From NCBI GenBank assembly GCA_036172245.1, contig JAYWIR010000001.1, positions 4,402,001-4,466,000 on the forward strand: a stretch of DNA of 64,000 bases, read 5' to 3'. Shown piece after piece: positions 1 to 64,000 of this stretch. The notes below the pieces were generated by a model. It was not told where the DNA came from. It ran no database searches and saw only the letters and a program-made list of their open reading frames with translations. Every line of letters begins with the position of its first letter. The first letter of the stretch is position 1. Made by a program: the position numbers and the translations under genes. This DNA comes from Raillietiella orientalis (taxonomy: Eukaryota).

Positions 1-424
1 CTGCCAGCCCACAGCCTCCCGGTTTCTCGGCCATCACCGTGAACAGAGTAACAGAACTCACTGTTTGTATCAAAAGTTTCTGCTGTCCTGTGATTCTTCC
101 TGCTTCGCGGGAAATCCGATGCGTGATCTTTTTCGAAACTGCGTCTCCCCCCCCCCCTCCCCCACCCACCCGTGATTCCCGTGGCGGCGAATTTGGAAAG
201 GCGGCATTTGTCTGCTCCTTCCGGATCCCTGCTTCCGCATCCCTCTTCTCCCCGTAGCTTTCCCAGCAATGCTGGCCTTCTCGATGAGAAATACCGACGG
301 GAGGAATGCGAGTGAAGGCGGCTAATGGATTTTCCTGTTAGTGCATTCCACGTGTCGTCTTCCCAGAAGCACGTTCTCCTTCGATGGAAACACCTTTTGG
401 TCCCTCCGTGAATTGTTCGTTATT

Positions 425-437
425 GTGTGTGTTGTTC

Positions 438-468
<31 letters not shown>

Positions 469-476
469 CGCGTGTG
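425..476. repeat. (GT)n followed by (GC)n microsatellite
   Basis: Directly visible alternating purine-pyrimidine run tgtgtg...cgcgcg. Confidence 0.9.
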
Positions 477-3400
477 TTTTTGCTCTTCGTGAAAGCTCCC
501 GAAAAGGAAATCACAGCTTTGCTGTTTTGTTTGTTTTCTTTTTCTATCGGCTTGCTTTTCGTTTTACGTGTGCGCGCTTCGCCCGCTGCCCCGTGGTCCC
601 CTCCCCTCCCCCTCTTGTGCACCGGTTGTGGAACCAGGTGGCCGGTTGGGAATTTTCGTGGACTCCTGCCCCCCACCCGAGAGCAGTTCGTGCGCGCTGC
701 AGCGGCACCCCCGCCTTCGTGCAGAAAGACCACGGAGAGACCACCGCCGAATCAGAAGCTGTTTGCTACGCAGCTTCCCACGAAAGTTTCACGGCCCCCG
801 GCGGATTTGCAGAGCGTCTCTTCCTTGAGAAAAAATTGCTCTCGGTGGCTCAGTCTATGGCGCCTGCAACGTCGCAAGTGTCCCCCTCCCCCTTCCCTTT
901 GTTCCTTTGCTCTCCCGCCGTTCGCACCCGTGGTGAACCGTCATCGGATGCGTGGATGGTCACGAATAAAGTCCGCAAGGCGCCCAGGGCACCGGGGCCC
1001 GCAGAGAGAGGGAGGAGGGGGGAGGAGGAGCGTGTGTGTTGCCTGGGGCTGCCGCCCCGGTAACACACACAGTTGAGTGTTGCGGGCGCTTGCTGAGTCC
1101 AGTTGAGGAAAAAGATCCCGAATCAGACGTCTCCCTCTCTGGCGGGGCAACTCGCAGATCCGACCTCCGTGGCCGGAAGCGCCCTTGTGATCTGTCGCTC
1201 TGTTTCAGTGTCCCGAAATCAAAGATCACTGCGTGCTCTTGCAGCCTCTGATTGCTACTGCTTTCAGCGGATACCATTAACAGTGCTGGTGGTTTCCTAG
1301 GTCCTCCTTGTGTAAGTATCACGCCTTCGCGCGGCATCTGCTGAGCGTGCATCCCGTTCCTCTGCCTAGGAGCGAGCGGCAAAGGGTCGTTCGCTGGCAA
1401 AGGACGGCATGCATGCATGCGTGCGTGCGTGAGTGCGTGCGTGCATGTGTGCGCGCAAGGGACGTGGATCCTGAAGAGCGTTTCGGAAACGTAATCTCCG
1501 GCATCCCTGTGTTCACCCTATGTATCCCGTCTTGTAGGATTTCCCGAAAGGAAAGGCGACGACGCAGCAGCAGCAACAGCAGCAGCTCTACCCAAGCTCC
1601 TTGTTATGTAATACGAACGTTGCGTTTCCAAGTGCACACACGCATCCGAGGGCAGCTTGCCAGCGGCAAAGAACTCGAGGGCACGCGCACTTTCCTTCCT
1701 TCCTTCCTTCCCCCCTTCCCTTTTTTTTTTTTTTTTTTTTTTGTCTCCCCCTCTCATCCTCCCGTGTGCTGCAACGGACCGGATGATGGTGAACTGACCA
1801 GTGCACTAAAGGTCCCTTCTGCGAAGAGCATGGCGTCCTTCCTGCCTCGAAAAAGACCGCCACTTGCCTTTTATCCCACATATAGCAATAGAGTGTCAAG
1901 AAGGACGCCTGGAACTTGCGTCGGGAAGTGATTCTTCACTTGTGATGTGAATTCTTGTTGCATAGCAGAACGAAAAGTCTTTCACCGATCCCTATTTTTC
2001 GTTACGACGGACGAGTCTCCGTATTTATCATTATTTAACCGTTCGCTTCGGGAACGTCGGGCGCATCGATCGTGGATGCTGCTCTGTGGAAGGACGCTTT
2101 CTGTGTCTCTGTTGGTTGCGAAGTGCCTAACACGGCGTTTACCTCCCTCACCCCTGTTAACCCTGCGTTGGATATGTGGCTATTCAAGTTCTTCCTACAA
2201 TATTGTTATATATTTACATGTGATTATATATCGATTCATTATGTATCACGTGATCCACACTTCGCACGATGCTGTTTTCGAAACGATGCTGTTGCCGAGG
2301 TGAGGTCTTCGAATCGCGTGGACTGAAGGCCCCTCCTCCTTTCCCTTCCGTTCCTCAAAGGAATACCGGGGCTGCTGCACACGCAAAGGACTCTCTTTCT
2401 CGCTCCTTGTGGAAGGAGGAGGAGGAGGAGTGTGCGGAATCCACGGCGAGGACGTGCAGAGGACATCTTTTCCTCCGCGTTGGCAACCGGACCTCGTCTG
2501 CTTGTCCCGGCCGATGCACCGCCCTGTCGTCCGACACGGCTCCTGGAGGAGGAGAGACCAGAAACTTCGACCGGGAGCCATGCTCGGAGCTGTCCCGACC
2601 GACAGGGTGCTTCTACCCGCGGCCCCGGGACGTGCGACGTCCACCGGACCTCGGACTCCTGTCTCCGTGCCCGGCACGAAGAAGGGGCGCACCGCGGCTC
2701 CCTTCACTTCACGACCCCCGTCTCGCCCGTGCCACCGCCTCAGCTCGCCACCCCTCTTCCGTGCGGACCGCGTTGCGCCTCTGGTCGCCGACGCCGAGAG
2801 CCACCGGTCCCGCGCGGGTCGATCGATCCGCTTCCCGCTCGCCCCCGAGAGAGGAGAGGAGGAGCTTGGCGTCGCAGCATCATCCGTCTTCTCTTTTGCA
2901 CGAGCGCAGCGACAACGGCGGCGGTGGCGGACACCTGAGGCCGTGCCGAGGGGGACTGCGTTCGCGCGTTTGGCAGTTCTTCCTCCTCCTCCCCCATCTT
3001 CCCCTCCCCCTCCCCCCCGTGGGAGAGATTCCATGGTGACCAACGCGCTCACATCCTCCTCCCTCCCCCCGTTCGCCGTGTTGATTGGCGGCTGCGAAGA
3101 CCGGAAGACGAGAGGAAAAAACAAAGGAATGAAAGAAGGAAAGAAAAACAAACAAACAAAAACTTGTGATCACGGATGGTTGTTCTCGTTGCCATGTTAC
3201 ACTGATCTTGGTTTTCTCAGAGATTTGCAATATGCCAGTTTAAAAAAAAAAGAAAAAAAAAACAAGTGTTTTTTTTAAATAATAAACAAAGCAACAAAGG
3301 ACGAAAGGCAATAATAATAATAAAAGGGAGAATTCCAGAGTCCCTGCTTTTTATCCCGTTTCTCCCAGTCGGTGACGGGGAAGAAACGAGGGTGCCTCAC

Positions 3401-4459
3401 TGGGAAATGCGCGCTTCTGGGAGCGGTCTGAAGCACGGGAGAGCCGACAACCACCTTCCCCGGCTATGGCTGCTGCTTTCTTTCGCCGGCTGTCCTAGGT
3501 CGTTCAGGGAGGTCGCTCGCACTCCAGGTTCGCTCACCACGGGAATAGAAGAATGCTGAGGGGAGGCTTCCCGTCGCTCCCCCATCCCAGGAAGCGCCGC
3601 CCCGCCTGCCCAACTCTCGCCGGGGGGTCGGCGCTGCCATTGCGGGTCGCTCGCTCCAGGGACGCCAGTGGGGGGGCCGAACTCTGCAGCGGGGAAACTG
3701 CGGAAGCATCCCCGGAGCGCGGCAGACGGCGAGACGCAGGGCACGTTCGTTCGTGCGGCCAGCCAACGGCATTGACGCCATCGAGGGAGAGGCCGCTCCT
3801 GGCACACGTGAGAGCCCACCTGCAGCGGCGGGAGTCGTGCCAGAGAGACTGCTGCTGGTCGAGGGCACCTCGACCTTGATCCCCGTTCGGGAACGCGCCG
3901 GGAGCGACTGGGGCGGTGCTCAGCACCGCGCACTGCGAATTCCCCGGTTGCCGAGCCCACGACTGACCAGCCCTCGTCCGGACGAATGCGCGACCCATTC
4001 CCGGAAGCAGGTCGACCCTGCAGGAAATAGCCAGGGACCCGGCCTCCTTCCATGCCCCTCCCCGGACGGGGGAGAGGCGGGGAATCTCCATTTTGGAGAT
4101 TTCTTCCCAAGAGCATCACCCTCCCTTCCTCTCCACGTGGAAGATGGGGGGGAGCAGGAGGAGAGACACTGCCCTCCCGATCTTCGGCTGCCAGAGCGAG
4201 AGTCGCGCAAAAGCGCTTCCCCCGTAAGCGTGGACTCGCCGCATGAGCGCGCGCCAAAAACTCATCGTCGTTCGCTATGGGAACAAAGAGTCAGCTTCCC
4301 TCGTTCGATCATCACACGGCGGTCATCCGATCTGACCTCGCAAGGGGAAGGAGAAGGAATCGCAGGAGCTGGAAGCAACACGCATCCTCCCGAGGAGGAA
4401 GCGATGATGGCGCAGGAGGGACCCGCTGCGGACACCGAGAAGTTTGGTCCTCTCGCCTC

Positions 4460-4815
4460 CACCTCCTTCCCCTTCCTTCCTCTTCCTCTTTTCTTCTTGC
4501 TCTCTTCCTTCCCCCCCCCTTACTCCTCTCCTTCCTGTATTCTTTCCCCTCCTCCCTTCTTCGTCCATCCTTTCTCCCTTCCTCCCTCCTCTATCTCCCC
4601 TCCTCCCTTCCCCCTTTTCCCTTCCTCTTCCTCCCTTCTCCTTCTATCTCCTACCCTCCGCCTCTTCTTCTTTCCTCTTTTCCTCCTCTCACCTTCACCC
4701 TTCCTTATTCTCCCTCTTCCTCTCTTCCCCTTCCTTCCTTCCTCCTACCTTCTTACTCTTTTTTATGTCTTCCTCCTAGTCTTCCTCTTCGTCTGTTCCT
4801 CCTCCTCACTCCTCC
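4460..4815 (+). repeat. Long C/T-rich low-complexity polypyrimidine tract
   Basis: About 350 nt almost entirely C/T on the + strand; produces spurious F/L/P/S-rich ORFs. Confidence 0.9.
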
Positions 4816-7800
4816 AGAGAGTACGAGTCGCTCCCGGGGAGACCTTCGGTTGCCCGAGGACTTGCGGACGACGAAGGGAGGGAGGTGCAGACAGCGCGCG
4901 CTGACCGGAAGCTGGCTGATCCTTCGCCTGTTGGAAAAAGAGAAGGATGGGCTCTCCTTCCGACTGGAGAGTGGCGGAAACGCACGATTGCCCCCTCCTC
5001 TCCTCCCTAAGTAATTAGAAAAGGGCAGGAAGAGGAAGAGGAAGAGTGGAATGCTGAGAAGAACCTGCTGCCACCCTGATGACCGCGGACATGGGATGGA
5101 CAAAGCGGTCGACTCCTTAGGGCGGCATTCGCTATGGGGAAGGGGGAGGGGGGGAACAGCGTAGTCTCTGGGGTCTCCCTTCACTTGCGTCCCTTGTCCT
5201 GATGGGAATTTCCCTCCTAGCCCCATCCGAGGTCGGAAGCCCTAGGCAAAAGAGTGGTCGTCGTTCCTCTGAGCAAACGAAGCGCTCCCGAGGGAGGGAC
5301 ACGGAACGGAGGCGACCTGTTGCCCTGGTAACCCTCGCCGGGTCGGCGCCGTTGGTGCGCGCCGAGACAAAGCGGAATGGTGGAGGTGGAGGAAGGGACA
5401 GAGGACAACAGGAGGAATTCGAAAGGATAGAGCGAGGGAGAGAGAGCAGACGGAGAGATTTAAGGAGGCTTCCCCATTTTCTCCTTGCTCCTCGGAAGGG
5501 GACCCCTTCTTATCTTCTCCCTTTGCGAGGAAACGCCGCGGGTTTTCCTTTCCCGGCTTCCCTGAGAAAGCATGCGCAGCCTCAGAGGCGCGGGAGACGT
5601 GCCTGGACGGTCCCGTCTGCAGCAGCGCTGGTGACGCCTAGCCAGCACGAAAAGAATCGACTGTAGCTGGGAAGGACCGGGCTAGGCAGGCGCGCAGCGA
5701 CCCGAAGAGGAGCAAAAGGGACGCCCCGAGACGGGCGGTGGCATCGGGCGCGGGCCCGAGGACGGTGAGCGCGGGACCGAAGACCGGAAACGTATCCTGC
5801 TCCCGGCGGAAGCGCGGCGCGAATGCTTGGGCCGCTCAAGTGGTCTCTGCGTCGGGCCGGGCCGCCCATGGCGAGGAAAGCGTTACCGAAGTAGCATCGT
5901 AGATCCCCTTCCGAGATGGCAGCACGGTCGCCCGCAAGGAAATAGTGAAGATGAAGCGCGGCAAACCTTCCTTTCTTTTTTATTTACTTTCCCTCTTTCT
6001 TTTTAGTTTTGTTTGATACCTTTTTTGTTGTTGCTGCGACCTCCATCGGAACGCTGATCAGCTGCATGCCCTACGGGTTTTGTGATGCGCAGCACGTATA
6101 AATCATGCAGCGGTTGCTCAACGCGTTTCCCACTCTCATATTCGACCTCATTCCAAACCTTTTCTGCTTCTAGAAACGGACCAGGCTATTTTCTGGCAGC
6201 AGTCAACTTTTTTTTTTTTGGAAAACCCCTCATTACTGTTGGTTTTTGATGAAGTCGCATAATAGCCCAGTGTACATTACTTTCCATGCCCTAATCATGC
6301 ATGCAGTAACTACTTAGGCACAGGCACGTGAAGACTCTGAAAATCCTTGCAATTTTTTCCTCTGCCGTCGCCTTTCACAGTTTCCTTCTTCGTGGGTTTT
6401 TTTCCAGTACTATTACTGTGTACATTGACTCTTCAAGTCCAAGACTACCTGAGGTTCCTCAAACGAATTCTTGATCGTGTGGCTCCTTTTCAGCCGTTAG
6501 GAGTGACTGCCTTCCATTTCTTGTTTCTTTTGCTGCTCCCTGCTCTGTTTCTTCTCATTCCACCTTGCTTCTAGCACAGGGGGTGCAGTTCCCACCTAAT
6601 TCGTTAATTCGCTCTAACCCAACGGAAAGCTTGCTCCTCGGGCAAAATTCCAAAGATCCAACACGAATCAGAGATGCGCGTACTTCGGTCTCGTTCGACT
6701 ATCTCTAGTATTGCTGTTAATCCGAAAGTCCAAAATTCTTCTAGTCCCCATGTGCTTGCTTCTTACTCTACGATATATTGACATTGCTTCGCTTACCCTT
6801 ATTCTTCTCACAAGTCCGCAAACTGGGGCCAACAAAAAGTGCCTATTATCCTCAAGATGGCGTAATCGAGCCAGCAGCCCAAGGAATTTGTTGCAATCCT
6901 CCGGTTTCCGAACAGTATGTGAACACAACACTGTTCCTGATTTTCTTCGCAGGTTTCGCGTATAGAAAACACTTACACGGTCTTCATTTCATGCCAAACT
7001 TCGTTCATCAAGGAATGCTTATTTGGATTTGCTCGCCGGCCAGCCAGACTTCGGTTCACCGTTTCTCCACAGCTCTTCCGCGGAAACTCAACTTAATTTG
7101 GCGGCAGAAATGCTAACCTATGAGGTTTCTAAACGAGTTACAGGTGCTTGCAAAAGATTATTTATGTGACCGCGTGTAGCACGTGCTTGCCGCAATGAAA
7201 CGCACTGCCATACGCAAACCAACCCATAATTACCAACTGAATCTGATGCTCAAGGAATTTCGAAAGCCTTTCAACGGAAAAAGCATCGAATCAGCAGAAC
7301 TGCTGCACATAAGAATAACGCCAACAGTCTGGTATTCACATGGAGACCCCAAACTTGTGTGACTGGCGTTCGTGGAGAGTTAGAAAGAAGAAACCAGACG
7401 GCAAGTGTGGATAAACACTCATAATACCGGAAATATTTGTAGCTCTCAAAACTAACAATCATTCCCCTTCGTGTACTAACAAACCATAGCTGCTGGAACA
7501 AGTGATATCCTTTGATGATAAATGTGGATAAGCCTAATCCCATGATACAGTGAATAACCAAGCATATGAGGCAAAAACAGGTACCCAACTGACAATCCCC
7601 AAGGCATGCAAGAATTCCTAGCAATATCAAAATGCTTATTTTAACAACTTTACAATTTTTCAAAAGACTGGAATATCTTCCTTCATGGTGTCATTTCACA
7701 ACTGTTACCACAGTATCTTTTATGAATTTGTAATAATCATTGTCTGCTTTCCAAACACTCAAATATAATTGCCATGTCAGCTCTCCTCAAATTACTGCAA

Positions 7801-7862
7801 TGGCAGCAAGTCACTGCTACTCTCCATGATCAGCACTTTGTGAACCCTTCTCTTTCTCCATC

Positions 7863-8657
7863 TCACAATTCAATCAAAGGCTGGTCACAGGATGAAGAAC
7901 ACTGAGGCTGCTGTAGATTATGAATCTGCTGTCGATACATTTCATGGAGTTTATGAAAGCCCTTCTTGCCAGCAACCAGCTGTTCCTTACAATTTTCTGG
8001 CAACACACAGGAATTTTGAGTGAGATTTTGAAGAATGGCATTCTGCACTTGGTATTCTGTCATGCCACCTGAGTTGCAGTCATACATAGAACATGGCACC
8101 TCCTGTTTGGCAATGATATTTTCCAGATGTGTGGAATTAGCTTTAACAATATTGGATGTAAGATTACATTCTAAAAGCAGCTTACCCTCAAGTTGAAGAA
8201 GTTCATGCCTCAACTGCTCAACTAATGATGTTACATGATCATAATTTGCTCTAGAAACAGCTTTCATCCATGTTTCCATTTCCTCCTCAGAGGCAGCACA
8301 TAAAACATAGGTCTGGTTGCTACCTCCAGGAAACACGATTTTGAAACTGTATGGCTCATCGTCTTCATTTAATTCTAAAAGTGCAGCGATCAAAAAATAT
8401 ACGCTATTTGCAACTTACAAACTACGCAAATTAAAAACACTGACTCGTTTACCTACTCTACATCCTTCCAAAATTATTAATCCTGAGGGTTTGATATCTG
8501 TTCTTTTTTCAAAATAAAACAAAAGATTCAGTTTTAAAATGAACCAGTGTCTGCGATAACTTCTGCTGGAGTCTTCTTGTTTCAAAAGCCAGCCTTCTAG
8601 ATCATTTTTAGAATTTCCCTTAGAAAATGAAATTAGATGTTTTTCATTAATTCTCAT
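7863..8657 (-). CDS. PHETA1: Sesquipedalian/IPIP27 (PHETA) PH-domain endocytic adaptor, 238 aa; exons 8657-8453, 8374-7863
   Basis: N-terminus MRINEKHL; PH motifs EGWLLKQ, RHWFILKLNLLFYFE, PSGLIILEGCRVEL, YVLCAASEEEMETWMKAVSRA; coiled coil; C-terminal F&H motif FHKLHEMY; ends PLIEL. A 78-nt GT-AG intron (8375-8452) joins the two ORFs in frame (717 nt). Confidence 0.92.
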
Positions 8658-11600
8658 TTTCTATAATGCAAAACATGAAAATGGTTTTGTAATGTGGAAA
8701 CTTAACACCTGACTAATAAATCAATGAATATCATCTGATACACAACAACAAATAGCTAACTCTCGGTACTACAAAATTTTCACTAAATAACACGCAAAAA
8801 CAAAATAAGTACGCTGCTTACGAAAATACTTTACATTACATACTGCATTATTAATAAGTTTGATATCACATCATAAACGACTGCCAACAACTTATTTTAC
8901 ATGCAGAAACAGCACGGAGTACCACCATCTGATAGGAAAAGCACCTCCAACATCGTTTAGAATTTGTTTGAACTCTCTCTCAGGAAACGGGGTATATCTG
9001 ACAGTGAAAGTTCTACAATTAGCACTGGATACTTGCTGGAAATTAAAGTCTGCATCAACACACATTGAAACGGAAAAGCAAAAAAGATGCTGTATCCACT
9101 CTTGCTAACCTGATTCCTGAAAACTTTTTACTATGCTAACTTAACAGAAGAAAGCCCTACGAGCTCTATCAAAAAGAATTTGTATTAGCAATTTTCATAT
9201 TGTTTTGCTTGTGATAACAAGTCGAAACTCCAAATATGCGAAAATAATTTGAGAACCTCATAATTGCTGAAAAGCCATAAACATCTATACGATCATTTCC
9301 ATGTTAAAGCAATAATTGTTTGCTATAGTGCTTATTTCACTTCCTTCCATGAAACTTTTGAATTTGACTCCGCTTGACATGATTGATTTATCATTTATAT
9401 GTACACCTAACCCTGATGAACAGAGTTGAATTTCACAGCACATTGGAGTCAATAATTTTTCAAAGTGAGGTTTCCAACGGAGAGGTACATGAAACTGGGT
9501 TACGAGAACCCTTGATTACGTGTACCCATCTTGAATATTTCTGGTGAGAAAGTGTTTAGCATTTTAGGTGTGGAATTAAAGATATCGATTTTTTTTTTTT
9601 TTTAGTTCGTTTCTCTTGGAAAAAAACAGGCTTCAGTTCAGAGCAGCTGATTGATAGTAGAAATGCAAAACAGAATTTTAGAACCTTATAGTAAGAGAAT
9701 ATATGTATTTGATATTAAATGCCATCTCACACTTGCACATGAATAATTGCACATAAATTATAAACTTATTACATACAAATCCTTGATGTGCACTTTGGCT
9801 TCCTTTTTTTTCATCCAGCTGTTCGAACAAGTGCAATTTAATCAGGTGAATCAAAACACATCTGTTGAGGCTACTATTGTTCGGGAGGTTCCTGCTTACT
9901 GGGTTTCGTCCAACTCCTCTTGAGGCCATTAACTAAGTCCTGATTATCAGTTTTCAATCCGAGTATCCTACACTTCAAAATCAAACTTATAATATAAATC
10001 TCAAAGATAGATCAAGCCCTAAGTAGACTTGAGGGTTCAAAGTACTAATATGTCATTGCTTCCCTCAGAGAAAAAAAAAAAAAAGGCTGCTCTCATCACT
10101 GGGTAATCAGTTGTTTGATTAAACACACAACACATTCACACTTTTTTACTGCAACCTAAATTATTGTGAATACGTTACCCCTACTGCACCCTAAATTAAG
10201 AAACGAAACGAATATCTTGAAAATATTTTAAGGATGCAAGAGTACTTCTAGAGATCTTGAAATCTGTACTTTTTACCGGCAACAAAGTTAACTTCAATTA
10301 CCTTTTAAAACAGCATGCAAAAATTGCTTTTCTTTGTGGAAAAAATTTAGCTTTGAATCAATGATTCAGTCTCATCAGTTACTAAACTCCTTACTCTTTA
10401 CTTACGTCCTGAGATTATTTGAATTCCCTCAAACTTAGGTTTCCAATAATAGAAGGAATATCTTCAAATGGTATTTGGAATTTTTCTTAGCACTGAACAC
10501 ACATATTCAAAACTCCGCTGGAGAAAACCAATAATTCAAAATTGTTCTTTAAAATGAGAGTCACAAAATGTACACCTTAGCTAATGCATGTCTTAGTGAA
10601 TCTCCCTAATCCATGTAACCTCTTGAGTCTTAAAGGTTCCTTGAATAATTGGCATTTACTGTGCCGAAACGAAGGTCGGCTGCTATGAGAAACGACTGAT
10701 TCTCTCTATCAAGCTGTCTAAAAATTTTTATGTTGACAAGTTGAAAAGCATTGGGTTGGAAACAGATTCAAGAAAGCAGCTTTGAACAGTTCTGAAAGGA
10801 ACTTCTTTTTTTTTATCATTGAAAACTCCCTCTATGCAGTAATCTTATACAATCTACTGAAGATTTCATACAAATCTTTTAGCAAAACTAATCTCAAGTT
10901 CTGCTCCCACGTCAAGTAAACCACTCCTGAAATGTGTGAATTAAGATTGCAGCTTTTCCATATTATCCAAAAACACTTTTTTAGGAAGAACAAAATCCAT
11001 TCAATCTAATTGACATTGCTTTTTTTTTCTTCTTCGTCTCTTGATCACTTTGTCCTACTGTTCGTCTCAGAACAGTGATGAATCACACAAGAGTGGTAGA
11101 TTTAACACATGATTTTATTTGAATTCCTCATGTGATTTGCTTTTTAAAACTAGTTATTTGAATAAACTAGCTTTCTGATAAATTTACCGATATCTTAAAA
11201 ACACAGACACACACAACACAATTTTATTGTTTACTGATAAGTACCATGCTTTCAAAAGCTAAAGAATATTCTTAAGATTATAAGGAAATTTTGGAACTCT
11301 TTTCCTGAATACTGAGTCCAAATCAGTGATTAAGCATACATGTGATTTGGCTAAATTGATTTATTGTCTCAGTGTTGATAAAGTTTCAGATAATGACATG
11401 ACCGTTGTTGAGTGCAGTCTCATTGCACGGTTCCATCACATGTAATAGAGAGAATCAAGGGGTTCCCTCTCGGTGTTATCCTGTTTTATGATTAAAATTC
11501 CATTAGAAGAATACATTAAACTTTGAAGTTTGGGATCCAAGCGACTCATTGACAAGAAGTTCCAAATACGGAAATACTTATAGCCTGTTTTCACTGAATG

Positions 11601-12775
11601 CAATAACTTTAAAAAAAACTGTGCTAACTTTCTTTTCTGTAAAAGAGGACATTCATCAACGAAAACACATATTGCTTAGTAAATAAGACAAAGTATGTGA
11701 AAATACAAAGATTGTGCTATTGGAAAATTACTGTGTTGAATATGAGTTGCATATTTGCAGAAATGAGATCTGAAGAACATTTTTAATGTATCACTTTCTG
11801 TGTCTAGAGCAATATTTTTTTTAAAAAAATCAATGCCTGTCGTTTCTGTCGGCTATTGACACATTGAATGCAGTTTTACTTGATAGTTGTGATTTTATAT
11901 CGAGAGTAATAATTGTCCCTTGGTGATGATTACAGTCAGGATTCAGAACAGAAAACATCTCCTCAGAGTTCCGGCCGGTGAGTCTCCGTTGTACTCACTA
12001 CTTGCTGCAGTTTAAAAACTCACCCCAATTGTGTGTATTTGTGGAATCAAGGGCAACGCGCTTTTCAGATGAGATTATGAGATTTCGAAAATCCATCGGA
12101 ACATTCTCTCTCTACAGTTGCCGAGTCCACCACCAATTCGTGAGGTAAAGTCAAGGTTCGACTTTTCCTTGAATACGCTGGCTTGATCTCTTCTGCTCCT
12201 CAGCACCATGGTTTCTTACATTCGCTTATAGTTTCATGCGTCGTAGGAGGTCGTAGGATGTTTTCGTTTTCCGTCACCCTTCTTTCTTCCCTCTGTATGG
12301 TTCAAAAAACTTTCTTGTCGAAGATGTGAAACCTTGAAGGCATTACACTCCGGTGGTAAGTTCCTAATACGTTCGGGTTTTCAAGAATATTGCTGCAGCC
12401 GAAATTTCGGAGGGATGGTGTTTGAATATGCCATCAGAAGCTTTCTGAAATATTTGTGGAATCTGCCGTCTTCCTTCTAACCTCTATGCAGCAAGGATGA
12501 TAAGTAAAATGGAAGCTAGGAGGAAGAATGCAATTTACTTAAAAGACTGAGATAATGAATCTAAAATCTGTTCTTATTATAATTTAGAAAATCAAAGTGT
12601 TCTGATAGGGGACAATGTTACCGCTGCTAATGAGTAATGTACGGATCCCTAGAGGCTTCATGTTTGCTTTTACCAAAGAATCTACGCATTCGAATGCAAC
12701 CTATGATTCTGCTCTAAGCATTTAGTCTGTCTTTCGGAATAAAAAGCTCATTCGCGAAGGATTTTTTTTTCCCTT

Positions 12776-12798
12776 TCTCTCTCTCTCTCTCTCTCTCT
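12776..12798. repeat. (CT)n microsatellite
   Basis: Visible dinucleotide run. Confidence 0.9.
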
Positions 12799-12990
12799 AC
12801 AGGAGTCCATTACAAAAAAGAATAATTCTTAATAGAGTATTCTGCACATGGTTTGAAAACTGTTGTGAATTCTCGCTGACTCTTTGTGATCGAGTGACTG
12901 TGATCATAAAGCACGGGTTTCACTGACATCAGATGTGAAAACAAGAAATCAAAACCAAAATCAAAGCAACTCAGACTATTCTGAAGCAAA

Positions 12991-13260
12991 ATGGCCTACG
13001 CCAGAGTATTATTTTTTGGAGGCCGACATTCTCACGCCGGTGTCTCAAGAGAGAACTTTACAATGACAAAATCAGTTTTCAGATAAAAATGCACTGTGGA
13101 TGAAAGAAAAACTCTTGTATGCAGGAATACTGTGCTTCATTGGAGCAACATTGGCGGCAATTTGGTAAGTGGGGTCGCTCATAGCAATTTCCATGATGTG
13201 TTCAGGAATCCGATATTTTCTCCAAAAGTGGACCAAGTGAAACAGCTCTCCAACAGATAA
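12991..13260 (+). CDS. Putative 61-aa single-pass membrane microprotein, possibly COX8-like; exons 12991-13039, 13083-13164, 13206-13260
   Basis: caaaATG start; GT-AG introns of 43 and 41 nt match the window's modal size and keep frame (186 nt). Product MAYARVLFFGGRHSHADKNALWMKEKLLYAGILCFIGATLAAIWNPIFSPKVDQVKQLSNR has one hydrophobic helix. The family assignment is inference. Confidence 0.65.
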
Positions 13261-16243
13261 TTATTCTGTAGAAAAAAGAGTAGATTTTTTTTTCTCCTCC
13301 CCCTTAGGACCTTCCATTCGCTTTGCACGGAGTATTCATTTACTACTTAAACGAGTGTTTTGTTTAAATTATTGTAAATTGCTAACCGAAGCACAACGTG
13401 ATAGCTGAGCAGCTCACGCAATCGAAAATGCCTGTCGAGGAATCAGATTTGACAATCATGAATATGAGTAAACACATTGCATGACAATATTGCAATCAAA
13501 TCATTTACTTTCTCCGAGCGGTTCGAATTTTATCATAAACCCCAGATATTTTGCCTTGCAGCCTTATTATGGTGCGAGGAAGCTGGATCTTCGAAGCCTG
13601 CTGCTTCAAAGACCTCAGCAGCAAATCCTTCAATTTACCGTTGCTGGCCACTCAGATGCCCATTTGATAGTTTTCATTACAGTATCTACATTACAGGAGT
13701 ATAAATAAAGCGGCCACGCAAAGCTTTGATGGTGTAGATTCGGAGTAACCATATTCGAGCATCCTGTTTGCATAAGCTGCGGTGATTTTGCGGAAGAAGC
13801 GTTTTAATTTGTTATACGATCAATAGCGGATGCTGTATAAAATATATGTTGGTGAAATTAAGATAAACTTTTTTTGTGTGTTGTGGAGATTTCATGTGCC
13901 TAATGTAACGTTGTTCCTTATTAATGAGCATTTCGGCTTGGATTATTTGGTTTTTGTCTGAAGAAGGTGCCACGAGATTTTTCATTACTTCAAATTTTCG
14001 CTTGAATTTACTTGAGAATGTGTGCATTTTAATATCGAAAAACCTAACCCGGTGTGTTATTTCATACATTCAGATGTTCCGGTCTTTGTACAGCTGGAAG
14101 GATGTTCTTGATACACAGTGCAGATTCGGTGGAATTTGCATTCCTTTGAGATTTGTGAAGGTTTCTGTTGGGTTTACTATTACGTATAGACTTTTTGCGC
14201 TTTGGGTATGGTAAATAGTGAGCTATTTTGAAATTAACTGCTTCAAAAAAAGCAAAATGAAAGTTGTCATGGGTATTTGGTTATGATGTAACATGTTTAA
14301 GCATTTTCTCTTGATATTGCGAACATCACTCTTAATTTCTAGTACAGCTAACTTTCTGTATTGCAAATTACTAGCGGTATGACTGGTGTTTGATGTATCT
14401 CAGTTCCTCGTGTGCGTATGTTAAGTCATAACGCATACAAGAATTCCTTTATAGGTTGGTTGAAGATGTTATTTTGTGTATTGGTATCAGCATGAGCCCA
14501 TGCTTATTAATTTTTAACAAATGGTCTGAAATTCACTCCAGGGCGAGATTCTCGAGTTTCTTAGCAAGTTTAATACGGTCAATACGTTTGTGGACTATTA
14601 GTTAATTGATTCACTTTATTAAAATGTTTTGTGAAATAACCGGCGAATATAAATTTTACGACAGAAACAAATGGTGTTTTTGCTATCTACATGGTAGGCT
14701 GAAAGCATGATTTGTGCAGATGGAAAGCATCCAGTAGTTCCAAGATTGTGTGCATTTGATTATGACACATACTTTTGTGTACAGTTGTAGTTGATAATTT
14801 TAGCATCAAGGAACCATAAAAATCATTTCACTTTCGTTTTTATATGCATGCTTTCAAAATGTACATACAAAGTTTTGTATTTTTTAGAGTGCTTGATAAC
14901 TGATTTGATTGTATTTGAGAACTCAAGGATTTTGACTATCTGCAAAATCAAAGTTGTGTTGAGAGTGTTCCCAGCATTGGATGAAAGTTTTCATTTTTGT
15001 TTCAACTTTTCTTGCTAGTTTGTTGCATCTAGTCATCAGTGCGGTATACATTAAACACACTGTTTTGAGTGTTACGCTGCATATTGATTCATGGTTAAGG
15101 TTAAAATGTCCTTTTCAAATTGTATATCAATGAAACTAGGGTACCTTGTGTCTAGCGATGAATCTCGGTATTATTGTGGCTACTAGTTTCACAAGGCATC
15201 AGTTGTCAGCATTGCTTAACAATTGTTGTACCTTCCATTTTAATTATCCAATAAATGTAGTAGAAAATAAGATTTTACAAAAGTCCAGAAAGTATTTCAT
15301 TGGTTGCAACCCAAGACTGCCATCCAGTGTTCTAATAAATTACTCCATAGCCAAATATTACCCACAGTTATTAAGAGTATTTATATGTATAATTCAAGCA
15401 GGTGTAACAGGTGAGCTTTGGCCTTGATTATCTTTATGCTGTAATGCAAAGAAAAGACGGATCTTACTTTGTATCTGAAACATCTTAAAGGGTGCATTAT
15501 TGGTAATTTTCAAAACTTTGTAGTGTGACTAATTCCAATCTACATGTGATCACAGTGTGTTTGGAAACCATTATGGTTGAGTACCAAAAATTGCATGGTT
15601 GATAACTAATAATGATAGCTGGATTATTGATTCTGTGTAAAGTGTTTTACAACATGCGTATTTCAAACAACTGTGACATTTTCAGGTAAATAATCATGAA
15701 GCATTTACTTTTAAAATATTTACAAGACTATATGGATGTTCATTCATTTCAAAGTATTATTATTTCATATGTGTAAATATTGCCATTGGTATATAGTTGA
15801 AAATTGTTAATGAAATGAATTAATGTTAATGCAGGTTTTGTTAATCAGAATTTCCTTTAGGTGTACACAGTTTATTAAATTGTATTTTGGTATTCATGTG
15901 GCATGCATTATAATTCTTTCATGTAAGCTGTAAGTAAAACTTATTGTTCAGAAATCATTTAAGAGTTTTGTTTAGTGTGCATGTAACGTTTTTTAATACT
16001 TATTTCCCAGATTCTCAGTTTTTCACTTTTAAGAGCATTTAAACACTTTTTGACACTTTAGTAGGTTTTTGCTAAATACTCACACTGCCTTATATTAAAT
16101 CATAAGCCAAAGACTAAGAGAACATATATTTATATCATTGTTAAGTTATTGTACGAATCATTAAAGCATTCAAAATTCCGGTCCCAACTAAAGCCAGTGA
16201 AAGTTCTCTTCCCTTGACTGGGAGAACTGAAGTAGAAGCAAAT

Positions 16244-18972
16244 ATGAATACCATATCCAAAAGAAGATCAAAAAATTTACTCAGCAGGTAGATAAAACAT
16301 ATTCCTTCTTAAGATATTGGGGATTTTTAGAACATCAAAAACAAAATCTATGGAACTTCAGCCCGAAGGAGTATATTACAATGCAAGATTTATCAATGCT
16401 GCTTCAGTATTGCTTGGTTGCCCTGTCAGGGTACTCTTTCAATAATTCTTATGTAGAAGCATCAACATGTGAATTTAATTAGGTGCATACTAAGAGTGGA
16501 TCCATTTATGAAGGCATCTTTCGAACTTTTTCTGATCAATTTGAAGTGGTTGTAGAAGTTGTTCATCAAGTTGACCCCTTGCAACCAAATTCTGTTGATG
16601 AAATGAAAGTCAAAAACAAAGTGGTCTTTGACTCCAATGAAATTGTGGTTTTAGAAGCTGCAGATGCAGATATGGAATATGCCACCAAAGGAGGTACTTT
16701 GAACTTTTACTAATCTTTAACCAAATGATTATAATCTGTATTGATTTTAGATTCCAGTTTCCCTAATGACTCTGCAATAAGCAGTAGAGTTAATACACAA
16801 ACTTCAAAAAAGGAATTACAAGTTTGGGAGGGTCCGATATGTGAAAGTGATGAAGAGGAAAGATTGCAGCTGGGTGACTCAGTGAGATATGAGAAAATTT
16901 GGGTTCCTTTAATAACTTTTCAATCAGAATGGTTGGGAAGCTACTGATATGTTCCGTAAAAATGAAGAAATATATGGTGTGCAGTCAACTTATGATTCTT
17001 CCATGGCAGGCTATACTACACCTCTGGAACGAAAAAATACCGACGAGTATCGAAAAGCGGAGGCTAATGCAAAACGAATTGCTGAAGAAATTGAGTCAAA
17101 CTCTTCACATCGAGCACGAAATCAATTGGAAAATGGTGATGAAGAAGAGCGTTATGCTGCTGTTGTGAGGCCTTCAGAAAACAGTGTTTCAAGTGGCGGG
17201 TCCAGTAATAAATATCTGCTTCCTCCTCGGCGCAAAAATCTAGGTGGTAACAAAGGAACAAGAACTTTTAGTTCGCATCATTATCACCATGGTGCATCAA
17301 GTACTTCTGGGCATGGATCCATCAAGTGTCATGTTCCCTCTAGTGTTCATGAAGCACCTTCTAATAACACTAGTCTTCCAAAAGAAATAAAGGTTAATGG
17401 TGAACTCAAAGAGAAATGTTTTGAAGAAAAAACAGCAGACAGTACTCATTGTTCTATCCCAGAAACATCTGAAAGTTTGTCTGCAGTGTCTGCAACTGAA
17501 ATTGCTCATGTGCCCTCTCAACAAGAAAACAGGCCATCCTCTTGCAGTCCTGTTTGTACTGTAACTGACAAGAGTGGAAAACATAAAGTAGAAAGTAAGC
17601 AAGAAGAGAACGTTCCGTCTCCAGATGTAGTGAGTGCCTCAGATGTAAATAAACCACAACCAAAAAAAGTCAGCAGTGCAAAAAGTAAGTCCTTGAAGTC
17701 GAACACTTATAATGTTTTCCATGCTAGATCGAGAAGAAGAGGTAACTGAGCTAAGGAAGTTTAGCAGGGATTTCAAACTGACTGAAGCTGGGATAAAACA
17801 GATGAGCATCGAGAAAGTGACTCCAGCTGGTTCAGAAGACTATAGTACAGATATAACTGATTCTGACAAAGTTGATTCTATCATCAAGAAATCACAGCTT
17901 AATCCCAATGCCAAGGAATTTGTTTTGAACCCTAATGCTAAGTCATTTACACCTGTAAGCTATACAGTTTTGTGACTTTGGTATTCACTTATCACATAGA
18001 GAAATAGCAGTAGTGGTAATAATGGCACCCCTCCACGACCTCATACTCCACAGACACCACAGATGGCTGCACCAGCACAGTATGTTTCTGTTCCGATGAT
18101 GGCTTCTTGGCCTGTAATTGCAGCTAATCAACCACAATTCGCTATGCCTGGGCCTCGTTATCGTAAAGGTACCAATTCCTGTTCTCAGAGATTCTTATAA
18201 GTCCACTCTTTAGTGCCAATGAGCTCTCAGAGACCTGAAATGGGTTCTTCAGCCAGCATGCATGTAGCTGCAGCTACGGGCACACCAATATTGGCACAAA
18301 CTCCATTATCTGGACCTCCATCTCACTATACATTACCCTTCCCCCCTATGACTCCACAGCCTTATCAGGTAGGAAAAGTTGCATCCAACTTCTTGTTCAT
18401 GTAGACTCCAGATGTTTGTTCGAATGCCCATCCATCCACAGACAGGAGTCCCCATTGTACCCACAACACTGAGCTATTCATATATTTCTGCTGAACAGCA
18501 ACCATCAGGATTATCCTCTTCAGCTCATCCCAGTTTGAATCAAATGTTTAGTGCCACTAATCCCCAACATCATGTCACTTCACAGTCATCTTCCTCTGCC
18601 CCTCCTATTCCATCTCCAAATAATTCTCTCCACCCTTCAACTGCCAATGGTACTCCACAACCTATGCTATATCCAGGTACCGTGTTGCAGCCAACAGGTG
18701 CACCATCACAACCTAATGCTCATACCTCTCAGTCTCCAGCTACATCCTACCCGACTCCACCACCTTCCTTTATGTTCATCCCACCTCCTCAGTTCCCACC
18801 TGGGACAATGGTATCTGCTCATAGCATCCCTAGCAGTGGCTCTGTCACTGTGCCTTTCCAGTACATCCAAACCCCAACATGTAAGTTGTCAGTCCATTGA
18901 TTTTCATTCAGCTTTATTGTAGCCTCTGTCCCTGCATCAGCACATTTGTCTATGATGCATTATAATCAATGA
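16244..18972 (+). CDS. ATXN2: Ataxin-2, about 770 aa; exons 16244-16287, 16331-16430, 16483-16693, 16751-16881, 16928-17684, 17728-17954, 18000-18168, 18214-18368, 18412-18880, 18923-18972
   Basis: Sm-ATX/LSm domain (EGVYYNARF...VHTKSGSIYEGIFRTFS), LsmAD (NGWEATDMFRKNEEIYGVQSTYD...IAEEIE...ENGDEEERYAAVVR), PAM2 (SQLNPNAKEF), P/Q/S-rich tail. Nine 42-57-nt GT-AG introns all preserve frame (2313 nt). Confidence 0.95.
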
Positions 18973-19211
18973 TTTATCCCATAACTAGAAATCTAAAGAA
19001 TTGCCAAGTGGCGGCTGTGACTAGTAGGATCATCAGGAGTGGTCAGCTGAGAGTCGAGATCTTATAATGGCATTAAGAGGGAGATGATGCTCATCTCATA
19101 GGCAGATGTCAGGAAACCTTCCACTTATTCCCGGTGGCGTGTTTTTCACTCTTCCTGGCCACCCATTCAGCAGGATTTTGGTTAAAAAAATTAATGTGTT
19201 TAAAATAAGAG

Positions 19212-19229
19212 AATAAACTGTTGAATAAA
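19212..19229 (+). terminator. Two AATAAA polyadenylation signals, probably for ATXN2
   Basis: AATAAA at 19212-19217 and 19224-19229, about 240 nt after the ATXN2 stop. Confidence 0.55.
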
Positions 19230-19387
19230 GTTCACATCTTTCATTCCTGGTTTGGAGTGTAAGGGGGCAGGTCAGTGAATTGCCGTTTACCCCCCCCGTC
19301 AGTAGCCTTGAGAGGGTGAATACGAAGATATACTTTGTTATTGTTTGCCAGTTCACAGTTGATAGGGTGATTGTGTTTTAATCAGGT

Positions 19388-20746
19388 ATGAGTAGCAACT
19401 GGTTGGCTTTTCCTCTGAATGCTGATCAGCGTGAAAAACTAGAGAAAGCCCGGTTGATTTCAGCAGAGGATATACAGGGTTTTTCTCCTTCTCATTTAAG
19501 TCACAGTAAGCCAGAGTGACTGACTGCTGGGAGCTACATGCAGGGTCTCTAGTTGCAGGCTTTACGCTTACAGAAGCTGAGAAGGTTCTCCAAATATGCC
19601 AAGCTGCTCCAGGAATCTTGTCAAATTTGGAGATTCAGACAGCGTTGCAGTTGCTGAAGGTGAGTTTGATGTTGCTTAAGACGGAAATGAGTTCTGAGTA
19701 AAGGAAGAGGCATCTCATACCAGCATTGTGACGTTTTGTCGGGAAATTGACGAAATGCTGGGACAGGGAATCCACTGTGGCAAACTGACAGAATTATGTG
19801 GTTCTCCTGGTATTGGGAAAACCCAGATGTGGTAGGCCTGTTACTTGAAAGATTCCGAGAAGAAAATCCATTAGCATGCAACTGGCCATTGATGTACAGA
19901 TTCCACTGCAGCTAGGAGGCCTGGAAGGAGAAGCTCTTTTCATTGATACAGAAGCCAGTTTTACTGTTGAGCGGCTGGAAGGTCAGAAGGACAAAATGTT
20001 CTTGGAGAACAAAATGTTCATTGCAATAATCTAGAAATAGCCCAAGCATGCGTGCATCATTGCCAACATCTCCATACTCTTCAGAAAGCAGAGAAAACAA
20101 CCGTATCAAAGTTAAGCATCAGTATGTTTCTTGGTGGGGTGCACTACATTAACTGTCAAGAATATTTAGAACTACTGGCCTTAATAAATTTGCTGGAAGA
20201 CTTCCTTCAAGAGCACCCCAAAGTGGGTAGTCTCAACTAAGGCTTTTCTTTTTTCACGTTTTCTAGGTTCGTCTTGTGGTAATTGATAGTTTAGCATTCC
20301 CTTTCCGATGTGAAATGACAGACTATGCCTTGAGAAGCCGCCTCCTGCATGGTGTAGGTCAGAAGCTGCAGCATCTGGCCATTCAGTACAAAATAGCAGT
20401 GAGTATCAGGATTCGGTGGAAGAATGGCTGATCAGTATTGTAGGTAGTTGTTACCAATCAGATGACCACGAGACTGAATGAGGATGGAGATTCGCACATC
20501 ATCCCTGCATTGGGGGAAAGTTGGGCACATGTTTGTTCTGTACGCTTACTCTTGTTTTGGCACAGCAAACAGAGATGGGCCAGATTGCTGAAATCACCGG
20601 AATTCAGCAGTAACCAGGTGATGTTTCAGGTATGTGTTTCTTGGGAAAAAGATATTTCTTAATCAGGACGTTAGATTACGACCTCCGGCATCCGAGATGT
20701 TCCTGTTTCACAAAAACACAATAATAAAAAAATGAAAATATCGTAG
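19388..20746 (+). CDS. RAD51C: RAD51 paralog C, 345 aa; exons 19388-19505, 19553-19659, 19704-19831, 19875-19981, 20035-20222, 20267-20398, 20444-20629, 20675-20746
   Basis: IVTFCREIDEMLG, Walker A GSPGIGKTQ, RAD51C-typical MQLAIDVQIP..LGGLEGEALFIDTE, Walker B LVVIDS, VVVTNQMTT, IPALGESWAH. Seven 43-53-nt introns keep frame (1038 nt). Confidence 0.95.
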
Positions 20747-20983
20747 TCCAGGCTTAGAAAATGTTTCGTTTTTTTTTTTTTTTTTCTCGTCTTTTTCTCA
20801 TAAGATTACATCTAATGAGAATCTAATTTAGATTATATCCAAAATGCAAATTTGTGATTGTGACTATAATCATTGGTTTGCTCATTACAGATGAGTGTTT
20901 TGAATTTACAATGCGGAAATTCCGATATTTTTAGTTAACATTTTTTGACCTGAATTTTCGAGTTCTAAAAGACCCCGTGAGCA

Positions 20984-23900
20984 ATGTTAAAAGGTGTCAT
21001 TCCAGGAGGAAACGTGCGCGGTAAGTGCTCTTTTGGCATTTTTTTTCTTGCTAATGAAGGGTTTCAGTTCTGGCCAGAGCATTGCAGTCCTTAGCACGCC
21101 TAACAGACGAAATTTATCTGGAACCATTGGCGGAAGGATTGATACTTCGAGCCGTGAATCCATCGCGTTCCGCGTACGCATCGTTCGTCTTTCGAAAATC
21201 TTTCTTCTCGTTTTATGAGATAAGGCAGCAGACGTCCCAAGATGACATACGGTCAAAAATACCCCTCAAGGCAAGTAAGGTTTTAACACTCGCGGCGCCA
21301 GTGTATGCATGGGCGACGGCAGTGGCGGCCCTGATTCAGAACCTCTTCCGCATAGTGGACGCAGAGGCTGGAACAGTGCTTGCAACCAGGGCAGATAATC
21401 CGCGGGACGAGACGCAATGCTGACTGCCTGCTTTGGTTGCTTCCGTTACGAGTGACGGGCGGGTGACCAAAGGGTGAATCCACCAGCATGCCTCAGAGTA
21501 ACAGACAAACCTGCGACAGCTAATTGACAGCTGAGCACCGATTGACAGCCAAACGGTGGTGCATGGTCGATACGTGTACAGGCAGCACGGCTGTCTGTTT
21601 CTCTTGGGATGCTGTTCTGAGATTACGTCTCGCTCTGCCTGCGACTTTTCTCTCACCCTGAGTAGTGTGAGTGGGCGAGTCGGTGTGGTCAAAGTACAAG
21701 TGTTGACACTTGTCGGCATGCGGGCATTTATGCACAAATTGAAGCGAGATAGCCTGTAAGGTTATCGTGCACTTTGAGGAATAGTTATCAGATTAAGTCG
21801 TTCGCGAACACGTTGCCGCCGGAACGAGTCATGTGACCCATACAGACTGGGCGTCCTGACCGATTCGGCACAGTTTTTTTCATTTTTTGCCCTCCTAGTC
21901 CTCGTTTATCCTTAAGCGCGGCCCGGAAAGCAGCAAGAATCCAGTGCAGAGCTTCCCTATTCGGATTTGTTGTTATTTTCGTAGGGTTGTGACCACATCG
22001 AAAGTGCTGCGAGGTCGGGGTCCTTGAAGCCTGCCTCCCCCACTGTTGGACAGGAGGCGTCTTTCGAGTCGTTGTTTTCCTCGCTTGCGTATCTCCCGGT
22101 AGATGCGACTTCGAAAATCGTGCGTGTGCTTCTTCTTGCGTGTGTGAGCATAAAGCCAACGAATGATGGCAAGACGTGCGCATAGCGGCCCTTGCGGTGC
22201 CGCACTTCGCGGGTAGTCATCGCTTGCCCGAAGATCGAAACGGGGGCGCCTTTGTGAACGGACCTGGCCCTAAATCGATCTCTAGAATTCGGACTGCTGC
22301 CCTTCCGAAGCCCGGAGGGGAAGGGTCACAGTTTCAGGCGCGTTTTCCCGTCCCAAGCTGGCGCAGTTGTTTCGTGGGGCACCAGCTTTCCCCGGGTCGA
22401 GCGCGGGCTCAGCAGTTGCAGGCTTGCAAGACGGTGCTGCCGCGTGTCGCGTGCACCTTGGAAACTTTCCCCCTCAGGTGTTCGCGAACCTGAGCGATTC
22501 GTGTGCTCGGGAAACGTTTCCGGATTTGCAGCAGGAGATCCGTCCGTCTGTCCCGTGTGGACCCGGGCGCGACAAACGCCGGCTCGAGCTCGCAGTGGAG
22601 AGGAGGCAGATGCTGCGAAAAAGAAAAAAGAAATGCCTACGAGCCTTACTGTTGTTGTTGTTCTTGTTATGATGATGATGATGTCCAGAGCGCGCGGAAG
22701 ACGCGCCACGAAACGAGACTGCTTCCGGATAGCAATTGCGCGTGCAGACACGGACGCACCCTTTTCGTGTCGGGAAGTGCGGATGTCTTCGCGGTCGGAT
22801 CCGACTCGCGGAAGTACGCACTGCGCGCGAAGCGGAACGTGTGTGTGGAGCTGCGGAAGGATGGGAGATGCGAGATCAGAGAAGGTCTCTGAAGGGGTGG
22901 GCGGGCGGGCCGCCTTCCAGCGGTTGCTTGCACTTGCGATTTATTAATCTCCTGCAGCCTCTGCTCACTGCCTTCAAGTCCCCGGCGACAGACCGCACTG
23001 TGGAAAAGTGCGAAATCAGCATGCGCCACGAGGAGGCCAGGCTCTCCCTGCGTCTGTGCTGCAGGCACGCCATCTTGAAAACGTGCACCATTTCTTGCAT
23101 CGAGTGCGAGACTTTAAACGTACAGTAAAAGGGGATCCCGCGGTGGCGGCCATGTGCTGACTCCTCTCGCCTCCCTTCCCTCCCCCCCCTCCAGGCCAAT
23201 TACCAGGCGGATAGCTGCGCGAACAAGATTGTTTGCGACACGAGGCTTCTTTCCGCCGCTTTGGGCAACTTCCAGCATTCGATGGACGAAGTCACGCTGT
23301 CTGTAAACCTCAAGCAGCTGACAATTTCGAACTACGTGGACGATGACCCAGGTATCGCCAAAAGGCGCGCGCGTGCGCCTGGTCCCGCGGTACCGGATGC
23401 GGCAACGGAGGTGCGTTGCTTCCAGATCCAACGAAGAGCGTCCGTACGACCGTCTGCCTTCAGAGTGGAGAGTTTCACACCTACGTCATCGGCGTCGTCA
23501 GCAAAGTGACTTTTTGCGTGAAAGACCTGAAGTCCCTGCTCTGCTTCGCCGAGAATTCGGACCTTCTGTTGACGCTGCAGTTCCACAGCGCCGGCACGTA
23601 AGCAGACAGAACCCGCTCATCCCTCATTCCCCCCCCCTCCCCCAATGCCGCCCTTGAGCACGTGGTGTTTTTTTTTTCTGAAGACCTTTGATCGTCACCC
23701 TCGACGGCCTGCCCGCCTTTGAAGTGACTTTCGTGCTGGCCACATTGACAGAAGTCGCCGACGACGGTGGCGAAGCCTTTGGTGCTTCGGTATCAGGTCG
23801 GTGCCGCCCCGGCTCCACTTGCTCGCGAAGGGCTCTCTTTTTTTCTAGAAAGCAGCAGTGTGTGCGAGCGGAAACACCGCGACCCCGACGAGCACGAGCA

Positions 23901-24009
23901 GCACTGCGTCAGCCTGTTCCAGAGATGCCTCGAGCCGACCTTCCACGCATCCCAACTGTCCGGATACAACGACATTTTGGCGCCTGATTCGGACGAGGAA
24001 TCCGCGTGA
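20984..24009 (+). CDS. RAD9A: 9-1-1 checkpoint clamp subunit RAD9, 334 aa; exons 20984-21020, 21068-21270, 22958-23119, 23195-23351, 23426-23597, 23684-23796, 23849-24009
   Basis: GGNVRVLARALQSLARLTDEIYLEP..GLILRAVNPSRSAYASFVF; TVEKCEI; VTFCVKDLKSLLCFAE; FVLATL; C-terminal LAPDSDEE tail. Frame is kept (1005 nt) only with a GC donor at 21271. Confidence 0.93.
21328..21875 (+). ncRNA. Candidate intronic H/ACA-type sno/scaRNA cluster or one large structured RNA in RAD9 intron 2
   Basis: Stems found by eye are followed directly by ANANNA boxes (21393, 21495, 21691, 21790) and by ACA triplets (21501, 21734, 21870); loops contain CGAG and TGAG. Not computationally folded. Confidence 0.4.
22160..22226 (+). 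ncRNA. Candidate miR-31/miR-72 family pre-miRNA in RAD9 intron 2
   Basis: 22167 TGGCAAGACGTGCGCATAGC matches insect miR-31a as recalled (TGGCAAGATGTCGGCATAGC) at 17/20 with intact seed, on the 5' arm of an imperfect hairpin (GATGGC/GTCATC, GCGGC/GCCGC). Confidence 0.33.
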
Positions 24010-25293
24010 CGTCTCCCGGCTGACGCCGTCCCCATGGGGGCGTCAAGATCCCATCTCCGTCCCGTCCCGGAGTCGCTGGCACTCGCCTTCCCTCTTCGCT
24101 CCGCGCCACCGGAAGAGAGCCGGCCCGCAGTATCGTCTCGCAGGCGGCGCCAAGAGATCCGCTCGAAACGCCCTCCTCATCCCCAGGGTAGGCCGTGGAA
24201 AACAGTTACCAGAGCGTTCAGAAGTTTCGGGACTGTGAATTGAGTGGGCGCCTATGACCCGGGAGACTCCGCCGGCGCGCGCGGGCGGACGGGCGGCGTG
24301 CCGGCAGCCGGGTTTTTTTTTTGCGCCGGCCGTCCTGCCCCCGGCACTATCGTGGGAGCCAAAAGCGGAGGCGTTGTGCACCAGCAGGAAGTGCAGTTCG
24401 AGCAACTCGGAAGAACACACGGGGGGGGAGGAAGAGGAAGGGAAGTGCGTTTGCCGACGGGCAACGTGTAGGCGTCCCGAGAGGGAAGCCCTCGGGCCGC
24501 ACATCCTCCCCCGACGGATGCGTGGGTCATGGGAACGGGGGTCGGTTCAACCGTGGAATTTTCCGCTCGTCGTGGGGAGGGGGAGGATGGATGCTGGTGC
24601 TCCAGCGTCTACCTGTCCGCAACACCACCACCACCCGCGCCTGCGAGGCACACGGATGCAGACAGACAGGTGTCTCGGAACGACCGACCGGAAATGGAAG
24701 GAAGTTTCCCGATCCAGCGATGGTCCAGGACGAGTCGAGAAGGAGATGCTCGTATTCCGAAGGAGAGGAGGGGGTCAAGGGATGCGACTAGGAGATGCTC
24801 GAGTCGTGACTTTCTCCCCTCTCTTCTCCCCCCCCCCACACACCGTATTGAGGCACGGACGGTGAGCGGAAACAGATGCATCGGAGGAACGCTGTCACTC
24901 ATGTCGCCCCGGGTCGGGGAGGGAGGGAGCACGCGTTGCTTCCCCCTCTCCCGCAACCTCCGACGCGGAGTGCGCAGGACCTCGCGGAACTGAGTGGCGC
25001 TGCCGTCGTGGTCGCGGTCGCTTGCTCCTCTGCCTTCGAGTGAAGCCGTCGCACGATATGAAGGAAGCGGCTTCAATGCAGTAGGGGGGGAGGGGAAGGG
25101 GAAGAAGTTCCCGCCCTTCTCTCCCGTGTAGGAGGAACCTTCATTGTTGGAGTGCTTGTCAGAGCTCTTCGACCTTTAGCGAAAGTAGAACGCGGCGCGG
25201 CGCCGGTGGCGCCATCGAGGAAGACCGGGCGGGCGTCCGAAAGGAAAGGAAGGACGAATGTACGGTGATGCCTCCGCGACCCAGGTCGCTTTT

Positions 25294-26747
25294 TTATTTC
25301 TCTGGGAGGTCCTCCTCTGGGATCGAGGGGGATGTGGGGCTGCTAGTGCCCGCTGCGGAGGAGGTTCGCCGTCCGCTTCTCAGCAGGAGGAACATCCCCA
25401 CGGAGAGTAGGTACAGGGTCTCCAGGGCGAGCTTCATCGTGTCTTCGGTCTGGCTGCCCCCTTTCTCCTGCGAGGGCACGGCGCTGGGCTGCTGGGCGAT
25501 GGATTGGGTGATCCACACGCTGCTCTCCGCTCCCTTCAAGATCTGGCGAAGAAGCGCATCTTCAGCGCGCCGCTGCTGCCGTTCCCCGGCGTCAGACCTT
25601 GCGCCTCCGGCTCGCTTGCGGGGATCTCGGGCGCGCGCAGGTGTGCCCCCTGTGCTAGGGGCTCGCGGCTTCGGAAGGGCCCTACCACGACAGCACTCGG
25701 TAGCCGCCTCATCCATCGGCGCGGATCGTTCCGGCGCAGCCGCCTCCATGGTCAGCAGCGAAGGAGAATCTTCCGTGGCGGTGTCGAACCCCACGACCGT
25801 GCAGTGCTGCGCCGCGCCCTTGCGCACGCGCAGGAAGGTTGAAAAGGGACCCGGATGCCCTTGACCCCCCGCGGCGGCAGGAAGGAGGAGGAGGCATCCG
25901 CGGGCGAGCGACCGTCTCCCCGACCACCCATCCACCTCCGGAGGCGCTGCCGCGCGCGGTGCCCCCACTTGCCTTGAGCGACTCCTCAGGCTCCTTGGCG
26001 AGCATCATTTGGTTTTTCATGCCCAGGATTTCGACCTGCTCCCGGTACCTCTCTTTCTGGAGCGACCCGACCTCCTCTAGGAGGTTGGCGATCCTCCCGT
26101 TCGTCTTCGTCAGTAGCATCACCTCCCTCTGCAGCTTCTCCGTGTTCTGCTTCACCGTGTTGCGCCTGTCTTGCATCTTCCGGATGGACGTCTCGTGGTC
26201 CGCGATGCGCTCCTTCTGGAAGGTGTACTTGTTCTGCACCACCTCCAGGAACTTTTTCAGACGGAGGTTCTCGCTCTTCAGCGACCCGGACTCGCTCTCC
26301 ATGACGGCGCGCTGGTTCTCGCGGAGCTTGAAGAGTTCCTGCGTCTTCTTCAGCTCCTGGCGGTTCTCCTCCAGGTGGCGGTAGGCCATCTCCTTAGTGG
26401 ACGTCAGGCGTTCGATGGCCGCCTGCAGAGCGACCACCTGCTCCTTCAGCTGGTCGTCGTTGAGGCTCGCGGTGGAAGCAGAGGCAGGCAAGGGCCTCTG
26501 TGACTTCCCCTTCGGGAGGGGAGCGGGCGGGGTGGGGAGGAGGCTCTTCCGGATGATACCTCGATGGACCACCTACCTCTTCGCTCCGCGAGGCGGCGAC
26601 GGCGGCGGCGTCCTCGTCATCTTCGCGGGCTTTCCCTTCTTTTTCTTTCGGAGCTTCCTCTTCGGCCAGAGCTGGAACGAAAGGAACTTCCTTGGGCGAC
26701 CGCCCGGAACGAGGCGACCCCCCTCTGTGCGAGCTTCTTCGGCTCAT
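25294..26747 (-). CDS. Uncharacterised coiled-coil protein, about 410 aa; exons 26747-26577, 26509-25973, 25818-25294 (further 5' exons possible)
   Basis: Strong GC3 codon bias and heptad-like E/K/L/Q segment (LNDDQLKEQVVALQAAIERL...LQKERYREQVEIL). Introns 26510-26576 (GT-AG) and 25819-25972 (GC-AG) are both phase 0. The stop TAA lies inside AATAAA. Confidence 0.72.
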
Positions 26748-29700
26748 GAAAGCGGACTCCCTCGCAGGTCGCCCTGCCCCCAGCGAATCCTCCCTCCCCC
26801 TCCCCCCCCCGGTTGCCGCTTGTTCGCTCGCGCAAGTCCCCTCCGGAGCGTCACGAGACGGGAGAGAATGAATTCCCGCTTGCTCTGCTAAGCCCACATC
26901 CACAGAGGACCGCGACGGAGGACAAAGGTCCTCTCGGAAGCCTTTTTGCCGGGTGTTCATCTTCCTCCTGTGCACCGAGCATCCTCGGTTGTTGCCCGCT
27001 CTGTTCCCGCTCCGGCAGCACGTGCTGGCGGAATGACGTGGACCGAATCGACCAGCCGCAGCATCCCGGCCGTGAGTCAGACGAACAAGTGCTTCTGCCG
27101 TCGCCTCTCTCCAGGCTGGCGAACTGCGCGGGGCGAGCGCACCGCCGCCCGCTCTCCATAATGACCTTGGAAGCCGGGTGCATGTCTCGGTGAAGCTGGC
27201 CTTCCCCCCTCCGAAGGTCGCGGGATCACCAGAGCGTGACCTCGGTCCCGCTTTGCTCGTGGAGCTCGCCAAGCGCGCCCTCGAGGCGAGGCGATGGATC
27301 CTGGCTTTCTCTCGACAGGAGCAACTGCGCCCGCCGCGCCGTCTCTTTGCTCATGAGACGAGCGGGGGGACGATCCCTCCCTCAGTGGCCATGGAAGCGC
27401 TCCTTTCGTCTGCGACGTATCCCTCCCGGTAACAGCGAATGAGGAACAGTCGCATGGATGCAAGATGGTACGCGCACTGCTCTGCACGCAGTGGTTGGTA
27501 TATACAGCTGACGGTGCTGGGCAACGTGCAGGAAGGTCTCTTCCTGCTGCTGTTCGTAATTACCCTCGGCGCATGCGCGCCTCACCTTGCCGAGGGGACG
27601 TCTGGAGAAGTCAAAAGTTTGACCCTGATCTCGTGTCTTCACGGTTCGCACCACCCGTAAGCCGCAAAAGTCCGAAAAGTTGCTGCCACCCCGGTATGTG
27701 CAAATTTCGCACCCCTTAGTAACACACCGGTACGGAGCGCGAGCGAACCGAGCGAGTGTTCCGCCCTGATACGAAAGTCAACTTTCTTTTTCCCGTTTCA
27801 GATGAGCAGATGGATGGGGAGGAGGTGGAAATTATTCCCCTTCCTCCCCCCTTCTCCCTAGCCGGTGAGACGTTATTCCCGTTCATCCCTTTTTTTTGGG
27901 GGGGGGGGTCGTTCAAATGCACCGTTCGTCGACCGCTCGGTACGGGAAGCGAACGCCAAATTCACTGTGGCGCCAACTCGCTGTGCGCCTCGCGATGCGA
28001 AACATCTTCCTCACCCGGGAGACGGGCGGTGAGCACCCCAACGTGACATCGGCATCGCTGAAGAGGTTTCTGCCTAGTCCCCCTAGGAGTGCCACTCTGC
28101 TGGTGTATCTTGCAAGCCTCCACCGGAGGGAGGCGGCCGTCCTCCGCTGTCCACCGCGGGGCTGCCTCTTCCCGCTAGACAGGCGTCATGAATTCGCTGA
28201 CGTCAGCCATCATCGGCCGGCCGGATTGGGACGAACGAAGAAGAATGGCGGGAGCAACCTTGCCGTGAACTCGTGCTCCATTCACGCACCCTCCCTCTCT
28301 CTTTCCTGGTGCCCATCTCCAGGTGGCTGCTTCCGTTAAACCGGAGAGGAGGCAGAGTGGCTTCGGAACGGGGCCACCACAGTGGCGCAGGATGGCCGGC
28401 AGCTCCCCTCCAGAAGACACCCCAAAGAACGAGCAGGAGGACAGAACGCTGCGCCTTCCTCGAATCCATCCGGAATCCAGGCGCCGGAGGAACCTCCCTT
28501 TCGGGAAGCGAAACGAGTGGAGGGAGAGAGGTCGACCGCGGTCCTCCAGGGGTCAGGAAGGGGCGACGGTTGGGACGAGCGGGTGGTTCATGAGGTCTTC
28601 TCGATCGGAGCGCCGCGTGGATGACGCAAGCAGGCCTCAGGAGTCGCGGTGCGGCGGAGTCGGACCGCAGAGGTCACGCGCGCGGGGGAACGGACGGGGA
28701 CCCCGGGCGCTGGGCAGCAACCTCGCCACCAGCAAAGGACAGTGGAAAACGCGTCCATCTCTGGCGCCACCCTGCGCTCCTAGACCTCAGGGACCCCGCC
28801 AGATGACCATGGCGCCTCCTTTTCAAACCTCCACCGCCTGTCTCGAAATTTTCCGTCCGGAGATGGCGAAGGGCCACGGGTCGGACGATGGGCCCACCGG
28901 GGGGGCGTCGTCGGACCGGGGAATCGTCGGCGACGTGCCCCAAGTGCCATGAGGCCAGGATGGAGAGGCCGCGAGCCACGTCGAGGATTCCCGGTGCTCT
29001 CCCGGAAGTTCCCGTTTCCGAGGAGGAGCAGGACGAAAGAGTTTCCTTCTCCCGGGATCTTACCCTTTCCCTTCCAAAGGGATTCCAGAGGGACCTTCCC
29101 CGAGGAGCGGACAGGGAAGTCGTCTTCCCTCCTGGGATGCCCGCGAGGAAAGCGATGTGCGCGTCACCCTCGGAGGGCTGCGTGGGTTCCCCCGAAAGGA
29201 CCACCGACCGACTCCTCTTGCACGGACGAACGGTTCCCGCCGATCCCCTCAGACGTTTCGGGCTCCAGCCACCTCATGCTTTCCGAGCCTTCTCCTCCTT
29301 CCCTCCCTCACTAGACCCCAGCGGCGGGGGAGAGGGGTGGGATAGGAGGAGGGACAAAGTAAGGGGAGACGTCTTACCTGAAGCCGAGGAGGACTCCACT
29401 CTGTCCACGCTTCCCGTCCTCATGCTTTCCGTTTTTCCGGACTTCCTTTGCGCGGGAAACTTGGGACGAAGAGAGAGAATTACCAGCCTGCGCAGGGATG
29501 GATGCACGGGGGCATGTCTGAGAGAGAAAAGTGGGGGGGGGGGAGGAGGAGAAGAGAGGACTCCAGCGTCCCCTCTTCCCTCCAACTCTGCACACTGAGT
29601 TTCCACCTCATCCCGCCCCCTTTTGCTCTTCCCTGTTTCCCGACCGCTCTGCTCGCCCACGCGCGCGGGTTCCTGCAGGAGCGCATCTCGCCGTCGTCCT

Positions 29701-32700
29701 CCACGCCCCGGCTCCAAACGATCCACCCGGAGGAAAGCAGCGTACCGTGCGAAAAGACGCGTATGCGGAACATCCTCCACAGGGGGAGCGTTGGGCTCAG
29801 GGATAGAAGTCGTCAAGAGGAGCGACCGCCGCGTCCGGTCGGCCGGTCCCTACGAGATTTTCTCTTCTCCGATGCAGTGGGGTGGGAAAAAAGAAAGAAA
29901 AAGGAAGATGGCGGCCGCGAAATCCAAAGCGCCTCGTCCGCCTTCGTGGTGGCGTCCGCTCCCGCGACCTCGGCGGGAGACCGCCACCGCTCAGCGTCCG
30001 CACCGCTGCTGCACGTCACGCGCGTCTCCCCTTTGTCTTTCGCTGCTGGGAAATGGCAGAGTAGCTGGCTGGTTACTCACTGTCGCCGGTCTCTTTTCGG
30101 CCTCGGCATCGTCGGTCCCGGAAACCAGCAACGGTTGGGAAGGGAGCAGCTGCGACGAAGGGGCGGCGTAGTCCACGTCTTCGCCGCCATCGTCCTTGCC
30201 CTGTGGGTTCGTGTTCCGCCTCTGAGTGGACATGGCCCAGTGACCCCGTCCACGCGCCGGGGCGAACCACCGATCACGATCTAAACATCCCTAAGCATCT
30301 CTTCCAAAAGCCTGGAAAGAAATCCTTCGCTACTGCATTCGCTGGCAATCTTTGCACGTGTCCTCTAAACCGAGAAGCGAGACCGCCGAACCGCTCGCGC
30401 CATCTCCCGCGTCGACAGGCACATAGGCGGTGCGCCTCGCTCCGCACCAGCCAATGAAGCGTTGCGCTTCATTTTGCGGGAGGAAGGGGTTAAAAATAAG
30501 CAAATAAACAAGTAAATCCAGATCTCCTCTCAGCGACCGAGAAGACGTACAGACAGACACACAGACAGAGAGAGAGAGAGAGGAGCAAGAAAACATCCAC
30601 GTTCCGGCGCCGTGTCGACTGTGCGCGTCCACTTCCCGATCCACACGCCCGCACGCACGGCAGAGGGAAGGGGGGAGAAAACGGGCGACCGACCTCCGAG
30701 CGTGGCGACCCGCCGGCGCTTCGCCCGCCTACCAGTGCTGCCGCCGCCGTCCCGCAGGATTCTCGCCGAACCCACATAATCCTTCGGCCGACCATTCGCC
30801 CCCGTCCGACTTGCACACGACGAGCGCGCGCGTCTCGAAGACTTCCCGAGACGTCCCGCCGGACGCATGCGTGAGCGGCAACCAGAGAGGCGGTGGCGCA
30901 TCAAGGGTGCCAGAAGGCATCCCCGTGCGAGTTCTTGGGCGTTTTTCGCAGGCGCCGCAAAGTCTGCATGGCGGTGCAAGAAATGCTAACCTACGTGTTT
31001 TTTTCCGCAACTTCGCAATCGGATTAGCAACAATGCATTGCCGATTCTAAAACACGTTTTTTTTTTTTTTTTTTGGCGGGGGGGAGATGCGCACACACAT
31101 TTCGACGTGCAGCTTGAAACAGCGGACACCAAGAAGAGCACATCTTGTACATAAAGAAACTCTCATTTGAGTGTCGTTGCGGAACGCCATTTAGAACAAG
31201 TCCAGAACGATGTCGCAGCTGCGATTCGTTCCTGGCCGAAAAAAAAAAAAAAAAAAAAAAAAGCTTCCAAACAACACGCGCGAGTTGGGTGCTTGCATTC
31301 TTTTTTTCGGTGTTGTTGTCGTCGTTGACACTTGAACATTCAAGCTGAGGCTGCGAGGCTGAATGTCGAAAAATCACGCAAATCGAAAGCCTCAGACACG
31401 AACTCCCATGAAATTATAAAACCACAGAATCCAAACATCACAAAGTCAGTTCTTTATACGCTGGCCTTTGCAATGTTTACTAAATCACACGAATGGAAGC
31501 TGCGTTTGCACTAAACACGTGGCTTTCCTTTGGAACACAGAAAGACTCGAAATGGCAACTGGTTTTTCTTGTGTTGCAAAGTAATATTTGAAATGTGGCC
31601 TATCACTGGTTCTGTGACAAAATTACTTGGTTTCTTTTTCTTTTTTTTTTTAAAAAAAAAAACAGACTGTGTGCGATTGTTTGCGCAACTAATTTGAACT
31701 TTGGCCAATCTTTGTGGCCTCTATCGCCTCTTAAGTTACAAGAAAATATTTGAGCAATTTATACATCGGAACATCCAGGCTGAAATGTGAAATCGAAACC
31801 AACACGCTATTACGAAAATTGTTAGCTAGCAACTGGAGTCTAAATTTTTTTTCACACACTGGGTAAATGCAAGGAACCAACAAGAGCACATAATCTTCTC
31901 AGAACAAGAACACGGGATTTAAAAATACTGTAGATCGAATTGAAATTTTGGTGGGGATTCTAAAAATAAAATACATCAACATTGGTTGACGACAGCTGGA
32001 TCCGAGTTGAATTGCGGAGAGAAAATACGTTTTTGTGTGTCTGCCGATGTTGGCAATCCTGTATGAAGTGCTTTACGCTAGCGTACTTTCGGTGTGTGTA
32101 TCCATATGGTTTGTATTGACTGTGAGAAAGTCAATACGAGTGTGGTGTACTGCAAACATTAATGGATAGGAAATGCAGGCAACGGGCATTTCAACGAAGG
32201 ATGAATTCCAAAATAAGATTTAAACCCGTGTGAATAAGGTATGAAGGGTATGTAGAATGAAGAAAATGCTCCTGACCCGCAGTTCGTAATCGTGATCAGC
32301 ATTTGTGTACGTACCGAACACCTTCCGGCACGAACACATAGGCTACCGAGGATGCTGACGGGATGAAGAAAATTTGCTTGCGTTATCAGGTCCGCGTTGA
32401 AAATGTCAACGGTTCCCTGAATGCGTGAATTGATGATGAATTTCATGAGGACGCGAACAAGAGGGCGCAGGCCTAACGTGAGCATCCGCTTGGTTCTGGA
32501 ATCTGGTGCTGATCCCGGAAAAGGTTGCTTCAGTACGCCTCGACAAGAACAAGTATAGAAACTTCGGATCACCGAGTTTCGATTCGAGTTCTTGCGAGAA
32601 GCCGCTGGCGCGCATCGTGTGATCTGTGGCCGATGGGTTTTCGTTCGCATCACAGCAGCAGCCCCACGCAGCTGTCACCACTCCGTGCAGCCATCCACCC

Positions 32701-35700
32701 AAGTGCTTGGGCAGATTAGACTTTCGATGAGACCGAGTGATCCATTCTCCAGTCGATCTCCCGATGGCCTCCGGCTGCCGGAAAGGTTCGCAGGTTCGCA
32801 GCGCCAGGAATTCGTTTTGTGTGGTGGATTCGTCATTCGAAGAAAACGAGAATGTGAACTGCCGCCCGTACAGTTAGTACAAATTAGTGTTAGTACATCC
32901 GTCGTTAGCCGAGTTGTGCGCTGTACGTGCGTAGGAGTAGTGTGCACGCCTCCTCCTCCTCCCCTTCTAACCCTGCTGTCGCCGTTTCCCTCTTCGCTTC
33001 CGCGGAGCGAGGATGCACAGGAGCGAAGTGACCTGTTGTTGCTGACTTGCGTGCAGCACGAGCCGAGACAAAAAAGTGTCCTCCGTTGCGTAACACTTCC
33101 GCAGTGACTTGTGTGTGTCTCTGTCTGGAGACCCTGGCGGATCGCTGGATCCTTCGGCAAGCGCCCACGACCTGCACCATGCCGGCATCATTTTAACTGC
33201 TGTTGTGTTTCGAGTCCCGAGGGATAGGAGTGGGAACGATGACAACAGCAGACAGCCAATGGGCAGCCCTGAGCGAAACACGTGGTGAAGTCCGGCGCGT
33301 CTTTCGATGGGAAAACTTGGCCGTCGGTGTACGGGCGCGGGACAGGGCGACCTCGCGCTCGTGGAAGTGAGCTCCCGGGGGTGCTCTCCGTCTACCCAGC
33401 CTCTTTGTTCACGCAGGGTTCTGGACCCGTGCTCGACCTTCGCAGGGTCCTGCAGGCGCGATGCGGCTATACGGCCCTTGGCCAGCGTGCCTTTGCGCAT
33501 TAGCCCCGAGCACCCGCCCAGGCGAAGATACGTGGGTCCCGGCCGACCGACTGCGTGCAGTTGCTGGGAGAGCAGCGTTTCCGGGAGCTCGAAGAGTACA
33601 GTGGTCGACCGGATGAAACTCGGTGACCGGGGAGCGAGTTGACCGCGGGAAAGCGCGCTTGCCGTCTGAGGCGACTTTAGCCGCGACGAGGACGCTTGAA
33701 GGCTTGCTGACGTCACTTTTCCGTGACCCGGCTCGTGTGCTTGGAAACTTCGCCAGCGCCGGTTTGAAGATCGATGCCCGCCGGCGGTGCAGCTCGGAGC
33801 TTGTCGAGTCACGCGGCTTCGGTCTCTGGTAAATCAAATCAAGGACGAAAGTCATGGTGGTTGGATTTTTTTTCTTGTTGCTTCCTGAGGGGTTCGAAGC
33901 GTTACGTCACGTAAACCTTAATGTAATTCCATTCATGGGTTTCATTAAGCAACATAAATAAATGCGTTCAATTTGTTGATTAGAGATATATGCATATTAT
34001 TACCCGTTACACGATATCCATATTGCTATTCAGATTACACCTTTTCATCACCTTGTATTCACAGTATATAATAATTGACTTTGAGAAAGCGTGAAAGCTT
34101 TGATTTGCGAGTACCAAAAGTGTTCTGATCGCAGTGTTTCCTAATATCGTAAGGGGACAGCGTACAAAATAAAAGAAAAGAAAAGAATTTGTCGAGAGTA
34201 ATTTGTTATAATGATCATTGACTTCGATGGTTAATAATCGTTATGACGAATTGATTTCAATAATAATTGATCTCAGTGATTCACTAAAGTGAAGGGCTCA
34301 TGAACTCGGCTTACAGACTTTAAAAACCGTATGTAGTGTATGTATGCAATGCAAACTGCAAGCCGTGGAACGTGGAAATGGGAATTTGGAAGCTGCTTTC
34401 CACGTGGAAAGGAAAGGGGGAGCAGGCTGTGGTAGTCATGGCAACCTCTCTCTTGAGGAACGACGCGGCTCCGCGAATTACACGGGGGAAATTGCTTCGG
34501 GTGGAATACCTGTGTGTCTCGTCCGCACTGGCGCCTGGACCTCGCAATTCAGCGTCCTCGGATCTGGACCGCCAGACGATCTGGAAAATTAGGAGCGCGA
34601 GTTTCCAGCTCGGTGGCCACCCAAGCCCCTTCGCCGCAGACGTCCAGGATCGTGTTTTTGGGAGTGCGTCTCTGCGGCGCGCGCGCTTCCGTGGGGAGGG
34701 CTGGAGAGACAAGCTCTCGCCGTCGTAGGGGCGTGCGGATCCCGCCGAAGGAAGGAGATGGGGACCGGATCGCCGGCCAGCTGACTGGCTGGCTGCTGTT
34801 TCCCTCATTCTCCGCTGCCCCTCTGCGGCGTTGCGTGCGCGCGCCTTTGTCTGTCTCGAAAGGCTGGAAATCTGGAAGTTCTTTTCTGGAAAACATCCTG
34901 CGCGTTTTTCGGGGTGCAGGGACTTCGCGGTGCGGAAGGTGACGGGCGAGAGCGAAGGATCCTGGGGCGGCGGGGCTGTGAGAGGGTCCGGCTCCGCGCC
35001 GAGACGAGCAGCGGTCCTCTCCCGCCGGAGAGTGTCGCCGGCCGCTGGCATGGGTGCTCGCAAAACCTCAAAAATCCTAAAGAGGCAGAGGCTGGAACTT
35101 TCTCCGTGGGAGAACCTCCCTTCCTCCCCCCTGCCGGACCTTGGCTTCGGACTTCTAATGTCGAAAGCGTCCCCATCGGGGAAAATACCACCCTTCCTCC
35201 CGCTTTCCGGTTTCAAGGTCCTCCGCTGCCCTCCGGACAGTGGAGAATACGGAAGGGACATTAGGGTCCCGTCGAGAGGTTCCGGCGGCCCGCAAGGCGC
35301 CTCTTCGTCGCCTTCCCGCTGTTGTCATGGCAGCCCCTGAGTTCCTTGCCCGGAGCACTCGAGTCGCTTGGCAGTGCTTGCGATACGCGTGAGTGCCAGC
35401 GTGATATCATAGCCGATGGGAAGGCGGGTTCTGCCTCCCCCCCTCTTGTTTGTCGTCGGCTGTGCGGTCAGCTGGGACCCTCCGCTCTCGAGGTCGGCGA
35501 CCCCCTCCCCTTTTCACGAGGTCCGCCGCCATCCTCCCTCGCCGCGCATTTGCCACGCCCCACCAGCCGCAGAGACGCGAGCGCGTGTCTATGTATCGGG
35601 ATTCTTGCTGACGGCGCTCTCCTTCCTTCCGGAAGAAGGTTGCGTGGCAACCCGCAGCAGCTTCCTGGCAAGGAAGCTTTGGGGGCGAGGGGATCCGGCG

Positions 35701-36829
35701 CGGCTACCTCCTTGGCCGGTGCGCGTTCACGGTCCCCCCCCCCCCTCTGAATTGTTCTCTCGCAACTCCTTCGACAGCAGGGAGGAGGAAGGTGTTGACG
35801 GCTTCCGCCTCCGTCTGCGTTCGTCTTCTTGGAGACGCGCGCGCGCGCGCGCGAGCTCGAGCCGTGTTGCCGCCTGCCAGATCGCGCCTGATACTCGGAA
35901 CGCGGGTCCCGCATTTCTTTCCTTTGGCGAGCGCTCGTGCGCGTGCAGGGCTGCTCGCTCCACGGGGGGCCGCGGGTCATTTTTTTTCTCTCTTTCCCCT
36001 CCTTTTGCCTCCTGCCTCTCCCCAGGGGGGAAGGGATGTCGGTGCGGCGGGTCCTTACCCGAGGGGGGCGGGTACCCCGCTTGCTCCAGCAGCGGCGGAG
36101 CGAACGTTCCCAGCCAAGCCGCCGGCGTCTCTGCTTCGCAGTCAGCCTGCTCGAACAGCCCAGGGTCTGCTCCTCCTCCTCGCTCTCTCAGCAGCTGCTC
36201 GCTCGTCTCCTGGCCGCGAGGGCGAGGCAGTGCAGCGGCCGCGCGAAGGAACGAGCGCTCGCTGCTGCTACCCTTTCGCTCCAGGGCCGTCACCTCATCC
36301 ATCGCTCCGGACTCGCAGAATCCGGACCTAGAGCCTCGATTGCCCTCTTCCAGCGGCCACCACCACCACCACCACCACCACCATACTCCCCTGCTGAAAT
36401 ACTTCTACCAGGATGCAGCAGTCGGCACTGCTCGATCTCGTCCGATCGCCTTGGAAACGCCGACCTGCCATCCAGCTTTGTGGCCGAGTCCAGGTCCCTC
36501 CTCATTATTGTCCCCCCCCCCACTCCGCGTGCCAGACGGGAGTGCGAGTGCGGGCTGCTCTTGGCACGCTGGCCGAAAGCCACCGGCAGAGAATCGCTCG
36601 CGGCGTCTCCTTCCTCCCCCCCTCGGTTGCCGAGCGACGGAACTCAGAGACGCCCTGCTCTCGGAACCTCCCAACCGTTTGAACTGCGGCGGGTTTCAAG
36701 CGTCCTCCTCGGCTTCAGTTTGACACTTAGCGGTGTGATTCGGGGGGTGGTCGGTCCCTGTTCCGAACCTATTATCGTCCGTGTCCAGAATCTCGTCCCC
36801 TCACATCTCACACGGCGGAGGCGGACTGA

Positions 36830-36985
36830 TGGTGGTGGTGACTGTGACGACAACGACGAAAAGGGGGAGGAGGAGGAGTACTGATGATGATCATTATGAT
36901 GATGATGACAAGGGGAAAGATGGAAAAAGGAAGTGGACTGATGATGATGATGAAGAGGAGGAGGAGGAGGATGGGAGGAGAGGTA
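36830..36985. repeat. Mixed (GAT)n/(GAG)n/(GGT)n trinucleotide low-complexity tract
   Basis: Visible interrupted triplet runs. Confidence 0.8.
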
Positions 36986-38737
36986 ACCTCCGGAAATGCG
37001 CCCCCCTATCGACCGTCGCAACTTCCTCGCGGGCACTTCGCTGGACTCGGAGTGGGTCGTCCCGCTGCTTTCGTCTCCCCTCTTCCATCGGCGCGTTGCG
37101 CCGCCCTTTGCATTCGCTGTCGGCGCGCTTGAGACTACCTCGGTGCCGGGTAAAGGGGCGGGGGGGCGGCAGGGTCCTGGGTACCTCCGAGAAGAGGTGG
37201 AACCGGCAGCGGACCCGACGGAAGCGCCGCCCGGCGGTCCTTCCTCCTCCCCTCCCCCCAATCGAGCAGGGACCTCCACTCGAGGTCCTCTTGGTGTAGC
37301 GGCGAGCACGGGCAAAGGGAGAGAGGTGGCTTCCAGGAAGTCGCTCCCCGCCTTCGTACTCGTGCCCTCGTGCACATCTGATTCCCCGAGGCGTTTGGTC
37401 ACAAGGAAACAAAAGCAAAGGAGGGGACGCGTTCCTACGACAAGCTGAGATCTCGAGAAGGGGGGTCAACCACCACCCGTTTCGCAGGTCGGCGCCTGCA
37501 GCAGAGTGGCGGTAAACAAAGAGCCTTCGGACCTCTCGGCCCACTCGTGGGTGGATCTCCCAGCAACCTCGGGAGGACGAAGAGTGGGAGGAACACGTGG
37601 CCCCGCTCCTTGATCCTCCTCTCCTGCTGGGACGTCTGCCGCCCCAGATGTGCCCCTCGACCCCGCGATTGGACGCGAGCATCTGTTCCGCCAAGCGTCG
37701 GCAGCGGGCTGCAGCTGCAGCTTACGTGTCCTGCGTACCTCGCCAGCAGCCGCCCAAGAGGGCAAGCGAGGTGCCATCTTGTCGACGCCTTCCCCCCCCC
37801 CCCCCTCCCGGCCTCCTAAGGGAAAGTTTGCTCGCTCCTGGTGGGCAAGAGGAGGGGGGCTTCTCAGTCAACCCTTTCTCTTTCCTCGCTCTCCTGCGGC
37901 CCCGCTGGGAGTCACGGCCGCCCCTCCCGCCGCAGGCGCTGCCTCCTCCTCGGCCGTAGCCGCGGGGATCCACCACATATCCTCCGCCCCTCCCCCCGAC
38001 TCCGTGTCCGTCCCGCCGAGGCTGGGGAAGGGACCCCACCGCTCGGGCCGGTAGCGCCACCGTCCCGGGCAAGGAACCCAGCCCGATGCCGCTGAGCCCA
38101 CCCGCGAGAAAGGGGTCGCGAGCATTCAGGACACACCCCGGGGCGTTTCTTTCTCAAGACAAGAAAGCAGACGCACAAACTGGTCCCGAGAAGACCAGAT
38201 CGAGGCAGCTGGAGTAAGGGGCGAGGCACTTCGGATCCGGATGGGGAAAGGCGCAGGAGTGCCGCCTCCCTTGCCGGCAGTGGCTGCTCCCTCGGAGGGG
38301 GCTCCTTGGGGGTGGAGCATCCTCCCCGGAGAGGAGATGGGAGTCCGGGGGACCCTCCTGACTCTGAGAGCGACCTCCCGCCTCCGCGCGCCTGCCGAGG
38401 TGGTGCTTTCGGATGAGGCCCCTCCCTTTCCGGCAGTGCTGTCTCCCCGCACGCCGGAAGGGGGGAGGGTGCGCGCATGCGCTGCGACGGCCTTCCGCGG
38501 AAGCGCCCCCCCCCGTGCGCTCCCACTTCTTCGGAAGAGCCTGGATACGTGTGCGTACGCTCAGGGGGTGGTCCTTGAAGAGCGCTCCCCGAGTGTCCCG
38601 TCGCCACCATGTGCAGCAGAGCAACCGGTGTCCCTGCCCTGCGCTGGCCGAGGTCGCAGCGCCAGCTTGCTTTTCGCCCCAGACCTCCCAGGAAACCGAC
38701 CCAACGCTCCTTTGCAGGGATAGTCATAGCCTCCGGC

Positions 38738-41700
38738 ATGCAAAACAAAGACAGGAAGCTGTTCCTCATCTTGTTCATCCTGACGGAGCTGTGCGGAGTC
38801 ATCGCCGTCATCCAGCTCTTCGTGTGGCTGTTCCACTACCACGGCGGCATGGCGTGGACGAGCAACCCCAGCCTGCAGTTCAACTGGCACCCCGTCCTGA
38901 TGGCCGTGGGCATGATCTACTTTTACGGGCACGGTCAGTCGTCCTCCTGCATCTTGCGCGCGAACCAGAACTGGGAGGAAGGGTTGGTGATGATGACAAT
39001 GGTGATAGTGGTGAGTGCAGAGAGGTCGGGATGCGTCTCGTTGGCCGTGCTGTAGCTGACGGGAGATCGCTACGAACCGTTCGTACATCCCTTAGGGGTG
39101 CGCCGCGAGCGATGCGACGCGTCGCAGCATCGCAATGAGACTGCTGTTCGTCCGAGAAGCCGCTGCCATCCTTCGGGTCACGTCGAAGGTCAGGAGTGGC
39201 CTCCGCTCCCGGACAATGGCCAGTTTTTGCACCTCCGACGCCTTTCGTCTTACCTCCCCCCTCCGCCGATTCAGCCCTTTCTCGAGGGTAGACTGCGTGC
39301 TTCCGTGTGTTCTTCCCGTCCCCGTTCCCCTACTCGTTTCTTCCCGCATCTTCACCCGGCACCCTTCCTTTTTTCTCCTCCGTCGCCGCCACCATCTTTT
39401 TTTTTTTTATTCCTCCTCCTCCTCCTCTTGCCTCCATTGTTTCACCTCCTTTCCTGAGCACATGCCGTGTGAGCACCTGCTCCCACCGCCGTTACGCCTG
39501 CTGGCTCTTTTTAACTCCTTGGCCTTGTTTGACCCTCTTGTTGATGTTCCACTCTGCAGCCATCAAGAGTCATCTTCGAGATCCTGCTGAGGTGCCCAAA
39601 GATTCCTCTCTTCGCTTCGCTTCAACCTCTCGCTCGCGCGCCGAGCAGATGCCGTGGGCACTGCTGAGCGGCCAGGTCGAGTCAGCGGTGGTCTACGGCA
39701 TGTGGTGCAGACGCCTGCGCCTGGCTCGAAATCCCGAAAGATCGTAAAAAATAAACACATGTGTATATTAATACACGTTTGCTTTAATATCCGTAGTCAT
39801 TGGTATTCATTAACGTACATATCACAGATAGACTTGACCGAACAGATATATGTATTAAGATCCAGTGACATGCATTGCATTAATGAAATTAATAAGTTGT
39901 TTATATATGTGTATGAAAGATTATAAAATATACTCATATAAGGATTATGGATTGATGATACATGGATTGATGTATGCATTAATGTATAGCATGAATATAT
40001 ATATGCCATACAAAATAGACAGACATGCTTATTACATATATTCATATGAAGATTAATGTGTGCGACAATGCATGTTACGAAGATTATATGAAATAAATAT
40101 ATGTGCTTATTACATATATTTATATAAAGATGAATCTATGCATTAACAGACATCATGAAGATTATAAATAGATATCATGAATAAACATACATAAATAGAT
40201 ATCATGAAGATATATATATGTATATATACATATGGTAATCATGATTATCACACACACACACACACATATGTATATCGTATCTATTTATGTATGTTTATTA
40301 TATACATCAATATATATATATAAATGTATATATACATTTTTTAAAGTATATATCTGTTCCAATAATGTTACTGCTAACAATATGTATGTTAATAAATATG
40401 AATAACTGTGTATTGGAAAAGATATGTTTATTACGATTCAGTGACATACATTTTATTAACATAGTAACTAAGTTGTTGATCATATTGTTGATATACATAT
40501 ATATATATTGAAAAATTTTAAATAAATATATATGCTTATTATATGTATTCATAGATATATTTACATATAGATTCGTTTGTGGATTAATATATATTGTATG
40601 GAGATTATAAAAATACATAAATATGCTTATTCTACATGGATTAGTATGCAAATTTATTTAAATATACCTTAGTAATCATACTTATTAACATACATTTCAT
40701 TAATGCTATTGGAACAGTTGTGTTTATCAGGATCAATGAATATAAATAAATAATATGCTAAGGAATATGAATAGCTATGCGTAGTAAAATAATATACAGA
40801 TTATTAGCGGTTTTTTCTCCTGATAATGTATATGTTAATAAATGCGAATACTTGTGACGAGTACCGAAACAGACGAGTACCGAACGAATTTTGATTTTAC
40901 CGTTTTAGGACTCATGATTGACGCTTAAAATGCACAGAAGCACAAAAGGGGGGGGGGGATGGTTCGGGAGGCACCCTATGGAAGTGTTCAGCACTGTTCG
41001 CGGGCTACGATGAGACGAAAGAGTTCACTCGTTTCAGCATGAGTGGGGTGTCGAGTTCCGAAAATGCACCGAGTGTCGAAACTTTTTCTCGTCAAAATGC
41101 GACGAGTACTTAGTTTGACGAATTCCGACACCGTCGAGTACCGTGGTACGCCTGTTACTGTGTATAGTCGAATAAATTTGTGTATTAGCATATGTAGAAC
41201 CAGCGCTCGTGCTTATTTTTGATGATCCTTCGGGATTTTGATCGACGCCACAAACGCACAGCTTCGCGAGTTCCTGTGCTTGTGCATTGGGGTAGCGCAA
41301 TAGTGACATCAGCGAGGCGCCCCCGGGGAGGAGAATCCAGGGGTGAGGTAAGGCAGGGGGAGCACGGGGGCGAAGGTTCGTCCGAGAACGCTCGGGAAGG
41401 TCGCGCGGAGGCTCCGGGGCATCCGGGACCCGGAGGCGACCCCTCTCGCCTAACGGCCTAGTCCCGGCGAGGGCCGCTAGCTCGTCGCCTTTCGAACCTC
41501 CAGCACGGCCGTTGAGCGCCTCAGACCGGAAGAGGACCGCAGCACCTTCATCCGTGGAGCTTCCCGCTCGTGGTCAGGCGGCGGCGGGGCGACGAGGTCG
41601 CATTCTGGTCCCTCGGACCAGCGGATGAACAACTGGGCACCCACTGCAGCACCTCAGGCAAGGGAAGCTGGAGTCTGGACCCAGAGCAGCAGCTGCCACC

Positions 41701-43880
41701 GACAGCGACCCCGGCTGCTCTGACGACCAGCCGGGAAGGCAAGCAGCGGCAGCTGGCGATGCCGCTTGAGAATCACATGGAGTCATATGCGCAATCACCT
41801 TGGAGACCAGAGGCTGGAGACCGGTGGACCCACCTTGCCGTCTCGGGAGAGGCAGACAGCATCCGTCGGAGGAGGTAGAGGACTGCCACCCCAGCAGAGA
41901 TTCGACGCTGAGCGGACAGCCGGAGGGGGATGCGGCAGCAGCGGGGGGTCCCAGGACACTTCGTCCAGCCTGGGTCCACGCGAGAAAAGGGGACGCCGCC
42001 GCAGGATGCAGCCTGCAGCGGCACCGAAGCGGCAGCCGAGACCCTTGGACTCTCGCAGTTCTCCGGGCGTGGGGTGTCAGGAAACGAAGAGGAGGAACAA
42101 GAAAAGCGATGTCTTTGACGGCAGTGCAAAAGCACGGGGGAACCGCGCGCGAATCTTCCCCGGTCGCTCCACGGCGGCTCTGCCCGTTCGAAAGTCGGGG
42201 GTGGGAGGGAAGACCATGCCGACCCCTTTTTTATCCCAGTCCCCGAGGAGGTGGGAACGGAAGGGGATGCTGCTTCTCGTCTCCTGCCCGCGCAGGAGGA
42301 CAGTAGCGGCGAAGAAGGCTCTCGAGAGAGGAACGGGTGGGGGCGCAAGCGCGGCGTTCACGTCTTCACTGCGCTCCCCTTACTCGCGCCGTCGGGTCGG
42401 CCACAGGGGGTGCGGTTGGTCCTCCGCTCCCGCGGAAACGGGCGACGCTTCTGCCCCTTGCTGTTCGTCTCGCGGGAACCCTCGCTAGGCCCGTTTCCTC
42501 CTCCTTGCCTGCCCCTTTCCCCCGGCATCTTGCCCTCCTGCTCCTCGAGGGAGGGAAGGCAGCCTCGTATTAGGCGGATGGTCGACCGCCCGCCCCGCCT
42601 CAGGGAGCAATGCCCCGGTTGATCAGCGCCGCAGCGAGCGTCTCTCCGGCCAGCTGCGCGCGCACGTCCTCCGAGGTCCAGCGTCGCTTACTCGCGCGCG
42701 CGGGCGGAGAGAGGGACAGGGTCGCGGGAAAGATGGCTCTCCCCCTCTGCGAGCGCCGTTCCTCGGCCCGCCTTCGGCGGCTGCCGCCGTTGCTTCGGAT
42801 AGACCTCCACCCCGGATGACGCATCATCTCGCCTCTTCCCTTCAGGCATCCTCACCTACCGCGTCATGAACTTTGAGAAAAGGAGACTGAAGCTGCTGCA
42901 CTCCCTGCTGCACGCCACTGCCCTCGTGGTGTCCTCCGTCGGCCTGAAGGCGGTCTTCGACGCTCACAACTACCACCTGGACGCGGAAACCGGCATGCCG
43001 CGCCCCCTGCCCAACTTGTACTCCCTGCACAGCTGGATCGGACTGACCTGCGTCGCCCTCTTCGCCTTCCAGGTAACGGCCGCCCTTCCCGCCCCTGCGC
43101 ACCCCTCCTCTTTCGTCCATCTTTCTCCAGTGGCTTTGCGGCTTCACAGCGTTCCTCCTGCAGTGCTTCGGGAAGGCCTACCGCGCTCTCTACCTCCCCG
43201 TCCACGTGTGGTTCGGTTTGCTGCTGTTCGTCTTGTCCATCGCCACGGCTCTCATTGGTATCACGGAGAAAGCCTTTCAGCCCGAGTACGTCTCACGCTC
43301 CCCCTGCTTTCTCCCTCTTCTCTTCCTCCGCTTTTTTTATTCTTCCTCCTCCAAACCTCCTCTTCTCCTTCCTCCCTTCCTCTGCCTTCTCATCCTTTCT
43401 TCCTCTTTCCTCTCATTTCCTTCTTCCTCTTTTCTTTCCTTTTCATCTTTTTCCCTTCCATTTCCTCCTCCTCTTTTTTCTTCTCTTCTTGTTCCCTTCC
43501 TCTTCCTCTTTCTTCTCCTTCCTCGCTTCCTCCTTTCTTCTCTCTTTCTCCTCCTCCCTTCCTCTTTTCTCCCTTTCCCCTTCTCTTCCTCCTCCTGTTT
43601 CCTTCCCTTCCCTTCCCTTCTTCCTTTCTTCCTCCCTTTCCTCTTCCTCCTCAGTGCGTTGCCCTGCGGGCAGCAGGGATGGCTCAGGCTGACTCATCTC
43701 CCCCTCCATTGCAGGTCCAACTACAGCAGCTTCTCCTCTGAGGGCCTTCTGATGAACTTCGTCGGCGGCATGTTCGTCGTCTTCGGCGTGCTGGTCGTCT
43801 ACCTGACAACGAGCCGCCAGTTTAAGCAGAACTGCGAGCAGGAGGACGTCGGCCTCCTTGGCAACGGGGAGCTGCGCTGA
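38738..43880 (+). CDS. CYB561: Cytochrome b561 (ascorbate-dependent transmembrane reductase), about 247 aa; exons 38738-38933, 42846-43072, 43131-43285, 43715-43880
   Basis: FNWHPVLM, GILTYRV, KLLHSLLH, NLYSLHSWIG, LPVHVWFG, GITEK; heme-ligand histidines present; six hydrophobic segments; GT-AG introns keep frame (744 nt). An acceptor at 38717 allows an extra 5' exon. Confidence 0.93.
39745..40855. repeat. Very AT-rich degenerate tandem repeat block inside CYB561 intron 1
   Basis: Abrupt switch to very low GC; recurrent motifs tgcttattacatatatt, gaagattata and gaacagatat..att..gat.cagtgaca (about 39840, 40415, 40712); (TA)n and (CA)n runs. Confidence 0.7.
43300..43655 (+). repeat. Polypyrimidine tract filling CYB561 intron 3
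   Basis: About 350 nt of C/T between donor 43286 and acceptor 43714. Confidence 0.9.
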
Positions 43881-46744
43881 TCCTTCCCCTCTCCCTCCGC
43901 CGCGGTTGGTGCAACCGCGGTGTGTACTCCCCTCTCCGCTCCTCCTCCCCTCCCCGGTGTTTCGTCTCCAGTTCTCGTCTTCGTGCGGCAAAGTCTGGCT
44001 TTCTTCGTCCCCCAACCGCATTCCTCCTTGCTTTCGTTTCGTTCAGCATCGCTCCTTCTGGGCGGAAGTGCTGCTTCCTCGTCGTCGTCGTCGTTGCCGC
44101 CGCCGACCGCAAGATGTCAGTGAAAGCATCGCAGAGGGCAGCTGCCCGACGTTACCGCAGCCGCGCTATGTAGCATAGCGCGGGGCTTGAGAGCATCGGC
44201 ACCGACCCGGTCTTCGGGGTCCGTTCGCGCGACGCCCCTCTCTGGAAACCCAATAAAATCTCCGGGTGATCGGCGAACGGGGATGCTCCCAAGCTGCGCC
44301 CCTTCCTCCTCCGACAGCGACTGGGCTCTAGGAGGAACTCCACAAGAGGGTGGGCTGGATCGTAGGGACGGGCGAAGGTACGCCCGCTGACCGCACCATG
44401 GGAACGCTCGTCACTGCAAGGACAGGCCGGAGGGCTGGAGGAGAGAGAGTTCCTGGAGGACCGTTCTTCCTGTGCCGCTTCCCCCGGCTCTCTTGGTTCC
44501 GGAGAGCCTTTCATCGCCAGGGAACTCGTAGGGACGGGTGAGTGGGTCCACGAGGGTGCCCGTGCGCCATCTGCCCGACCATACAGCTGCGAGTCGCTCG
44601 CGTTCCCGTGGGAACGGCTCTTCACCTCGTGGGACAGCGAAGCCTCTCGCCTGAAACTCACCTGCTCTTTCTTAAAGGGGATCTGCCCTTCCCTCCCGGG
44701 TGATGGGTCGCCAAGGACCTTCCTCTCCGGATCCCGGGAAAGAGATGATCCTTCCCGTTGCCCGGGGAAACCTCGTTCGTTTCCCTCTCTCATCGCTTGC
44801 TCTTCCTGCACGCCTCCCTTGCTGAGGGACCTCCGAATGACAGGAGGGCAGCAGGCCACGACAAGTCCTCGGATCCCTTGCCGCTCTCCCTTCTGGTTGA
44901 TCTGCCTTTCGGAGAGAGAGCCCGGCGGGCGCAGAGGGAGGCGGTTGCCGTGCCTGCCGAGAGCATGGAACTCCTCCCGTTTCCCTTCGATCGCATCCTG
45001 CCGCGGGCTTTTGGTTTCGTCTATCAGCCGGGACATCGGCTCCTTTTGGGGAGTGAGGTCTCTCTCACCCTCTTCCACCTTTCCTTTGTCGTCCTCGTCG
45101 TCGCCTTCTCCTCTCCCCTTCGGGATCGGCGGGAACGCCGTTCACTCCTTCCGGATGGTTCCCCAGGAGAGGTTTTCCCCTCGCCTGATGGCGTCGTCGC
45201 ACGCTGCAGGCCCGCAGAAGTAGAGAGCAGCAGCGTCCTGTTCAGGCGCCATCCCTTGCGAAGGATGGTGCACGGTGCAGCTCGAGAGATCAACCCAGAG
45301 CGGGAAGCGCTCTGCACGAGGAGCGAAGCGATTCGGGAGCCGCGTGCTGTCTTCCCGGTTCTTCGACGAAGAGGGAGGATGGGTGTCCAGAGATTGGCGC
45401 AGCGGCCCACCTGCCATGGCGAAGGCGCACGAAACGACGACGGGCTGCCGCTAGGGGAAGGAGCAGCAGCTCTGCTCGCAAGCGCAACAGTCACCTGCGA
45501 TGGCACCTGGGAACGCCGCGGGCTCACACCTCTCGGGCTGAACCGGGTCGCGGGTGGGTGGCTTGCTGCCACAGGACTGGAGGGTCCTGGAATACCCCCC
45601 AGATGCATGCCGCCTTACTCCTCCCAGGAACGCCCCTAATCCGCGTGGAATGCTCCTCGAGGCGTGCGGTCTGGGCGCGATGAGGCGGCATCGGAGTCCT
45701 GGACGTGGAGCCGCTCTTCAACACCCGGAGACTGTCAGGACGGAGGGGTTCAAACTCTCGCGTCTTCGCGGTGGGACTGCATCGTGCGGACGGACTGGAG
45801 GATGACTCCTACCGAGGCCCACCCGCGTTCCACTCAAAGGCTGAGTCCATTTCCTTCCCCACATGTGCTCGGACGTTCCTTGAGCTCGTTGATAAGCGCT
45901 CTGAGACTCTCGAGCTCGCCAGTTGTGACGGCAGGCGAAGCTCCGAAGGACGTTCGTCATTGCGTCAGAGACCGCGCTCACCGTCACCCACTCCGAATCC
46001 TCTCTGCTGCGCGTGTCAGCGTAAGACTGGGATCTGCCCACCCTTTCTGGGTGGGTAGGGTGAGGGCTCAGAAAGGTAGGTTGCAGTGACCCTAGACGCC
46101 GCATGAGGGAAGTCCCGGGTTGTTCCGAGATCACGGGCGCAGGCAGGAGGGATCCCTTCGCATGGATACGTGCCAAGAAATGGACGATCCCTCTCCTTTT
46201 TTTGCTGTTTTTTTCCCTCAGGCATCATGCAAAAGAGGTAGGTGTCAGACTCTCTCGAGACAAGCAGGCGAGTGGACTCGCGGATAGAGGAGGGTGGGAG
46301 ATATAGGTCACTCTCAAAAACGACATCAGTTCAGGGGGCGTTCCGTGTGGTCCGGGGCGCGAGTTGGTGGCCAAGAACCACTGGCTCGCTCCAGATTGCT
46401 GTGAGCCTCACCTCTTTGAGTAGACCCTGCCAACCCATCTCGCACGCCCCTACGAAACACCACGGCGGCGCGCGCACTCTATCGGTGTTGGTTGCGGATC
46501 CGCAAGCGCGCCTCAGGGGAACGACCGGGTTCCTCCTGCCATGCACCTGAGGACGTCCCGTTCCCGAGGTGACTCCGAGCTTCGCGAGGGTTTCCTCCCC
46601 CCTCCTTTTGTATTGTTTACGCCGTAAACATGGAAACGGCTGCCTTTAATAAAGTCCACGAATCAAACTCTGTGGGTGGCGGTGCACTCGGCGAATTGGT
46701 AGCCGCCTGCTGTCGGACAGAACGTCCTGGAATCCACTTCCCAG

Positions 46745-48886
46745 ATGGACGAGGAATCCACCTTGGAACCGATGCCGGAGGGGGAAAACCAAACCGCTCT
46801 GCTGAACGTCGACCTAGGAGACGTCGCCGATTTGGAGATCAACTTTTGGGCCTTCCTTGCCTCCAACCCTTTGAGCACACTGTTCCAGGATTTCTTCGAA
46901 AGCAGCGAAGATCTGTACCTTTTCTCAGGCAACGTCATTGGCCTCGTGATCCTGAGCTTCTTGTTGTATCTGTACAAGTTGCAGCTGGACGGGATTAGGG
47001 AGACTAACCTGCTGATACGTCACACGGATGTGAAGATCTGGTGGATCATGGGAGCAAAGGAACCCATCCGCTCAACCCCCTTATATGAGGTAGCCACAAG
47101 AGCCTAGAACCTCCCCAACGATTTGCTTTCAGGTCTTGAGTACTCAGTACCAGCTGATCCACTTTAACATGAGAGGAAGAGCAGAAGTGATCCGCATGCT
47201 GTTCCACTTCATGCAGGTCCCGTTCGAAGACGTTCGCTTGAACTCCATACAATGGCAAAGGAGGCGCGACGGTCGGTGCTGCGCGGCGTACGTGGTCGTT
47301 CGTGCGTGCGTGAGTGTGACTGAGTGTCGCCGCAACCGGCCCCACTTCTGAGTCGGTCCTACCGGCGCCCTCCGAAGCCCTGCGGAGTCCCCCGCCGATG
47401 AAGCTGCTCGCTGTCCACTCCGTGGGGTGCCGGCGTGCGGTGGTCGGGTCGCCGACCCAGGGCCTCGCTCGAGCGTGTGGGGCGCGTCCAGCATCCCTTC
47501 AGCTCCATGTGAGGTGGTCGCTTTAGGGAGCTCGGCCTGCGGGACAAGATAGGGACCCTTCCATGGGTTCGTCTTCCCTAATGACACTTCCCTTCCTCCT
47601 CCTCTCTCTCCACTTCCTCCCTTCCTCTTCCCCCACTTCCTCTCCTCTTCCTCCCTTACCCCTGCCTTCAACTCTTCGTTGGTCTTCGCGGTGATCGGTT
47701 ACATGAGGAGTGGGGGAGACGCCCCGTTCCAGAGAACCTGCGATCGCTTGCGGATCCGAAGGTGCGGCAATTCCGGCGCGCGGAGAAGATGGTATGACGC
47801 TGGGCAGAACAAGAGGTGCCAGCGCGTCTTGGCCGGCTTGCGGCAGAGTCTCGTGGGATGAGGTACGGGTTGGGCAGAAAACTCTGTCATGCGTGGGGGC
47901 GCCCGAGAGGGCCCCACAGAAACGGGTGAGCAGGACGGAGCCAGCTGCAGGCGGTTCCCTTGGTTCCCCTGCAGAAAGACCTCCACTGGCCTTCCTCGGG
48001 CGCCACAGCCTCTTCTGCACGTAGGGGGCGCACTCGAGACGGCCGCCTACGGAGAGTGGCAGGGAGCGGTGGGGAGATGCGCGCAGCCGCGAGCTCCGCA
48101 GGGGAGGGAGACAGTTATCCCTTCCCCCTTCCAGCGTCCCTTCTTCGCCCTCCGCTACGTTTCCGCGCTCCCGGAACGCACGCCCGCGTGCGAATCCCTG
48201 CCGGTTCCTCTGGGGAAGAAGCCCTTCGGCGTCCTCGTGCACCCATTCCCTGCTTCTTCCTTTGCAGAGTTCCAGTTCACCTCCCTGCCTGTCCTGAAGA
48301 TTAATGGGGTGGTCATCTGCCAGGCCGTCCCCATCGTCCGCTTCCTGGGCAAGGAGTTCGGGATGGGAGGCAGGAGCAACTGGGAAGCTGCCTTGTGCGA
48401 CATGGTGGCCAACGTCATCTCGGACTCCCTGGTCAGGATCTTCCAGCACAGGTGTGAGAGGGTAGGGATGGGAGAGCAAGTCTGCGGCAGCGACTGCGAC
48501 TCTCCGTGCCGGCGGCAGGCGCCGCGCGAGGAACCTCAAGGAGGAGGAAGTGCTGGTCCAGCTGGGGATGAAGACCATCGCCCCCAAGTTCCTTCAGATG
48601 ATGGAGACGCAGCTCCAAAGCAGCCTGAGGTCCAAGAACCCCGAGGCCAACTGGATCATCGGTGACGTGGTGGGTTGGAGAGAGACGGGAAAGGATCCAC
48701 AACTGCGCTGTCCAGATGACCTGGACGGACCTCTTCTTGACGAGCGCCGTCATGGAGATCGAGGTCATCTCCAAGGAGTCCTCGTTCCTGAACAAGTACC
48801 CGTGCCTGCGCAACCATCACATCCGCATCACCCACGTGCCCTCCCTGCAGAAATACCTCGACAACCGACCGCCCACGACGTGGTGA
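46745..48886 (+). CDS. Sigma-class GST-like protein with a 115-aa N-terminal extension containing a transmembrane helix, 329 aa; exons 46745-47089, 47133-47271, 48268-48451, 48519-48669, 48716-48886
   Basis: GST-N YQLIHFNMRGRAEVIRMLF..FEDVRL..QW, LPVLKING..ICQ; GST-C WIIGDVMTWTDL, KYPCL, PSLQKYLDNRP. The GST exon has no ATG of its own upstream of the fold; a 43-nt GT-AG intron (47090-47132) joins the upstream ORF in frame. Confidence 0.85.
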
Positions 48887-51213
48887 CTCCCTTCTGACGC
48901 CGGGGGCGGCACCGTCGCACGGTTGCTGACCCTTCCTCTCTAGGAAGGAAGCGGGAGGTCTCTTGTTCGGTCAATGAAGCGGTTGGGCAGGGGTGAGCAA
49001 CGCTCCCTATCCAGCCCTGCCCTCCTGGTCGAGAAACAGGTTTCTGGGTTCCCTCGCGACGCCCCGCCCACTTCCTTCCTTCCCGCCGGGGGTGGATGCG
49101 TGGGACCACACGGTGAGGTCTCCGACCTTCTGTCGGGCCGCACTTCCCTAGAGTGGAGAAGGAGGGGGGGGGGTCACGGCGCGCGGTTTCCGGATCTGTC
49201 TGTCAGATGTCTCACTCAGCAGGCCGCCGAGCGATCCGAGAACGCCCGCCAGGCAAACGGGAATCTCCTTACTCTGGACCACCACCACCACCACCCTTCG
49301 GCGAAGAGAGACCCAGTTGAGGGTGGGGCACTTGTGTCATCATATTCCGTCCACGTCGACGTACATCGTTAGCAGCCCCCGACGGATGACCCTCCACCGC
49401 TGTTTGTTCCTCTTCCCATCCTTTCTCGTAGGTGGTGCCTGCAATGCTACCATCGGCACCCCGCCACGTGTGATGGTCGCCTCCGGATCCATCGCCTAAC
49501 GGAGAAAGGGGAGGGGGGGAATGGAGAAGCTGCATTGCTCTCGCCCAGAACCCAGTCTTTCCCTTTGTGGTGCTTCTGCTCCCGGAGCCCCCGAATCCTG
49601 CAGAGATCTCTGTTCCCTTCTTCCCTTTCTCCCTCTCTCCCTATGCCCTGAATTCCCCGCTGCCCTCCGAAAGGGGATCGGAGGGAACGCGTCCCTCCCG
49701 GACTGGCCCTCGGAGGGATCCGTTTCCTCGAAGGACCCCTTACCCTCCAGACAGGCGAGCGCGGGATCCTCGAAGGCATCTTCCTCCGTTTGCTTTGGAG
49801 ACGTGGCCTGGAGCTTTCTGCAACCTCCGTGCAGCAGAGAGGACCTTCCGCTGCGATCCTCCACCCTCCCCCTTTTCATCTCGGTAGCCGCTGACGCGGC
49901 CTCACGCAGACCTGTGTCCTCTGGCGCCGTCAGGCCTCCGTGGTCGCTCTCGCCGTATTCGCCGCCTTTCAGGTGGACCGCTGCAAGCGACCGCAGCTCT
50001 GATCACCTCGACTCGGCGCGCTGACCGGTGGGGAGAGAGACATAAAAGAAACAGACTCAGGGGTGCTGCTGTTTTTCTTCTTTCCTTTTTTGATTCTCTT
50101 CGCTTCTCTGAAGGTCACTCCAGAGGAACGAAATTCGGAGGTCAGGGTGATCCTAGAGGACGGTTTGAAGCGATTGGCTTTGGTGCAGCAGCACTCGAGC
50201 CAACGGACACTGGCTCTCCACTTTAGCTTCGACCTCAGCATCTGAAGATGTTCGCTTGAACGCCTTCAGACGCTGTCCACCATGGCCACATCCACGACGA
50301 AGATTCGCAACGAGTTTTTCGCGGAAGAGATCGCGCTGATGGTGCGCCGAGGTTCTCGGCTGGCCACAATGCCAGTGACCAACGCGCCCTCTTACCGTTT
50401 TACCACAGCGCCTGGAAAGATGGCGGCAATTGAATCTGCAATTCTCGGTTTTCTTAATGCTGGATAGCATCCTCCCTGCAAGGAAACCTCAGAGCTTCGA
50501 GATTTGTCTTGCGTCTTCTCCGTATGCCGTTGCTTGGCTACTTTCGTGCTGACGTTTCGTGAGGGGGTTACCAAGTCTTTTGGAACGAATGAAACCCTGT
50601 ACGCAAACATCTTCCTCGCCGTCTTTCAACATTACAATAAGTCAAAATCGTCATTAAAATGTGGCATGTTTCAACATTTAAGCATTCTAATTACGATTTT
50701 TATTGTATCTTGAAAAAAAGAAAAAAGAAATCTAGTCGATGTCTTCCTTGAAAGAGGTGTGCTTTAATACTTGCCGTAAATAGAGTTTATTTTATTGGGA
50801 ACACAGATGCGAAGCTAATGGATCCTATTTTGAACGTAATGCAAAACTTTGAGATCTGCTTGATCTGCCTATGAATGTAATAACGGCAGTTTTTGAACTG
50901 GACTCAAATATCCTTCTGGATAATCCAATTCCCAAGCTCAAACCAGCTCCATAGCTTAGTTTGATCCTCCATGTAAGTTGAGCGTGGAAAGAATCCATAA
51001 TGATAAATATGTTTATTATTAACTGTTATGTAGAACACCGTCCGTTCCATTACAAATCACCCGCAAGCACAAAGCATGTGAATCACCGTTGCCATGTATA
51101 CGTAGGTGGTCGTGAGGGAAAGCGCAGCGTGCAACAGTTGGGCATGGTGGGTTGTCTTCTTCAGCCACCCATGCTGGAAGCTTGAGTTGCTCTTCTGCAT
51201 ATCCAGTAATCGT

Positions 51214-53939
51214 ATGTCTAAAGAAGGAAGCGACTGCAAATTTGTATGTGCTGACTGTAATGCACCAGGTACGTATTCTGCGTTGGAATGGTTTTTCCGT
51301 GCTTTTGTTTTTCCGTGCTATTATCGTTATCCCTCCCCCCCGTACTCTTTGGAACTCCCATACCCCCCTAGTTTGCATTCAAGTCCAGTTTGCAGTTTCC
51401 TAGATTTTCACTAGCACGGCCAATTACGTAGCCCATCCAAGTGTTGCGGATGCTGGAACGTTAAGCTTTATCACTTTCCAAGACCGTATTGCAAATGACC
51501 ATTCGCCGTTGATGTGTATTGAGCATCGAATGAGTGCGGAAAATAGCCATAGCTGATGATGATTCATAGCCATAGGATCGTTATTATCATATCATATGGT
51601 TACTATTGTAGTTCTTCTTACTTAGGCTTTCACTTTGCCAATTTTGAAAGTGTGCATGGAATGCATACTCAATATTTTTTTTTGTAAATGAGGTACATTG
51701 TAATGGGATTGATTGGAAGTTAAATGTTCGAAAATAATGCGATTACGTATATGACGTTTCCCATGTGCCAAATTTTGTGATGTTTACTATCAATAAATTT
51801 GCATTGTGCAGATGTACAGTGGGCTTCCTTGAATAAAGCCATACTCATATGTAATGAATGCTGCAGTGTACATAGAAGCCTTGGTTTCCATATTTCTCAA
51901 GTTAAGCATCTGAAGAAAACTTACTGGAATCCGTACCAATTAGCTGTATGATCACGGTTCTGTTGTAACTGAATTAATATTTTTTTCATCTCCTTCTTAA
52001 AGATGGTGCAGGAACTGTACAAAAATGGTTCAAATAATATTTGGGAATATACCTTGCTGGAACCTTCTCACAACAAGGGAATTAAACAGAAAGCAACTCC
52101 AAAAGATGCCATCTAGTATGTAAGACTGTTACAGGATAATGAGAATTCAATTTTGCTAAAGTCCAGTAAAGGCTGATTTCATTCGTGCCAAACATCAGTC
52201 AATTCAATTTGTATGCAAACCTCCCAAAGAAGAAGATGGGCTGACACCCAGTAGTTACAGCAAAGAGCTTCATTCAAGTGTGCGCACAAGAAACCTTGAA
52301 ACCAGTCTCAAATTACTGTCCCTAGGTGCTGATCCAAATTATTTCCATGTGGTAAGAATGCATAGTTCATGATCACAGGATGATTCTGTTATAGGAAAAA
52401 GGGAATTGCCCCTTGCATGTAGCTGCCAAAGCAGGTCAGGCCTTGCAGGTGGAATTGCTAGTTGTATATGGAGCTGATCCTGGAGCTACCGATAAGCAAG
52501 GTAATACTCCTGAATACCATGCTAGGTGAGGCAATTGTGAAATATCCAATTTTTTATGTGTGCCTTAGACAAGAGGGACATGTAGATTTAGCTCATAGAT
52601 TGATTGAGTGCCAGTATGAAGTCACTGACAGGCTCACTTACTATCTCAGCAAGCGTAGACCTGCTCACAACCAAGGCTGCCATTTTATTCGGTTTGAATT
52701 TGCAGTGCCTCAACCCACCAGTGTGACACAGGAAGCAAAGATGAAGCTGCAGAGTGTAAGGCAGAATGTGTCTTAGGGAAGACAGGGGCAATGCCCTTCT
52801 ACAGCTCAGCAACATTCAGCTCGAGGAATTGGCCATGGATGTTTATGAGGAAGTGGATCGGCGTGAAGCAGAAGAGGGTAGAGATAAAGGGAAATAACGT
52901 TTAGTATGACCAAGTGGCTTCCCAGTGTGGCTTGAGCTACCCAGCAACCTGCACAAGTATAATGTGCCTTTTCTTCCTGTCAATTGCCAGTACTCATCTA
53001 TTCGAAACCAAGGACGGCAGAAATTGGCACGATACAATGAATATCAGTTTTCTACTCTTCTTGTTGATGTGTTAGAAGAAACCAAGCAGCGGCAGTTGAA
53101 ACTTTCTGTGTCTGCATCAGTAATGTGTGAAGATCCTTTGTATGACAGTGTAGCTCCAGAAGAAGATTATGTACTCTTGGAAGAAGGAAGATCGAGAGCA
53201 AATGTGGTGATGATTAATTCATTGCCTGATGTGGAATCAGCCGCCAACTCTCCAGAAGAATGTGCCACTCTGCGGAAAGAGCTGCACTTTGCACACCAGA
53301 GAACCTTGCAGCTCCTGCATTCCAATAATGAACTTAAACAAGAAGTCTTTGCACTTCAGAACTTGGTTGGTGATAGTAGCTATAATTATATAACTTTTGC
53401 TTTTGCAGCTGCAAAGACTGGTGGTGGAGAACTACAATGAGAAAAGAAATTCAGTAGATGCAGTTTCAGGAAATCCTCCAGATGGAATACCTCAATTTCC
53501 ATTGTTTGACAGTCCTAGGGATGCTGGACTTTGCCAGCTTCTCACTGATTCAAACTTGGTGCCTGTTCACCAGACTGTGACTAGGCATACAGGACAGATA
53601 ACTCGTAGCATGCAGAAATTATTTGTTCTTGCAAGAGAGGGAAAACTGGATCAGCTTCAGACTTATGCAGATACTATTCATGCTGCTGTTAGAGATATTG
53701 CCAAGTCTTTCATCGGAGTAAGCATACTGCAAGGTTGCCATTTCTTGATTTCTCCTTTGCAGGTAGCAAGTGCTGATGCTGTTTTTCCCATTTTGCGTCA
53801 GCTGATCACAAGTACCAATCACTTACATGCCTTATGTCATAACAAAACTCCACCATGTGTTAATTCCGTACTTCAGTTAGCATATGATGTGGCCAAAACG
53901 ACGAGAGCATTGATTTCTTCGATAGAAAACCCATGTTGA
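51214..53939 (+). CDS. GIT1: ArfGAP GIT (GIT1/2 ortholog), 602 aa; exons 51214-51268, 51812-51945, 52003-52115, 52162-52351, 52395-52525, 52569-52755, 52805-52877, 52926-53365, 53409-53717, 53763-53939
   Basis: ArfGAP zinc finger CADC...WASLN..ICNECCSVHRSLG; ankyrin repeats (PLHVAAKAGQALQVELLVVYGADP); Spa2 homology (LEELAMDVYEEVDRRE, RNQGRQKLARYN); PLYDSVA; coiled coil; paxillin-binding LAYDVAKTTRALI. Nine introns keep frame (1809 nt). Confidence 0.95.
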
Positions 53940-54004
53940 TGCAAAACTCTGAGTCATCCTTTCATAAAACAAAAGCACTTGCAGTTTGCGTATTTGATTA
54001 AGAA

Positions 54005-54010
54005 AATAAA
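54005..54010 (+). terminator. AATAAA polyadenylation signal of GIT
   Basis: AATAAA about 65 nt after the GIT stop. Confidence 0.55.
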
Positions 54011-55813
54011 TCTATTTTGTGGGAAATTGCTAAATACAAGCTGCAGGTTCGAGTGTTTAATAGTACTTATCATCACATCCATGCCTCATCTTTCGTTTTT
54101 TCTTTTTTTTTAACTTTAAATTAAATAACTATATCTTTATCACGTGTACGAGAAACAGTTCTGTTAATAGTTGTCATGCAAAAAAATGTGGAAACCTCAC
54201 AGAATCCATAAATAGAGATATCTGTATAAGTTCGTGACGTGTACCCTCCTTTGTTGCAAGTTTATGTACATGTTTGAACACAGAATTCAGTACATTTCTA
54301 ACTTTATGCAATTGTCATCATTCGTCTACTAACTATTGCGAACAGATTACTACTGAGAATTTGTTTTTCCTTTGAAGTGTGTTTTGATTTCCAGCAGCAT
54401 CGTGCGTTACGTCAGACCCAATTAGTAGTGCTGTTGATTTAATTCAGCAATCTGTTCCCCCATGAAACTGACTAGGTGCCAGCGTTGGCGCTCGTGTGGC
54501 TGCGGTCTGCGCGTGTAGGACCAACCGCTTCGGTTTGGAATTCCCTTGCGGAAGATGGACGCCGAGAAATGGGGGATGCTTCGTGGATTTCGAGTCTTTC
54601 CCGCAGGACGACGCTGGTTGGCCTCTAGGCTTTGGGTGTGACGGCACTGGTTGACACCCGGTCACCTCGGGGCGTTTATTTCCAAACCTACTTGTCTGTG
54701 GCAGGACGTTTGATCCTGCCAAGTTACTCATAACTACGAGGATGAATCTGCCGGGGTCTGGCACGCAGGCCAGTGGGGTCGCCTCGGCAGTACAGGGGAT
54801 GGGGAGAAAAACACAAAAAGAAAAAAACAAAACAAAAAATGCAGTCAAAAAATGGGGGAGGGGTGTTGGAGAAGGAATCACTGTGTGCTGGAGGGTCTCC
54901 TCTGCATCCTTGTAAGGATGCCGTCAAGTTCCTGTTTCAAGACTCCCAGGTGGGGCCATCTTGACGCTGCCCTCATGAAGAGGACAGCAAAATGGCGTCC
55001 CTGTCGTCCTAGCCTCCTCTGGCGTTGCTGCTGCATGCGGTCACGGTCCCGCCTGGGAGTCAAAGCGTGAGCAGCAAAGTGCTGCTAGGGATGCGGCCGG
55101 CGTGAGGGCGTCGTTCAGGAAGAGGCGCTTTCAAACGTCTCTGGGGTTGCCGCCGGGGGTTCCAAGGGTCGCGTCAAAGCGTCCCCAAAGGGGCCGGTGG
55201 GCAACATAGTCCATTAGGAGGTGCAGGAAGGATTCCCGCTCCCTACATCTTGCACAGTTCGGGTCCACCCCCTTCCCCCGTGTTCAATGATGCCGGCGGG
55301 CGTTGCACGCGAGCCCCCAAGTTGCAGCAGCATCAGTGCCGACTCCTGCCACTTCAAGGGGAGAGTGCAAGTGTTCATGGGGCCAGGAGACGGGGGCCAC
55401 TGCATGTCCTCCTCCGGAATACCCAGTAGCACGCCCCAGCGAAAAAGTCCACGAGGCCGAGCATTCGGTGTTGCAGAATCAGTGAGCTGACCCGTCGTCC
55501 ACTGGCCCGGTCCTTTTTTCCTTCCGGAGAGTTCCACAGTAACTGGTGGAAGCCGGAAACCGGATGCCCCGTAGACTGTCTGGGATTGGAAGTCAACTCC
55601 GGTGCCCCTCCAGGAATCAAAAAGCCGGTTCCCTCCGGGGTTCTACTCCGGTTGTGAAAGTGGAGCCTTCCTCCCCCCTCCCTGAGGGGACCCCCCATCA
55701 CATTCCATGTAGCTGGTTGATACCCCCTTCGGAGGCTCTTTTCCCTAGAGTGTCAAGAAGCTCGCTGCTCCCTTCGAAGAGAGGGAGACCCTTCAGAGAA
55801 ATTTGGAAGCGTC

Positions 55814-55929
55814 CCTTCGGGGTTCTCTTCACAGGAGTAACAAGGAGAGGATCCCTTAGGGGAGGTGGAGGGGGACCTTCCGGAAAGAATAAGAAGGAAG
55901 CTTCCTTCGGGGTTCTCTCCCAGGAGTAA
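55814..55929 (+). repeat. Short imperfect direct repeat (ccttcggggttctct..caggagtaa, two copies, 90-nt spacing)
   Basis: Copies start at about 55814 and 55904. Confidence 0.7.
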
Positions 55930-58900
55930 GAGAAACGGACTCTTTCCTCCGGAGCCTTCCTGAGTTCATAGGGTGGTCTCCTCTCGAGTACCCCCTAACT
56001 TGAATAGTTAACATGCACCTTCGGGTGGAGTGAAACAGTGTTCAAGAGTTTCATGAGCCCCTAGGCGAACGGGCCTTGAGTATTTAGCGAGCCAAAAAAA
56101 AAAGGAAAAAGCTGGATGCCATCACGCTTTGCCAATAGTAACGATCTCCCCGTGAAGTTGCTACTGGCCGTTTTCTTTGTTTTTTTAAAGAAAAAACTGA
56201 CTACATCTTTGCCCGCACGTCCCACTTCTAATCTCAGTTTTAACAGTGGCGAATTTGTCTGCCAACGAAAGCAGTGGAACAGTTTGAGTTTTAATAGTTT
56301 GGATGGATTTTCTCCTGGTTCTCTAGGCGCACATCCTAGCCTGACATCAGCACAATGTCACCAGCCCCAGCAACGACCTAAGATCAGTTCGCACTTGATC
56401 CACATGAATTGTGGGAGAAGCATCTGATTCCTGCAGCAGGCTCACGGGGAGGTTTGGAAGCTGCCAACCCTTCCAGAGGTCCTTGTGCATACGCGATGGG
56501 TATTGGGGCTTTGCAAAATTGTGCGCCCAATCGGAAAGCATTGGTAATCTGTTCGCCATCTTTTTTTCTTCTGCATCTGCTTGCATGCGGTGGCCTAGGA
56601 ATCAGATCGTTGTTACCTACAGAGATCGCCATCGGTTTTTATGTGGCATTGATTTGTTGCAATAAGGAAAGCCGGTGGGTCCGATCCCAACTGAGCATCA
56701 CGCTCAGTTCGATTGCCAATGTTCCACAGTAACCGTAACTCATGCTCTTGCTTCCAACATGTTCCTGAAACCAATGCGGACATTGTTTTTGATTTTCTCA
56801 TTTTCTGAGAAGCTCTCAGATTGAGTTTCCCTAAGGGAAAGCGAAAGTATGAAAAGATTTAGAATATATAATCTTCATTTTTATCACTTTCCAGTTGCGA
56901 CTCTGGCAAGTCTGGCTGCGAGCTCTCATGTGCCATGCGTCTGCTGAATATGCGAGGTTTCTTGCAACGCTGTACGTGCGTGTTCTTTGGTGCGTATGAC
57001 CTGAAATGTAAACAAATCACAAATTGAACAGGAAGGTTACGTCGCTTCGGGAGTGAGAATCCCTTGTCTTCTCTAGCCTGGAAAAGGAGCCCTCGCTCAC
57101 CACATGTGGAAACGAGGCATTTTTCGAGCATTTCCCTGCTTGCGTTCTCGTTTGTTTATGGTTCACTCCATGCGTGTCAGCAAGCTTTCAAGAAAGAAAA
57201 CAAATTTCAGGGCTTCTGCACCTGTCGGTGGTCTTTTCTCGTATTGCATTTGCCGAGATCAGTTTTTAAACGCTTTTGATATGGGACTATGTAGTTCTTT
57301 GATCTGCAACTGAACTTTGAACGCCTGTCATTTCCGTTGGTGCTACAGAAAATCCGCATGCGTCGTAAAAACAAGGCATTTTCTACAGTTGCCACTTCTA
57401 CAACTGCCAAAAATGTGCAGCACGTGCGCGCTTGACTCAGTTTTGCGAATCCGAGGTTCTTTTCCCGGATTGGCAAATTCCACAGCCCTGACTGCAGCTC
57501 AGGGTCGCTTCAATTCTCCAATATGTTCATCTTGGCAGAAGGAATCGCTCAAGCGTCTCACCCTTAGACTTCTCTGATTGTCTGCCGTTGTCGGTGTTGG
57601 TGTTTGTCAATGTACTTCTTTCAATATCGACGGAAGAGACGAAGTTGCTTGCTCAAGTTCTGAGGTAAACACCGAGGGTTGTGTCACGAGGCAGAGGAAA
57701 CGGAAGTGGAACCACCAAAATAAACTTGAAGATAGCGTGCTGTCGGTACTGATTTATGGATGGAGCAGCAAGGAGCCGCCTGTTTCTGCAATGAAAAATT
57801 GTTCGAACACTCCTTGCGGAAGATTTCCATTGCTCCAATCGTCACGTGCTGGGATGGCGGCGCTTGTATTTCTGTGCCCTCAGGTGGTTTCGCTGACTCC
57901 CTCGGACAGCAGGATTACGGCCCTCTTCGCCCATCCCGAATGCTGCGATTTTTCACGTGCGCACATTACGAACGAGAAGTTTCGTCGTTTCTCTAGAAAA
58001 GGTCCCCCTAAATGAGAAGTTGAGGAATTTCATTTCACAAGGAGGGAGGAAAATTGAACGGGAGCTGCACTCCATGATTTGATTCGGTGTTTCATTTAAT
58101 ATTTAAGGACCGGAAGGATCTCTGGACATGCTGAAAATGTGGGAGAGGACATGGGGAAGGTAAAAAGAACGGGGATCTCGTGCTCACGAGCTGGAGAACG
58201 ATAATTATTGGTATTTTGTGGGCCTCTCGAGAGTCCAGTTTCGATCTTTGCTCGATCCATCAGCGCCGTGAAAGACTGGCAAAGGGAAACAACACACGGC
58301 AGCTCGTCTTCGGCAGAGTTTGCGCGGCCTCGAACAAAAGAGGAAAAAAAAAATGGGAGAGTTTCCCGCCGACAAAACTCACCCCAAGAGCCGGCGCTCA
58401 CGCTCACGAATGACCTTAACACGAAGGAGGCTGCAAGCAGAGTCAGCTCTCTCTCTCCGGACCACAGGGAATCGCGCGATGATTGCGCCGCGTCCATTAC
58501 GAGCACGGAAGTACTCCGTCCCCTCGGGGCACCTGATTTCCCTTCGGGTCGGAACGCTTCTTGCTGAGAACGACTCCTTTATTTACACAGTTCTCTTTTG
58601 CGCGATGCTTGAGCCAGGGAAGTGTTCTTGGAAGAACCGTTTACGGTAAACAGCTCTTTGGATTGGCGTTTGCGGCACGTCTCAGTAGCAGCATTTGCTC
58701 TCAGTGAACATGAAGAAAAAAAAGGACAGAAAAAAGCTTTAAAGTGATCATTCGGGATTAAATTCCTCTGGAAGTCTCAGGAAAGCGAATAAAAATGTTC
58801 TGGTTCCGTTCTTCTTTTTTCTTTTCTTTCTTTCTTTGACTGCGTGGCATTCAGACGAGCAAGATTCATGAAGGAAATCTTCCTCTTTCCGCTGCCGACG

Positions 58901-61224
58901 TCGTATTGTCGAGGGGATGAAAAATCGGCAAGAAACGACAGCGCGGGTTAGCGACCAAGCGATGTAGCCAGCACCGGACAGCACGGAAGAGACCTCGGGA
59001 GGCCGTCGACGGAAGTCCGGAAAGAAGACGCGACGGGAATGATGACGGGGGATGCGGGTCACGGCTGGGAAGACGGGACGGCCGAGTGCCTCCTACGAAC
59101 GCCCCCTCATCGCAGCTGCGCGACTGCTGCTGATGGAAGACTGGTGGCTTCCCCCTCGGGCAAAGTCGGAAGGCGAGTCGGAAGGCATCCTCCTACAGGG
59201 CTCTACATCCCTTCGGGCGTGCGCATCCCTATGAAAGCCGAGAGGGAAACTTAGGAGCGGCTCCATTCGGGGAGGGGGAGAGAGGAGGGGTGAGGAACGA
59301 AGCGGCACGCTCTTTCGTTCCGAGGTTCTCCCTTAGCGGGGGGGGCAGAGGAAGGCCTCCATCCCCCGCCTATGACCACTCCGTCACGCTCGTTGCAGCC
59401 GTCGTTTCCGCGCAGATGCAGCGGCTTCCGACTGCAGGCGGAACGACCCCCCAGCATCCGGGTGGGGCGGTGTCGCAGCCCCTTCCTCCCTCCTCTCTGG
59501 ATTTCCGAAATGCTGCAGTGTGGATCGAAGGAGGGGTGACCCACGACGTATCCCCCTCGCGGCGCTCGCGCGCAAGTGAGGTCATGGTGATTCCGACCCT
59601 TCTTTCCAGCCGGAGCCTGGACTCTTGAGCTCACCCCCGCGGGCTGCGCTTTCCTTCTCCCTGGTAGAGGAAAGAGAGAGCAGCGGTGTGGTGGGATGGG
59701 ATGGTTCGACTTCCCTCCTCCCCCTCCCCCTTCCCCGAGCTTCCTTGTTCTTCTGCTCAGGAGGGGGGATCGCTGTCGCGGACACCCGGCTCCGCGTCCG
59801 GAGAGAGAGCTGGTGGCGTCTTCAGACCAGCCGAATGCGAGGAAGAGCCGCACAGTCGTTCGAAGCGATCTGGACCTCTTCCCCTTTTTCCCTGAAGCGG
59901 GAGCCCTCTCCCGGTGCCGTCTCCGGGAGTTATCGATCTCCCCGTCAATCATTTTTGATGTTCCACGCGGTCGGATCGGATCAAACGGGACAACGGCTAA
60001 GAGATCTCGTCTCTTACCACTTGCCCCCTGATGAAGCAATCCCAGGGGAAGTGTTAGGGGAAGGAAAACACTCCTCTGGGAGTCCCATTCGGCCGTCGCC
60101 TTCCCACGAGAGGAAGAGGGGAGGAGGAAGGCGCGGGGGCTCCATCCTGGAAGCCACCCTGTGCGTCGCGACGGTCGCTCGCGCGGAGGAAGGTGGTGAT
60201 CCCGCGACACCGGGTCGACCAGCAGGGGAGGAGGCTCCTGGGGATGGTCACCCCACCCCGGGAGGAGGAGGGAGCTGAGCACGCGCGCCGCTGCTGCCCA
60301 CCAGGCGGCGGGTGCGAACCGTCGAGAGCGGATTTCACCTCAAAGTGGAGTCTGTGCCCAAGCGGGGATGCGTCTCTAGGTGCCGACGCGTCCTGCCTTC
60401 CCGGGGCTGGTAAGGCCGCCACGTGTGCGTGCGAGCGGGACCCCTCATTCCACACAGACACACATACACATACACCACACTTCCTTTTCATTCACGCACG
60501 AATCAAACGATAGGGGCAGCCCTCAGAGCAGAGCTCGGCGCTCGCATCTTCCTCTCCTGGTCGAACGCTATCGCCGTCGCTGGGGTCCTCCCCTGCTACA
60601 CGAAGCGCTTTCTGCTCCAAGAGGCGGCATTCGCGGGGACGGCGCGCCTCGGTGACAACGTCACGCGCCGAGGGGCAGAAGCGATTTTGCCACCGCGCCT
60701 CCCGTTGCTCTCTCTCGCACATGCGAGAAGCGGACATGCCCGGGTCCCCGACGCGTTCCGCAGAGGTCTAGCGTCTGCGTGCCATCCTCAGACGAGCGAG
60801 GAAGGGGGAAGAGATCCATCCCGCTTGAGGACCGACCGATCATCTGACGAAGTCCCAGGATCTCAAGAACAGAGCACTCCAGAGGAGTATGTCCCTCTTT
60901 TTGCTTCCTCCTCCCCTCCCGCTCTCTTCCTGGACCGTTTGACTCATACGCTCTTTGCCCTGTCCAGAAATGGGCAGCACACGTGAGTCCGGGAGAATCG
61001 CGTGCAGCTCCCTTGCGATCCTCCTCACGAGGGTCTGCTCTGGCCCCATCGTCTCCGGAAACGTCTGGCTGTGCGAGGCCTGCTGTCGTTCCCCGCGGAC
61101 CTATCCCTCCTTGGTATGTGCCGCCAGCGCTCGCGGCTCGCGGCATATAGACGGACGTGCTGGATGCGGTGGACTTGAAGACAGTGTCCTCCCCCCCATG
61201 CCGGAAGCCACCTACACGAATGAT

Positions 61225-61430
61225 CTTCTTCCTTTCCTCTTCTTCCCTTCCTCCTCCTTCCCTTCTTCCCTTCTTTTTCCCTTCATGCTTCTCCTTCTCT
61301 TCTTCCCTTTCTGCCCCTCTTCCTTTTCCCTTTCTCTTCTTCCATCTCTTTCTCCTCCCCCCTTCCTCCTTTCAATTCCTCTTCCCTCCCATCCTCTTCC
61401 TCCTCTTGCTCTTCCTCCTACCTTTTCGTC
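61225..61430 (+). repeat. Polypyrimidine tract
   Basis: About 200 nt of C/T. Confidence 0.9.
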
Positions 61431-62596
61431 CAGAAGGGTCGCTCGAGGATCGCATCTTCTCGCCCGTTGCCTAGAGAAGGATCGAGACTCAGTGCAGCCC
61501 CACTCAGGACACGGCCTTCCAATCACGTCAAAGTAGCACTCTCGCTCCTGTACGGTCCCTAGGGAGCGGATGACGGATGGTAGCTCTGGGTTTGCACGTC
61601 GCAATCAAAGGTCAGCTTTCCCTTCGGGGGCCATAGCATGCGGGCTTCAAAGACCCCTGGGTTTTTGAGGAAGGCGTTGCTTTCTGGTTCAGGGTCTGCC
61701 GAGGTTGCTGCCCCATGCGTAGGGTTCCACATCTGTGGACGACGCCAGCGTCCTTTCACGGGCCGCATCTCGAGGTGCCTTCCGAAAAAGTCTCGCGAGA
61801 GCATTACCGGGATAATTCAGGCAACTTCAAACATCCATCCACGTGGACGCTACAGGGAGAGTCCTCCAGAGAGAGGCATCCTTTGGAGATACCTCCGTGC
61901 AAGCACCAGTGAACAGCTCTCTTCGGAAGTTGGGAACATCGCTTCGCCCCACTTTATCGAAACGCAGGTCAGGAGTCCAGGAGGAGAGAGTACCCACTTG
62001 ATGGAACTCGACCAGATCAGGGAGGGAACGAGATCTCCAGGGCAACCCACGTTTCGACGCGCCCGAAGGACGGCTAACCTCGAGGACCTCCGATCGCCTG
62101 CCTTGTTGCCTCGGCCTGGATCCAGCCAGGTCCGAACCGCCCCTCCTCAAGTATCTCGCAAATGCTTTTGAGGGTTTCAGCGCAGACATCCATCGATCCA
62201 GAAAGCTGTTCTTCCTATTCCTTTTCCTCCCTGGATCCTTGAGGGTTCGGAAGAGCGGAGGGACGGAGGAGGAGGAGAATATGCGAGAACGAAAAATCTC
62301 AAGAGTTGCAAGAAGCCCCTCACGACGAGAGAGGACGGGATGGAGGAAGAATTGCATCCAGGGATCTTAATCTCCCGAGGAAATGGCACGCATCCGTGAC
62401 ACGGACTCCGGCTCACTGGAAAACTCTGCGGAACCAAATTTGAGACTCCGCTTCTCCCCAATCGCAACGTCTCAAATCCCCTGCACTCACAACTTCCCGA
62501 AAAGAGAAAGGGAAGAAAAGGTGGTTCCTACTGCTTACGCATCCTTTTCGGCGGCTGAGCCAACTCTCTCCTGCCATTTCGCACTGTGAATCTAAG

Positions 62597-62725
62597 CTTA
62601 CCCTCTTCCCTTTCTTCCCCTCCTCTTCCTCTTCCCTTGCTTTCCTCCTCTTTCTCTTTCCATCCTTTCCTCCATCTTTCCTTCCTTCCTCCTCCTCCTC
62701 CTTCTCTTCCTCCTTTCCCTTCCCA
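62597..62725 (+). repeat. Polypyrimidine tract
   Basis: About 130 nt of C/T ending in cccag. Confidence 0.9.
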
Positions 62726-64000
62726 GATACCGGGTCCTCCAAAGGGGTGCCACCTTCCCCGGAGCTCCCTCGGGGCCATAGTGATCTACAGGTTCCCGCG
62801 CGAAGAGACTGAGTCGGTCCGCCGGGAGCACGTCGTCCCTACAGGGATTGGGATCGTAGGTGGTTCCCCGCCTCTGTCTGATATCGGGAAAGAAACTCCG
62901 ACGGGAGGCAGGGAGAGCTGCTGCTGCTGCTGCGCGGCAGCGCAGCTTCCCATGAAAATCCCGGCTGCCCCTTGCTCTGTGGGTGGCGCCGCCCTGGTAA
63001 CCTGGGAACGCGGCCCCCTCGTCACCGTGCGACGCACCCCAATGTGGTCTGAGGCGATGACGCTCCCTGCCACGGAGTGCTCTGACCTGAATGCGGTGCT
63101 ACTGAGAGGTGGCACGCTTCATTGCGGCGCACCCTGGTGTGCACCCCGGACGCGGAGCACCTTGGAGGCGATTCCAGAGGCGCTCTGGCGTGGAGTGGAT
63201 GCACCGCATCGCCGGCTGACCTCAAAGCCTCGAGTACCCACACCCCACGCCTCACAAACACTTCTGCGGGCGTGGTGCCATCGGCAGCCGTCGCCGGCCG
63301 CACAGCTTCTGGCACCGGCTCCAGATATTCGTTCTCCTCCCCTCTCTGCCTTCCTGAGCGGGGAGGACGCCCTCCTTGGAAGACTCCTTGGAGGGCCTCT
63401 GGATGTTCCTGACGAAGACGACGGCTCGCGGTGGCACCCTGAGCCACTATCGGTGGAGGAGAGTGCAAATCGTCTATCCGCGAAGTGATGGCGCACCCTG
63501 CCGTTCCCGCGCCGGACATCCGAGAGCCAGAGGGGGGCGAGGATTCGACTTCTCGCCTCCGGGATAGGGAGGAGGGGCAGGTCGCGTGAGTTGCGGAGGC
63601 TTTCCAGCCCCTTCGCGGAGGCTGGACTGGAGTCGCCCTCAGGGGAGTCCTTTTGCTTCCGTCCCATCTGCAGCTTCCTCCTTTTCTCTGTGTCCCCATC
63701 GCCCCTGTGACGCAGCTCTCAGATGCTCTCTTCCGCGCCACCAGCCATCGTGAGGGGCCTGGTGTCCCTCCTGGACGGCAGGAGGAAGACTTCCGTCCCC
63801 CCCCCCCCCACACACACACGCAGACCGCTCCCCGGACGTCAGCGCGTTACGCAGCATCCTCTGCGTCCCACAGTCGGCCTGGACTTTTCCCGGTCGAGCC
63901 ACGTCCCAGGGCGGATCACGTACCCCGTCGCCCCGAGGCGAGGCCTGAACGGTTCCCCTTCACTCTCCCGCGAACGCATGGGAGCCCTCACGGTTCCACT

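Follow-up and report, generated by a model that had tools for sequence, protein, structure and literature searches.

Box H/ACA RNAs that lie in introns in the sense of their host genes, as described for Drosophila pugU2-35/45 and its relatives (PMC3884663), are the closest described counterparts of the locus studied here. They carry the word ANANNA after hairpins, as does the candidate RNA in an SF3B3 intron that served as our positive control, and in the intronic guides described in the same source the last hairpin is followed by ACA and three nucleotides, with UGAG in one apex (PMC3884663). A longer form is represented by snR30/U17 (SNORA73), a non-guide H/ACA RNA of 200-600 nt that has an H/ACA-like 3' end, is described as having no modification target and carries its motifs m1 and m2 in the 3' hairpin (PMC7601244). 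The telomerase RNA of Caenorhabditis, as presented in PMC12921731, occupies an enlarged intron of a housekeeping gene, nmy-2, with a few hundred structured bases and an H/ACA-like end, and the RNase P RNA embedded in insect and crustacean introns sets a precedent for a structured RNA within a polymerase II intron (PMC4287351). A different relation between an intron and a small RNA is described for SNORD2 and EIF4A2, where a snoRNA-intron duplex hides a branch point and thereby tunes a decay-prone exon (PMC10324135).

The locus is a 548-nt stretch (21328-21875) in the one long intron of RAD9 in the Raillietiella orientalis genome, in which a reading from the letters alone had proposed three tandem hairpin-H box-hairpin-ACA units, forming either a new sno/scaRNA cluster or one long H/ACA RNA. 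Our analysis confirms that observation partly and lends partial support to the H/ACA interpretation. The stretch is like the intronic guides in its sense orientation, its ANANNA words, its last hairpin and the UGAG of one apex, whereas it differs from them in lacking a targeted pocket 13-17 nt from a box, in its long hinges, in having no Rfam match and in units that do not take the two-hairpin form at low cost. With snR30/U17 it has in common its length, its 3' end and the lack of a modification target, and with the nematode telomerase RNA its setting, its size and its end. The likeliest reading is that of ordinary structured intron sequence; an unusual orphan RNA has a minority chance.

The RAD9 intron and its folding

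The window, which is the whole 64,000-nt stretch of DNA that was analysed, corresponds to C1:4402001-4466000 of the assembly, and whole-genome searches covered 210 Mb in 491 contigs. The identification of the host gene as RAD9 is sustained by matches to Pfam PF04139 in four of the six exon pieces tested, and the 334-aa open-frame model gives introns of 47, 1687, 75, 74, 86 and 52 nt, the sizes reported before, with an ambiguous boundary at the last of them (three possible forms, 52-55 nt). The GC donor of intron 2 is in phase 0, and a GT four bases downstream falls out of phase. In three DNA searches in which very common words were skipped the intron region was single copy and not a high-copy repeat. 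Four ORFs spanning the intron had zero Pfam matches, and a homologue search with a 127-residue minus-strand ORF over it was empty; RAD9 exon 2 found only one locus in metagenomes, on a bacterial contig without a RAD9 gene. The features of the locus are collected in Table 1.

Table 1. Features of the RAD9 locus and predicted structures of intron 2 (window positions; p, predicted pairing probability; z, folding z-score)
Feature	Position	Strand	Description
RAD9 coding span	20984..24009	+	7 exons, 334 aa; Pfam Rad9 plus open-frame model
RAD9 intron 2	21271..22957	+	1687 nt, GC-AG (AAG/GCAAGT ... TGCAG), single copy
5' domain	21271..21383	+	GC donor 21271-21277 paired with 21377-21383, predicted p 0.94
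Unit 1 5' hairpin and AGATAA	21328..21398	+	forms only if folded alone; z -1.84 alone, basal stem p 0.0 in context
18-bp hairpin with CGAG loop	21431..21472	+	z -4.0; p 0.95
Most stable domain	21484..21614	+	long irregular helix closing three hairpins; z -4.41; absent from the sequence-only reading
70-nt hairpin, then AAAGTA directly (H-box-like)	21621..21696	+	basal stem p 0.81; z -2.1
Short hairpins and branched domain	21696..21817	+	contains unit 2 3' stem, ACA 21734, unit 3 5' stem, AGATTA 21790
Terminal 52-nt hairpin, then immediately ACA and 3 nt	21818..21875	+	p 0.99; without usable pocket
T-rich tract ending in TAG	21874..21898	+	strong internal 3' splice-site candidate

The dense stems that had drawn attention to the stretch hold against shuffling, with a z-score of -2.87 for the 548 nt and none of 100 shuffles as stable, but they are less exceptional among real sequence, where three of 41 tiles (randomly chosen from the 115 548-nt tiles of the window) fold equally well. 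The stretch thus folds above chance, though modestly, and none of the 120-nt windows inside it falls below z -1.7. Most of the signal comes from domain 21484-21614 and from the 18-bp hairpin, the boundaries of both of which were chosen post hoc (z-scores in Table 1), and the former ranks ninth of 3194 131-nt windows, 60 of which were rescored, after seven other loci in the window. Within the 5' domain a hairpin at 21331-21376 is predicted at p 0.91-0.99. The 5' arm of the 18-bp hairpin could instead pair with 21382-21394, giving a rival 13-bp stem of -20.7 kcal/mol, and bases 21388-21395 are predicted to pair with the end of the T-rich tract (0.96).

By eye, the sequence shows several short palindromes and TGACAG words that recur, and the CpG observed/expected ratio, 0.1-0.4 over the upstream genes, climbs to about 1.0 at 21001 and beyond. 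These features would fit an element that acts at the DNA level, such as an internal promoter or enhancer, or an old, unrecognisable mobile-element relic, with the palindromes yielding the stems. We consider such an element unlikely, as the region is single copy and without a coding remnant, and the high CpG spans the whole downstream region rather than being local. The two strands also behave differently: at p>0.8 the plus strand forms 98 pairs, of which 11 are G-U, and the minus strand 46 pairs with two G-U. The G-U-rich stems of the plus strand point to RNA rather than to symmetry of the DNA.

H/ACA-like layout, pockets and targets

Every motif listed in the sequence-only reading is found at its position. 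The arrangement of three non-overlapping hairpin-H-hairpin-ACA units occurs in one of 4000 shuffles and, among 464 real half-overlapping windows, in this stretch only, at thresholds that were fitted to units 1-3. At six other settings the observed number of units was matched in 0, 1, 6, 11, 32 and 74 of 800 shuffles, and a strict setting with the short hinge and tail of typical guides gave no unit in the stretch. The box words themselves occur at chance frequency (H, 6 against 6.9 expected; ACA, 13 against 11.4).

The stems of this layout fare unequally when the surrounding sequence is allowed to fold. Of six basal stems proposed, GATTACG/TGTGGTC and GCCG/CGGC stand (0.81 and 0.99), whereas those of the unit 1 5' and 3' hairpins, the unit 2 3' hairpin and the unit 3 5' hairpin have p 0.0 in context. 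A further pairing suggested between CTGCCTG and CAGGCAG also has p 0.0 in the nested ensemble, a model outside which pseudoknots lie. AGAGTA-ACA (21495-21503) is buried within domain 21484-21614, where the ACA of unit 1 sits in a rival helix at p 0.99, and the stems at ACA 21734 and AGATTA 21790 are not favoured in domain 21696-21817. A buried box is not decisive, because the boxes of our positive control, a candidate H/ACA RNA of 116-122 nt in SF3B3 intron 4 of the same genome, are themselves predicted to be paired in their intron (unpaired 0.11 and 0.17). Folded alone, the control takes the two-hairpin form at a cost of 0.8 kcal/mol, while units 1-3 pay penalties of 7.8, 3.8 and 4.9 kcal/mol; the z-scores are -2.7 for the control and -1.8, -0.7 and -1.1 for the units. 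Between H box and 3' stem the control has a hinge of 2 nt, where unit 1 has 18 nt and unit 3 has 19-22 nt. As to the CAB-like words, each of which is found five times in the stretch as a 4-nt word, TGAG 21659 lies in an apex of hairpin 21621-21696 that is left open in the centroid, and CGAG 21449 caps a hairpin without proper H/ACA form.

Pockets were scored against the genome's own 18S, 5.8S and 28S rRNA (28S model positions 1-1650 and 1891-3399), U1, U4, U5, U6 and partial U2 copies, a set outside which lie about 240 model positions of 28S and the minor-spliceosome snRNAs. Under an initial scoring the control did not stand out from shuffled targets (11/60), so G-U pairs were limited and the search was rerun. 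In the rerun the 3' pocket of the control had its top hit at 18S position 1049, 14 nt from the ACA (10/200 null sets), within the 13-16 nt that PMC8763049 gives as the rule for the spacing of box and target U, and its 5' hairpin gave nothing, so the test is a weak one. In the stretch, none of the pockets at seven boxes has a target above the null of shuffled target sets: at six boxes the best target was equalled by 87, 117, 60, 85, 30 and 147 of 200 shuffled sets, including hairpins 21621-21696 (85/200) and 21818-21875 (147/200), and at box 21790 an unbranched upper stem is absent. Resemblance to 18S in the same sense (12 + 9 nt, at 21555 and 21540) was reached in 7 of 1000 shuffles and was rejected, as 6 of 103 real windows reach the same.

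These results bear most directly on the proposal that the stretch encodes two or three ordinary guide sno/scaRNAs of 120-180 nt that direct rRNA or snRNA pseudouridylation. In its favour are the layout statistic and a near miss, in which AGATA (21747-21751) and CACTTTGA (21770-21777) form 13 Watson-Crick pairs around a U2 pseudouridine that we take to be position 35. However, this pairing sits 20 nt away from the box, its 5' arm is within a stem of p 0.97, and 71 of 200 shuffles score equally. Working Drosophila scaRNAs are described as tolerating degenerate pockets and unstable folds (PMC3884663), and a target might fall in the part of 28S or the minor-spliceosome snRNAs beyond our set. With no target that exceeds the null at any of seven boxes, and with long hinges, costly two-hairpin forms and weak z-scores for the units, the cluster of three guides proposed earlier is not upheld, and guides of this kind are quite improbable.

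A better case can be made for a single RNA of another kind. The terminal hairpin, followed by ACA, three nucleotides and a T run, makes a good 3' end of the H/ACA type, and it is the only one among the 44 sites of the window in which ACA is followed after 1-3 nt by TTTT, in a test devised post hoc. We give a minority chance to one orphan box H/ACA RNA that would be trimmed from the spliced intron and end at 21875. In long H/ACA RNAs the hinge holds inserted hairpins, and the best-folding form of the putative RNA would likewise be one of 255 nt (21621-21875) with a hairpin, AAAGTA, hinge hairpins, a hairpin, and ACA and 3 nt; it may extend 5' over domain 21484-21614 or beyond, to 390-550 nt. 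Such an RNA would bind dyskerin for its stability but would not guide pseudouridylation; its role would be that of a scaffold or chaperone, and it might pair with the branch-point region of U2 and use UGAG as its Cajal-body signal. The minimum-free-energy and centroid structures of 21621-21875 give the same layout, its outer stems are the sole two of the six that hold, the two strands are asymmetric, and long inserted forms have precedent in a class in which yeast snR30 is given as 606 nt (PMC7601244). The stretch is enriched in short words that could pair with the U2 branch-point region (P 0.003-0.013, tested post hoc), but two words are double-counted, part of the signal is due to the AGATA boxes, and two of 163 other 40-nt tiles equal it. 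Also against an orphan RNA, the z-score of the 255-nt form is only -1.14 (27/200 shuffles) and no Rfam family matches.

Known RNA classes and the telomerase RNA question

The Rfam comparison proposed as a check gave no family at gathering score in the window, and the intron, whole or in parts, gave nothing better than E 1.7 in four scans by E-value. An exact C box is absent, and although three words come within one mismatch of it, CTGA follows none of the antisense runs listed, so that box C/D features were not found. The snR30/U17 motifs m1 and m2 are absent from the plus strand at up to one mismatch. Repeated GAUC in the 5' hairpin is described as the mark of 7SK (PMC2995076), and no GATC occurs in 21271-21900. 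Genome-wide searches with the 7SK and U17 models gave zero matches and were uninformative, since the models matched nowhere. RF00009 and RF00030 do not match the stretch, which in this differs from the intron-embedded RNase P RNAs; the RNase P and MRP RNA genes were found at other loci of the genome. The RNase P RNA gene appears to be intronic there, judged by flanking splice signals, and together with the candidate in SF3B3 intron 4 it indicates that this genome hosts RNAs in enlarged introns.

A transcript made by polymerase III, either with a tRNA-like head (21508-21591) or of 7SK type, and ending in the T run, would account for words resembling the A and B boxes at 21517 and 21565, 48 nt apart under a loosened consensus. 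The best local alignment to a tRNA of the genome was reached in 13 of 300 shuffles, and no 7SK gene was found elsewhere in the genome by the uninformative search above. But 86 places in the window carry the loose A/B pattern, an equally good alignment is reached by 20 of 320 real windows, GAUC is absent and a run of four T at 21646 interrupts the transcript, all of which makes such a transcript very unlikely. The tRNA-like head in domain 21484-21614 was itself rejected as a candidate: a covariance model built from 30 of the at least 62 genome tRNA matches listed finds nothing there, and ARAGORN gave a match only at a 70% threshold, among 254 predictions.

The most exciting version of the locus would be an intron-hosted telomerase RNA, of the H/ACA type and like that of Caenorhabditis. 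A TERT gene is present in the genome, a (TTAGG)n tract terminates contig C13, so that the telomeres are TTAGG, and the starts of the 20 largest contigs showed no telomere. Together with the apparently intronic RNase P RNA, these features indicate an arthropod and probably a pancrustacean, intronic RNase P RNA being reported for insects and crustaceans (PMC4287351). As far as the account in a 2025 review goes, telomerase RNA was not known in the non-insect arthropod group concerned (PMC12133305). The telomerase RNA of this genome was not located among 17 of 23 places with a template pattern or in about 30 kb around Nup98-96, and the size and 3' end of the stretch are compatible with such an RNA. 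However, no template is found. The sequence-only reading had itself reported none, and this is borne out: the longest match in the CCUAA phase between 20800 and 23000 on both strands is 6 nt, and on the plus strand it falls in coding exon 2, whereas the intronic nematode templates are described as one repeat and at least 2 nt more (PMC12921731). RF00024, which models the vertebrate RNA, is unmatched in the stretch and in the genome, and no order of template and pseudoknot like that of the metazoan H/ACA telomerase RNAs (PMC8480181) was seen by eye. Because the telomeres are TTAGG and the intron is without a template, we exclude telomerase RNA, a reading that is improbable in the extreme. The analogies with telomerase RNA and RNase P RNA that had been drawn for this intron thus both fail, the former for its missing template and the latter because the RNase P gene lies elsewhere and is unmatched here.

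An internal acceptor and the meaning of the locus

The T run after the last ACA extends into CATTTTTTGCCCTCCTAG and also reads as the tract of a candidate acceptor at 21898 with 20 pyrimidines in 22 positions, a level reached by 16 of the 1553 YAG sites; the real acceptor of intron 2 has 15. About 40 nt upstream of 21898, in the 3' arm of the terminal hairpin, is a branch-point-like CTGAC (21856-21860). The reading frame past 21898 meets a stop after 42 codons (codon 43), and no strong donor that would close an exon after 21898 was found, the best being 6/9 at 22099. Like the SNORD2-EIF4A2 case, the locus has a branch-point-like word predicted to be paired upstream of an acceptor that leads to a premature stop; the two differ in that a proven C/D snoRNA with conserved pairing is described there (PMC10324135), whereas the RAD9 case is a prediction.

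Our leading explanation, to which we assign about an even chance, is that the stretch is structured intron sequence from which a separate small RNA is not made. It would then be a unique, fairly well-folding piece of pre-mRNA at the 5' end of RAD9 intron 2, with no RNA released, and the H- and ACA-like words are best read as short A-rich words adjoining stems. The larger share of this estimate falls to a neutral version, which is quite conceivable and in which 21898 may equally be a cryptic site of no consequence, and the smaller to a rather unlikely version in which the structure, if functional, would act in cis on splicing. Sequence and predicted folding show a weak GC donor in a predicted helix, a chain of hairpins of which the last contains the branch-point-like CTGAC, and then the long pyrimidine tract and AG at 21898. 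In the cis-acting version, with the terminal hairpin folded, the branch point would be hidden and the internal acceptor silent; with the hairpin open, the GC donor would join 21898, and the added exon would bring in a stop once 42 codons were read, giving an unproductive RAD9 message.

The evidence for structured intron sequence without a released RNA is that Rfam is empty, the boxes are at chance, four of six stems vanish in context, no pocket has a target, folding is equalled by three of 41 tiles and by seven other loci of the window, and the T run can also be explained as an acceptor tract. Against it stand the layout, unique in 464 windows at the tight setting and seen in one of 4000 shuffles, the strand asymmetry, the 3' end unique among 44 sites, the weakness of the pocket test, the missing exon-closing donor and the intronic RNAs hosted elsewhere in this genome. 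The two lines could also meet. In a tentative and rather doubtful combination, an orphan H/ACA RNA of 255-550 nt without a guide pocket would pair with the U2 branch-point region or act as a Cajal-body scaffold, while its terminal hairpin would hide the branch point of a decay-inducing acceptor. No RAD9-hosted snoRNA or comparable RNA was found in Rfam or in the open literature.

In summary, the locus as it stands carries little weight, being a well-folding intron segment for which no product is shown. If the orphan RNA is real, the short list of long non-guide H/ACA RNAs, which holds telomerase RNA and snR30/U17, would grow by one, and the DNA-damage checkpoint would supply a new host gene; if it is real together with the acceptor, assembly of an RNA particle would be coupled to the output of a checkpoint gene.

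RAD9 intron 2 and its surroundings

Downstream of the structured block (21328-21875) in the second intron of RAD9, a candidate cassette exon can be delimited by predicted splice sites, and this 114-nt segment is in frame and carries no stop codon. On the opposite strand most of the block itself is spanned by a stop-free frame of 141 codons, for which Pfam and homologue searches returned no Pfam match and no homologue. Several other places in the window match or surpass the best-folding domain of the block (21484-21614) in folding strength, namely the 131-nt windows starting at 1304, 27724, 34164-34184, 40184, 50164, 54944 and 63284, whose z scores against shuffled sequence range from -4.2 to -5.1.

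Around the start of RAD9 (20500-21000), CpG observed/expected jumps to about 1.0, having been 0.1-0.4 over the upstream genes, and GC content climbs as well. The gene 5' of RAD9, which by eye looks RAD51C-like, lies on the same strand at a distance of about 240 nt. Acceptor-like AG sites immediately precede ATG codons at 19380-19390 and 20885-20895, which might point to introns in the 5' UTR or to trans-splicing.

Features in the window and elsewhere in the genome (G000; C, contig; L, stretch outside the window with local coordinates)
Feature	Location	Strand	Remarks
Candidate cassette exon	window:21985-22098		second internal acceptor 21984 and weak donor 22099, both predicted
Stop-free frame	window:21336-21761	minus	
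U3 match	L048:3879-4049, G000:C51	minus	clustered with U5 and U1 genes
TERT	L025:688-2877, G000:C23	minus	single open frame
RNase P RNA match	L026:1501-1791 = G000:C34:1525755-1526045	minus	sole match found
Compact H/ACA RNA	L088:2450-2571, G000:C64, SF3B3 intron 4		z -2.7

Putative RNA-gene-derived copies, telomerase and telomere

About 390 nt of 28S match (L035:2900-3290) occur dispersed in the genome, with 40 scored matches at 83-100% identity, the majority ending close to query position 389; these pieces look like a 28S-derived short repeat family. Each of the best U2 matches (L037, L038, L039 and L052) is missing the 5' end of U2, and they share a common start point; no intact U2 gene was seen. 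Such copies are as expected for remnants of a retroelement that targets U2.

TERT reads through at least 729 residues uninterrupted by an intron. One end of contig C13 (L024:1500-2594) consists of about 1.1 kb of TTAGG, and the TAGG units scattered within it may reflect errors in the reads or slippage by telomerase.

A control H/ACA RNA and a probably intronic RNase P RNA

The H/ACA RNA of SF3B3 intron 4 served as positive control, and the best match of its 3' pocket is 18S position 1049, 14 nt from the ACA. The RNase P RNA match is flanked by what look like the 5' and 3' splice sites of a protein gene in the same sense.
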